DNA of 41,726 bases from Thermodesulfobacteriota bacterium (GCA_040880385.1 JBBDIN010000047.1:1-41726), one strand, 5' to 3'. Positions 1 through 41,726 are shown, counted from the first letter of the stretch. Notes: generated by a model from the sequence alone, not told the origin. Numbers and translations are program-made.

Positions 1-204
1 AGACACACAAATCATCCGGGCGGAATCAAATCGATAACCGCGGGTGATCTTCTAAAAACTAAACCACAAGAAATAATTAAAAAAGCGGTTTGGGGAATGC
101 TGCCTAAAAACACATGGCAGCCAAAATTACTTAGCAGGTTAAAGGTTTACGCAGGGACTGAACACCCGCATGCACCCCAACAGCCTGAAACATTGGAGGT
201 TTAA
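1..204 (+). CDS. rplM: 50S ribosomal protein L13, C-terminal part (5' end outside window)
   Basis: Frame +1 from base 1 reads ...[61 protein letters not shown], then TAA at 202-204. This is a typical L13 C-terminus, and the rplM-rpsI order is canonical. Confidence 0.9.
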
Positions 205-212
205 TTAATAAT

Positions 213-605
213 ATGGCTGAAGTTAACTACTACGGAACCGGAAGAAGAAAAACCTCGATAGCTCGAGTTTGGCTACGTCCGGGAGAAGGAAAAGTTTCTA
301 TAAACAATCGTGAAGCAGCGGAATATTTCCCAAGAGATTCATGGGTAATACATGCCTTAGAGACTCTCGACACAACCAATACAAAAGGAAAATTTAACGT
401 TTTAGTAACTGTACAAGGCGGCGGTCTTACCGGTCAAGCAGGAGCTGTCAGACACGGTCTCGCAAGAGCGTTATTGACAGTTGATGAATCCAATAGACCT
501 TCACTTAAAGCCGCAGGTCAGCTTAGAAGAGATCCCAGAATGGTTGAAAGAAAGAAATACGGACTCAAGAAAGCAAGAAAAGGCAAACAGTTCTCTAAGA
601 GGTAA
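213..605 (+). CDS. rpsI: 30S ribosomal protein S9
   Basis: 130-aa ORF with an ATG 8 nt after the rplM stop. It carries the [15 protein letters not shown]-terminus and the basic C-terminus [24 protein letters not shown] characteristic of S9. Confidence 0.97.
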
Positions 606-613
606 TTCGCACA

Positions 614-1969
614 TTGGCTACTACCAGTAAGAAAAAAACAAAGACTCTAAAAAAGAGTAACAATATTGCCCCACCAAAAGGGAAGTTAGGAGTACTTCTT
701 CCCGGTATGGGAGGGGCTGTAAGCACCACATTTATTGCAGGTGTAGAGGCAATAAAGGCTGGTCTAGGTAAACCTATCGGCTCCCTTACACAATTGGGAA
801 CAATTAGAATTGGCAAGAGGACCGATAAGAACTCGCCTCTGATTAAGGATTTTATACCTCTAGCTAATATAGAAGATCTAGTATTTGCTGGATGGGACAT
901 TTTCCCCGACAATTGCTATGAGGCTGCTACAAAAGCAGGTGTACTGGACAAATCCCTTCTCAGTGATTTAAAAGGCACTCTTGAAGAAACAACGCCTATG
1001 ACGGCTGTGTTTAGCAGAAAATATGTAAAGAACTTAGACGGCAAGCATCTTAAAAAAGGCAAGACAAAAATGGATCTTGCTGAACAACTCATAGACGACA
1101 TAAAAACATTCAAGAAAGAAAGCGGCGTTGACCGTCTTGTTATGGTATGGTGCGGAAGCACAGAGGTGTTTATTCAAGCTTCAAAGGTTCACAGCACAAT
1201 TAAGTCATTTGAAGAGGGCATGAAGAATAATCACCCCGCTATAGCCCCGAGCATGATATACGCTTACGCGGCAATCAAGTGTGGAGTTCCTTATGCTAAC
1301 GGTGCCCCAAACTTGTCTGCTGATGTACCGGCACTAGACAAACTCGCAAAACAAAAGAAAGTTCCTATTTCCGGTAAAGATTTTAAGACCGGTCAAACAT
1401 TGATGAAAACAATATTAGCTCCCGGGCTTAAGAGCAGAATGATTGGGCTTAATGGCTGGTTCTCTACGAATATTTTGGGGAACAGAGACGGAGAGGTATT
1501 AGACGATCCCTATTCTTTTAAAACTAAAGAAGAAAGCAAGCTGAGTGTGCTTGAACACCTGTTTCAACCAGACCTTTATCCCGATCTGTATTCTAACTAC
1601 TATCACAAAGTCAGAATTAATTACTATCCTCCAAGGGGGGATGCTAAAGAAGCTTGGGACAATATAGATATATTCGGCTGGTTAAATTACCCAATGCAGA
1701 TTAAGATTAATTTCCTATGCAGAGATAGTATTCTTGCAGCCCCTATAGTGCTTGATTTAGTTATTTTTCTTGACTTGGCTAGTAGGGCGGGGTTACATGG
1801 AATACAGGAATGGCTCTCCTTCTACTTTAAGAGCCCTATGCACGCCGAAAACCTCTATCCCGAGCACGATGTATTCATCCAACTTATGAAGCTCAAAAAC
1901 ACGCTGCGTTATTTACAGGGTGAAGAGCTGATTACACACTTAGGTTTAGACTACTACGATTTCGCGTAG
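614..1969 (+). CDS. ino1: myo-inositol-1-phosphate synthase (bacterial/archaeal type)
   Basis: 451-aa ORF with a Rossmann-like N-terminus GVLLPGMGGAVSTTFIAGV and NGAPN, SGKDFKTGQTLMKT and NILGNRDGE blocks typical of MIPS. The start is a TTG at 614, 11 nt after AGAGG and only 8 nt after the rpsI stop, so the exact start is uncertain. Confidence 0.85.
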   Translation: MATTSKKKTKTLKKSNNIAPPKGKLGVLLPGMGGAVSTTFIAGVEAIKAGLGKPIGSLTQLGTIRIGKRTDKNSPLIKDFIPLANIEDLVFAGWDIFPDNCYEAATKAGVLDKSLLSDLKGTLEETTPMTAVFSRKYVKNLDGKHLKKGKTKMDLAEQLIDDIKTFKKESGVDRLVMVWCGSTEVFIQASKVHSTIKSFEEGMKNNHPAIAPSMIYAYAAIKCGVPYANGAPNLSADVPALDKLAKQKKVPISGKDFKTGQTLMKTILAPGLKSRMIGLNGWFSTNILGNRDGEVLDDPYSFKTKEESKLSVLEHLFQPDLYPDLYSNYYHKVRINYYPPRGDAKEAWDNIDIFGWLNYPMQIKINFLCRDSILAAPIVLDLVIFLDLASRAGLHGIQEWLSFYFKSPMHAENLYPEHDVFIQLMKLKNTLRYLQGEELITHLGLDYYDFA

Positions 1970-2056
1970 CATTCCAATTAACCATAACTAGAATTAGTAT
2001 GGAACTACCTTCTTAGGTGATAAATCTAGGGGTAAGCTATATAAATCCGGGTAGGA

Positions 2057-2947
2057 TTATGCCTGAGCGCTTATGGCAAGCCATTTACGTGTTATGTAAG
2101 GTTCACCGTTTTGGTCTCTCTCTCCATGAAGCTCTATTGAAGGACCCACAGAATCTCTCATTGCATTAACAGCATCATCGATTGGGTATCCTCTTAATGC
2201 TCCTGCAGCGTATTGCTGAAAAGCGCTAATGTATTCCCAAGCCTCTTTATGCATATCAACAGCAAATTCCTTTGCATCTACAAGCTTAAAACCCGCCTCT
2301 TCTACTAAGCTTTCGTAGTAAGAACGAGGTAAAAACTTTGCAGCTTCAGTTTTGGTGTCAGATTTAACTCTTTGCACGCCGTTATCACGTAAATACTTGA
2401 CGGCTGTTTTAACCTGTGTGCGGTAAAAAGGCAATGTTTCAGCAGGCCTGGCTTCTTCATAAAATGCGGTGTTAAAGAAAAGGAATCCACCTGGCTTTAA
2501 GGCTTTTCTAATTCTTTTAATACAGTCCAATTGATCTGCTGCAGATAGGTAATGAATCCCGTTCCCCCAAACTGCAATATCCACACTGTGATCAGGGATT
2601 GTCATATCTTGAATTGAAGAATGCACCATCTTTAATGTTTCTACAGTTTGTTCTAATTTAGATTGTGCAAGCTTTAAGGCTCCGGAAGATTGATCAAGAC
2701 ACAAAACAGCAGCCTTCTTCCATGATTGAGGAAAATTATCAAATACGAGCTGCACCATTGTTCCAGCGCCGGTTGCGACATCCAAGACGCCTTCAAGCCC
2801 ATTAATACCTTTTTGCTTCATTATTTCGACCCAGCTAGTGATACATTCACTGTTTACTTGCTTATATTCTTCAGTATCGGCAAATGGTTCGTAGTTGTAA
2901 TCTTCATCTTCAATATATTTTTCTTTCATTTTTTGCATTTCCTGCAT
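2057..2947 (-). CDS. class I SAM-dependent methyltransferase, substrate unknown
   Basis: 296-aa ORF with SAM motif I VLDVATGAGTM and post-I/II blocks LCLDQS and LKPGGFLFF. A GGAGG RBS (2954-2958) sits 6 nt upstream of the ATG. Confidence 0.8.
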   Translation of the reverse strand: MQEMQKMKEKYIEDEDYNYEPFADTEEYKQVNSECITSWVEIMKQKGINGLEGVLDVATGAGTMVQLVFDNFPQSWKKAAVLCLDQSSGALKLAQSKLEQTVETLKMVHSSIQDMTIPDHSVDIAVWGNGIHYLSAADQLDCIKRIRKALKPGGFLFFNTAFYEEARPAETLPFYRTQVKTAVKYLRDNGVQRVKSDTKTEAAKFLPRSYYESLVEEAGFKLVDAKEFAVDMHKEAWEYISAFQQYAAGALRGYPIDDAVNAMRDSVGPSIELHGERDQNGEPYITRKWLAISAQA

Positions 2948-3027
2948 TTAATACCTCCGCTTTATTCCCCTACCCTCGCTTTATAACCCTACCCTATAAA
3001 TTCCGAGACGGGGGCTGTGAGAAGCAA

Positions 3028-3036
3028 ATTATAACA
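3028..3036 (-). promoter_or_regulatory. candidate extended -10 promoter (TGTTATAAT) for the methyltransferase gene
   Basis: The minus strand reads TGtTATAAT about 80 nt upstream of the ATG at 2947. No good -35 is present, which is consistent with an extended -10 promoter. Confidence 0.3.
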
Positions 3037-3080
3037 TGACATTGGGTAAAAATAAATATTTAACAACATTACCATGATAT

Positions 3081-3722
3081 TCACACACCCCTTTTATCTC
3101 CCCAGATAATTTTATGAAGTTGGGGTAAAACTCTTATAAATTCTAATTTATCATCAATAACTTTTTTAGTGATCCAACCCAATTCAGATCCGTGAGTAGG
3201 CTGAAAGATAATATTAGCTTTGATATTATATTTTCTTAATATTCCTCTGGCATATTGATAGTCAATCTCATCTTGTATCACAAATTTAAGCTGATCCTTA
3301 GCTCTAAGTTTTACAAAGAGATCAAAATCCATTCTGTCTTGCATTGAGGAGCTTGGACATTTGCAATCCATGCTTATAGTACTATTTTCAGTCCAAAGAA
3401 TTGGCGGCGGCATTTTATGACCGCTAGTTTCAAGAAGGATTGTATAGCTATTACCAAGTAGGCGATCAGCAAGCTCTTCAACCTCTTTAATCTGTATAAG
3501 GGGCTCCCCCCCCGTAATACAGACTCTCCTGCATTCATATTTCTCAACTTCATTTACGACTTCAGAAACTGACTGATCTCTAAAATCTCGCCCTTCAACT
3601 GCGTACATCGTATCACACCAATTACATCTCAAATCACATGCAAATAACCGTATAAATACGGTAGGGAGACCTATTTCAAGACCCTCACCTTGGAGTGAAA
3701 AAAATATTTCGCTTATCTTCAT
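3081..3722 (-). CDS. queE: 7-carboxy-7-deazaguanine synthase (radical SAM)
   Basis: 213-aa ORF with the N-terminal EIFFSLQGEG block and a CDLRCNWCDT CxxxCxxC cluster. It overlaps queC by 4 nt (ATGA). Confidence 0.9.
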   Translation of the reverse strand: MKISEIFFSLQGEGLEIGLPTVFIRLFACDLRCNWCDTMYAVEGRDFRDQSVSEVVNEVEKYECRRVCITGGEPLIQIKEVEELADRLLGNSYTILLETSGHKMPPPILWTENSTISMDCKCPSSSMQDRMDFDLFVKLRAKDQLKFVIQDEIDYQYARGILRKYNIKANIIFQPTHGSELGWITKKVIDDKLEFIRVLPQLHKIIWGDKRGV

Positions 3723-4393
3723 TGTTCATACTCAGTTGGATCCGGCACGCCTGATTGGGTAAAAGCTCTTTTCCTCTCTCTGCACGAACTGCATACCCCA
3801 CAGTGCTTTTCACCACCCTTATAACATGTCCAGGTCTCTTTAAAAGGTACCCCAAGCTCTGCTCCAAGTTTTACTATTTCAGATTTGTCTATATCTACAA
3901 ACGGGGCATCGATTACTAAGTCCGGATTATCATTAGCCAGTCTTTCAGAATACTGAAATGCTTCTACAAACTCTTTTCTGCAATCAGGATAAACGCCTCT
4001 ATCAGAAAAGTGCGCTCCAAAGTAAACATGGTTAGCCTCAATACTGACTGCGTACCCTATGGCAATAGATAGGAAGATAGCGTTCCGGTTGGGAACTATT
4101 GTCGATTTAAGAGTTTCATAATGATCTGCGGTTTCAGGCACGTTTGGGACCTCTACATTTGCGTCTGTAAGAGCTGAGCCTGAAAGAAGACCTTTCATTG
4201 CAGAAAGGTCAACTACCCTATGATCAACTCCTAAGCCTCGAGCAATAACTTTGGCGTATTCAATTTCCTGTAAATGTTTCTGTCCGTAAATAAACGTAAG
4301 CACATAAACTTCAAACCCTTCTTTAACCATTTTATAAAGAAGAGTGGAGCTATCTATCCCGCCTGAGGCGATAATTACTGCCTTAGTTTTCAT
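3719..4393 (-). CDS. queC: 7-cyano-7-deazaguanine synthase
   Basis: 224-aa ORF with the PP-loop IASGGIDSST and the C-terminal zinc motif CYKGGEKHCGVCSSCRERKRAF. Confidence 0.93.
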   Translation of the reverse strand: MKTKAVIIASGGIDSSTLLYKMVKEGFEVYVLTFIYGQKHLQEIEYAKVIARGLGVDHRVVDLSAMKGLLSGSALTDANVEVPNVPETADHYETLKSTIVPNRNAIFLSIAIGYAVSIEANHVYFGAHFSDRGVYPDCRKEFVEAFQYSERLANDNPDLVIDAPFVDIDKSEIVKLGAELGVPFKETWTCYKGGEKHCGVCSSCRERKRAFTQSGVPDPTEYEQ

Positions 4394-4459
4394 GACGTTA
4401 ATAATATATGTGGAAAATCATATGGACAAGGGATGTGGGTAGGGATATGAGGAATTGAC

Positions 4460-6676
4460 TTAGTGAACTTTCTTTGAGAAAGTCTCTGTATTCTTTGAGA
4501 CAACATCATAGAAGTCCCCCAACTTGCTTTCAAGCTCATCTACATGGCTTACCACTTCTTGAATCTGATTGTCTAAATCCTCAGCTTCAAGGTCTATATC
4601 CTCACACTTTTTCCATTCAATAATATGTCCTTTGATATGACTAAATGCAGCCTGCATCGATTTCATATCTTCGGATATTTGAGATACAGTTACAGCCAGT
4701 TCTTTTTTCTCTTTTTCTCTTTTTATATACCCTAACCAGAATGCTGCGAAGGCAAAAGCTAAAACCAAAATTGCCTGTGGAACTGAAGTTTCTAGTGTAG
4801 GATAAAATCCTATGGCGTCTATGTAGGGCAGGTAATCCACTGGGGTCACACTAACCGCTCCAGCCGCTTGAAGCTCTTTTATCCCCTTGCCTAACAATAT
4901 GAAAGCAAGAAGATAAAGGAAGATACTTGTAAACGTAAAGAAGTATTTTATTGGTATTCTCAGAGCCATTTTGAAAATTACAAAAAAGAGCACAACTAGC
5001 ACCGCACCGCCAGCAATTATTCCCCATATAACTGCTGATTGTGAGTTCTCTGCTTGATACCATAGGGCTTGATAAAAGAGTACGGTTTCAAAAGCTTCTC
5101 TATACACGGCGAAAAACGACACACTTACAAGTGCAATTACACTGTTCCTAGAAACAGCGCTTTCGACCTTGCCTTGAATGTATTGCTTCCACTTTTTAAC
5201 TTCTATTTTTGTAATAAGCCAGTAGCTCACGTAGAACAGCACCGCTGCAGCTGTTAGCGCTGTAATCCCTTCTATTATTTCACGCTGTGCACCGCTGATA
5301 GAGATTACAGTTTTAGCAAGAAACCATGTCAAAAGCCCAGCTCCTAAAGCTGCGATCCAACCGTAATGTATATACTTAATGGATTTTTTAGACCCTGTAG
5401 CGCTTAAGAAAGCAATAATTGCGGCGATTATCAATATTGCTTCAAGACCTTCTCTGACCATTATCGCAAAGGAATTCAAAAAAGAAAGGTACTTACCTGA
5501 GGATTCACTTTCCAAAATAACCGATGCTGAGTTCAAGTTGTCTTGAAGCTTTATATGCAAATTTTCAATTTCTTTTACAGATCTCCCTGATTTAATTGCA
5601 TTCCTGTAATCCGAGAAATTAGCTTCTACTTCTGTTTTAAACTTCCTATCTTTAACAAATAAATCAGGCTCAACTTGCTCAAATCCTAATATATATGCGT
5701 CAAGGGTCTTTTCGTAAGACTCTTTTTTATTACCTGCTTTATATAGTTTTAAGGAATCATTGAGCAATGCGCTCGTCATAGCTATTGCAGAGCCCACAGA
5801 GCCAGTACTGCTATCAAACATTGTTTTGCGCAGGTAGGAGATAACGAATTCATTATCCTCTTCACTTACATTTGAATTTATTTTATCTAATATTTGGTTA
5901 TTGGAGAGTACGGCAAGGTTTTTATAATCCTTTATTTCATTTGTGAGAGTTGCCGCTATTTCTTTTCCAGAATCACTATTCTTATTTGTAGCTCCTAGCG
6001 ACATAACATAAAACGCTACATCCCATTTCTTATCATCTGTAATCTGAGGAAATGCAGGCATTGCTGTGCCTTTAATTCCAAAGCTCATTGTGTTGTGAAC
6101 TTTAAATGGTGAGAGGCCAGAGTAGAAATTAGGATCGATTAAAACAGTAGGGGGTGGATTTAAGCCTTGCGCTAGAGAACCATCTCCCGCACCACTCATG
6201 CCATGACACTGTGAGCAGTTATTAGCATATAACTCTTGTCCTGCTTCTAAAGAAGGTTTTTTCTCCGGATAAGAAACGATACCGTAAGAACTAATAATTT
6301 TTTCTTTTATCTTATTTGAGACACCTTCGACATCTTGTACAGAGGCTTTGGAAACGATCAGATTAGACAGCTCATAGATCTCAGATTCAATATTAGCCTT
6401 ATCTCCTTCTGATGATTTCAGGGTTTCAAAAAGCTCTTTAGTTTCGGTGGAGAACTCAAGCATTTCATTATATTCACCATCATTGATGACTTCACCATTT
6501 TTGACAGCATTTTGATAATCACCGCCTATATAATCGACTAAAGATAGTATTCTCTTCTCATTAGATGAAGCGAAGGAGCTTATAGTGATCAGCAAAAAGA
6601 GGGAAAGACTTACTAAAGCAATGCTAGAGATTTTGATTATCTTATTGATAAAAATATGCCTAATGCCTCCGTGCAC
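4460..6676 (-). CDS. cytochrome c / FTR1-family high-affinity iron permease fusion protein
   Basis: 738-aa ORF with a GTG start. It has an N-terminal hydrophobic anchor, a haem-c site CSQCHG with a downstream TAMPAF Met ligand, then a polytopic region with both FTR1 REXXE motifs (VREGLEAIL and YREAFETVL), then an acidic coiled-coil-like C-terminal tail. Confidence 0.8.
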   Translation of the reverse strand: MHGGIRHIFINKIIKISSIALVSLSLFLLITISSFASSNEKRILSLVDYIGGDYQNAVKNGEVINDGEYNEMLEFSTETKELFETLKSSEGDKANIESEIYELSNLIVSKASVQDVEGVSNKIKEKIISSYGIVSYPEKKPSLEAGQELYANNCSQCHGMSGAGDGSLAQGLNPPPTVLIDPNFYSGLSPFKVHNTMSFGIKGTAMPAFPQITDDKKWDVAFYVMSLGATNKNSDSGKEIAATLTNEIKDYKNLAVLSNNQILDKINSNVSEEDNEFVISYLRKTMFDSSTGSVGSAIAMTSALLNDSLKLYKAGNKKESYEKTLDAYILGFEQVEPDLFVKDRKFKTEVEANFSDYRNAIKSGRSVKEIENLHIKLQDNLNSASVILESESSGKYLSFLNSFAIMVREGLEAILIIAAIIAFLSATGSKKSIKYIHYGWIAALGAGLLTWFLAKTVISISGAQREIIEGITALTAAAVLFYVSYWLITKIEVKKWKQYIQGKVESAVSRNSVIALVSVSFFAVYREAFETVLFYQALWYQAENSQSAVIWGIIAGGAVLVVLFFVIFKMALRIPIKYFFTFTSIFLYLLAFILLGKGIKELQAAGAVSVTPVDYLPYIDAIGFYPTLETSVPQAILVLAFAFAAFWLGYIKREKEKKELAVTVSQISEDMKSMQAAFSHIKGHIIEWKKCEDIDLEAEDLDNQIQEVVSHVDELESKLGDFYDVVSKNTETFSKKVH

Positions 6677-6730
6677 AGTTGCATTAAAATATTAAAGAAT
6701 GTTTCTTTGATAACGACTTCAAGCGATATT

Positions 6731-6749
6731 GAAAATAATTATCAATTAG
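6731..6749. promoter_or_regulatory. Fur-box-like AT-rich operator candidate
   Basis: GAAAATAATTATCAATTAG matches 12 of 19 positions of the classical GATAATGATAATCATTATC consensus. GATAAC and GATATT hexamers lie just upstream (6712-6729). The site is 55-73 nt upstream of the iron permease start. Confidence 0.4.
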
Positions 6750-6874
6750 GGTTTTCAGATTACCATACGACCCTTTAGTGTCAAGCAATTTTATTGCAAT
6801 ACTATCTATTTAAATTATTATAATTAGGCTATTTATCTGATATACAAAATTCTTTTTAGTAATAGTGTATTCAT

Positions 6875-8911
6875 ATGAGCCGGAAGCCTGATCATAAACA
6901 AAAACTATTTAATGAGTTCCCCCCTGTATCCGAGAAAGAATGGAAAGAACAGGTAGTCAAGGATTTAAGGGGTAGGGAATTTGAAAAACTTATATGGAAA
7001 ACATATGAAGATGTAGATGTAAGCCCCTTTTATACTAAAGAGGATCTAGAACCTTTAGAATATCAATTAAAATCAGCGCCTGGTGAATTTCCTTTTGTCA
7101 GAGGCGCTAATTCTACTAATAACGACTGGAAGATTAATCAAGAAATAACCCAGGCTGATATAGGCCTTGCTAATAAGCTGGCAATTAGCAGCTTAAACTC
7201 CGGAGCAGACTCTTTGACGCTCAATTGTGCAACAAGCAATGAAAAGCACAGGGGTATTCCTATTGAAAACAAGGACGACATGACTCGTTTACTTGAGGGG
7301 ATAGATATAGAAAATGCTGAGATCAATTTAAAATGTGGGAACAGCACCTTAGGAATTCTCTCCCTTTATATAAACGAGGCAAAAAAAAGAGGCGTAAGTC
7401 TAGAGAAATTATCTGGCTCAGTCGACTGTGACCCATTAAAAGATTTAAGTTTAAACGGCTTATTCTCAATAGGAGAAGAAAACTCTTTTAATGAATTAAG
7501 AGAGCTAATTTCATACTTGACTGAGTTCATGCCCGATTTTAAGGGGCTAACGGTAAATAGTTCCCAGTTTCATGACTCAGGAGCATCCATTACACAGGAG
7601 CTAGCCTTCACATTGTCTGCCGGGGTGGAATATCTGCATCGACTAACCGAGATGGGGCTTAGTGTTGATGACATTACTAGGCACATGTCGTTTTCATTTT
7701 CTGTAGGATCAAATTACTTTATGGAAATTGCCAAGCTCAGGACGGCAAGGCTGCTATGGGCACAGATAATCGAGCAGTACACACCAAAAGATGAGTCTTC
7801 TAAACTTATGACTATAGAAGTTAAGAGCTCATCGTGGAATAAAACACAGTACGATCCTTATGTAAATTTGTTAAGAGGCACACTCGAAACTATGGCCGGG
7901 GCTTTGGGCGGAGCAGGGGCTATTACGGTTAGGACGTTTGATTCAGAATATCAAACCCCCAATGAGTTCTCCTTGAGAATGTCTAGAAACACTCAGCTTG
8001 TTTTAAAGAATGAGTCTTATTTGGAACGAGTAGCTGACCCTTCCGCAGGCTCTTATTATATTGAGAACTTAACAAATTCGATAGCCCAAGAGTCATGGAA
8101 GCTGTTTCAAGAAATAGAGGCCAATGGAGGATTTGTCGAATCACTTAAATCCGGCGCCATTCAAAACGCAATTGAACAAACTAGAAAATCCCGAGACATA
8201 AACATAGCAACGAGAAAAGACACTGTTCTTGGAGTTAATCAATATCCTGATTCAACTGAAAACATTTTATCCAATATACAAGATCAACACCCGGGAATTA
8301 ATATTAAACGCTCTGGGAACAAGATCAGTACTGAAGACAAACTATCAATCAAATTATTAACTGAATATCTCTCTGGTGATGATACTAGTATCGGTGACGT
8401 TTTATTGCAAAACTCTGACAAGCCGAATTTTCAACTCACTGTGTTAAAGCCTTATAGAGGTGCTCATGCGTTTGAAGATTTACGCTTGGCTACGGAACGA
8501 AATTTCGCCAAAACGGGATATAAACCCAAGGTCTTCTTGCTAACTATTGGAAACCCTTCCATGAGAAGTGCAAGAGCATCATTTTCTAGCAACTTTTTTG
8601 GATGTGCCGGTTTCGAGATACTTAACAATATCGGATTTGATACGCCTAAAGATGGAGTTGCAGCTGCTCTTGATAACAAAGCGGATATAGTAGTAATCTG
8701 CAGCTCAGATGATGAATATCCAAACTTTGCACCAAAGATAATTAATGGACTCAAAGAAAAGAATTCGGATATAAAGATAATTATTGCAGGCAATCCAAAA
8801 GAGCATATAGAGAAACTGGAACAGGCTGGAGCATATGATTTTATTCATGCTCACTCTAACGCTCTTGAGATGTTAAAGAAATATCAAAAGATTTTAGGAA
8901 TCGGAGTTTAA
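6875..8911 (+). CDS. mutA: methylmalonyl-CoA mutase small (beta) subunit
   Basis: 678-aa ORF with an MCM-family TIM-barrel region (FMEIAKLRTARLLWAQI, SAGSYYIENLT). The C-terminal flavodoxin-like domain lacks the DxHxxG cobalamin motif (GNPSMRSARASF instead). It lies directly upstream of the large subunit. Confidence 0.8.
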   Translation: MSRKPDHKQKLFNEFPPVSEKEWKEQVVKDLRGREFEKLIWKTYEDVDVSPFYTKEDLEPLEYQLKSAPGEFPFVRGANSTNNDWKINQEITQADIGLANKLAISSLNSGADSLTLNCATSNEKHRGIPIENKDDMTRLLEGIDIENAEINLKCGNSTLGILSLYINEAKKRGVSLEKLSGSVDCDPLKDLSLNGLFSIGEENSFNELRELISYLTEFMPDFKGLTVNSSQFHDSGASITQELAFTLSAGVEYLHRLTEMGLSVDDITRHMSFSFSVGSNYFMEIAKLRTARLLWAQIIEQYTPKDESSKLMTIEVKSSSWNKTQYDPYVNLLRGTLETMAGALGGAGAITVRTFDSEYQTPNEFSLRMSRNTQLVLKNESYLERVADPSAGSYYIENLTNSIAQESWKLFQEIEANGGFVESLKSGAIQNAIEQTRKSRDINIATRKDTVLGVNQYPDSTENILSNIQDQHPGINIKRSGNKISTEDKLSIKLLTEYLSGDDTSIGDVLLQNSDKPNFQLTVLKPYRGAHAFEDLRLATERNFAKTGYKPKVFLLTIGNPSMRSARASFSSNFFGCAGFEILNNIGFDTPKDGVAAALDNKADIVVICSSDDEYPNFAPKIINGLKEKNSDIKIIIAGNPKEHIEKLEQAGAYDFIHAHSNALEMLKKYQKILGIGV

Positions 8912-8927
8912 GGAAAGGTAAGAGAAT

Positions 8928-11078
8928 TTGAGACCAAACTTTTCAGACGTAGTTTTTAGAGAGATATCCAACACAGACTCTACTTCAAAGCCAGAGCATT
9001 CAAAAAACGGATGGCTTACCCCTGAAGGTATTGAGGTTAAATCCTTATATACAAAAGACGACCTCTTAGACATGGAGCACTTAAATTATGCCGCCGGCAT
9101 TGAGCCGTATTTACGCGGCCCCTACTCCACAATGTACGTGACCCGCCCCTGGACTATCAGGCAATACGCCGGGTTCTCTACAGCTGAAGAATCAAATGCT
9201 TTTTACAGAAGAAATTTACAAGCAGGCCAAAAAGGGCTATCTGTAGCTTTTGATCTCCCCACACATAGGGGATACGACTCAGACCACGAACGAGTAGTGG
9301 GAGACGTAGGAAAAGCGGGAGTGGCGATTGACTCCATCTTAGACATGAAGATTCTTTTTGACCAGATTCCACTTGATGAGATCTCTGTTTCCATGACGAT
9401 GAATGGGGCCGTGCTTCCGATTATGGCATTTTACATCGTAGCTGCCGAAGAACAGGGTGTTGGTCCACAGAAACTTAACGGAACGATTCAAAACGACATA
9501 TTAAAAGAATTTATGGTCCGCAATACTTATATTTATCCGCCTAAGCCTTCCATGCGCATCATCGCAGATATTTTTAAATATACGGCTGAGAGAATGCCTC
9601 AATTCAATTCGATAAGCGTAAGCGGATATCATATGGAAGAAGCCGGGGCTTCCTCAGATATAGAACTCGCCTACACACTGGCCGACGGGCTTGAATATAT
9701 AAGAGCCGGAATAGAAGCCGGGATGGAAATTGATGATTTCGCCCCCCGTATCTCATTCTTCTGGGGTATAGGGATGAATCATTTTATGGAAATAGCTAAA
9801 ATGCGTGCTGCCCGCATGCTCTGGGCGAAGCTCGTAAAGCAGTTCAATCCTAAAAACCCTAAGTCGTTAGCACTTAGAACTCATTGCCAAACCTCAGGAT
9901 GGAGCTTAACCGAGCAGGACCCATTTAATAACGCAGTCAGAACTTGTGTTGAAGCACTTGCCGCTGTTCTGGGCGGCACTCAGTCTTTACACACCAATGC
10001 ATTAGACGAAGCAATTGCGCTACCTACTGATTTCTCAGCAAGAATAGCACGCAACACACAGATATATCTACAGGAAGAAACAAATATATGCCGCTCAGTA
10101 GATCCATGGGCCGGGTCTTATTATGTTGAATACCTGACTGACCAAATTGCGCATAGGGCTTGGGATTTGATAAGCGAAGTTGAAGAACTAGGCGGAATGG
10201 CAAAAGCGATTGATACAGGAATACCGAAGATGAGGATAGAAGAAGCGGCTGCCAAAAAACAAGCGCGCATAGACTCCGGGAAAGACGTTATAGTAGGTGT
10301 AAACAAATACCAGGTTGAGGAGCAGGGGCAAATAGAGATTTTAGAAGTAGATAACACTGCCGTAATGCGCTCTCAAGTTGAGAGGCTTAAACAGTTAAAA
10401 GAATCTAGGGACAATAACGCTGTAACTCAAGCGCTAGATGCTATTACAAAATGCGCTGAGACAGGAGAAGGGAATCTATTAGAGCTTGCGGTTGACGCGG
10501 CTAGAAAACGAGCAACGCTGGGTGAGATTTCTGATGCCTGCGAGAAGGTATTTGGCAGATACAAGGCTGTAATTCGCTCCATTTCAGGTGTATATTCTTC
10601 TGAGATGTCTCAGGATAAAGATTTTGTTAAAGCAAGAGAGCTGGCGGATGAATTTGCCTCCCTAGACGGAAGACGGCCAAGAATAATGGTTGCTAAAATG
10701 GGTCAGGACGGCCATGACCGTGGAGCCAAAGTTATCGCTACGAGTTTTGCCGATCTCGGATTTGATGTAGACATCGGACCCCTTTTCCAAACACCAAATG
10801 AAGCTGCAAAACAAGCAATTGAAAATGATATACATATAATTGGCATATCCAGCCTTGCTGCTGGTCATAAGACCTTGGTACCTGATCTGATAGCTGAGCT
10901 AGCGAAATCAAACCGGGAAGACATAATGGTCGTTGCAGGCGGCGTAATCCCGAAACAAGATTATGATTTCTTATATGACTCAGGCGTTACAGCCATATTT
11001 GGTCCTGGAACCGTGATTTCAAAAGCTGCTCAGAAATTATTAGAAATATTGATTAACAATATCAAACAAACTGATTAA
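8928..11078 (+). CDS. mutB: methylmalonyl-CoA mutase large (alpha) subunit, B12-dependent
   Basis: 716-aa ORF with a TTG start preceded by AGGAAAGG. It carries [30 protein letters not shown] and the cobalamin-binding motif [11 protein letters not shown]. Confidence 0.92.
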
Positions 11079-11122
11079 ATTGTTTTATTAAGCTTGTCTT
11101 TCTTATTAACGAACTATCTGAA

Positions 11123-12133
11123 ATGGGCACAACAAAAAAGAAACGCGAACTGTCTTTCAAAGAATACACAGAGGGCATCCTCTGTGGTAACCGATCTATA
11201 TTGAGCCAAGCCATTACGCTTGTAGAAAGCACATTACCAAAACACAGTGAGCTTGCACAGAAAATCATTAACCACTGCCTCCCACATACCGGAAAGTCCA
11301 TACGGATCGGCATAACGGGTATCCCTGGAGTTGGTAAAAGCACTTTTATCGAAACTTTTGGGCTTTATTTAACTGAGGAAGAGAAAAGAACTGTTGCCGT
11401 GTTGGCAATAGATCCAACCAGTGAGCTCTCTAAGGGAAGTATTCTCGGTGACAAAGTGAGAATGGAGAAACTCTCCCTGGATCAAAACGCATTCATACGC
11501 CCCTCCCCCACCTCCGGCTCATTAGGCGGAGTAGCACAAAGCACACGTGAGACAATCCTATTATGTGAGGCTGCAGGGTTTAATACGATTATCGTAGAAA
11601 CGGTAGGAGTAGGGCAATCTGAAATTGCAGTAGACTCTATGGTTGATTTTTTTCTATTGCTCCTTCTTGCAGGGGCAGGTGACGAGATCCAAGGCATGAA
11701 AAGAGGGATTATGGAAATGGCAGATACTGTGGCCATTACCAAGGCAGATGGAGATAGTATTTTCAGAGCACAAAGGGCAAGAAGGGAGTTTGAAAATGCC
11801 ATTCACCTATTTCCCCATAAAGAAAGCGGTTGGGTTCCCGAAGTCACAACTTGTTCATCCTTAGACAATAAAGGCATAAAAGAAATTTGGGAAACCGTCA
11901 CCAAACATCAGGATTTAATTGAGAAAAGTGGAATACTACAACACAAAAGACAAGAACAGACCAAGAGATGGATGCACGAGGCAATTTTATATGGCCTAAA
12001 AAAGAGTTTTTATTCTAATGAGGACATAAACAAGACAGTACTGGAGCTGGAAAAGAAAGTAATAGAAGGCGAAAAAAGCCCCTTCACCGCAGCAAACGAA
12101 CTCTTAGCCAAATACTTTAAAAATATTTCATAA
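11123..12133 (+). CDS. meaB: methylmalonyl-CoA mutase-associated G-protein chaperone (MeaB/ArgK)
   Basis: 336-aa ORF with the P-loop GITGIPGVGKST, the ETVGVGQSE switch and the ITKADG NKxD-like motif. It is syntenic with mutAB. Confidence 0.9.
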   Translation: MGTTKKKRELSFKEYTEGILCGNRSILSQAITLVESTLPKHSELAQKIINHCLPHTGKSIRIGITGIPGVGKSTFIETFGLYLTEEEKRTVAVLAIDPTSELSKGSILGDKVRMEKLSLDQNAFIRPSPTSGSLGGVAQSTRETILLCEAAGFNTIIVETVGVGQSEIAVDSMVDFFLLLLLAGAGDEIQGMKRGIMEMADTVAITKADGDSIFRAQRARREFENAIHLFPHKESGWVPEVTTCSSLDNKGIKEIWETVTKHQDLIEKSGILQHKRQEQTKRWMHEAILYGLKKSFYSNEDINKTVLELEKKVIEGEKSPFTAANELLAKYFKNIS

Positions 12134-12180
12134 TAAGAAACCCTCTGGACATTTAGTCCTAAAACCGAAAAAATAATCCT

Positions 12181-12648
12181 ATGGAAAAGGCAGCAAGCTA
12201 TGAGATAGAGTCTATCGGCCCCGAAGACCTGGATGGGATAGTAGCTATTGAAAATGTTAGTTACCCTTCCCCATGGCCAAAGCAGATATTTGAGAGAGAA
12301 ATTGAAGCTCAGAACTCATATAAAAGGATAATAAGATTCTCCGGCAGCGTTGTAGCATATATTGTAACTTGGACTGTTCATGATGAGGTTCATATTCTAA
12401 ACATCGCTGTTCATCCGGATTTCAGGAAAATTGGACTGGGAGAAATGCTGCTGAGGGATTGTTTAGGTTTCTCATCTGAACGCGGTTTAAAGCTAGCGGT
12501 TCTTGAAGTCAGAACTTCAAACAATAGTGCAATTAAACTTTATGAGAAAATTGGATTTAAAACTTTAAGGGTTAGAAAGAAATACTACTCAGATACAGGT
12601 GAAGACGCCTACGTTATGCTATATGAATTAGAATCGGAAAAAGAATGA
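12181..12648 (+). CDS. rimI: GNAT N-acetyltransferase, RimI-like (ribosomal-protein-alanine acetyltransferase)
   Basis: 155-aa ORF with the IENVSYPSPWPKQIFEREI N-terminus typical of RimI and the GNAT acetyl-CoA motif HPDFRKIGLGEMLL. Confidence 0.75.
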   Translation: MEKAASYEIESIGPEDLDGIVAIENVSYPSPWPKQIFEREIEAQNSYKRIIRFSGSVVAYIVTWTVHDEVHILNIAVHPDFRKIGLGEMLLRDCLGFSSERGLKLAVLEVRTSNNSAIKLYEKIGFKTLRVRKKYYSDTGEDAYVMLYELESEKE

Positions 12649-12657
12649 GATCAGTGC

Positions 12658-13641
12658 TTAAGTTCTTCTTTCTACTATATACTCAGCTAATGAATCCAGG
12701 GATTTTTTATAGCCGCTATCGGGCAAAGAAGAAATTGAGCTTTTAGCTTTTTCCACATAGCTCTCGGCCATATTATTTGTTACTTGAACACCTTTATACC
12801 TAACGACGATATCTCTCACAAAACTTAGTTCTTCCTCAGTAAAAACTTCTTCACCCGCTAGAATCCCGTTTATCTTCTCTTTTTCTGAACTTGTGGCCTT
12901 TTGAATTGAATAATAGAGGGGGAGAGTCATTTTGCCCTCTATCAAGTCCTGCCCCACACCCTTTCCAAACTCTTCCTCAGTTGATGAGTAATCGAGCGCA
13001 TCATCAGTCAGCTGAAAGGCTACTCCAATATTAAATCCGTATCGGCCTACAGAGTGCTTTAATCCCTCTTCCACTCCTGCAAGTATCGCCCCTACACTGC
13101 CGCAGCTTTCTAAAAGAGAAGCAGTTTTATTTTCTATAATTCCAAAACACACTTCTTCAGTTATCTCGAGCATGTTGTTCGCATTCATAACCTCAAGCAC
13201 CTGCCCCTCTGCTAATTTCGCAGCAGCATCAGTAACAGCCTTGATAAGCTCCAAATCACCGCAGGCTTGAATAAGACCAAGCGCTCGTGCCAGCATAAAA
13301 TCACCAACTAAGACTGTTGCCTTATTTCCCCAAACTATATTTGATGAAGGTTTTCCTCGTCTTAATTTAGCCTCGTCCACGACATCATCATGAAGTAAGG
13401 TAGCGGTATGAATCAGCTCCAGGGCTGCTGCGGCATAGATCCTTTCTCTACCTTCTAGACGTCCGCATGCCCCGCTTGAAAGAAGAAGCACAGCCGGACG
13501 GAGCCTTTTCCCACCACTTCCAAGCAAATATTTTGAAACCTCATACACTAAAGGTATAGGGGATTGTATATTAGCTTCAAGCTCGTTTTCGACTTCTTCA
13601 ATGTCAGAGCTGACAATAGATAGAATATCTGAGAAACCCAT
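12658..13641 (-). CDS. trans-polyprenyl diphosphate synthase (IspB/HepT-like), chain length not determinable
   Basis: It has the first and second Asp-rich motifs LLHDDVVDE and QLTDDALDY. I prefer the ATG at 13641 (MGFSDIL, 327 aa) over the TTG-initiated ORF-track start at 13680. Confidence 0.85.
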   Translation of the reverse strand: MGFSDILSIVSSDIEEVENELEANIQSPIPLVYEVSKYLLGSGGKRLRPAVLLLSSGACGRLEGRERIYAAAALELIHTATLLHDDVVDEAKLRRGKPSSNIVWGNKATVLVGDFMLARALGLIQACGDLELIKAVTDAAAKLAEGQVLEVMNANNMLEITEEVCFGIIENKTASLLESCGSVGAILAGVEEGLKHSVGRYGFNIGVAFQLTDDALDYSSTEEEFGKGVGQDLIEGKMTLPLYYSIQKATSSEKEKINGILAGEEVFTEEELSFVRDIVVRYKGVQVTNNMAESYVEKAKSSISSLPDSGYKKSLDSLAEYIVERRT

Positions 13642-13759
13642 GGCGGCTTTTAAGTTATCTGAACACCGGAAATATGTCAAAGCTAGAGTCTCTTATAGTA
13701 TTTTAGCCAAAAATTATATAATCTATGATTATATTCAAATCCGTATAATATCTAACCAT

Positions 13760-16700
13760 ATGGTTCCATTAAAACTCTCTTTAAAAAACTTTCTAAGCTA
13801 CGGCGAAAACACTTCAACACTTGATTTCAGGGGTTTTGATATAGCCTGCCTTTCCGGGAAAAACGGACACGGCAAATCTGCGCTTATAGATGCTCTAACT
13901 TGGGCTCTGTGGGGAAAATGCCGGGTAAAAATAAAGGAGGAAGTAATAAAAAGGGGCGCAAGTGAGGCTAGAGTAGAGCTTGAGTTTGAATCAGAAAACA
14001 ACATTTACAGAATACTACGAGTAATTGAGAGAAAAAAAAGCGGCACTTCAACCTCAATTAACTTGAGCATTTTTGATACGGCTACCAGCGCTTTTAAACC
14101 TTTGGACGAAGGCTCCAAAACACAAAGCACAATCGAAAAATTGCTAAAGATGGACTATAACTCATTCATCTGTTCATCATTCATATTGCAAGGCATGGCA
14201 GATGAATTTACCAAAAGAACAGCTTCTGAAAGAAAAGAGATTCTCTCGAAAATCCTAGCCCTCGATGAATACGAGTTAATCACAAAGAAAGCAAGGGAAC
14301 ATTCACAAATCTCAAGCCTCGAATTAAACACACTTGAGAGCCAAGAAAAACAGCTTGAAGATGAAATATCAAGAAAAAATATATTTGAAGAAAAGCTGCA
14401 ACAAGCAAAGATTGAAGATAGCAAGTTAGTAACTGAAATATCAAAATTTGAGACTATTCAATCTGAGCTAATAGCAAAAAATGAATCCATCAAAGCCAAA
14501 CTCGAGAACTTGGATCAGTTAAAGAAAGGGCAGGAAGAAAACAAACAGAAAAACCTCAAATTAGATTCCGAACTTAAGCACTTAACAAGTTTAATCTCGC
14601 AAGATAAAGAAATAGTCTCTAGAGAGAAGGAAATTATCAAAGGTTTTGAAAAGCATGAACTAGTCCTAAAACAAGAGAAGATTCTAAGTGAAAAGGAGCT
14701 CGCTAAATCAAAACTTGAAATGGAACTAGAAAGTGTTCAGAACCTAATCAATTCTGAGAAAGCTAAGTTATTGGGAGAATTAAACTCTCTTAGGACCAAA
14801 GCAGAAGAAATACAAAAGAATCTCGTAAATGTTCAGGCAGTCACATCGAGGGAAGATGAAATTACCCTTGGATACAAGAAGTTTACAGAGCTTCACAAAC
14901 AAGACGATGAACTCGAAAAGAAAAAAAATCTAATGCAGGAACTCAACTCTAAGCAAATAGAGTTAGATAACAAAATTGAGCAAAAACGAATTGAGATTGA
15001 ATCCTCCTTGTTAGAACTTAATTCCAGAACCCGTGACTTGAGGTCTAAATCTGAACACAAAGAAGGCTTAGTCAAAGAGATCAAGGAGTTGAATCTCAAA
15101 CTTAAACTCGTAAAAGAGTCTCAGAGTGAGATTGATAACAACAACGAAACCTTAAATAAATTGAGAGAAAAGAAAAGCTCAATTATTTCAGAATTATCTA
15201 ATCTCAACAGCAGAAAAGAGGAGGAGATAAGAAAGTTAAGCGTTCTAAGTGCCGAGATCAAAGACCCTCACTGTCCTCTGTGTGAATCGCCGCTTGAGAC
15301 AGAGGCAATAGAGGCCCTAATAGAAAAACTTGAAGCAGCGAAGTCGAATTTGGAAGCGAAGATACTAGAAAACCAGGCAACTGTAGAGAAATTAAAATTA
15401 GATGAGCAGAAATTGTTAAATGACATAGAAAACTTTGAATCTAAAACAAAAAACATGGCTTCTCTTAGCAAGGAGCTAGGGGAAAAAGAGCAAAACTTAA
15501 AAGAATCAGAACTCGCCTCAAAAGAATTAGAAAAAACCTCAAAAGAATCAGAATTACTTACTAACTATATTAAAGACAAAAAACATATTCAGGAATTTAG
15601 TAAAGCCTTAAACAACTTAAGGAAAAAGAAATCGGAGCTGGATTATGATTCTGACAAACACATATTCATAAAAAAGGAGCTTGAAGAGTTCCGAAATTTT
15701 GTAACAGAAAATGAAATACTAAAGACTGATAAGCTCAAAGAATCTCAATACACCAAAGAACTAAAGGAAGTTCTTTCAAAAATTGAGCCTCTTGCAAAGA
15801 AACTCACGGAAGAAAGCTATTCTCTGGAAAGCAGAAAAAAGGTTTTCGAAGTTCAAACTGCCCTGAAAAAACTTAGTTATGATCAGAGCAAACACAAAAA
15901 TTTAAGAGAAGAAGCTAAGGCCCTTGAGAGATATACTAGAGAGAAAGAAAGTCTCGAGAAGGCAAAGCTCGGACTGAGCATAAGGGAAAAAGAAGCAGCG
16001 AAACTTTCTCAAAATCTTACAGATATAAAGAAAAAAGGTGTGAACATTGAAAGCGAGCTTAAGCAGATGGATGAGATTGTTGTAAAGAGTAAAGAAATAA
16101 AGCAGCAGCTTGAATCCTCAACAACAAGAATAAATATATTAAAGAAGAATAAGAATGAAACTCTCACAGAGATCACAAGAAGTGAGAATCACCTTGAGCG
16201 AATCGAGAAACTCCTAGATGACAAAAAGACTGTCAAAGAAAACATTAAAAAAACAAACCGGGATTTGGCAATATACAAAGAGCTAGTAAAAGCATTTGGG
16301 AAAAATGGGCTTCAAGCCTTAATAATTGAAAATGCCGTTCCGGAGATAGAAATTGAAGCAAACAAAATTCTTAGCAAACTTACCGAAGGCACTATGGTGC
16401 TGAGCTTAGAGATGGTGAAGCCAACACAAACCGGAGGCGCTAAGGAAACCCTTGAGATTTATATCGGGGACTCCTCTGGAACAAGAAGCTATGAAACTTT
16501 CTCCGGCGGAGAAGCATTCAGAATCGATTTCGCCCTAAGAGTTGCTATCTCAAAATTCATTGCTAACCGCTCAGGCGCCCAACTAAGAACCTTAGTTGTA
16601 GATGAGGGTTTTGGTACTCAAGATAAAGACGGCCTAGATCAATTTATTCAGGTTCTTAATATAGTTAAGGACGACTTTGATAAAATTTTGGCTATAACAC

Positions 16701-16792
16701 ATGTTGAGGAATTAAAAACAAGATTCCCGGTTAGAATAGAGGTTACCAAGGAGGCCGGTCAGGGTTCAAGCTTTGAAGTGAGCTACTCTTAG
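13760..16792 (+). CDS. sbcC: SbcC/Rad50-family SMC-like ATPase with zinc hook
   Basis: It has Walker A SGKNGHGKSA near the N-terminus, a very long K/E-rich coiled coil, a central CPLC zinc hook (DPHCPLCESPL), the signature FSGGEAFR and Walker B LVVDEGFG. I prefer the ATG at 13760 (MVPLKLSLKNFLSYG), because the ORF-track start at 13601 overlaps the divergent gene. Confidence 0.8.
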   Translation: MVPLKLSLKNFLSYGENTSTLDFRGFDIACLSGKNGHGKSALIDALTWALWGKCRVKIKEEVIKRGASEARVELEFESENNIYRILRVIERKKSGTSTSINLSIFDTATSAFKPLDEGSKTQSTIEKLLKMDYNSFICSSFILQGMADEFTKRTASERKEILSKILALDEYELITKKAREHSQISSLELNTLESQEKQLEDEISRKNIFEEKLQQAKIEDSKLVTEISKFETIQSELIAKNESIKAKLENLDQLKKGQEENKQKNLKLDSELKHLTSLISQDKEIVSREKEIIKGFEKHELVLKQEKILSEKELAKSKLEMELESVQNLINSEKAKLLGELNSLRTKAEEIQKNLVNVQAVTSREDEITLGYKKFTELHKQDDELEKKKNLMQELNSKQIELDNKIEQKRIEIESSLLELNSRTRDLRSKSEHKEGLVKEIKELNLKLKLVKESQSEIDNNNETLNKLREKKSSIISELSNLNSRKEEEIRKLSVLSAEIKDPHCPLCESPLETEAIEALIEKLEAAKSNLEAKILENQATVEKLKLDEQKLLNDIENFESKTKNMASLSKELGEKEQNLKESELASKELEKTSKESELLTNYIKDKKHIQEFSKALNNLRKKKSELDYDSDKHIFIKKELEEFRNFVTENEILKTDKLKESQYTKELKEVLSKIEPLAKKLTEESYSLESRKKVFEVQTALKKLSYDQSKHKNLREEAKALERYTREKESLEKAKLGLSIREKEAAKLSQNLTDIKKKGVNIESELKQMDEIVVKSKEIKQQLESSTTRINILKKNKNETLTEITRSENHLERIEKLLDDKKTVKENIKKTNRDLAIYKELVKAFGKNGLQALIIENAVPEIEIEANKILSKLTEGTMVLSLEMVKPTQTGGAKETLEIYIGDSSGTRSYETFSGGEAFRIDFALRVAISKFIANRSGAQLRTLVVDEGFGTQDKDGLDQFIQVLNIVKDDFDKILAITHVEELKTRFPVRIEVTKEAGQGSSFEVSYS

Positions 16793-16811
16793 CAATTACC
16801 TCTAATACATT

Positions 16812-17393
16812 ATGAATTGGATCGATATAGCGGTTTATATAATCATTTTCGTCTTTATTGTTATAGGAATGACAAGAGGTCTTGTCAGGCAGATCTTCTC
16901 TATTGCAGCTCTTATTGGCGGAATCATTATTGGGCTTATTTTTTATGATGTTTTTGCAGAGATGTTCATAAAAGACAACCTTGTCAATAATGAATCAATA
17001 GCAAATGTTGGCGCTTTCTTAATCGTCGGTTTTATATCTTACATTCTGATTCAATTTCTTGGGTGGATTACAACAAAGCTCATAGGAAGCCTCCATCTTA
17101 GCTGGCTCAATAGACTGGGTGGAGCTGTAGCGGGAATTATTCTGGGGCTTATAGCTGCCTTTTTATTTGTCTCTACGGTTACATTATTTGTTTCAGACAA
17201 TGACCCGGCTGTAAGTAATTCAACCACAATCCCCTATCTAAACTCTACTTATCAAACAGTAAAGAGTAAATTGCCTGAGAATTTAAGAGAAAGTTTAAAT
17301 AGATCAAGGGAACTAATTCGTGAAGAAGGGTTAAAAGCGGCAATGAGGATAAAGGATTCTGAGAAGATTAAAGAGATCCTAAATGATCAATAA
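16812..17393 (+). CDS. cvpA: CvpA-family membrane protein
   Basis: 193-aa ORF with four hydrophobic segments and the N-terminus MNWIDIAVYIIIFVFIVIGMTRGLVRQIFSI typical of the colicin V production protein family. Confidence 0.8.
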   Translation: MNWIDIAVYIIIFVFIVIGMTRGLVRQIFSIAALIGGIIIGLIFYDVFAEMFIKDNLVNNESIANVGAFLIVGFISYILIQFLGWITTKLIGSLHLSWLNRLGGAVAGIILGLIAAFLFVSTVTLFVSDNDPAVSNSTTIPYLNSTYQTVKSKLPENLRESLNRSRELIREEGLKAAMRIKDSEKIKEILNDQ

Positions 17394-17474
17394 TTTATAA
17401 TTATAATCGCTTCAAATAAGCTTGCGGTCAGCAAACATTTTCCTTAATCGTAGAATTTCGGTAATATAGTCATT

Positions 17475-18479
17475 ATGATTAGCGTTCAAACATTAGATGA
17501 ATTTATAATTAGAAGACAAACAGACTTCCCCTACGCAACAGGTGAATTATCCAGACTTCTTCGAAATATTGCTCTGGCCGCAAAGATCGTAAATAGAGAA
17601 GTAAATAAAGCGGGTTTAGTAGATGTACTAGGCGCAACCGTATATACAAACGTTCAGGGTGAAGAAGTAAAAAAACTGGATTTACTCGCAAACAAAACCT
17701 TTATAGCCTCACTTGAGCTGGGCGGTCAGTGCTGTGGTGTGGCTTCAGAAGAGAATGAAGAATTCGTTGCATTTGAGGCTGAATCTTCTAGAGAAGGTAA
17801 ATATATAGTCGCTATAGATCCTCTTGATGGATCCTCAAATATTGATGTAAATGTCTCAGTTGGAACTATTTTTACTATATACAGAAGAATATCACCAATA
17901 GGGGGTCCTAGCACAGCTGAAGATTTTCTCCAAAAGGGCAGTGAGCAAGCCGGCGCAGGGTATGTTATTTACGGATCATCAACTATGCTGGTTTATACAA
18001 CCGGTCATGGGGTTAACGGTTTTACGCTTGACCCATCAATTGGAGAATTTTGTTTATCTCACCCTGGTATGACTACACCTAAGAATGGTAAAACCTATTC
18101 CGTTAATACCGGGAATTTCTACAACTTCCCACAAGGTGTAAGAGAATATATCCATTATTGTAAGGAAGTAGGGAAAAATTCTGATTCTCCCTACTCTGCC
18201 CGTTATATAGGTTCAATGGTTGCCGATATTCATAGGAATTTATTAACAGGTGGAATATACATATATCCATCCTTGGATGGTTACCCGGATGGAAAATTAA
18301 GACTTGTTTATGAATGTAACCCAATGGCATTTATTGTAGAGCAGGCAGGCGGCACGGCAACTGATGGCTCCAGACGCATTTTAGATATCCAACCAACTGA
18401 GCTGCATCAAAGAACACCGATCTTTATAGGTTCAAGTGAAATGGTATCAAAAGCTAAAGAATTATTAGAAAGCAACTAG
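17475..18479 (+). CDS. fbp: fructose-1,6-bisphosphatase class I
   Basis: 334-aa ORF with the metal-site block [21 protein letters not shown], plus YGSSTMLV and [12 protein letters not shown]. Confidence 0.93.
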
Positions 18480-18625
18480 TTATGTTATTTTTAAGACGCG
18501 TCAAATATTCATATACTATCTAAGCGGCTTTTTATAAACCAAGAAAGCGTGAGTCTACCGTAAACACCCCTAATCCTTACAATATTTGCCAATTTGCAAT
18601 TTAGTTTTTTGTATAGAATTCTCTC

Positions 18626-18653
18626 TTGACATTTTGATGTCAGAATGTAACTT
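18626..18653 (+). promoter_or_regulatory. sigma70-like promoter candidate (TTGACA-16 nt-TAACTT)
   Basis: A perfect -35 lies at 18626-18631 and a TAnnnT -10 at 18648-18653, about 30 nt upstream of the small acidic ORF start. Confidence 0.4.
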
Positions 18654-18684
18654 TTCAATAAATCATTAGTACAGGAGAAAGCAA

Positions 18685-18852
18685 ATGAGTACCGACCTCG
18701 CACTACTTTTTAAAGATGAAGAATGGGATGATGACGACGAAGATGAAGATGAAGACTTAGATGACGATGATTTCTTTGATGATGACGATGACTGGGATGA
18801 TGACGATGAAGATTGGGACGACGATGAAGAAGAGGAGAAAACACTCAATTAA
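18685..18852 (+). CDS. 55-aa hyper-acidic small protein (36 of 55 residues Asp/Glu, interspersed Trp/Phe), function unknown
   Basis: An ATG at 18685 sits 6 nt after the AGGAGA RBS (18673-18678), with a promoter-like element upstream. The translation is MSTDLALLFKDEEWDDDDEDEDEDLDDDDFFDDDDDWDDDDEDWDDDEEEEKTLN. It falls below the ORF-track length cutoff, and the track instead shows the antisense poly-Ser ORF. Confidence 0.55.
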   Translation: MSTDLALLFKDEEWDDDDEDEDEDLDDDDFFDDDDDWDDDDEDWDDDEEEEKTLN

Positions 18853-19000
18853 TATCAGTGAATGGTCCTACACTTTGCACCTTTCAGACTACTGAAACAA
18901 CTATCCTTTAAGAATTGCCTAAAATAGTATTAACTCGTTTTAGAATAAACTTGCAGTTAAACAGCTTTTCGGAATTAGCCCCGGAATTGTATCTCAGGAA

Positions 19001-19087
19001 TGGTGCCCGGGGCCGGACTCGAACCGGCACAAGTTTGCACTCGAGGGATTTTAAGTCCCTTGCGTCTACCAATTCCGCCACCCGGGC
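19001..19087 (-). tRNA. tRNA-Leu (anticodon UAA), CCA encoded
   Basis: The reverse complement GCCCGGGTGGCGGAATTGGTAGACGCAAGGGACTTAAAATCCCT...GCCGGTTCGAGTCCGGCCCCGGGCACCA folds by hand into a cloverleaf. It has a 7-bp acceptor stem, an AGGGA/TCCCT anticodon stem, a CTTAAAA loop, a long variable arm and a GTTCGAGTC T-loop. Confidence 0.95.
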
Positions 19088-19127
19088 AGCATATGCATTT
19101 TAGAAGATCTTCATTGAACAATTTCTT

Positions 19128-19202
19128 TGGAGGCGGCGCCCGGATTCGAACCGGGGCATTGCGGTTTTGCAGACCGCTGCCTTACCGCTTGGCTACGCCG
19201 CC
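19128..19202 (-). tRNA. tRNA-Cys (anticodon GCA), CCA encoded
   Basis: The reverse complement is GGCGGCGTAGCCAAGCGGTAAGGCAGCGGTCTGCAAAACCGCAATGCCCCGGTTCGAATCCGGGCGCCGCCTCCA. All four stems pair, and the anticodon loop is CTGCAAA. Confidence 0.95.
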
Positions 19203-19264
19203 TATTAATTAATAATCAACAACAACTTGGTTTTGAATTTACTCACCTCTTCAAACGAAAATGG

Positions 19265-19293
19265 TATTATGAACTATCTTTTAAGATTTTCAA
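19265..19293 (-). promoter_or_regulatory. candidate promoter for the tRNA-Cys/tRNA-Leu transcription unit (TTGAAA-17 nt-ATAATA)
   Basis: The minus strand reads TTGAAAatcttaaaagatagttcATAATA about 60 nt upstream of the tRNA-Cys 5' end. Confidence 0.35.
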
Positions 19294-19341
19294 GCCATAG
19301 TCTTGAAGAGAATTAAACGGTTAGCCTAATTCCTGAACTCG

Positions 19342-20145
19342 CTATCGCATCGTACCTCTAAATATCGCACCTCTAAATATTGTAACCGCCTTCCCTCCTA
19401 ATATAATTCTGTCATCTGCTACGGATACATGAACAACTCCGCCCCGTATAGATACTTGGAGACCTTTGAGTTTTGGCTTGCCTAATTTCTTTTCCCAGAA
19501 CGGCCCAAGGCAGCAGTGTGCCGAGCCTGTAACAGGGTCTTCATTGATCCCCGCTGCTGGGGCAAAAAATCTGGACACAAAATCATATTGATCTGAATCA
19601 CAAACGCTAGTAACAATAATCCCTCTGGCTGAGACTGTCTTCAATAAATCAAAATTTGGATTTAAGTTCCTAACTTTTTCTTCATCTTCTACCTGAACCA
19701 GATAATCAAAGCTATTTTTTCCTACATAGATAGGGTTAACCCCTAAGCCCTCTTTGAGACCCTCTGGGACAGGAGCTTCTTGTTCAGGGTCTGATGGAAA
19801 ATCAAGTTCAATAATATCAGCGTTCATTGAAGCTGTTAGTAGCCCGCTTCTTGTATAAAATTGCGCTGGCTTAGAGGATTCCAGATAGCCCTCTTCCCAT
19901 AAAATATGCGCGCTAGCCAGTGTGGCATGACCGCAAAGATCAACTTCAACTGTCGGAGTAAACCATCTGAGGTTAAAACTATCTCCAACACTGTACAAGA
20001 ATGCAGTTTCTGACAGGTTCATTTCACTGGCAACATTCTGCATCCAGATTTCATCGGCTTCTTTTTCTAGAGTACAAACAGCTGCCGGATTACCCGAAAA
20101 AGGTTCACTTGCGAATGCATCAACTTGATAAATATTTATTCCCAT
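19342..20145 (-). CDS. PhzF-family isomerase-like protein
   Basis: 267-aa ORF with the N-terminus IYQVDAFASEPFSGNPAAVC, plus the ETAF and CGHATLA blocks and the C-terminal EDPVTGSAHC block, all typical of the PhzF/YddE family. Confidence 0.85.
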   Translation of the reverse strand: MGINIYQVDAFASEPFSGNPAAVCTLEKEADEIWMQNVASEMNLSETAFLYSVGDSFNLRWFTPTVEVDLCGHATLASAHILWEEGYLESSKPAQFYTRSGLLTASMNADIIELDFPSDPEQEAPVPEGLKEGLGVNPIYVGKNSFDYLVQVEDEEKVRNLNPNFDLLKTVSARGIIVTSVCDSDQYDFVSRFFAPAAGINEDPVTGSAHCCLGPFWEKKLGKPKLKGLQVSIRGGVVHVSVADDRIILGGKAVTIFRGAIFRGTMR

Positions 20146-20258
20146 AAGTATCGAATCCTCATCTTTGAAACTATAAATCCTTCAAAAATATTATAGATGT
20201 TATTTTGATATAATAAACTTAAAATCGAAACCGATAACTATAACAAAATTAATTGTTA

Positions 20259-20286
20259 TTGACATTTGTCCTGATTTCTTTATTTT
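20259..20286 (+). promoter_or_regulatory. sigma70-like promoter candidate (TTGACA-16 nt-TATTTT) upstream of the pan leader
   Basis: A perfect -35 hexamer lies at 20259-20264 and an AT-rich -10 at 20281-20286, predicting a transcript start near 20293. Confidence 0.35.
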
Positions 20287-20413
20287 ATAAGGGCTTTTAC
20301 AGGATAAGCATTGCCGCTTGGATCTTATTTTAGAGACCGAGACGGGGGAAACAATTGATAAACAATCACAAAGGACGGAACGCAGGCCGTACCTCTAATA
20401 ATTAAAATTAAAT

Positions 20414-20449
20414 AAGCCAGTAGGGTTCTTTGCCCGATCTGGCTTTTTT
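20414..20449 (+). terminator. intrinsic terminator/attenuator hairpin immediately upstream of panB
   Basis: AAGCCAG-TA-GGG-ttctttg-CCC-GAT-CTGGCTT is followed by a T-run (six T in total, 20444-20449). It ends 17 nt before the panB ATG. Confidence 0.6.
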
Positions 20450-20466
20450 ACGTTTAGAGAAAACAA

Positions 20467-21264
20467 ATGAAAAAAATAACAGTGCCAATCATAAGCTCGA
20501 TGAAGGATAAAGAGAAGATAGTGATGGTCACAGCTTATGATGCTCCTACGGCGAGAATAGTTGATAAATCTGGAGTTGATATAGTTTTAGTTGGAGACTC
20601 TGTAGGCAATGTAATTCAAGGCTTATCAAATACACTGCCTGTAACAGTTGATGAGATGATTTACCATACGAAAATTGTATCCAGAGGAATTCAAAACGCA
20701 CATCTTTGTGCCGATATGCCTTTTATGTCTTTTCAGTCTTCTAAAGAAGATGCCGTGAAGAACGCAGGCAGATTCATCAAAGAAGCAGGAGCTGAGTCAG
20801 TCAAGCTTGAAGTTACAAATGACTTCATCGATACAATTAGAGAAATAAGAAAAGCCGGCATTCCGGTTATGGGGCATATAGGCCTAAGACCGCAATCTTT
20901 CCACGATATGGGTGGATACAAGCTCCAAGGCAGGGAAAAGGGTGAAGGTGCAGAATTGCTGGCACTTGCGAAGAAAATCGAGGATGCAGGTGCTTTTTCT
21001 TTAGTATTGGAAAGCATCCCGCAAAAGCTGGCTAAGAAGATAACACGCTCAATTAAAATACCGACTATTGGAATAGGGGCCGGGCCTGATTGCGATGGAC
21101 AGGTTCTAGTAATTAACGATCTGGTCGGTCTTTCAGAAGAACCTCTGCCAAAGTTCGTAAAAAAATACGCAGAAGTAAGAGAAACAATGAAAGAGGCCAC
21201 AAAAGATTACGTTAACGAGGTAAAGAAAGGGGTCTTCCCATCATCTGAGCATTCATATGACTGA
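20467..21264 (+). CDS. panB: 3-methyl-2-oxobutanoate hydroxymethyltransferase
   Basis: 265-aa ORF with MVTAYDAPTARI, LVGDSVGNV and DMPFMS blocks typical of PanB. It is the first gene of the panBCD cluster. Confidence 0.93.
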   Translation: MKKITVPIISSMKDKEKIVMVTAYDAPTARIVDKSGVDIVLVGDSVGNVIQGLSNTLPVTVDEMIYHTKIVSRGIQNAHLCADMPFMSFQSSKEDAVKNAGRFIKEAGAESVKLEVTNDFIDTIREIRKAGIPVMGHIGLRPQSFHDMGGYKLQGREKGEGAELLALAKKIEDAGAFSLVLESIPQKLAKKITRSIKIPTIGIGAGPDCDGQVLVINDLVGLSEEPLPKFVKKYAEVRETMKEATKDYVNEVKKGVFPSSEHSYD

Positions 21265-22114
21265 AAATATTAATATAAAAATAGTTGATAACGTTAAGGA
21301 TATGCAGGCGCTTTCAACCCGCATTAAAAAAGAGGGGCGCATTATTTCTTTTGTCCCAACAATGGGGGCCCTTCACGAAGGACATTTGAGCTTGATGCGA
21401 GTGGCAAAAGAGAAAGGTGACTTTCTAGTGGTGAGCATTTTTGTAAACCCCACCCAATTTGGCCCTAATGAGGATTTCAATAAATATACTAGAGACTTAG
21501 AAGGGGACATAAAGAAAATTCGTGAGATTGGGGTGGACGTGGTCTTTTTCCCAGATGTAAATGAAATTTACCCTGAGGGATTTGAGACTTATGTAGAAGT
21601 TCAAGAACTCCAGAAACCACTCTGTGGACAATTTAGACCAGGCCATTTTAAAGGTGTTACAACTGTAGTCTTAAAACTTTTCAATATTGTTAAGCCGGAT
21701 ATCGCGGTATTTGGGGAAAAGGATTACCAGCAATTATTAATTATCAAGAAAATGGTTAGAGATCTTCATCTTGAAATTGAAATAATAGGAATGCCTATAA
21801 TTAGAGAAGAAGACGGGCTAGCTCTTAGTTCAAGAAATGCTTATTTATCTCATGAAGATAGAGCACGGGCATTAGCTCTATCACAATCACTTCGTGAGAT
21901 AGAAAAGAGATTTAAAGAAGGTAACAAGAATACTAATGATCTAGTTCAGTTTGGGATAGAAATTCTCAATGAATTACATGTAACTGACATAGATTACTTA
22001 GAAATACGAAATGGAAATAGTCTTGGATCTGCTAAAGAAGCACAACCGGGAGATTTAGTAGCCATTGCGGCAAGGATTGGAAATACAAGGCTTATTGATA
22101 ATACCAAACTTTAG
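21257..22114 (+). CDS. panC: pantoate--beta-alanine ligase
   Basis: 285-aa ORF with PTMGALHEGHLSL (HxGH) and FGEKDYQQL blocks. It overlaps panB by 8 nt. Confidence 0.93.
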   Translation: MTENINIKIVDNVKDMQALSTRIKKEGRIISFVPTMGALHEGHLSLMRVAKEKGDFLVVSIFVNPTQFGPNEDFNKYTRDLEGDIKKIREIGVDVVFFPDVNEIYPEGFETYVEVQELQKPLCGQFRPGHFKGVTTVVLKLFNIVKPDIAVFGEKDYQQLLIIKKMVRDLHLEIEIIGMPIIREEDGLALSSRNAYLSHEDRARALALSQSLREIEKRFKEGNKNTNDLVQFGIEILNELHVTDIDYLEIRNGNSLGSAKEAQPGDLVAIAARIGNTRLIDNTKL

Positions 22115-22140
22115 AGCATATAATGTAAGGAGAAGACAAA

Positions 22141-22530
22141 ATGGATAGAACACTTCTTAAATCTAAAATACACAGGGCAATTGTCACTGAGGCTGACCTC
22201 GAATACGAAGGAAGCATTACGGTTGATAGAAACCTAATGGATGCTGCAGACCTATTCCACTATGAACAGGTGCACATTTTCAATATCACAAACGGACATA
22301 GGTTCACTACATATGTTATAGAGGGAAAAAGGGAATCAAACGTTATATGCGTTAATGGAGCCGCCGCTCATCTCGCTAGAGAGGGGGATTGTTTAATAGT
22401 TGCGAGCTTCGCTACTTATAATGAAGCGGAATGTAAAAGCCATGTACCCAAGCTTATATATGTGGATGAAGGCAATAATATCATAAGGACTAAACCCGAA
22501 ACGAAGAAACTAAAAGTAGCAAGAAGTTAA
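22141..22530 (+). CDS. panD: aspartate 1-decarboxylase (pyruvoyl-dependent)
   Basis: 129-aa ORF with [24 protein letters not shown] containing the Gly-Ser self-cleavage site. Confidence 0.92.
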
Positions 22531-22628
22531 TTGTTATTATTTCCCTGTTACAAATGGTTGGGCAGCTTCAAATTTCAAATAAATTTAACAAAAACAGAAG
22601 CTAAATTACAATAAATGCATCATAAATA

Positions 22629-22657
22629 TTGACATAATATGTAATCGAGGTTATAAG
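22629..22657 (+). promoter_or_regulatory. sigma70-like promoter candidate (TTGACA-17 nt-TATAAG)
   Basis: A consensus -35 with optimal spacing lies about 120 nt upstream of the ATG at 22776. The leader contains a GGGTACG-cactt-CGTATCC hairpin (22682-22700). Confidence 0.45.
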
Positions 22658-22775
22658 TTAAGGTTATTAAAGGAGGATCTTGGGTACGCACTTCGTATCC
22701 GATCTATCATTTTTACAACACCTATACAGTATAACAACTAGACCATAGCCTTCTTAAGCGGAGAGGATATATATA

Positions 22776-23549
22776 ATGAAAGCGGTCATACTTGCAGCTG
22801 GTAGAGGCAAAAGGCTTTACCCATACACAAAGTATATACCTAAGTGTTTGTTAGAAATCGGCGGCGAGACAATATTAGAGCATCAAATCAACCACATTAG
22901 AGATTGTGGAATTGATGAAATTGTCATTGTTGTTGGATTTGGTTTTGAGAAAGTAGAAAACTTTCTTAGAAACTACGACGGGTTAGGAATGAAAATCAAA
23001 ACCCTCTATAACCCATTTTACCAAACAACAAATAGCCTTATCTCTCTCTGGATAGCCAGGGGAGAAATGGATAGCGACATGGTTGTTATGAACGGTGATG
23101 ATGTTTTTGAAATAGATGTATTAGAGCAAGCCCTTAGAATGAGGGATGAAAAAATTTGTCTTCCAGTAAAACGCAAAACTAATTATGAAGACGAAGATAT
23201 GAAAGTTGTAATTCAAGAAAATAAAATAGTTGATATTAGCAAAACATTAACAAGCAGGGCATCTGCTGAGTCAGTAGGTGTCAGGGTTTTCAGAGACACC
23301 GGGGTTGAGCTACTTAAGAGATCCATAGAAGAAGAGATGAGAACCGGTGGTGCGGAAAACAAGTGGTATATTTCAGCTATTCACAGGCTAATTAAAAAAG
23401 GATATAAAGTTAAGTCACTCGATATAGATGATCTTTTCTGGATGGATGTTGATTATCCAAGTGATTTATTTAAAGTAAGACTCAACTCTGATAAGTTCAT
23501 CAAGAAATCATACCAAGAAAGGGTCCTAAGAGTAGTAGAAACAAGTTAA
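22776..23549 (+). CDS. alcohol/sugar-phosphate cytidylyltransferase of the LicC / inositol-1-phosphate cytidylyltransferase (IPCT) type
   Basis: 257-aa ORF with the N-terminal nucleotidyltransferase signature MKAVILAAGRGKRL..P.CLL, overall block order like LicC/IPCT (NSLISLW, SVGVRVF, WYISAI, MDVDYPSD), and a GGAGAGGA RBS. Confidence 0.75.
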   Translation: MKAVILAAGRGKRLYPYTKYIPKCLLEIGGETILEHQINHIRDCGIDEIVIVVGFGFEKVENFLRNYDGLGMKIKTLYNPFYQTTNSLISLWIARGEMDSDMVVMNGDDVFEIDVLEQALRMRDEKICLPVKRKTNYEDEDMKVVIQENKIVDISKTLTSRASAESVGVRVFRDTGVELLKRSIEEEMRTGGAENKWYISAIHRLIKKGYKVKSLDIDDLFWMDVDYPSDLFKVRLNSDKFIKKSYQERVLRVVETS

Positions 23550-23553
23550 CGAC

Positions 23554-24876
23554 ATGAACCATGCAATAGTTGTAGCGGCCAGCATAGGTATAGAAAACAC
23601 TGACCTGAGCACCTATGGTGGTATCAAATTCGGTTCGCTCCCTCAAATTAAGCGCCTAATAATTACTGCTCAGAGAGCAGGAATTGATCACTTCACAATA
23701 ATCACAGAAGACAGCGACTCCCCTTTAAGAGATCTTTTGGCAAATGACAATAGAATTGAGAGCTCTATAGACTGGGCAACAATAAAAGAACAGATAGATT
23801 TTAAAGATATCCCCTATCTAATACTCCAATCAAACCTTCTCACCACACCTGAAACATTATCGAATTTCATGGATTCAGATGTTAACGATGATGAGATTTT
23901 AATATTAATGGACACATCAGAAGATGCTGGGAATAAGGCTAAGGAGCTTTTTGTCGAAGAAATATTTCCAAGTGGTGGAAGAGCTGTAGGGGCTTTTATT
24001 GCATCAGGTGAATTATTAAAAAAATCCTTCTCGGACTCTAAGTCACTAAAAGACATAGTCTCTGAGCGGGTAGAGAAAGAAAAAGCTGAGTACAAAGAGT
24101 TCTCCGGCAAATATTGGATGAGATTGTCTGAGGATGCGAATACGGCAAAACAAGCGGAAGACCTCATTTTCAACTATGTCGGGAAAACAGCAACCGGATG
24201 GATATCACGTAGGATAAACAGCAAATTTTCATTACCAACAAGCAGGCTCTTGGTTAAAACCCCTCTTACGCCTAATATGATCAGCATTGGAATCAATATT
24301 ATAGGATCTTTATGTGGTATATTTTACGCGATAGGTCACCCGGTAATCGGAGCACTCTTTATGCATATTGCAACTGTACTTGACAGGTGCGATGGTGAAG
24401 TAGCAAGGGTTAAATTAATGGAGACCAAAAAAGGACAGTGGGTCGATACAGTTTCAGACCAGTTTACAGTGCTTTCTTTCTTATTGGGAGTACCTATAGG
24501 GTATTATTTAATTTCAGATAAGCCAATTGCCCTTGTTTTGGGTGGGATAAATGTTTCAATTTTTTTATTTTTTGTAATTTGGTCGTTCTATTTCCTGACA
24601 AGATATACCAACTCGGGAAGTTTGGTGACATACTTTGAAGTGGACAAACTTGTTGAGCCACAAAAAACTTCGTTCGTTAGAAAAATAATAAAAATAGTAC
24701 GTCCCCTGGGTAGAAGGAATGTATATTCATTCGCATTTATATTGATTGCAGTAGTGGGCGGGTATCCATGGGTGCTGGGAATTACGACTATTGCAGCAAT
24801 ATTATTTTTTATTCACTCATTTGAGGATATACTTAAGCTAAGAAAAGTTAAGCCTGACAAACAGATCCAGAACTAA
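23554..24876 (+). CDS. CDP-alcohol phosphatidyltransferase (DIPP-synthase-like) with an N-terminal degenerate nucleotidyltransferase-like cytoplasmic domain
   Basis: 440-aa ORF. Residues 1 to about 200 are soluble and NTP-transferase-like but lack GxGxR (AIVVAASIGIENTD). The linker is GWISRRINSKFSLPTSRLL. The polytopic C-terminal half carries the complete motif DRCDGEVAR-x8-G-x3-D-x3-D. The gap to the upstream gene is 4 nt. Confidence 0.8.
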   Translation: MNHAIVVAASIGIENTDLSTYGGIKFGSLPQIKRLIITAQRAGIDHFTIITEDSDSPLRDLLANDNRIESSIDWATIKEQIDFKDIPYLILQSNLLTTPETLSNFMDSDVNDDEILILMDTSEDAGNKAKELFVEEIFPSGGRAVGAFIASGELLKKSFSDSKSLKDIVSERVEKEKAEYKEFSGKYWMRLSEDANTAKQAEDLIFNYVGKTATGWISRRINSKFSLPTSRLLVKTPLTPNMISIGINIIGSLCGIFYAIGHPVIGALFMHIATVLDRCDGEVARVKLMETKKGQWVDTVSDQFTVLSFLLGVPIGYYLISDKPIALVLGGINVSIFLFFVIWSFYFLTRYTNSGSLVTYFEVDKLVEPQKTSFVRKIIKIVRPLGRRNVYSFAFILIAVVGGYPWVLGITTIAAILFFIHSFEDILKLRKVKPDKQIQN

Positions 24877-24895
24877 ATATTATAAAAGGAAAAAA

Positions 24896-25687
24896 ATGAT
24901 GAGTGATACAAACAAAGAAACACAAGAGAATAATCAAAACACAGAATACAGAAAAGCTGATTATGAAACTAAGGAATATGCAAATGGGTTTATTGCATCT
25001 TTCATTAACATGGTAGAGAACTTCAATGCTAAGTTTTCCAAATATGGAAATCCTCCTATTTATGAAAACTCAACCTTTCCATGGGTCAAAGAAATTGAAG
25101 ACAACTGGGAGAAAATAAGGGCAGAGTTAGATCAGGTTATGGAGAGACGGGAAGACCTCCCAAGCTTTCATGAAATAATGCCCGAGGTTGAAACTATCAC
25201 AACCGACAACAACTGGAAAACCTTTTTTCTTGCGGGATACGGTCTTGAAAGTGATGAAAACACAAGCAGATGTCCCGAAACAACTCGTCTACTAAGAAAT
25301 ATCCCCGGCATGAAAACAGCGATGTTCTCGATCCTCTCGCCTAACAAACACATACCAGCACACAAGGGGCCCTTCAACGGTGTTCTAAGATATCACCTCG
25401 GATTGATTGTGCCAGAGCCAAAAGAAAAATGTAGAATCCGTATAGATAAAGAAATTAAGCACTGGGATGAGGGAGAAAGCATTATTTTTGACGACACATA
25501 TAATCATGAAGTCTGGAACGATACTCCGGGGTTTCGTGCAGTATTGTTTGTAGACTTTGTAAGACCGGTTAAGTTTCCGTTCAATTTATTCAATAAACTT
25601 GTAGTAAGCGCTGCGGCTTTTGCACCGTTTATTAAAGAAGCTGAGGTAAAGCATAAGGAATGGGAGAAGAAGTTCTATAAGCAGTAA
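24896..25687 (+). CDS. aspartyl/asparaginyl beta-hydroxylase family (LpxO/OlsC-like Fe(II)/2-oxoglutarate dioxygenase) protein
   Basis: 263-aa ORF with blocks W..F.L..YG, CPETTRLL, IPAHKGPFNGVLRYHLGLIVP, WDEGESIIFDDTYNHEVWN and VLFVDFVRP typical of this family. The gap to the upstream gene is 19 nt. Confidence 0.75.
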   Translation: MMSDTNKETQENNQNTEYRKADYETKEYANGFIASFINMVENFNAKFSKYGNPPIYENSTFPWVKEIEDNWEKIRAELDQVMERREDLPSFHEIMPEVETITTDNNWKTFFLAGYGLESDENTSRCPETTRLLRNIPGMKTAMFSILSPNKHIPAHKGPFNGVLRYHLGLIVPEPKEKCRIRIDKEIKHWDEGESIIFDDTYNHEVWNDTPGFRAVLFVDFVRPVKFPFNLFNKLVVSAAAFAPFIKEAEVKHKEWEKKFYKQ

Positions 25688-25738
25688 ATAAAAAATAGGA
25701 TTGATGGCAAAACTTTAATACGATTCGACAAAGTAAAA

Positions 25739-25876
25739 TTATTCGCCGTCATCCATATCTTCTGTGTTGTTAAAATTATGATCAGAGCTATTCATTAGTT
25801 TTATTATACAAAAAGCCAATAAGCCTAATGTGAAACCCCAAGCACATAACATAAAGATTAGGGCATCAAGATTCAT
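25739..25876 (-). CDS. small single-pass membrane protein, MetS-like NSS-transporter small subunit candidate
   Basis: 45 aa ([45 protein letters not shown]), with a GGAGG RBS 10 nt upstream. The ATG overlaps the last 11 nt of the NSS transporter gene. The ORF-track version (60 aa) starts further upstream, inside the transporter gene. Confidence 0.55.
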
Positions 25877-27416
25877 TTTCTCTATTCCTCCTTCTATCAG
25901 CCATAAACACGAGCACTGCAAGAACTACAAAGAGCATAATCAAATAGGCTCTTGCCGCCCAGATAGTCCAACTGGCTTTTTCAAGCTCCTCGGGAAGCAG
26001 CTCTATACCCCACCACACAAGAAGTATTAACATAAAAAGGGGTGTAATATATCTTAAAACATAATAGAAGAATCTGGGTACTTTGATTGTACCATCTCGA
26101 TTTATCTCAGCCCATGCTTTCTCCCCTCCAAAAACCCACATAAATATAACAACCTCCATTAATCCGAAGAAAACGATTCCTACTGTGCCCGCCCAGAAAT
26201 CCCATTCATCTAATGTTTGATTGACAAAAATAATCATAAAAATACTTGAAACGATTATTCCCATAGTAATAAGAACTGATTTTGTTCTACTTAACCTAAA
26301 TTCATCTTCAAAAAAAGCGATAATAGTTTGAATTAGAAAGAGTGAGGAGGTAAGACCTGCAAAGAAAAGAAGGAAAAACCATAAGAATCCCAAAAACTGT
26401 CCGGCAGGCATACTGGCAAATATTGCCGGAAGACTAACAAATCCAAGATTAAAAGCACCTGACTGAGCTATTGACACCGCCCCGGCAACACCAAAGAATG
26501 CCACCGCTGCCGGAATGGCAATTGAACCGCCCAAAACAACCTCAGCAGTTTCATTAATAGCTGCAGAGGAAAGCCCGTTTAATACAATGTCCTGATTTGC
26601 TCTCAGATATGAAGAATAAACAATCATAGAGCCGAAGCCTAAGCTAAGAGTAAAGAACATCTGCCCGGCTGCCGCAACCCATACTCCAGGGTTCTTTAAT
26701 GAATTAAGATCAGGCGTCCAAAGAAAGTTAAGCCCTTCAATGGCATTACCACTGGGAGTTTCTAGAGTTAGAACCCTAACAAGTAGAATTATGGCCATTA
26801 TAAAAAGAGCAGGTAAGGCAAATTTTGCGAAGGCTTCAATCCCCCGTGAAACCCCTCTCAATAAAATGATTAGGTTTAGCGCTAATGTGACTATTAAAGC
26901 AAAATAAGCCATAAATGAGGGGCTTAACAAATCTCCTTCGCCTGCTCCAATATATGTTCCTAAAAAGTTGCTATAAGGCTTTAAGAATTCCTCTGGGGTA
27001 TTTGCCCCTATTGCAAGCTCGGGGCTTGTACCCAAAAGAAAATGAATTGAATAACCCAATGTCCAGGACTCTATATAAATATAATAAATTACCACTATAA
27101 GAGGAATCCAAAGACCTAATACTCCGATAAGACGTGATATCGGACTCTTCCATATTAAGTTAAATATAGCAGGAGCAGTTCCATGCCCTCTAGCACCCCC
27201 GTATCTTCCAATTGCGCACTCTATCCACATTAACGGTATGCCTATAACAAAAAAGGCAATTATATAAGGAATCATGAAAGCCCCACCGCCATTCTCAGCT
27301 GCTTGCACGGGAAATCTTAAAAAATTGCCTAGCCCGATAGCACCGCCGGCCATTGCAAGAATAAGTCCGGTTCTTGATTTCCACAGTTCCCTTGCATGAG
27401 GTAATTTCTTGGCCAT
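25866..27416 (-). CDS. neurotransmitter:sodium symporter (NSS/SNF) family transporter
   Basis: 516-aa polytopic ORF with the N-terminal signature [25 protein letters not shown] and about 11-12 hydrophobic segments. Confidence 0.92.
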
Positions 27417-27750
27417 ATAGTTAATCCTGAAGTTAAGTACCTTATTTTATGTAATTTATATTTTTAAGCAAGATTCAGAAATCATATGTAGACTGATCAA
27501 ATTACACTACGAATCTTAGAGCGCTTATGTCATTCTAACAAATTACTCTTGACAAACAATTTTATATACTTATCTTAATACACCTTCAGTTTGAGAATTG
27601 CGGGTTCTTAACTGCTTTATATTTACTTGTGATTTATGTATTCATATTATTTTAGTCTGGAGATATCTTCATTTTTATGTGTATTTGGAGCATTTTACAG
27701 ATAGGACAAGAATTTCAGACTAACAATCTTGAGGAGACTCTAAAACTAAG

Positions 27751-28143
27751 ATGGCAACAGCAAAAAAAGTTACTAAGAAAAAAAACATAAAAAAGACCAA
27801 ACTCACATGGCAGGATGAGATTAAAAATATGTTACTTGTCATGAGAAAGGAAATGCTTCAAGATGTATCGCAGTCAATGAGGGATGAATCTGATCATCTA
27901 AAACATGAGATTGGCGACTTCTACGACCAGGCATCTAACGATAGGGATAGAGAGCTATCTTTAATGCTCGCAGATAGAGAGAGGGGAAAGCTGACATTAG
28001 TTGACAATGCATTGCACAGAATAGAGATTGGAACATATGGAATATGCGAGTCATGTGATGAAGTTATAGACAAAGAAAGGCTAATTGCCATGCCTTTTAC
28101 TAAACTTTGCCTCTCTTGCCAAGAAGATATTGAAAGAGAATAG
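27751..28143 (+). CDS. DksA/TraR-family C4 zinc-finger protein (DksA paralog)
   Basis: 130-aa ORF with a coiled-coil tip DFYDQA (DxxDxA) and the zinc finger CESCDEVIDKERLIAMPFTKLCLSC. Confidence 0.8.
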   Translation: MATAKKVTKKKNIKKTKLTWQDEIKNMLLVMRKEMLQDVSQSMRDESDHLKHEIGDFYDQASNDRDRELSLMLADRERGKLTLVDNALHRIEIGTYGICESCDEVIDKERLIAMPFTKLCLSCQEDIERE

Positions 28144-28145
28144 GC

Positions 28146-29180
28146 CTACTTAATCAGATCTGACAGCCCCTTTAGAAAAGGATCCTTAACTACAGCCTTT
28201 TCAGTTATGATTGAACTAACGTTCTCATTTGGTGTTATGTCAAATGCGGGGTTATAAACATTAACTTCAGGTGCTATCCTTTTCCCTAATATATGAGTCA
28301 CTTCATTAATATTGCGCTCTTCGATAGGAATTAAACTACCGTTAGCACAGTCATAATCTATAGTAGAGATGGGCGCTGCCACATAAAACGGTATACAGTG
28401 TGATTTAGCTAGTATAGATATGGAGTAAGTACCTATTTTATTTGCGACATCTCCGTTGCATGCAATTCTGTCGGCGCCAACAACTACAGCGTCTACCATG
28501 CCCTTACTCATTATGTGACCAACCATACTATCTGTGATGAGCGAGACTGAAATCCCGTCTTTATCAAGCTCCCAGGCTGTAAGTCGAGCTCCCTGTAGGA
28601 AAGGCCTTGTTTCTGTAGCAATTACTTTAATGTTCTTACCAGCCTCATTCGCGCCTCTAATTACGCCAAGAGCCGTGCCATACCCTGCTGTTGCAAGCGC
28701 TCCTGCATTACAGTGAGTCAAGACAGTAGAATTATCGGGTATAAGTTCAGCCCCTACTCTTCCGATATTGCGGCATATCTCAATATCTTGAGTTAGAATA
28801 TTGTTGGCCTCTTCAACTAGCCTCATCTTCATCTCTTTAACGCTGCCCTCTTGTGCGTTAAGCACCCTGAGCATCCTCTTCCCCGCCCAAAAGAGATTAA
28901 CCGCAGTGGGCCTTGTAGCCAGAATAATATCTGTGACTTTATTAACTTTGCTTATAAACTGGTTCCTATCGTCAGTTTTGATATTAATTGCACCCAAAGC
29001 TATACCGAGAGCTGCCGCAACACCTATTGCAGGCGCTCCTCTAATAACCATTCTTTTAATGGCGTCTGCCACTTCCTGATAAGTTTCGAATTCCAAATAA
29101 ATTTCCTCGTTAGGCAGGCGCGTCTGATCAATCATAATTACTTTATTATCTTTCCACTCAATGGTCTTAAATGATGACAT
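28146..29180 (-). CDS. mtnA: S-methyl-5-thioribose-1-phosphate isomerase (eIF-2B alpha/beta/delta-like family)
   Basis: 344-aa ORF with [53 protein letters not shown] and [19 protein letters not shown] blocks. Confidence 0.85.
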
Positions 29181-29248
29181 ATATTTCCCCTTAATCTCAG
29201 AGTATATCTATAATTGCGGATTAGAGTTTACTTTAGAGCATACTTTTA

Positions 29249-30154
29249 TCAAACACCTACAAATTCAAGGGCTACCCAGTCTCCCTCTCTTAATTCATGT
29301 TGTTGTAGCTCAAGACCGGCAGATTTAAGCCCTCTAACGGCCTCATCCCGTCTTGTATGGGGTATACCGGAGATAATCAGTATCCCTTTAGGTGCTAACC
29401 GTTCTTTTAATTCCTCTTTCATTAGTAAGATCGGCTCAATATACACATTTGCTACGATTAGATCATATTGCCCCTTAACACTCTGAAGATAGCCGCAGAA
29501 AAACTTAATCTTATCAAGAACTCCGTTTTTCTTAGAGTTTTTTTGGGATTCGCTTATTGCTATAGGATCTGAGTCAAAACCCGTTACATCCTGTACTCCT
29601 AATTTTGATGCCGTTATGCTCAATATGCCGCTTCCGCACCCCACATCAAGGATATTCTTAATGTCTCGGGTACTTACTATCTTCTCAATAGTTTCAATAC
29701 ACAACCTTGTTGTTTCATGGTGTCCCGTTCCAAAGGCTAGAGAAGGATTTATCTCAATCACTATATCGTCACCCAAAGCAATATGATCTTCCCATGGCGG
29801 TCTTATAATTATCCTTTTTCCTACTCTTATTTTCTTCAACACACTTTTCCAAGCCTGCCAACTAGTCTGGTCGATATGCTCAACAGTTAAAGCACCAATA
29901 GTCAGCTCTGGCATGCTCTCTTTAAGAATCTCTAAATATTGCTTTAGCTTTTCTACAACTTCAGATATATCGACTTCCATAGGGAAATAAGCAGAAACTT
30001 CATTCATACCGCTTTCTTTGATATCCTCAGCTACCCCGAGAGATCCGAGCCCCAATAAATAGTCTGAAATTAAAGAACTTGCCTGCTCTGAAACTTCTAA
30101 TTTGAGCTGTGACAGCTTCAATAATCCTTCACCTTTTACATTTATCTTATTCAA
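29249..30154 (-). CDS. prmA: ribosomal protein L11 methyltransferase
   Basis: 301-aa ORF with FGTGHHETTRLC and DVGCGSGILSI motifs and PrmA-like length and architecture. Confidence 0.9.
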   Translation of the reverse strand: MNKINVKGEGLLKLSQLKLEVSEQASSLISDYLLGLGSLGVAEDIKESGMNEVSAYFPMEVDISEVVEKLKQYLEILKESMPELTIGALTVEHIDQTSWQAWKSVLKKIRVGKRIIIRPPWEDHIALGDDIVIEINPSLAFGTGHHETTRLCIETIEKIVSTRDIKNILDVGCGSGILSITASKLGVQDVTGFDSDPIAISESQKNSKKNGVLDKIKFFCGYLQSVKGQYDLIVANVYIEPILLMKEELKERLAPKGILIISGIPHTRRDEAVRGLKSAGLELQQHELREGDWVALEFVGV

Positions 30155-30316
30155 TTATATACCTCTGTGTGTTAACTAAAGGTCATTAATCTTACACTCC
30201 AAACTCAAATAAGAGAAAAGCTAATCATAAATTTATAAGCAGTTTAGTCATGATGAGCGAAAAACAACCTTATCTGAGTTTTACAGTGATAAGGGGAAGT
30301 GATATAATTCCCCCTT

Positions 30317-30679
30317 ATGAATGAGAAGAGACTCAAGATCTATAGAGAGATTCTGATAAAGAAAATGGCGGGCCTTCTTGGGATAGCAGAAAGCACCGTG
30401 ACTAGAATGAACGAAGGAGACGGGACGTTCCCTGACCCTATTGACCGCGCCATGACAGAATCGAGCACATCAATAGAACTCAAAAAAAGAGATAGAGAAA
30501 GAAAGCTTATATCTAAGATACAAAAAGCCATACAAAAGACTGAAGATAAAACATATGGTATTTGTGAAATATGCGATGATGAAATAACAGAAGACAGGCT
30601 CTTGGTAAGACCTGAAACTACACTTTGCATTAGTTGTAAGGAAGAGCAGGAAAAAGAAGAAAAAAAATTTGGGCAATAA
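30317..30679 (+). CDS. dksA: RNA polymerase-binding transcription factor DksA
   Basis: 120-aa ORF. The stretch FPDPIDRAMTESSTSIELKKRDRERKLISKIQKAI closely parallels E. coli DksA (DxxDxA tip). The zinc finger is CEICDDEITEDRLLVRPETTLCISC. Confidence 0.85.
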   Translation: MNEKRLKIYREILIKKMAGLLGIAESTVTRMNEGDGTFPDPIDRAMTESSTSIELKKRDRERKLISKIQKAIQKTEDKTYGICEICDDEITEDRLLVRPETTLCISCKEEQEKEEKKFGQ

Positions 30680-30697
30680 CCTGATACTTAGAAATAG

Positions 30698-31153
30698 TTA
30701 ATTACTACCACCAAAAACAAACCTTTCTAAGAAATCAGCATCAGATTCTTTTACAATTAGCCATTTGCCGTCTATTTTAGCAAATTGAATTTTCTCATTC
30801 ACTTTAAATCGATTTTTTGTATCGTCAACTAAGGCATCAACAACTGTTAACTGAACAACTTCGGTAATATCACCCCTTTCGTAAATACTTCTATTAGCAT
30901 TTGTAATTTCTAGCTCATCAAAGAGTGCGACGTTAGATAAAAATTTCTTCTTAACTGCTTCACGGCCTATGACATTATTATTTTCTTCTACACTGTAATC
31001 CGGGGAGATTAAAGTCATGTACAAATCCACATTTTTAGTCTCTATGGCCTCTTCTCTAATGGAGAGCTGGGCTTCAATCCCTTCATTTTGAGGACTCCCG
31101 CAGGACAGGACAAATAAGCTTAGCAGTAGGAAGAAGAAAGAGGGTAATCTCAT
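30698..31153 (-). CDS. lipoprotein of unknown function (possibly NTF2/SnoaL-like fold)
   Basis: 151-aa ORF with a signal peptide and lipobox LFVLSCGS. It overlaps the bamD stop by 4 nt, so it is likely co-transcribed. The fold assignment is only a guess from length and pattern. Confidence 0.55.
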   Translation of the reverse strand: MRLPSFFFLLLSLFVLSCGSPQNEGIEAQLSIREEAIETKNVDLYMTLISPDYSVEENNNVIGREAVKKKFLSNVALFDELEITNANRSIYERGDITEVVQLTVVDALVDDTKNRFKVNEKIQFAKIDGKWLIVKESDADFLERFVFGGSN

Positions 31154-31992
31154 CCTTGTGAAGGCTCTTCTAATATATCTGGTGGGGTTTCTTCTGGAAT
31201 AGGCGCTGTCTTGCCCTCAATGTCATTTAAAAGTGAGGATGCTTTGCCTGCATATTTTTCATCAGGGTAAGTCTGGACTAATTGATTCAATGTCGCCCTG
31301 GCCAGATCATACTCATCTTGTTTTGCATAGGCTCTACCCAAAAGATACATAGCTTCAGGCATTTGTTTGGTATCACTGTAATCCGCGACAACTAAACCAT
31401 ATCTATGGGCTGCGGCTTTATAATTTTTACGTTTGTTATAAAAATTGCCGATATAAATCTCTCTTTTAGCAAGCCTTTGTCTACACTTTACTACGCGTTG
31501 TTCAGCTTTTGCAACTAGAGGAGATGAAGGATATTTCTCAATAAAGATATTAAACCACTTTAAAGCTTCCCTTGTAGTTGTGGGATCCCTATCCGGGCTC
31601 AGTATCTGTCTGTAATAAGATATTGCTAACTGATAAGTGGCATAAGATGCTTCTTGATGGCCGGGATGTCGTTTTATAAACTCTTCATATTCAATTGCCG
31701 CCTGCTCATATTCTCCCTGCTCAAAGAAAACATCACCTGTTCTAAGTTCTGCAAGAGTTGCATAAGGGCTATAGGTATACCTTAACTGAACCTCTTTTAG
31801 ATATTTAAGTATAGTCTCGTAATCTTTACCATTAAAAATCCATGGAAATCCGCCTTGGTCCTCATTCATCTGTTCCAGGGCGCCTTCGTACAACTCCTGG
31901 TCGCTCAAACCCTTAGGCACAGATCTGGAGCCGCAATTAACAATAAACATTAAAGAGAATACAAGAAAAAGTAATGTAAGAATTCTATTCAT
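31150..31992 (-). CDS. bamD: outer membrane protein assembly factor BamD (TPR lipoprotein)
   Basis: 280-aa ORF with the lipobox FIVNCGS and TPR-like repeats carrying the typical BamD blocks (YEQAAIEYEEFIKRHPGH, YQLAISYY, FIEKYPSSPLVAKAEQR, IGNFYNKRKNYKAAAHRY). Confidence 0.85.
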   Translation of the reverse strand: MNRILTLLFLVFSLMFIVNCGSRSVPKGLSDQELYEGALEQMNEDQGGFPWIFNGKDYETILKYLKEVQLRYTYSPYATLAELRTGDVFFEQGEYEQAAIEYEEFIKRHPGHQEASYATYQLAISYYRQILSPDRDPTTTREALKWFNIFIEKYPSSPLVAKAEQRVVKCRQRLAKREIYIGNFYNKRKNYKAAAHRYGLVVADYSDTKQMPEAMYLLGRAYAKQDEYDLARATLNQLVQTYPDEKYAGKASSLLNDIEGKTAPIPEETPPDILEEPSQG

Positions 31993-32171
31993 GAAGTCTA
32001 TAGTATTTAGATAAAAGTAGCTGTGTCAAGTATGAAAGTCATAGATAGGGATATATTAACTTGTGACCTAGTCGTATACTAGAGCAATTTCTAAATGACT
32101 CTTAAAAATCTGAATATACATCTTATCAATTTAAGAGCAATAAGCCTTATTTTAGCTAAGAAGATTCAAAT

Positions 32172-32203
32172 AAAAAAAAGGGGCAATGATTTGCCCCTTT
32201 TTT
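32172..32203. terminator. bidirectional intrinsic terminator
   Basis: A8-GGGGCAA-tgat-TTGCCCC-T6 forms a 7-bp GC-rich stem with U-tracts on both strands. It lies 53 nt downstream of the S8 protease stop. Confidence 0.7.
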
Positions 32204-32255
32204 AAGATAAATAGTCTTTTCAACCAACACTAAATTACTGTGTTGGTATGGATTT

Positions 32256-33929
32256 TTAATTCAATGGGTTCACAGACACAGGAATTACATCACTGATGTA
32301 GCGATCATCAGGTCGTAGTTCATTTCCATTAATATGCATATAAACCTGGAGATATATCGTGGATCCAGCATACCTGCGGTTAATGCGATAAGTCTGCTCA
32401 AATTGAGCAAAATTAGGGTTAGTAGCTGTAGATTTTATTCTCTTAATTCTAGTCGCGTCAGCTATACCTAGCTCTGTTTTTCCTGCACAAGGCCCCTTTG
32501 TTATTGGGGTTGAGCCATTAGGATCCGTACCAAGCATAAGATAAAGAATTGATTGAGCAGCAGGCATTCCCTTGCCACTTATGGTATTAGCCCCTATATT
32601 TACAAAGCTGCCACTTTCCGGTTCGATAATCTGGATTTTAGAAAAAGGACGAGGTGTCGGTGGCGGTGTCGGAGCTGGCGTAGGTGGTGGTGGGTTTATT
32701 ACATAATCAACTGCAGCGTTAGCGTTTATCCTACCTGCTCCAAAGAATATAGTGCTTCCTAGGTCATCCGCTGTATTTCTTAATAATTGATCGAGTTCTG
32801 AATTGGTCAATGTCATATCAGCAGACCATGCAAGACCCGCTACTCCTGATACTATAGCAGAAGAAAAAGAAGTTCCACCCCAAGTAGGTATATATGGAGG
32901 ATCAATTAAAGCACCAGGTGTGATGTTATAAATGGGTAGAGCCGGAGCCGCTAAATCCACATTATTCCAACTAGAAGAAATCCAGAGAGTATCGTCTAAG
33001 TTGGTTCCTGAAACCGCTATAACATTACTGGCAAAATCAGGACAAATAACACCTGAGTTGCCGCTATTTCCCCTAGCAGCTACAGTAAGTAGTCCACTAT
33101 CCCAAGCTAAATTTAAAGCATCAAACTCGGATTGAGCAAGCCCGGTACAAGATCTGCCGAAACTCAAGTTAAGAACTACTTTTTGAGTCGGATTACTAAG
33201 AGCATAATTTACTGCAAATAAAATACCCTCTACAATATCATCGAGGCCAGCAGAACCAGCATCACTGTAAACCCTTATAGGCAATATGGAACAGCCCCAG
33301 CATACTCCAGCAACCCCAACACCATTATTCGTGTCAGCCGCCGCTGTACCTGTTACACCGGTTCCATGACCATTGTTATCAGTTAAATCTGGATTGCAAT
33401 TGTTATGGTCAAAATCAATGCCTGAGGTATTGCAACCAGGGAGTATTTTTCCACCGATTAAATCTTCGTGAGTAACATCGAAACCAGTATCCACAACAGC
33501 AATAACTACGTCGGGATGACCAGTTTGGAGATCCCAAGCCTGTGGAGCCTGGAAAACATCAAAATATAACTGGCTGCTAAAGAGTGGGTCGTTAGGAATG
33601 GCGAGTGGTTCATAATAGTAGTTCTTCTCTACATATTCAACATCCGGATCCTGTGAAAGCTCTTGCTCAAGAGCCTCTAGGTTTTCAGGCGCTACTTCAA
33701 GGACTTCTAAACCTAATTCAGGTATTTCCTTTACCTTTTTACCCTTATGTGCTGTACGTGACTGAACATCAACGGAATTTGCGCCTTCCTTATATTTTAT
33801 TATAAGCTGGTCAGGTGCATAATCACCCTGAGCCAATACATTTTGAACACAAAAAAACATTCCGAACATAACTAAAAATGTTGCTAATACTACCTGCGTA
33901 ATCTTTATTCCTTTCGTTACATAAATCAT
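32256..33929 (-). CDS. secreted subtilisin-like serine protease (S8 family) with propeptide, Pro/Thr linker and C-terminal domain of unknown function
   Basis: 557-aa ORF with a signal peptide and an I9-like propeptide. The catalytic triad blocks are VAVVDTGFD, HGTGVTGTAAA and GGTSFSSAIVSG. The linker is PPPPTPAPTPPPTPRP. An AAGGAGG RBS is present. Confidence 0.9.
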   Translation of the reverse strand: MIYVTKGIKITQVVLATFLVMFGMFFCVQNVLAQGDYAPDQLIIKYKEGANSVDVQSRTAHKGKKVKEIPELGLEVLEVAPENLEALEQELSQDPDVEYVEKNYYYEPLAIPNDPLFSSQLYFDVFQAPQAWDLQTGHPDVVIAVVDTGFDVTHEDLIGGKILPGCNTSGIDFDHNNCNPDLTDNNGHGTGVTGTAAADTNNGVGVAGVCWGCSILPIRVYSDAGSAGLDDIVEGILFAVNYALSNPTQKVVLNLSFGRSCTGLAQSEFDALNLAWDSGLLTVAARGNSGNSGVICPDFASNVIAVSGTNLDDTLWISSSWNNVDLAAPALPIYNITPGALIDPPYIPTWGGTSFSSAIVSGVAGLAWSADMTLTNSELDQLLRNTADDLGSTIFFGAGRINANAAVDYVINPPPPTPAPTPPPTPRPFSKIQIIEPESGSFVNIGANTISGKGMPAAQSILYLMLGTDPNGSTPITKGPCAGKTELGIADATRIKRIKSTATNPNFAQFEQTYRINRRYAGSTIYLQVYMHINGNELRPDDRYISDVIPVSVNPLN

Positions 33930-33962
33930 TATATAAAGCCTCCTTTAAAAAAAATAAACAAT

Positions 33963-34005
33963 CTAACACACAGCTAAATACTCGCTAACACACAGCTAAA
34001 TACTC
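33963..34005. repeat. perfect tandem direct repeat, 2 x 21 nt (CTAACACACAGCTAAATACTC) separated by 1 nt
   Basis: Read directly from the sequence at 33963-33983 and 33985-34005, in the divergent protease/miaB intergenic region. Confidence 0.95.
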
Positions 34006-34165
34006 AATATCTGAATTAGATATAATAATAATTGCCGTATGAGCATCCGATGATTTTAGACGAACGGTCAATAAAAGTCAATTACCCCATCAACACTTAT
34101 TAATCCCTTTGTTATCAGGTTATATTCTACTTCACCTTATTCACTTTTGCACCCAAATGGATTTC

Positions 34166-34194
34166 TTGACTTAGCTATGGGACAGCGTTAAATT
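34166..34194 (+). promoter_or_regulatory. sigma70-like promoter candidate (TTGACT-17 nt-TAAATT) for miaB
   Basis: The hexamers have optimal spacing. The -10 ends 9 nt before the miaB ATG, and no Shine-Dalgarno sequence lies between them. Confidence 0.4.
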
Positions 34195-34203
34195 GTTTAC
34201 AAG

Positions 34204-35511
34204 ATGGGAATCAAAAAGCTATATATAGAAACATACGGATGTCAGATGAATGAGTATGATTCTGATAGAATCAAGAACGCTATTGACGCTGAACCAACAG
34301 ATGATCCGAAGAAAGCCGATATCATTATAGTTAATACCTGCGCAATCAGAGACAAAGCGGACCAAAAAGCCTTTAGTAGTTTAGGTAAGTATAAGCATAT
34401 AAAGGCAAATAACCCTGATGCGATAGTGGGCATTGCGGGATGTGTGGCACAACTCTACGGGGAGAAGCTCTTAAAAAAGATCCCTCACCTTGACTTCGTC
34501 CTTGGAACAAGATCAATACCCAAACTTCCCGAGATTATTTCTAAAATTGAAAGAGACAAGAGAAGGACTGTTGAAACCTCATACGACTTAGAAGAACTAT
34601 TTGAAGTTGAGCCCTATCATAAAGAGGGAAAAGCCACTGCTTTTGTATCGGTTCAGCAGGGATGCAACAAAAGATGCACTTACTGCATTGTCCCTCAAGT
34701 AAGAGGTGATGAAGTGAACAGGCCGCTCAATGATATACTGAGAGAAACCACGAACCTTGTTAATAAAGGTGTTAGGGAAATCACCTTTATTGGCCAGACA
34801 GTTAACTCCTGGAAACACGACGGCAATAAATTTGGAGATCTGATTAGAGCGGCAGGAGATGTAGAAGGCCTAGAAAGGATAAGATTCACTACTTCTTATC
34901 CAAGAGACATTACTAAAAGAATGATAGATGCAATGAAGGATGTACCGCAAGTTTGCCATCATCTGCACCTCCCTGTTCAATCAGGGTCAAACAATGTCCT
35001 TAGCAATATGAAGAGGACGTATACCAGAGAGTGGTATGTTGATACAATATTGAGACTAAAAGACGCCATTCCCGATATAACTATATCCACAGATATTATT
35101 ATCGGCTTTCCAGGTGAAACGCATCGGGATTTTGAAGATACAATGTCTCTTATGAAAGAAATAGAGTTTGAAAGCTCATACTCTTTTAAATTCTCACCGC
35201 GCCCGGGAACTGTGGCCGCTGAATATGCGGAAGAAGAAACGGTGAAAGCTGATATTGCAAGCGCCAGATTATCCGAGCTTCAAGCGTTTCAGAAAGATAT
35301 TACAGAAAAAAAGAATCTAAGCAGGGTTGGCCAAATAGAGAAAGTATTAGTTGAAGGTGAGAGCCGAAATGATCCGGATGTCTTATCTGGCAGAACAGAT
35401 CATAATAGAATCTTAAACTTCAATGGCGCTAAAGATCTTGTAGGAAAAACAGTTAAGGTAAAAGTTACAGAGGGACTTTTGAACTCTCTTAGGGGAGAGT
35501 TGGTAGTATAA
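34204..35511 (+). CDS. miaB: tRNA-2-methylthio-N6-dimethylallyladenosine synthase
   Basis: 435-aa ORF with the N-terminal YIETYGCQMNEYDS block, the radical SAM motif GCNKRCTYC and a C-terminal TRAM-like region. Confidence 0.93.
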   Translation: MGIKKLYIETYGCQMNEYDSDRIKNAIDAEPTDDPKKADIIIVNTCAIRDKADQKAFSSLGKYKHIKANNPDAIVGIAGCVAQLYGEKLLKKIPHLDFVLGTRSIPKLPEIISKIERDKRRTVETSYDLEELFEVEPYHKEGKATAFVSVQQGCNKRCTYCIVPQVRGDEVNRPLNDILRETTNLVNKGVREITFIGQTVNSWKHDGNKFGDLIRAAGDVEGLERIRFTTSYPRDITKRMIDAMKDVPQVCHHLHLPVQSGSNNVLSNMKRTYTREWYVDTILRLKDAIPDITISTDIIIGFPGETHRDFEDTMSLMKEIEFESSYSFKFSPRPGTVAAEYAEEETVKADIASARLSELQAFQKDITEKKNLSRVGQIEKVLVEGESRNDPDVLSGRTDHNRILNFNGAKDLVGKTVKVKVTEGLLNSLRGELVV

Positions 35512-35530
35512 TACAGACAGGAGGTGATAT

Positions 35531-36007
35531 ATGTTTTTGCAAATGAAAGTAACCGGCATAGCACTTGACCCTTTTACAAACAGTCCGATTGTAATCTTAA
35601 AAGATTCTACAAATGAAAAAACCCTTCCCATCTGGATTGGCTTTATGGAAGCAAGCTCTATTGCTATGGAGCTTGAAAAGACCCCGCGCAGCCGGCCTAT
35701 AACCCATGATCTTGTAAAGAATTTAATAGAAAAACTGGGATTCTTAGTTTCGAAAATTGAAGTCACCGATCTTCGCAACGATACCTTCTACGCATCAATG
35801 CACCTAACGAAAGAAACCGAGGAATACGTACTTGACGCTAGACCAAGCGACGCAATCGCAATTGCTTTGAGGACCGATTCACCTATATTCGTGAACGAAG
35901 AGGTCTTGGAGAAATCTAAGAATATAGGAATTGACGAAGATAAAGATAAACTGGACAAACTTTTAGAAGACCTGCCTGAAGGAGAGTTCGGCAAATATAA
36001 GATGTAG
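35531..36007 (+). CDS. bifunctional nuclease family protein (DUF151/BFN domain)
   Basis: 158-aa ORF with LPIWIG..EA..I, RPITHDL and the ARPSDAIAIALR blocks typical of this family. An AGGAGG RBS is present. Confidence 0.8.
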   Translation: MFLQMKVTGIALDPFTNSPIVILKDSTNEKTLPIWIGFMEASSIAMELEKTPRSRPITHDLVKNLIEKLGFLVSKIEVTDLRNDTFYASMHLTKETEEYVLDARPSDAIAIALRTDSPIFVNEEVLEKSKNIGIDEDKDKLDKLLEDLPEGEFGKYKM

Positions 36008-36150
36008 TCATTAAAAGCATTACACCTTTCTAAACTATTACTCTTACTCTAAGTGAGCAATGAGTTTTCATAACTGTAGAATTTCCAGAGTAAAATCCAA
36101 AAACATTTCTATTAGGAATTACAGAAAATTATTCAGGTAGAATATGCGCC

Positions 36151-37473
36151 ATGTCTAATGAAAAAACTATTACTGTTGTAGGTGGTGGGCTTGCAGGTTC
36201 TGAAGCAGCTCATCAGATAGCAAAGCTCGGAATAAAGGTCAAATTAGTAGAAATGAGGCCTGTGAAAATATCCCCTGCACACAACTCTGACAACCTCGGA
36301 GAGCTTGTATGCAGCAACTCTCTTAAGTCGGACTCTTTAGACAATGCAAGCGGAATACTTAAAGCAGAGATGAGGCAGCTCGGATCGCTAATTATCGAAG
36401 CCGCCGACAATAACCGAGTACCTGCAGGGAAAGCACTCGCAGTGGATCGGATTAAATTTGCACAATACATAACCGATCAGATAGAAAGTAACCCGCTAAT
36501 AGATCTTGTCAGAGAAGAATTTGAAAAAATACCGGAGAATTTAGATTCTCCTTTAATTATTGCGAGCGGCCCTCTAACCTCAGAATCTCTATCAGAGAGC
36601 ATAAAAAAGCTGTCCGACTCAGACCATCTTTATTTTTACGACTCCATATCTCCAATCATTGACTCTGAGAGTATTGATCACTCAATTGTCTATAAGGCGT
36701 CAAGATATGAGAATGGAGACCAAGAAGAAGGTGATTATCTAAACTGTCCATTAAATAGAGATCAATATTATGAACTTATAGATGAGCTTCTTACATCTGA
36801 AAAAATTGAAACGCGCGATTTTGAAAAAGGTCTTTATTTTGAAAGCTGTCTTCCGGTGGAAGTAATTGCAGAAAGGGGAAAGGACACTTTAAGATTTGGA
36901 CCAGCCAAGCCTGTCGGACTTAAAGACCCTAGAACCGGGAAAATCCCATATGCAGTAGTTCAGCTTAGATGTGAGAACAAAGAAGCCTCGATGTACAACA
37001 TTGTAGGGTTTCAGACCAAACTTAAATACCCTGAACAGAGAAGAGTCTTCAGAATGATTCCAGGATTAGAAAAAGCTGAATTTATGAGATATGGGAGCAT
37101 GCACCGTAACACCTATATCAATTCCCCAAAACTTATGCGACCTAGCCTACAGGCAAGAAATAACGATATGCTCTTTTTCGCTGGACAAATACTTGGTGTG
37201 GAAGGATATGTTGAATCAAGCGCCATGGGAATCATTGCAGGAATAAATGCAGCAAAAGTAATGAAAGGCGAACCCCCGATAGTCCCCCCCAGGGAAACAG
37301 CACTAGGCTCACTCATAAAATATATAACCGATACACAAGTTAAGAGCTTTCAGCCGATGAATATCAATTTCGGGTTATTCCCGGCAGTTCAAGGGAAAAT
37401 GCAAAAGACAGAAAAGAAAAAACTTATTGCCAAAAACGCATTACAATCTATATCAACCTTTATTTCTCAATAG
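36151..37473 (+). CDS. trmFO: methylenetetrahydrofolate--tRNA-(uracil54-C5)-methyltransferase, FAD-dependent
   Basis: 440-aa ORF with the FAD-binding N-terminus VVGGGLAGSEAAHQIAKLG, plus ELVCSNSLKS, FFAGQILGVEGYVESSAMG and INFGL blocks. Confidence 0.92.
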   Translation: MSNEKTITVVGGGLAGSEAAHQIAKLGIKVKLVEMRPVKISPAHNSDNLGELVCSNSLKSDSLDNASGILKAEMRQLGSLIIEAADNNRVPAGKALAVDRIKFAQYITDQIESNPLIDLVREEFEKIPENLDSPLIIASGPLTSESLSESIKKLSDSDHLYFYDSISPIIDSESIDHSIVYKASRYENGDQEEGDYLNCPLNRDQYYELIDELLTSEKIETRDFEKGLYFESCLPVEVIAERGKDTLRFGPAKPVGLKDPRTGKIPYAVVQLRCENKEASMYNIVGFQTKLKYPEQRRVFRMIPGLEKAEFMRYGSMHRNTYINSPKLMRPSLQARNNDMLFFAGQILGVEGYVESSAMGIIAGINAAKVMKGEPPIVPPRETALGSLIKYITDTQVKSFQPMNINFGLFPAVQGKMQKTEKKKLIAKNALQSISTFISQ

Positions 37474-37585
37474 ATGGCATTGAAAACTAGAATTTTGATC
37501 GTGCCCACCTAAGCTCCGGCAATAATTGTGTATTTTGTATTGAAAATACTTGACTTTTGATAGAAATTATAATAGTTTTAAGATT

Positions 37586-37930
37586 ATGTACGGGCAGCAA
37601 GCAGAAATACGACTACCGGATAAAATATACTTCCGCATCGGGGAAGTAAGTGATTTCACGGACATAAAACCCTACGTGCTTAGGTACTGGGAAAGTGAGT
37701 TTGATGAAATTAACCCCATTAGAAGGAAATCCCAGAGGTTGTACGACAGGGATACTATTTATATAGTTATTAGAATAAAAAATATGCTGTATGAACAGAA
37801 CTTCACAATTGCCGGAGCCAAGAAAAAGCTGAAAGAAGAAGCAAATCAAAAAAGAGTCAGCACTAAAGTAAATGTCTTACTTCACGAAATCCTAAGCGAA
37901 CTTAAATCCATTAAACAAGAACTTGGCTAA
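37586..37930 (+). CDS. small MerR-family transcriptional regulator (HTH domain plus short coiled coil)
   Basis: YFRIGEVSDFTDIKPYVLRYWESEF...RKSQRLYDRDTI is a MerR-type winged HTH. I prefer the ATG at 37586 over the TTG at 37550. No clear RBS is present, so the start is uncertain. Confidence 0.7.
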   Translation: MYGQQAEIRLPDKIYFRIGEVSDFTDIKPYVLRYWESEFDEINPIRRKSQRLYDRDTIYIVIRIKNMLYEQNFTIAGAKKKLKEEANQKRVSTKVNVLLHEILSELKSIKQELG

Positions 37931-37975
37931 TTGCCCAATAGCATTTCCCATAATTTATTAATTCGAACATATAAT

Positions 37976-38052
37976 CGGGGTGTAGCGCAGCTTGGTAGCG
38001 CATCGGTCTGGGGGACCGAGGGTCGCCGGTTCAAGTCCGGCCACCCCGACCA
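37976..38052 (+). tRNA. tRNA-Pro (anticodon GGG), CCA encoded
   Basis: The sequence is CGGGGTGTAGCGCAGCTTGGTAGCGCATCGGTCTGGGGGACCGAGGGTCGCCGGTTCAAGTCCGGCCACCCCGACCA. All stems pair by hand, and the anticodon loop is CTGGGGG with G37. Confidence 0.95.
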
Positions 38053-38058
38053 CTTTTA

Positions 38059-38078
38059 CCCTTTTCTTTGAAGAAGGG
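38059..38078 (+). terminator. weak hairpin after tRNA-Pro (possible terminator)
   Basis: CCCTTTT-ctttga-AGAAGGG forms a 7-bp stem including one G-U pair. It is followed only by ATTTAAT, so the U-tract is poor. Confidence 0.3.
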
Positions 38079-38139
38079 ATTTAATCATGTATTTTGTATT
38101 GCTTGATTAAATCTATCCAATCTGTTGATATCAGAGCTT

Positions 38140-38895
38140 ATGTCTAAACGAATCCTAATCTCAAACGACGACGGAATAAATTCAGAAGGTATTCATAAAC
38201 TTCATGAGACCCTCAAAAAACTTGGCGAGGTATATGTCGTAGCGCCCGATAGAGATCAAAGCGCCGTGAGCCATTCCCTTACCCTCTTCCGCCCTCTTAG
38301 GCTGGATCAAATCTCAGAATTTGTATATACCGTAGACGGAACACCCACAGACTGCATTAACCTGGCAATAAACGGAATTCTAAGAAACAAGAAACCCGAT
38401 TTAGTAGTCTCCGGAATAAATAAAGGGGAGAACCTTGGTGATGATATAACCTATTCAGGCACTGTTAGCGCCGCTATGGAGGGAACGCTTTTAGGAATAC
38501 CCTCAATTGCCATATCACTTGTTGGAAGAAACGACTTTAATTTTGATTACGCCCTTCACCACACAGACCTAATTGTAAAATATGTTTTAGAAAATGGACT
38601 CCCTCAGGACACTTTGCTTAATGTGAATATCCCTAACGCCCCTGCTCACGAGATCGGGGGAATTAGAATTACAAAACAAGGGAAACGTCTATATGACGAG
38701 CCTATTGTAGAGAAAGTAGACCCCAGAGGCAAAAAGTACTACTGGATCGGCGGAAACGAGCTTGGGTTCTTGGATATAGAGAATTCAGACCTTGTGGCTG
38801 TAAAAGAGGGATATGTTTCTGTAACACCAATTGGTCTTGATCTTACAAACTTTGGCCATATTGATAAACTGAAAATAGACTTATTAGAGGAATAA
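38140..38895 (+). CDS. surE: 5'/3'-nucleotidase SurE
   Basis: It carries the ILISNDDGINSEGI N-terminus and GTPTDC, SGINKGENLGDDITYSGTVSAAMEG blocks. I prefer the ATG at 38140 (MSKRILISNDDG). Confidence 0.92.
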   Translation: MSKRILISNDDGINSEGIHKLHETLKKLGEVYVVAPDRDQSAVSHSLTLFRPLRLDQISEFVYTVDGTPTDCINLAINGILRNKKPDLVVSGINKGENLGDDITYSGTVSAAMEGTLLGIPSIAISLVGRNDFNFDYALHHTDLIVKYVLENGLPQDTLLNVNIPNAPAHEIGGIRITKQGKRLYDEPIVEKVDPRGKKYYWIGGNELGFLDIENSDLVAVKEGYVSVTPIGLDLTNFGHIDKLKIDLLEE

Positions 38896-38896
38896 T

Positions 38897-39484
38897 ATGT
38901 TTAGAAAACTTTATAATTGGGTGTTGGGCTGGGCTGACACTAAATATGGGGTACCAGCACTAGCAATTGTTTCATTTGCAGAATCTTCTTTTTTCCCAAT
39001 CCCTCCCGATCCGCTTTTGATGGCTCTATCATTAGGTAAGCCTAAAAAAGCATTCTGGTACGCTTTTGTTTGCTCAGCAATGTCAGTCTTAGGAGGCATA
39101 ACCGGATATTTCATTGGATGGGCACTATGGGATCTACTAAGCGGGTTCTTTTTCACATATGTATTCAGCCCTGAGGTGTTTGAATATGTAGGAGAGCAAT
39201 ATAAACAAAATGCCTTCCTAACAATCTTGGGTGCGGCGATAACACCAATTCCTTACAAAGTTTTTACAGTAACCGCTGGCGTCTTTCATATAAGCTTTTT
39301 ATACCTAGTTATTGCCTCCGCAATTGGCCGTTCTGCCAGGTTTTTCATCGAAGCAGGGCTAATTTATTTCTTCGGCGAAAAAATAAGAAATTTTATAGAC
39401 AAATACTTTAATCTGCTACTTATACTATTCTTTGTATTGATAGTACTTGCAGTTGTCATTATTAAATTACTATTAAAAAATTAG
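38897..39484 (+). CDS. YqaA/DedA-superfamily (VTT domain) membrane protein
   Basis: 195-aa polytopic ORF with the FAESSFFPIPPDPLLMAL motif typical of YqaA-like proteins. The ATG is 1 nt after the surE stop. Confidence 0.75.
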   Translation: MFRKLYNWVLGWADTKYGVPALAIVSFAESSFFPIPPDPLLMALSLGKPKKAFWYAFVCSAMSVLGGITGYFIGWALWDLLSGFFFTYVFSPEVFEYVGEQYKQNAFLTILGAAITPIPYKVFTVTAGVFHISFLYLVIASAIGRSARFFIEAGLIYFFGEKIRNFIDKYFNLLLILFFVLIVLAVVIIKLLLKN

Positions 39485-39528
39485 AATCACCAGAGCATCT
39501 ATGCTAAGATAATAGGGAGGGATTAAAT

Positions 39529-40737
39529 ATGGGCGATTTTCATCAAACAGAAACAATATCGACTCTACACAGGCTCAAAAAAGATAATATTAAACAGCTC
39601 GAAGAGCAGTTAAATGAATTTTCCGAAACCCGCCCTATCGCGCTTGTGCTCCCATGCCTATATTCAGAGCTACAAAGAGTGGCTCTTAAGAATATTCTGG
39701 ATAACCTAAAAGATGTTACTTACTTAAATGAAATCATAATAACCATTGGAAAGGCTAGCGAAGATGAGTTTAAACACGCTCAGGAATATTTCTCTATACT
39801 TCCGCAAAATTACAAACTAATATGGGATGACGGGGAAAGAATACAGTCCCTTTTTAACCTCTTAAAAGAAAATGGCCTTGATGTGGGGGAGCGCGGAAAA
39901 GGAAGAGCGGCATGGATTGCCTACGGCTATGTACTGGCAAGAGAAGAAAGTGAAGTAATAGCTCTTCATGATTGCGATGTTCTCACATATAACAGAGAGC
40001 TGCTTGCAAGACTTTGTTACCCAGTTGCAAACCCCAATATGGGTTATGAGTTTTGTAAAGGATATTATCCCAGAGTTACCGATAGGCTGTACGGAAGAGT
40101 AACGAGATTATTTATTTCACCTATTATAAGAGCTCTTAAGAAAATAGTAGGTCAATTACCATTTCTCGTTTACCTAGATAGTTTCAGGTACCCACTTGCG
40201 GGCGAGTTTTCTATGAGTGTTGATCTAGCTAGAATAAACCGCATACCTGCAGATTGGGGACTTGAAGTTGGGTCCCTAGCTGAGGTCTTTAGAAACGTCT
40301 CCATGAAAAGAATTTGCCAAGTAGATCTCGCTGATAACTATGAGCATAAACACCAGGAGGTCTCAGCACATGACGCTGATGGCGGGCTTCTTAAAATGTG
40401 TACGGATATATCTACATCACTTTTTACAACATTATCATCAGAAGGAGTTCAATTTTCAGAAAGTTTATTTAACACCCTTTTTGTAACTTATCTAAGAATA
40501 GCACAGGACACCATAAAGATGTATAACGATGATGCAGATATTAACGGTCTCTTTTTTGACAGACACGCGGAAGGACTCGCCGTTGAAACTTTTGTTCAAG
40601 GTATCAGAATAGCTAGTCAAAAGTTCCTAGAAGATCCTTTTGGATCTCCTCTGATTCCTAACTGGAGTAGGGTTACTTCAGCAATCCCGGACTTCCTGGA
40701 CCAATTAGAACTTGCAGTTGAAGAAGACAATGCCTAA
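39529..40737 (+). CDS. glucosyl-/mannosyl-3-phosphoglycerate synthase-like retaining glycosyltransferase
   Basis: 402-aa soluble ORF with the N-terminus GDFHQTETISTLHRL, a GT-A core with IALHDCD (DxD-like), and ERGKGRAAW. It is translationally coupled to an MpgP-family phosphatase. The sugar specificity cannot be decided by eye. Confidence 0.65.
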   Translation: MGDFHQTETISTLHRLKKDNIKQLEEQLNEFSETRPIALVLPCLYSELQRVALKNILDNLKDVTYLNEIIITIGKASEDEFKHAQEYFSILPQNYKLIWDDGERIQSLFNLLKENGLDVGERGKGRAAWIAYGYVLAREESEVIALHDCDVLTYNRELLARLCYPVANPNMGYEFCKGYYPRVTDRLYGRVTRLFISPIIRALKKIVGQLPFLVYLDSFRYPLAGEFSMSVDLARINRIPADWGLEVGSLAEVFRNVSMKRICQVDLADNYEHKHQEVSAHDADGGLLKMCTDISTSLFTTLSSEGVQFSESLFNTLFVTYLRIAQDTIKMYNDDADINGLFFDRHAEGLAVETFVQGIRIASQKFLEDPFGSPLIPNWSRVTSAIPDFLDQLELAVEEDNA

Positions 40738-41545
40738 GTTTGTAATATTCTCAGACCTAGACGGCACACTCTTAGACAATGAAACTTATTGCTTTCAGGC
40801 TGCCACTCAGGCACTTGATCTTGTTGGGTCAAAAAATATACCTCTTGTATTATGTAGCAGTAAAACTCCTAAAGAAATTGAGCTGTATAAAAGACTACTA
40901 GATAATAATTGCCCATTTATCTCAGAAAACGGCGGGGGAATATTTATTCCCAACACCTACTTCTCAACAGAGTTTACATATGATAGAGAAGTGGATGGAT
41001 ATAAAGTAATTGACCTTGGAGCTTCCAGGGAGATACTTTCAGCTACACTAAGATCAATTAGTAAAGAAACAGGAATTCAAATAAGAGGATTTTCTGATAT
41101 GACTGTTAGCGAAATTACGCATTTAACTGCTCTTGACAAAGATACGGCTAAACTTGCGATGGTGCGTGATCATAGTGAGCCTTTTATTATTCCTGAGGAC
41201 GAAAAATATGCTGCAACTATTGAAGAACAAATTAATCTAAAAGGTTATAGGCATACTAGAGGCGGAAGATTTCATCATATACTAGGTGAAAATGATAAAG
41301 GTAAAGCGGTCAAGATACTGAGCAACCTATATAAATCAGAATTTGGAGATATTAAAACAGTAGCATTAGGTGATAGTCTTAATGATTTGCCGATGCTGAA
41401 AGCGGTTGATATCCCTATTTTAGTTCAGAAACCCGGCGGCAGCTATGATCCAAAGATTAAGATCTCAAACTTAATTTATGCTGATGGAATAGGCCCTTGC
41501 GGATGGAACTCCTCAATCTTGAAGCTGTTTATGAACCTTGGTTAA
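40730..41545 (+). CDS. HAD-IIB mannosyl-/glucosyl-3-phosphoglycerate phosphatase (MpgP/YedP family)
   Basis: It carries FVIFSDLDGTLLDNETY..., IPLVLCSSKT, PFISENGGGIF and GDSLNDLPML motifs. I prefer the ATG at 40730, which overlaps the upstream stop by 8 nt (ATGCCTAA). Confidence 0.85.
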   Translation: MPKFVIFSDLDGTLLDNETYCFQAATQALDLVGSKNIPLVLCSSKTPKEIELYKRLLDNNCPFISENGGGIFIPNTYFSTEFTYDREVDGYKVIDLGASREILSATLRSISKETGIQIRGFSDMTVSEITHLTALDKDTAKLAMVRDHSEPFIIPEDEKYAATIEEQINLKGYRHTRGGRFHHILGENDKGKAVKILSNLYKSEFGDIKTVALGDSLNDLPMLKAVDIPILVQKPGGSYDPKIKISNLIYADGIGPCGWNSSILKLFMNLG

Positions 41546-41596
41546 GATCCTGCTATTATTTGATAGTATTTAAAAGAGCCGGTGGTAAAATTATAA

Positions 41597-41726
41597 ATGG
41601 TGAAGCAAATATATATTAGAAGAAGGAAAAGGCGCCGTAGAAGTACACTTATGCCCTATATTCTTGGGTCATCGGCGATTTTTATCCTATTTTTACTCTT
41701 TATTCACCTCTACCTGATAGACATAT
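41597..41726 (+). CDS. N-terminus of a membrane-anchored protein (3' end outside window), function unknown
   Basis: The ORF reads MVKQIYIRRRKRRRRSTLMPYILGSSAIFILFLLFIHLYLIDI..., that is, a basic cytoplasmic stub followed by a transmembrane helix. No RBS was seen and only 43 codons are visible. Confidence 0.3.
   Translation, partial: MVKQIYIRRRKRRRRSTLMPYILGSSAIFILFLLFIHLYLIDI

Follow-up and report, generated by a model that had tools for sequence, protein, structure and literature searches.

The plus strand at positions 18685-18852 of a 41,726-nucleotide contig from a Thermodesulfobacteriota bacterium (GCA_040880385.1 JBBDIN010000047.1:1-41726, the whole of which is referred to here as the window) very probably holds a genuine coding gene, judging by its conservation in relatives, and its predicted product is an extremely acidic protein of 55 residues. 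Our explanation as a whole, to which we give a probability of about 0.45, is that this gene is autonomously transcribed and encodes a disordered polyanion that binds basic or nucleic-acid-binding proteins. The lineage-restricted family to which the protein belongs is new, acidic disordered microproteins as a general kind being already known, and it is unusual for its extreme charge, for the regular spacing of its Trp residues and for a promoter that is better conserved than the coding sequence.

Read directly from the sequence, the open reading frame (ORF) begins with an ATG at 18685, ends with a TAA stop at 18850-18852 and translates as MSTDLALLFKDEEWDDDDEDEDEDLDDDDFFDDDDDWDDDDEDWDDDEEEEKTLN; the features of the locus are outlined in table 1. 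Asp (26 residues) and Glu (10 residues) together account for 36 of the 55 positions, approximately 65%, and with two Lys and no Arg the protein carries a net charge of -34. The feature goes well past what chance would produce. The ORF has the highest acidity of any in its own 2.08-Mb MAG (80% complete): its best 30-residue stretch contains 25 Asp or Glu, versus 17 of 30 in the runner-up, an ORF with a GrpE-like look. An initial, sequence-only reading of the window had described this 55-residue ORF with its 36 acidic residues, punctuated by W14, L25, F30, F31, W37 and W44, behind a TTGACA-16-TAACTT promoter, an AGGAGA and a further 6 nt before the ATG, and all of these elements are found in the sequence at the positions claimed.

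Table 1. Features of the acidic-protein locus and its surroundings, in window coordinates.
Feature	Position	Strand	Remarks
fbp (class I fructose-1,6-bisphosphatase)	17475..18479	+	upstream neighbour
Promoter block CTTGACATTTTGATGTCAGAATGTAACTTTTCA	18625..18657	+	conserved across homologous loci
5′ leader, short, with Shine-Dalgarno AGGAGA	18658..18684	+	AGGAGA at 18673-18678, 6 nt from ATG
Acidic-protein coding sequence	18685..18852	+	55 codons, net charge -34, frame open in every homologue
N-terminal motif MSTDLALLFKDEEW	18685..18726	+	family consensus M-x-x-E-L-E-L-L-x-K-D-[DE]-[DE]-W
Acidic core D11-E51	18715..18837	+	hydrophobic/aromatic anchors W14, L25, F30-F31, W37, W44
C-terminal motif EEEEKTLN	18826..18849	+	family f1 consensus EEEK-x-[IL]-N, then stop
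Antisense 60-aa poly-Ser ORF	18666..18848	-	TTG start; mirror of GAN codons, not gene
tRNA-Leu(taa)	19001-19087	-	ARAGORN and Rfam; convergent with ORF
tRNA-Cys(gca)	19128-19202	-	ARAGORN and Rfam; convergent with ORF

The ORF is preceded by a promoter of its own, in which a -35 element (TTGACA, 18626-18631) is separated by a 16-nt spacer from a -10-like TAACTT (18648-18653) with a TG before it. Alignment of 25 distinct loci yields a block of approximately 45 nt with the consensus cTTGAC.TTT..a.g.CAg..TGTA.c.TTTCA.atAaatca, followed by aGGaGa and the ATG, and the remaining intergenic DNA around this block is unalignable and unconserved. Within the leader, ATAAATCA and the aGGaGa are conserved among homologous loci. 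A degenerate pattern describing the promoter block has one match per genome in 38 of the 120 genomes of a GTDB phylum-level set, comprising 28/32 genomes of the window's family and 9/15 of one sister family, and the same pattern reversed as a control has no match in these 120 genomes. The block occurs once only in the window's own genome.

The build CTTGACA-N13-ATGTAA is common to the acidic-ORF promoter and to the promoter of a 5S rRNA gene on contig C10, and for this reason a strong housekeeping-type promoter is inferred for the acidic ORF. The 5S gene in question stands alone (G000 contig C10:7348-7464, minus strand, Rfam 92.9 bits), and the segment that includes it together with about 40 nt upstream (L107 1349-1504) carries CTTGACA-N13-ATGTAAAT directly before the gene. 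The recurrence of the build suggests that it is the strong promoter type of these bacteria and that this 5S rRNA is transcribed on its own. Taken together, the consensus -35, the strong Shine-Dalgarno sequence and the 5S-like build suggest high expression of the acidic ORF. A simple promoter scan of the window does not list the acidic-ORF promoter because its -10 matches too few consensus positions, which is a limit of the scan and not counter-evidence. A palindrome, TGACA-N6-TGTCA, lies over the -35 (18627-18642) and was considered as an operator, and was rejected, since the right arm, and with it the perfect symmetry, is kept in only part of the genus. Elsewhere, in the other genera and in the sister family, this arm reads GGCAG, GCCAG, AGTCA, ACCAG or ACTAG, though the bases are constrained.

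When related genomes were searched in six frames, the ORF turned up in members of the window's genus and family. A profile made from the first matches recovered it in 27 of 32 family genomes in addition to the window's own; one further genome (G002) was picked up by single-sequence search, the complete genome G015 contains a diverged 71-aa copy with the same promoter in front, and in the three remaining genomes the contigs end inside fbp, leaving the ORF site unassembled. The cassette of promoter, Shine-Dalgarno sequence and ORF is present in 30 of the 30 assessable genomes of the window's GTDB family. The sequence-only reading had pointed to the fbp/tRNA-Leu locus of relatives as the place where homologues should be found and had held that absence of the ORF from close relatives would speak against the gene; it is conserved there in every assessable genome of the family. 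In a sister family, 9 of 15 genomes have the promoter block, the Shine-Dalgarno sequence and an ATG opening an ORF of 46-58 aa, and these nine ORFs are 62-73% Asp/Glu with periodic Trp. The same cassette is found in 39 related genomes and 13 metagenome contigs, with the Shine-Dalgarno sequence and ATG retained in 13/13 of the contigs and 9/9 of the sister-family loci. Among 72 genomes of the other seven families, small-genome lineages included, neither the profile nor the promoter pattern has a match, and viral contigs contain no match to the motif. When the N-terminal motif was searched as a DNA pattern through 596 Gb of genomes representing 185,579 species, it gave 14 matches, all of them in MAGs (labelled Ca. 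Dadabacteria, Thermodesulfobacteriota, Deltaproteobacteria or similar) and all adjoining fbp. On this comparative evidence, the cassette is inherited vertically in two families of Ca. Dadabacteria. The family MAG contigs that end inside fbp, before the acidic ORF and tRNA region, are G009:C186, G047:C102 and G018:C181 (L073-L075); short-read assemblies may break here on the low-complexity GAN repeat or on the tRNA genes, which would help to hide the gene.

A default ORF list (at least 60 aa) shows only an antisense poly-Ser ORF at the acidic locus. The plus-strand GAN codons and the minus-strand TCN codons share their wobble base, so that a synonymous-site test of the plus frame versus the Ser frame is intrinsically weak within the acidic runs, and the frame was therefore judged from the non-acidic columns. 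Two adjacent Leu columns near the N-terminus (the second LL of ELELL) have Leu in 21 of 23 sequences, encoded by 6 and 5 codons, respectively. Leu columns are conserved via three to six synonymous codons, with CTN/TTR changes among them, and these first-position C/T changes fall at second codon positions in the minus frame. A conserved Lys column uses both AAA and AAG, and the Trp at position 37 is invariant across the alignment. Computed for the first 14 codons in 21 sequences, pN/pS has its lowest value, 0.36, in the plus frame; it is 0.56 in the mirror minus frame and 1.2-1.9 in the remaining four. The sequence pairs behind these ratios are not independent, and no formal significance attaches to them. 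Of the third-position differences seen within the genus, 45% are Asp/Glu swaps, versus 66% transversions at fbp fourfold sites, a comparison that is biased by the plus-frame alignment and is given little weight. Judged by these patterns, selection acts on the plus-frame protein.

That there is no plus-strand protein gene, and that the locus is instead slippage-prone DNA, an antisense poly-Ser gene or an RNA such as a GGA-motif sponge, is hardly tenable. Most homologues do have an open antisense Ser frame, whose wobble positions are those of the plus frame; this openness is purely a consequence of composition. The antisense frame contains stops in three homologues, its TTG start has no Shine-Dalgarno sequence that we could see in the window, and TCN accounts for 94% of its Ser codons among the homologues versus 67% of those genome-wide, mirroring the GAN codons of the other strand, whereas the start, Shine-Dalgarno sequence, stop and non-acidic residues of the plus frame are all conserved with synonymous variation. 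Simple-sequence DNA would not behave as does the diverged copy in G015, which has fallen to 51% Asp/Glu yet retains its termini and anchors. GGA motifs do arise at UGG-GAU junctions, and the candidate of an RNA sponge for CsrA, with GGA at each UGG-GAN junction, was rejected because CsrA (PF02599) is absent from 33 of 33 family genomes, in a search in which positive controls responded; Rfam recognizes only the two tRNAs at the locus. The view first taken from the window, that annotation misses a real plus-strand protein gene and that the antisense frame is not the gene, agrees with the comparative evidence, and the contrast in selection between the strands to which it had looked falls on the plus side, both in the N-terminal pN/pS and in the synonymous variation of the non-acidic columns.

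Across the protein family the N-terminus M-x-x-ELELL-x-KD(D/E)(D/E)W is conserved, and in the window's family so is the EEEK-x-(I/L)-N C-terminus, which is not kept in the sister family; the final Asn is retained in 22 of 23 sequences, via both AAT and AAC. Between these termini the anchors of each protein, hydrophobic or aromatic and most often Trp, number from five to ten, and in 27 family members the spacing of anchors peaks at 6-8 residues (103 of 156 intervals) with net charges of -30 to -42. The length of the ORF ranges from 46 to 72 codons across homologues, and among about 40 sequences all insertions and deletions are multiples of three. Repeat-length variation between strains, predicted from the window's GAN repeat, is indeed seen and is always in-frame: near-identical metagenome strains differ by 39 nt between direct repeats or by two versus three copies of an 18-nt unit, and the window differs by 6 nt from a contig with 94.6% identical flanks. 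From these alignments, the acidic core tolerates in-frame expansion and contraction, and the termini and anchors are kept. A 37-aa protein from an ENA metagenome (P0001) is a short variant, MNTELELLFKDEEWDDDDDELDEDEELDDDEEEKTIN, that has both termini and is without the FF and the Trp core; it reflects either a tolerance of large in-frame deletions or a collapse during assembly. Codon 6 of the window's ORF (18700-18702) encodes Ala (GCA), a single A-to-C difference within the conserved ELELL from the Glu (GAA) found in nearly all relatives, including contigs with 94-95% identical flanks. The FF pair in an acidic tract brought to mind an FFAT-like motif, an idea that was set aside since, by eye, the pair occurs only in the window's genus and in G011.

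The family is essentially unannotated, as it matches no database family and only four unnamed predictions. A Pfam hmmscan of 16 members at E-values up to 10 returned no family, save for one chance match, and there was no match to the acidic protein in NCBIfam, none to the family in PHROGs and none to PDB sequences in a profile search at E-values up to 10. An HMM profile had 0 matches among 1.84 billion representative proteins, the single 55-aa sequence had 0 in a word-indexed search of 5.8 billion proteins, and an exact look-up of 20 sequence variants, from both strands, in a collection of 15 billion found all of them absent. A permissive profile search of the 5.8 billion proteins recovered four members, all unnamed or ‘hypothetical’, two of which have over-extended starts and one of which is a natural 37-aa deletion variant. 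AlphaFold2, given a 13-sequence alignment, predicts no secondary structure (pLDDT 62, pTM 0.12), which is weak evidence given how shallow and biased that alignment is; it is consistent with a disordered product, as the sequence-only reading had supposed.

The order cvpA-fbp-ORF is fixed in the window's family, with fbp on the same strand and adjoining the ORF in every locus. Upstream of the ORF the sister family has a ribBA-like, an aminopeptidase-like or some other gene, and fbp was not found in the fetched loci of about 3 kb (tblastn for L055 and L057; ORF lists). Given this result and the ORF's own promoter, the arrangement is best described as family-level synteny and not as an operon. A convergent tRNA-Leu(taa)/tRNA-Cys pair lies 3′ of the acidic ORF in loci of both families, and this arrangement is probably an ancestral one, not a mark of accessory DNA having been inserted. 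The position beside a tRNA gene had been taken as a hint of accessory DNA at an integration hotspot; vertical inheritance, stable synteny, the presence of the tRNA pair in both families and the absence of any match in viral contigs tell against it, and no mobile-element signature was seen at the locus. A phage or mobile origin was rejected on the same stable synteny and on 0 motif matches in viral contigs. One contig resembling genus g6 (L108 4386-6203, ENA contig ERZ25070167:ctg392531) has three small genes after the acidic ORF instead of the tRNA pair, two of them with IPTL-CTERM sorting signals. In another locus (L002, G005:C121) the fbp match at 282-1282 is split between two frames (residues 1-267 in one, 267-334 in the other), pointing to a frameshift or to faulty assembly of this MAG.

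Extreme negative charge, disorder and regular aromatic anchors together form the signature of fold-free binders of basic, often nucleic-acid-binding, surfaces. The polyanion proposed here would most probably also work without folding: its charge and aromatic anchors would grip the basic surfaces of nucleoid proteins, RNA polymerase or ribosomal proteins, and it would act as a competitor or chaperone in the manner of prothymosin-alpha, of DSS1 or of the Bacillus RNA polymerase delta subunit with its acidic C-terminal region. Taken as a separate claim, this mechanism of binding by charge and aromatic anchors is tentative and on balance doubtful. The gene neighbours differ between the families and thus indicate no partner. 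A bacterial histone was considered and rejected, there being no histone-fold match above the cut-off in the genome, and a small hyper-basic partner was rejected too, the only candidate being a spurious 45-aa ORF on contig C48 that is read out of frame inside a 356-aa open frame (stop to stop) with a Gln/Lys/Glu-rich stretch. The ribosome itself may also have shaped the chain. Acidic nascent chains near the N-terminus destabilize ribosomes in a Mg2+-dependent manner, which is offset by bulky residues close to the peptidyl-transferase centre (bioRxiv 10.1101/2021.02.02.429294). In this way the conserved bulky N-terminus and the punctuation at about every seven residues may make the chain translatable. 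The bulky N-terminus and periodic bulky residues would then be needed for ribosomes to translate the acidic chain without aborting, and the aromatic anchors could serve translation instead of binding.

Among bacterial proteins the nearest analogue is delta (RpoE) of Bacillus and other Firmicutes, through its acidic C-terminal region; among eukaryotic proteins, prothymosin-alpha and DSS1 come nearest. The delta C-terminal region is regarded as a nucleic-acid mimic that assists in detaching RNA polymerase from nucleic acids, and hydrophobic residues are dispersed among its Asp and Glu. It is disordered, with a net charge of -47 over 83 residues (PMC7749165), and the family protein would be a disordered polyanion of similar size and charge density (-34 over 55 residues). 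Unlike delta, which has a folded N-terminal HARE-HTH domain that docks on RNA polymerase, the 55-aa protein is free-standing with an N-terminal motif of about 10 residues; it comes from an unrelated phylum, shares no sequence similarity with delta and, together with 15 homologues, has no match to HARE-HTH (PF05066). The only PF05066 match in the genome is a C-terminal HARE-HTH (27.7 bits) in a 345-aa protein (G000 contig C155:8322-9359; L109 835-1872), whose N-terminal part looks like a sigma-70 region-4 module; this protein is not delta. Prothymosin-alpha, a histone H1 chaperone, and DSS1/Sem1 are small, acidic, disordered proteins that bind basic or DNA-binding partners, and DSS1 anchors itself through conserved Trp and other aromatic residues within its acidic stretches and, towards RPA, behaves as a DNA mimic. 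The family protein differs from both in being bacterial and in having no detectable homology to them, and it is much more acidic than DSS1; hmmscan with DSS1_SEM1 (PF05160) at E-values up to 10 found no match in 16 members.

Among bacterial and phage proteins, Ocr, ArdA, Neisseria DMP12 and DMP19 and T7 Gp5.9 resemble the family in being small and strongly acidic. These proteins compete with DNA for DNA-binding proteins, and they are folded, with carboxylates arranged like the DNA backbone. Unlike such folded mimics, the acidic ORF product has no AlphaFold2 fold and no match in PDB, PHROGs or Pfam, and its gene is chromosomal and vertically inherited, not carried on mobile elements. Intrinsic ribosome destabilization (IRD) sequences, such as that of the MgtL leader peptide, share with it an Asp/Glu-rich nascent chain near the N-terminus. 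The MgtL IRD aborts translation within the first six residues (MEPDPT) and upregulates mgtA in cis (bioRxiv 10.1101/2021.02.02.429294), whereas the acidic ORF has 46-72 codons, conserved termini and no downstream gene to control. The invariant C-terminal Asn led us to consider a modifier of the Pup/UBact type, which was rejected: there is no PafA/Dop (PF03136) in the window's 80%-complete genome, and in place of a conserved Gly-Gly-Gln/Glu the protein ends in K-x-[IL]-N in one family and variably in the sister family. Since membership tests for delta, prothymosin-alpha and DSS1 failed, the family is described as working like these proteins and not as a member of any of their groups.

Other functions for the gene must be weighed against this proposal. 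The roles that the sequence-only reading had suggested, a nucleic-acid mimic, a sponge for basic proteins or a cation buffer, are plausible candidates. A specific partner or regulator of fructose-1,6-bisphosphatase would account for the adjacency of fbp and the ORF on the same strand in 30/30 assessable family genomes and in the metagenome contigs that contain fbp, but the ORF has its own conserved promoter, the sister-family cassette sits after other genes with no fbp in the fetched loci, and fbp is present in other bacteria that lack the acidic ORF, which makes such a role highly improbable. Also very unlikely is an MgtL-type sensor ORF, in which the act of translation would report on ribosome or Mg2+ status and the peptide itself would be irrelevant. 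The acidic run begins at residue 11, in the region where the risk of destabilization is highest (bioRxiv 10.1101/2021.02.02.429294), and the leader is short and the promoter strongly conserved, as would suit a sensor; yet the genes that follow are convergent tRNAs or variable, with no co-directional downstream gene to be regulated, the C-terminal motif, the anchors throughout the chain and the position of the stop are conserved in the window's family, and 46-72 codons is far beyond what a sensor would need.

The remaining rival is a cation buffer, a soluble polycarboxylate for Mg2+, Ca2+, polyamines or metal ions, which we regard as unlikely, although several features of the protein fit it. 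It is the most acidic ORF product of its genome and packs 36 carboxylates into 55 residues, and Asp and Glu are partly interchangeable and the core variable in length, as expected if bulk charge is what counts. The Mg2+-dependent destabilization of ribosomes by acidic N-proximal chains (bioRxiv 10.1101/2021.02.02.429294) offers an extension of the idea, whereby synthesis might be self-limited: ribosomes would abort the Asp/Glu runs at low Mg2+, and the protein would be made only when cations are plentiful. Against the buffer stand the conserved Trp residues, the ELELL and the C-terminal motif, which ion binding would not need, the lack of a linked transporter or metal-homeostasis gene and the cost of stoichiometric buffering by a protein. 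A broader reading, which we think improbable, spans both the polyanionic binder and the buffer: the family would represent a hitherto unrecognized class of free-standing, abundant and disordered ‘Trp-punctuated poly-Asp/Glu’ microproteins with a global action, either as competitors, similar to the delta C-terminal region or prothymosin, that strip or chaperone nucleic-acid-binding proteins, or as self-limiting cation buffers whose synthesis is gated by the stability of ribosomes on acidic chains. In either version, if true, the bulky spacing of about seven residues would be an evolved solution to the problem of making a chain with a net charge of -34.

The acidic ORF illustrates how a conserved small gene can be almost wholly missed by gene prediction and protein databases, being represented by four unnamed predictions among billions of proteins and by no family, and it belongs to a candidate phylum without cultured members. 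For work on these uncultured bacteria, the unique promoter block is useful as a marker and is a candidate for a strong promoter. If the gene is expressed as its promoter suggests, the product would be among the most acidic bacterial proteins known. It would then provide a test case for how ribosomes cope with extreme acidic nascent chains, and for whether bacteria, as eukaryotes do, manage nucleic-acid-binding proteins or cations with free-standing disordered polyanions.
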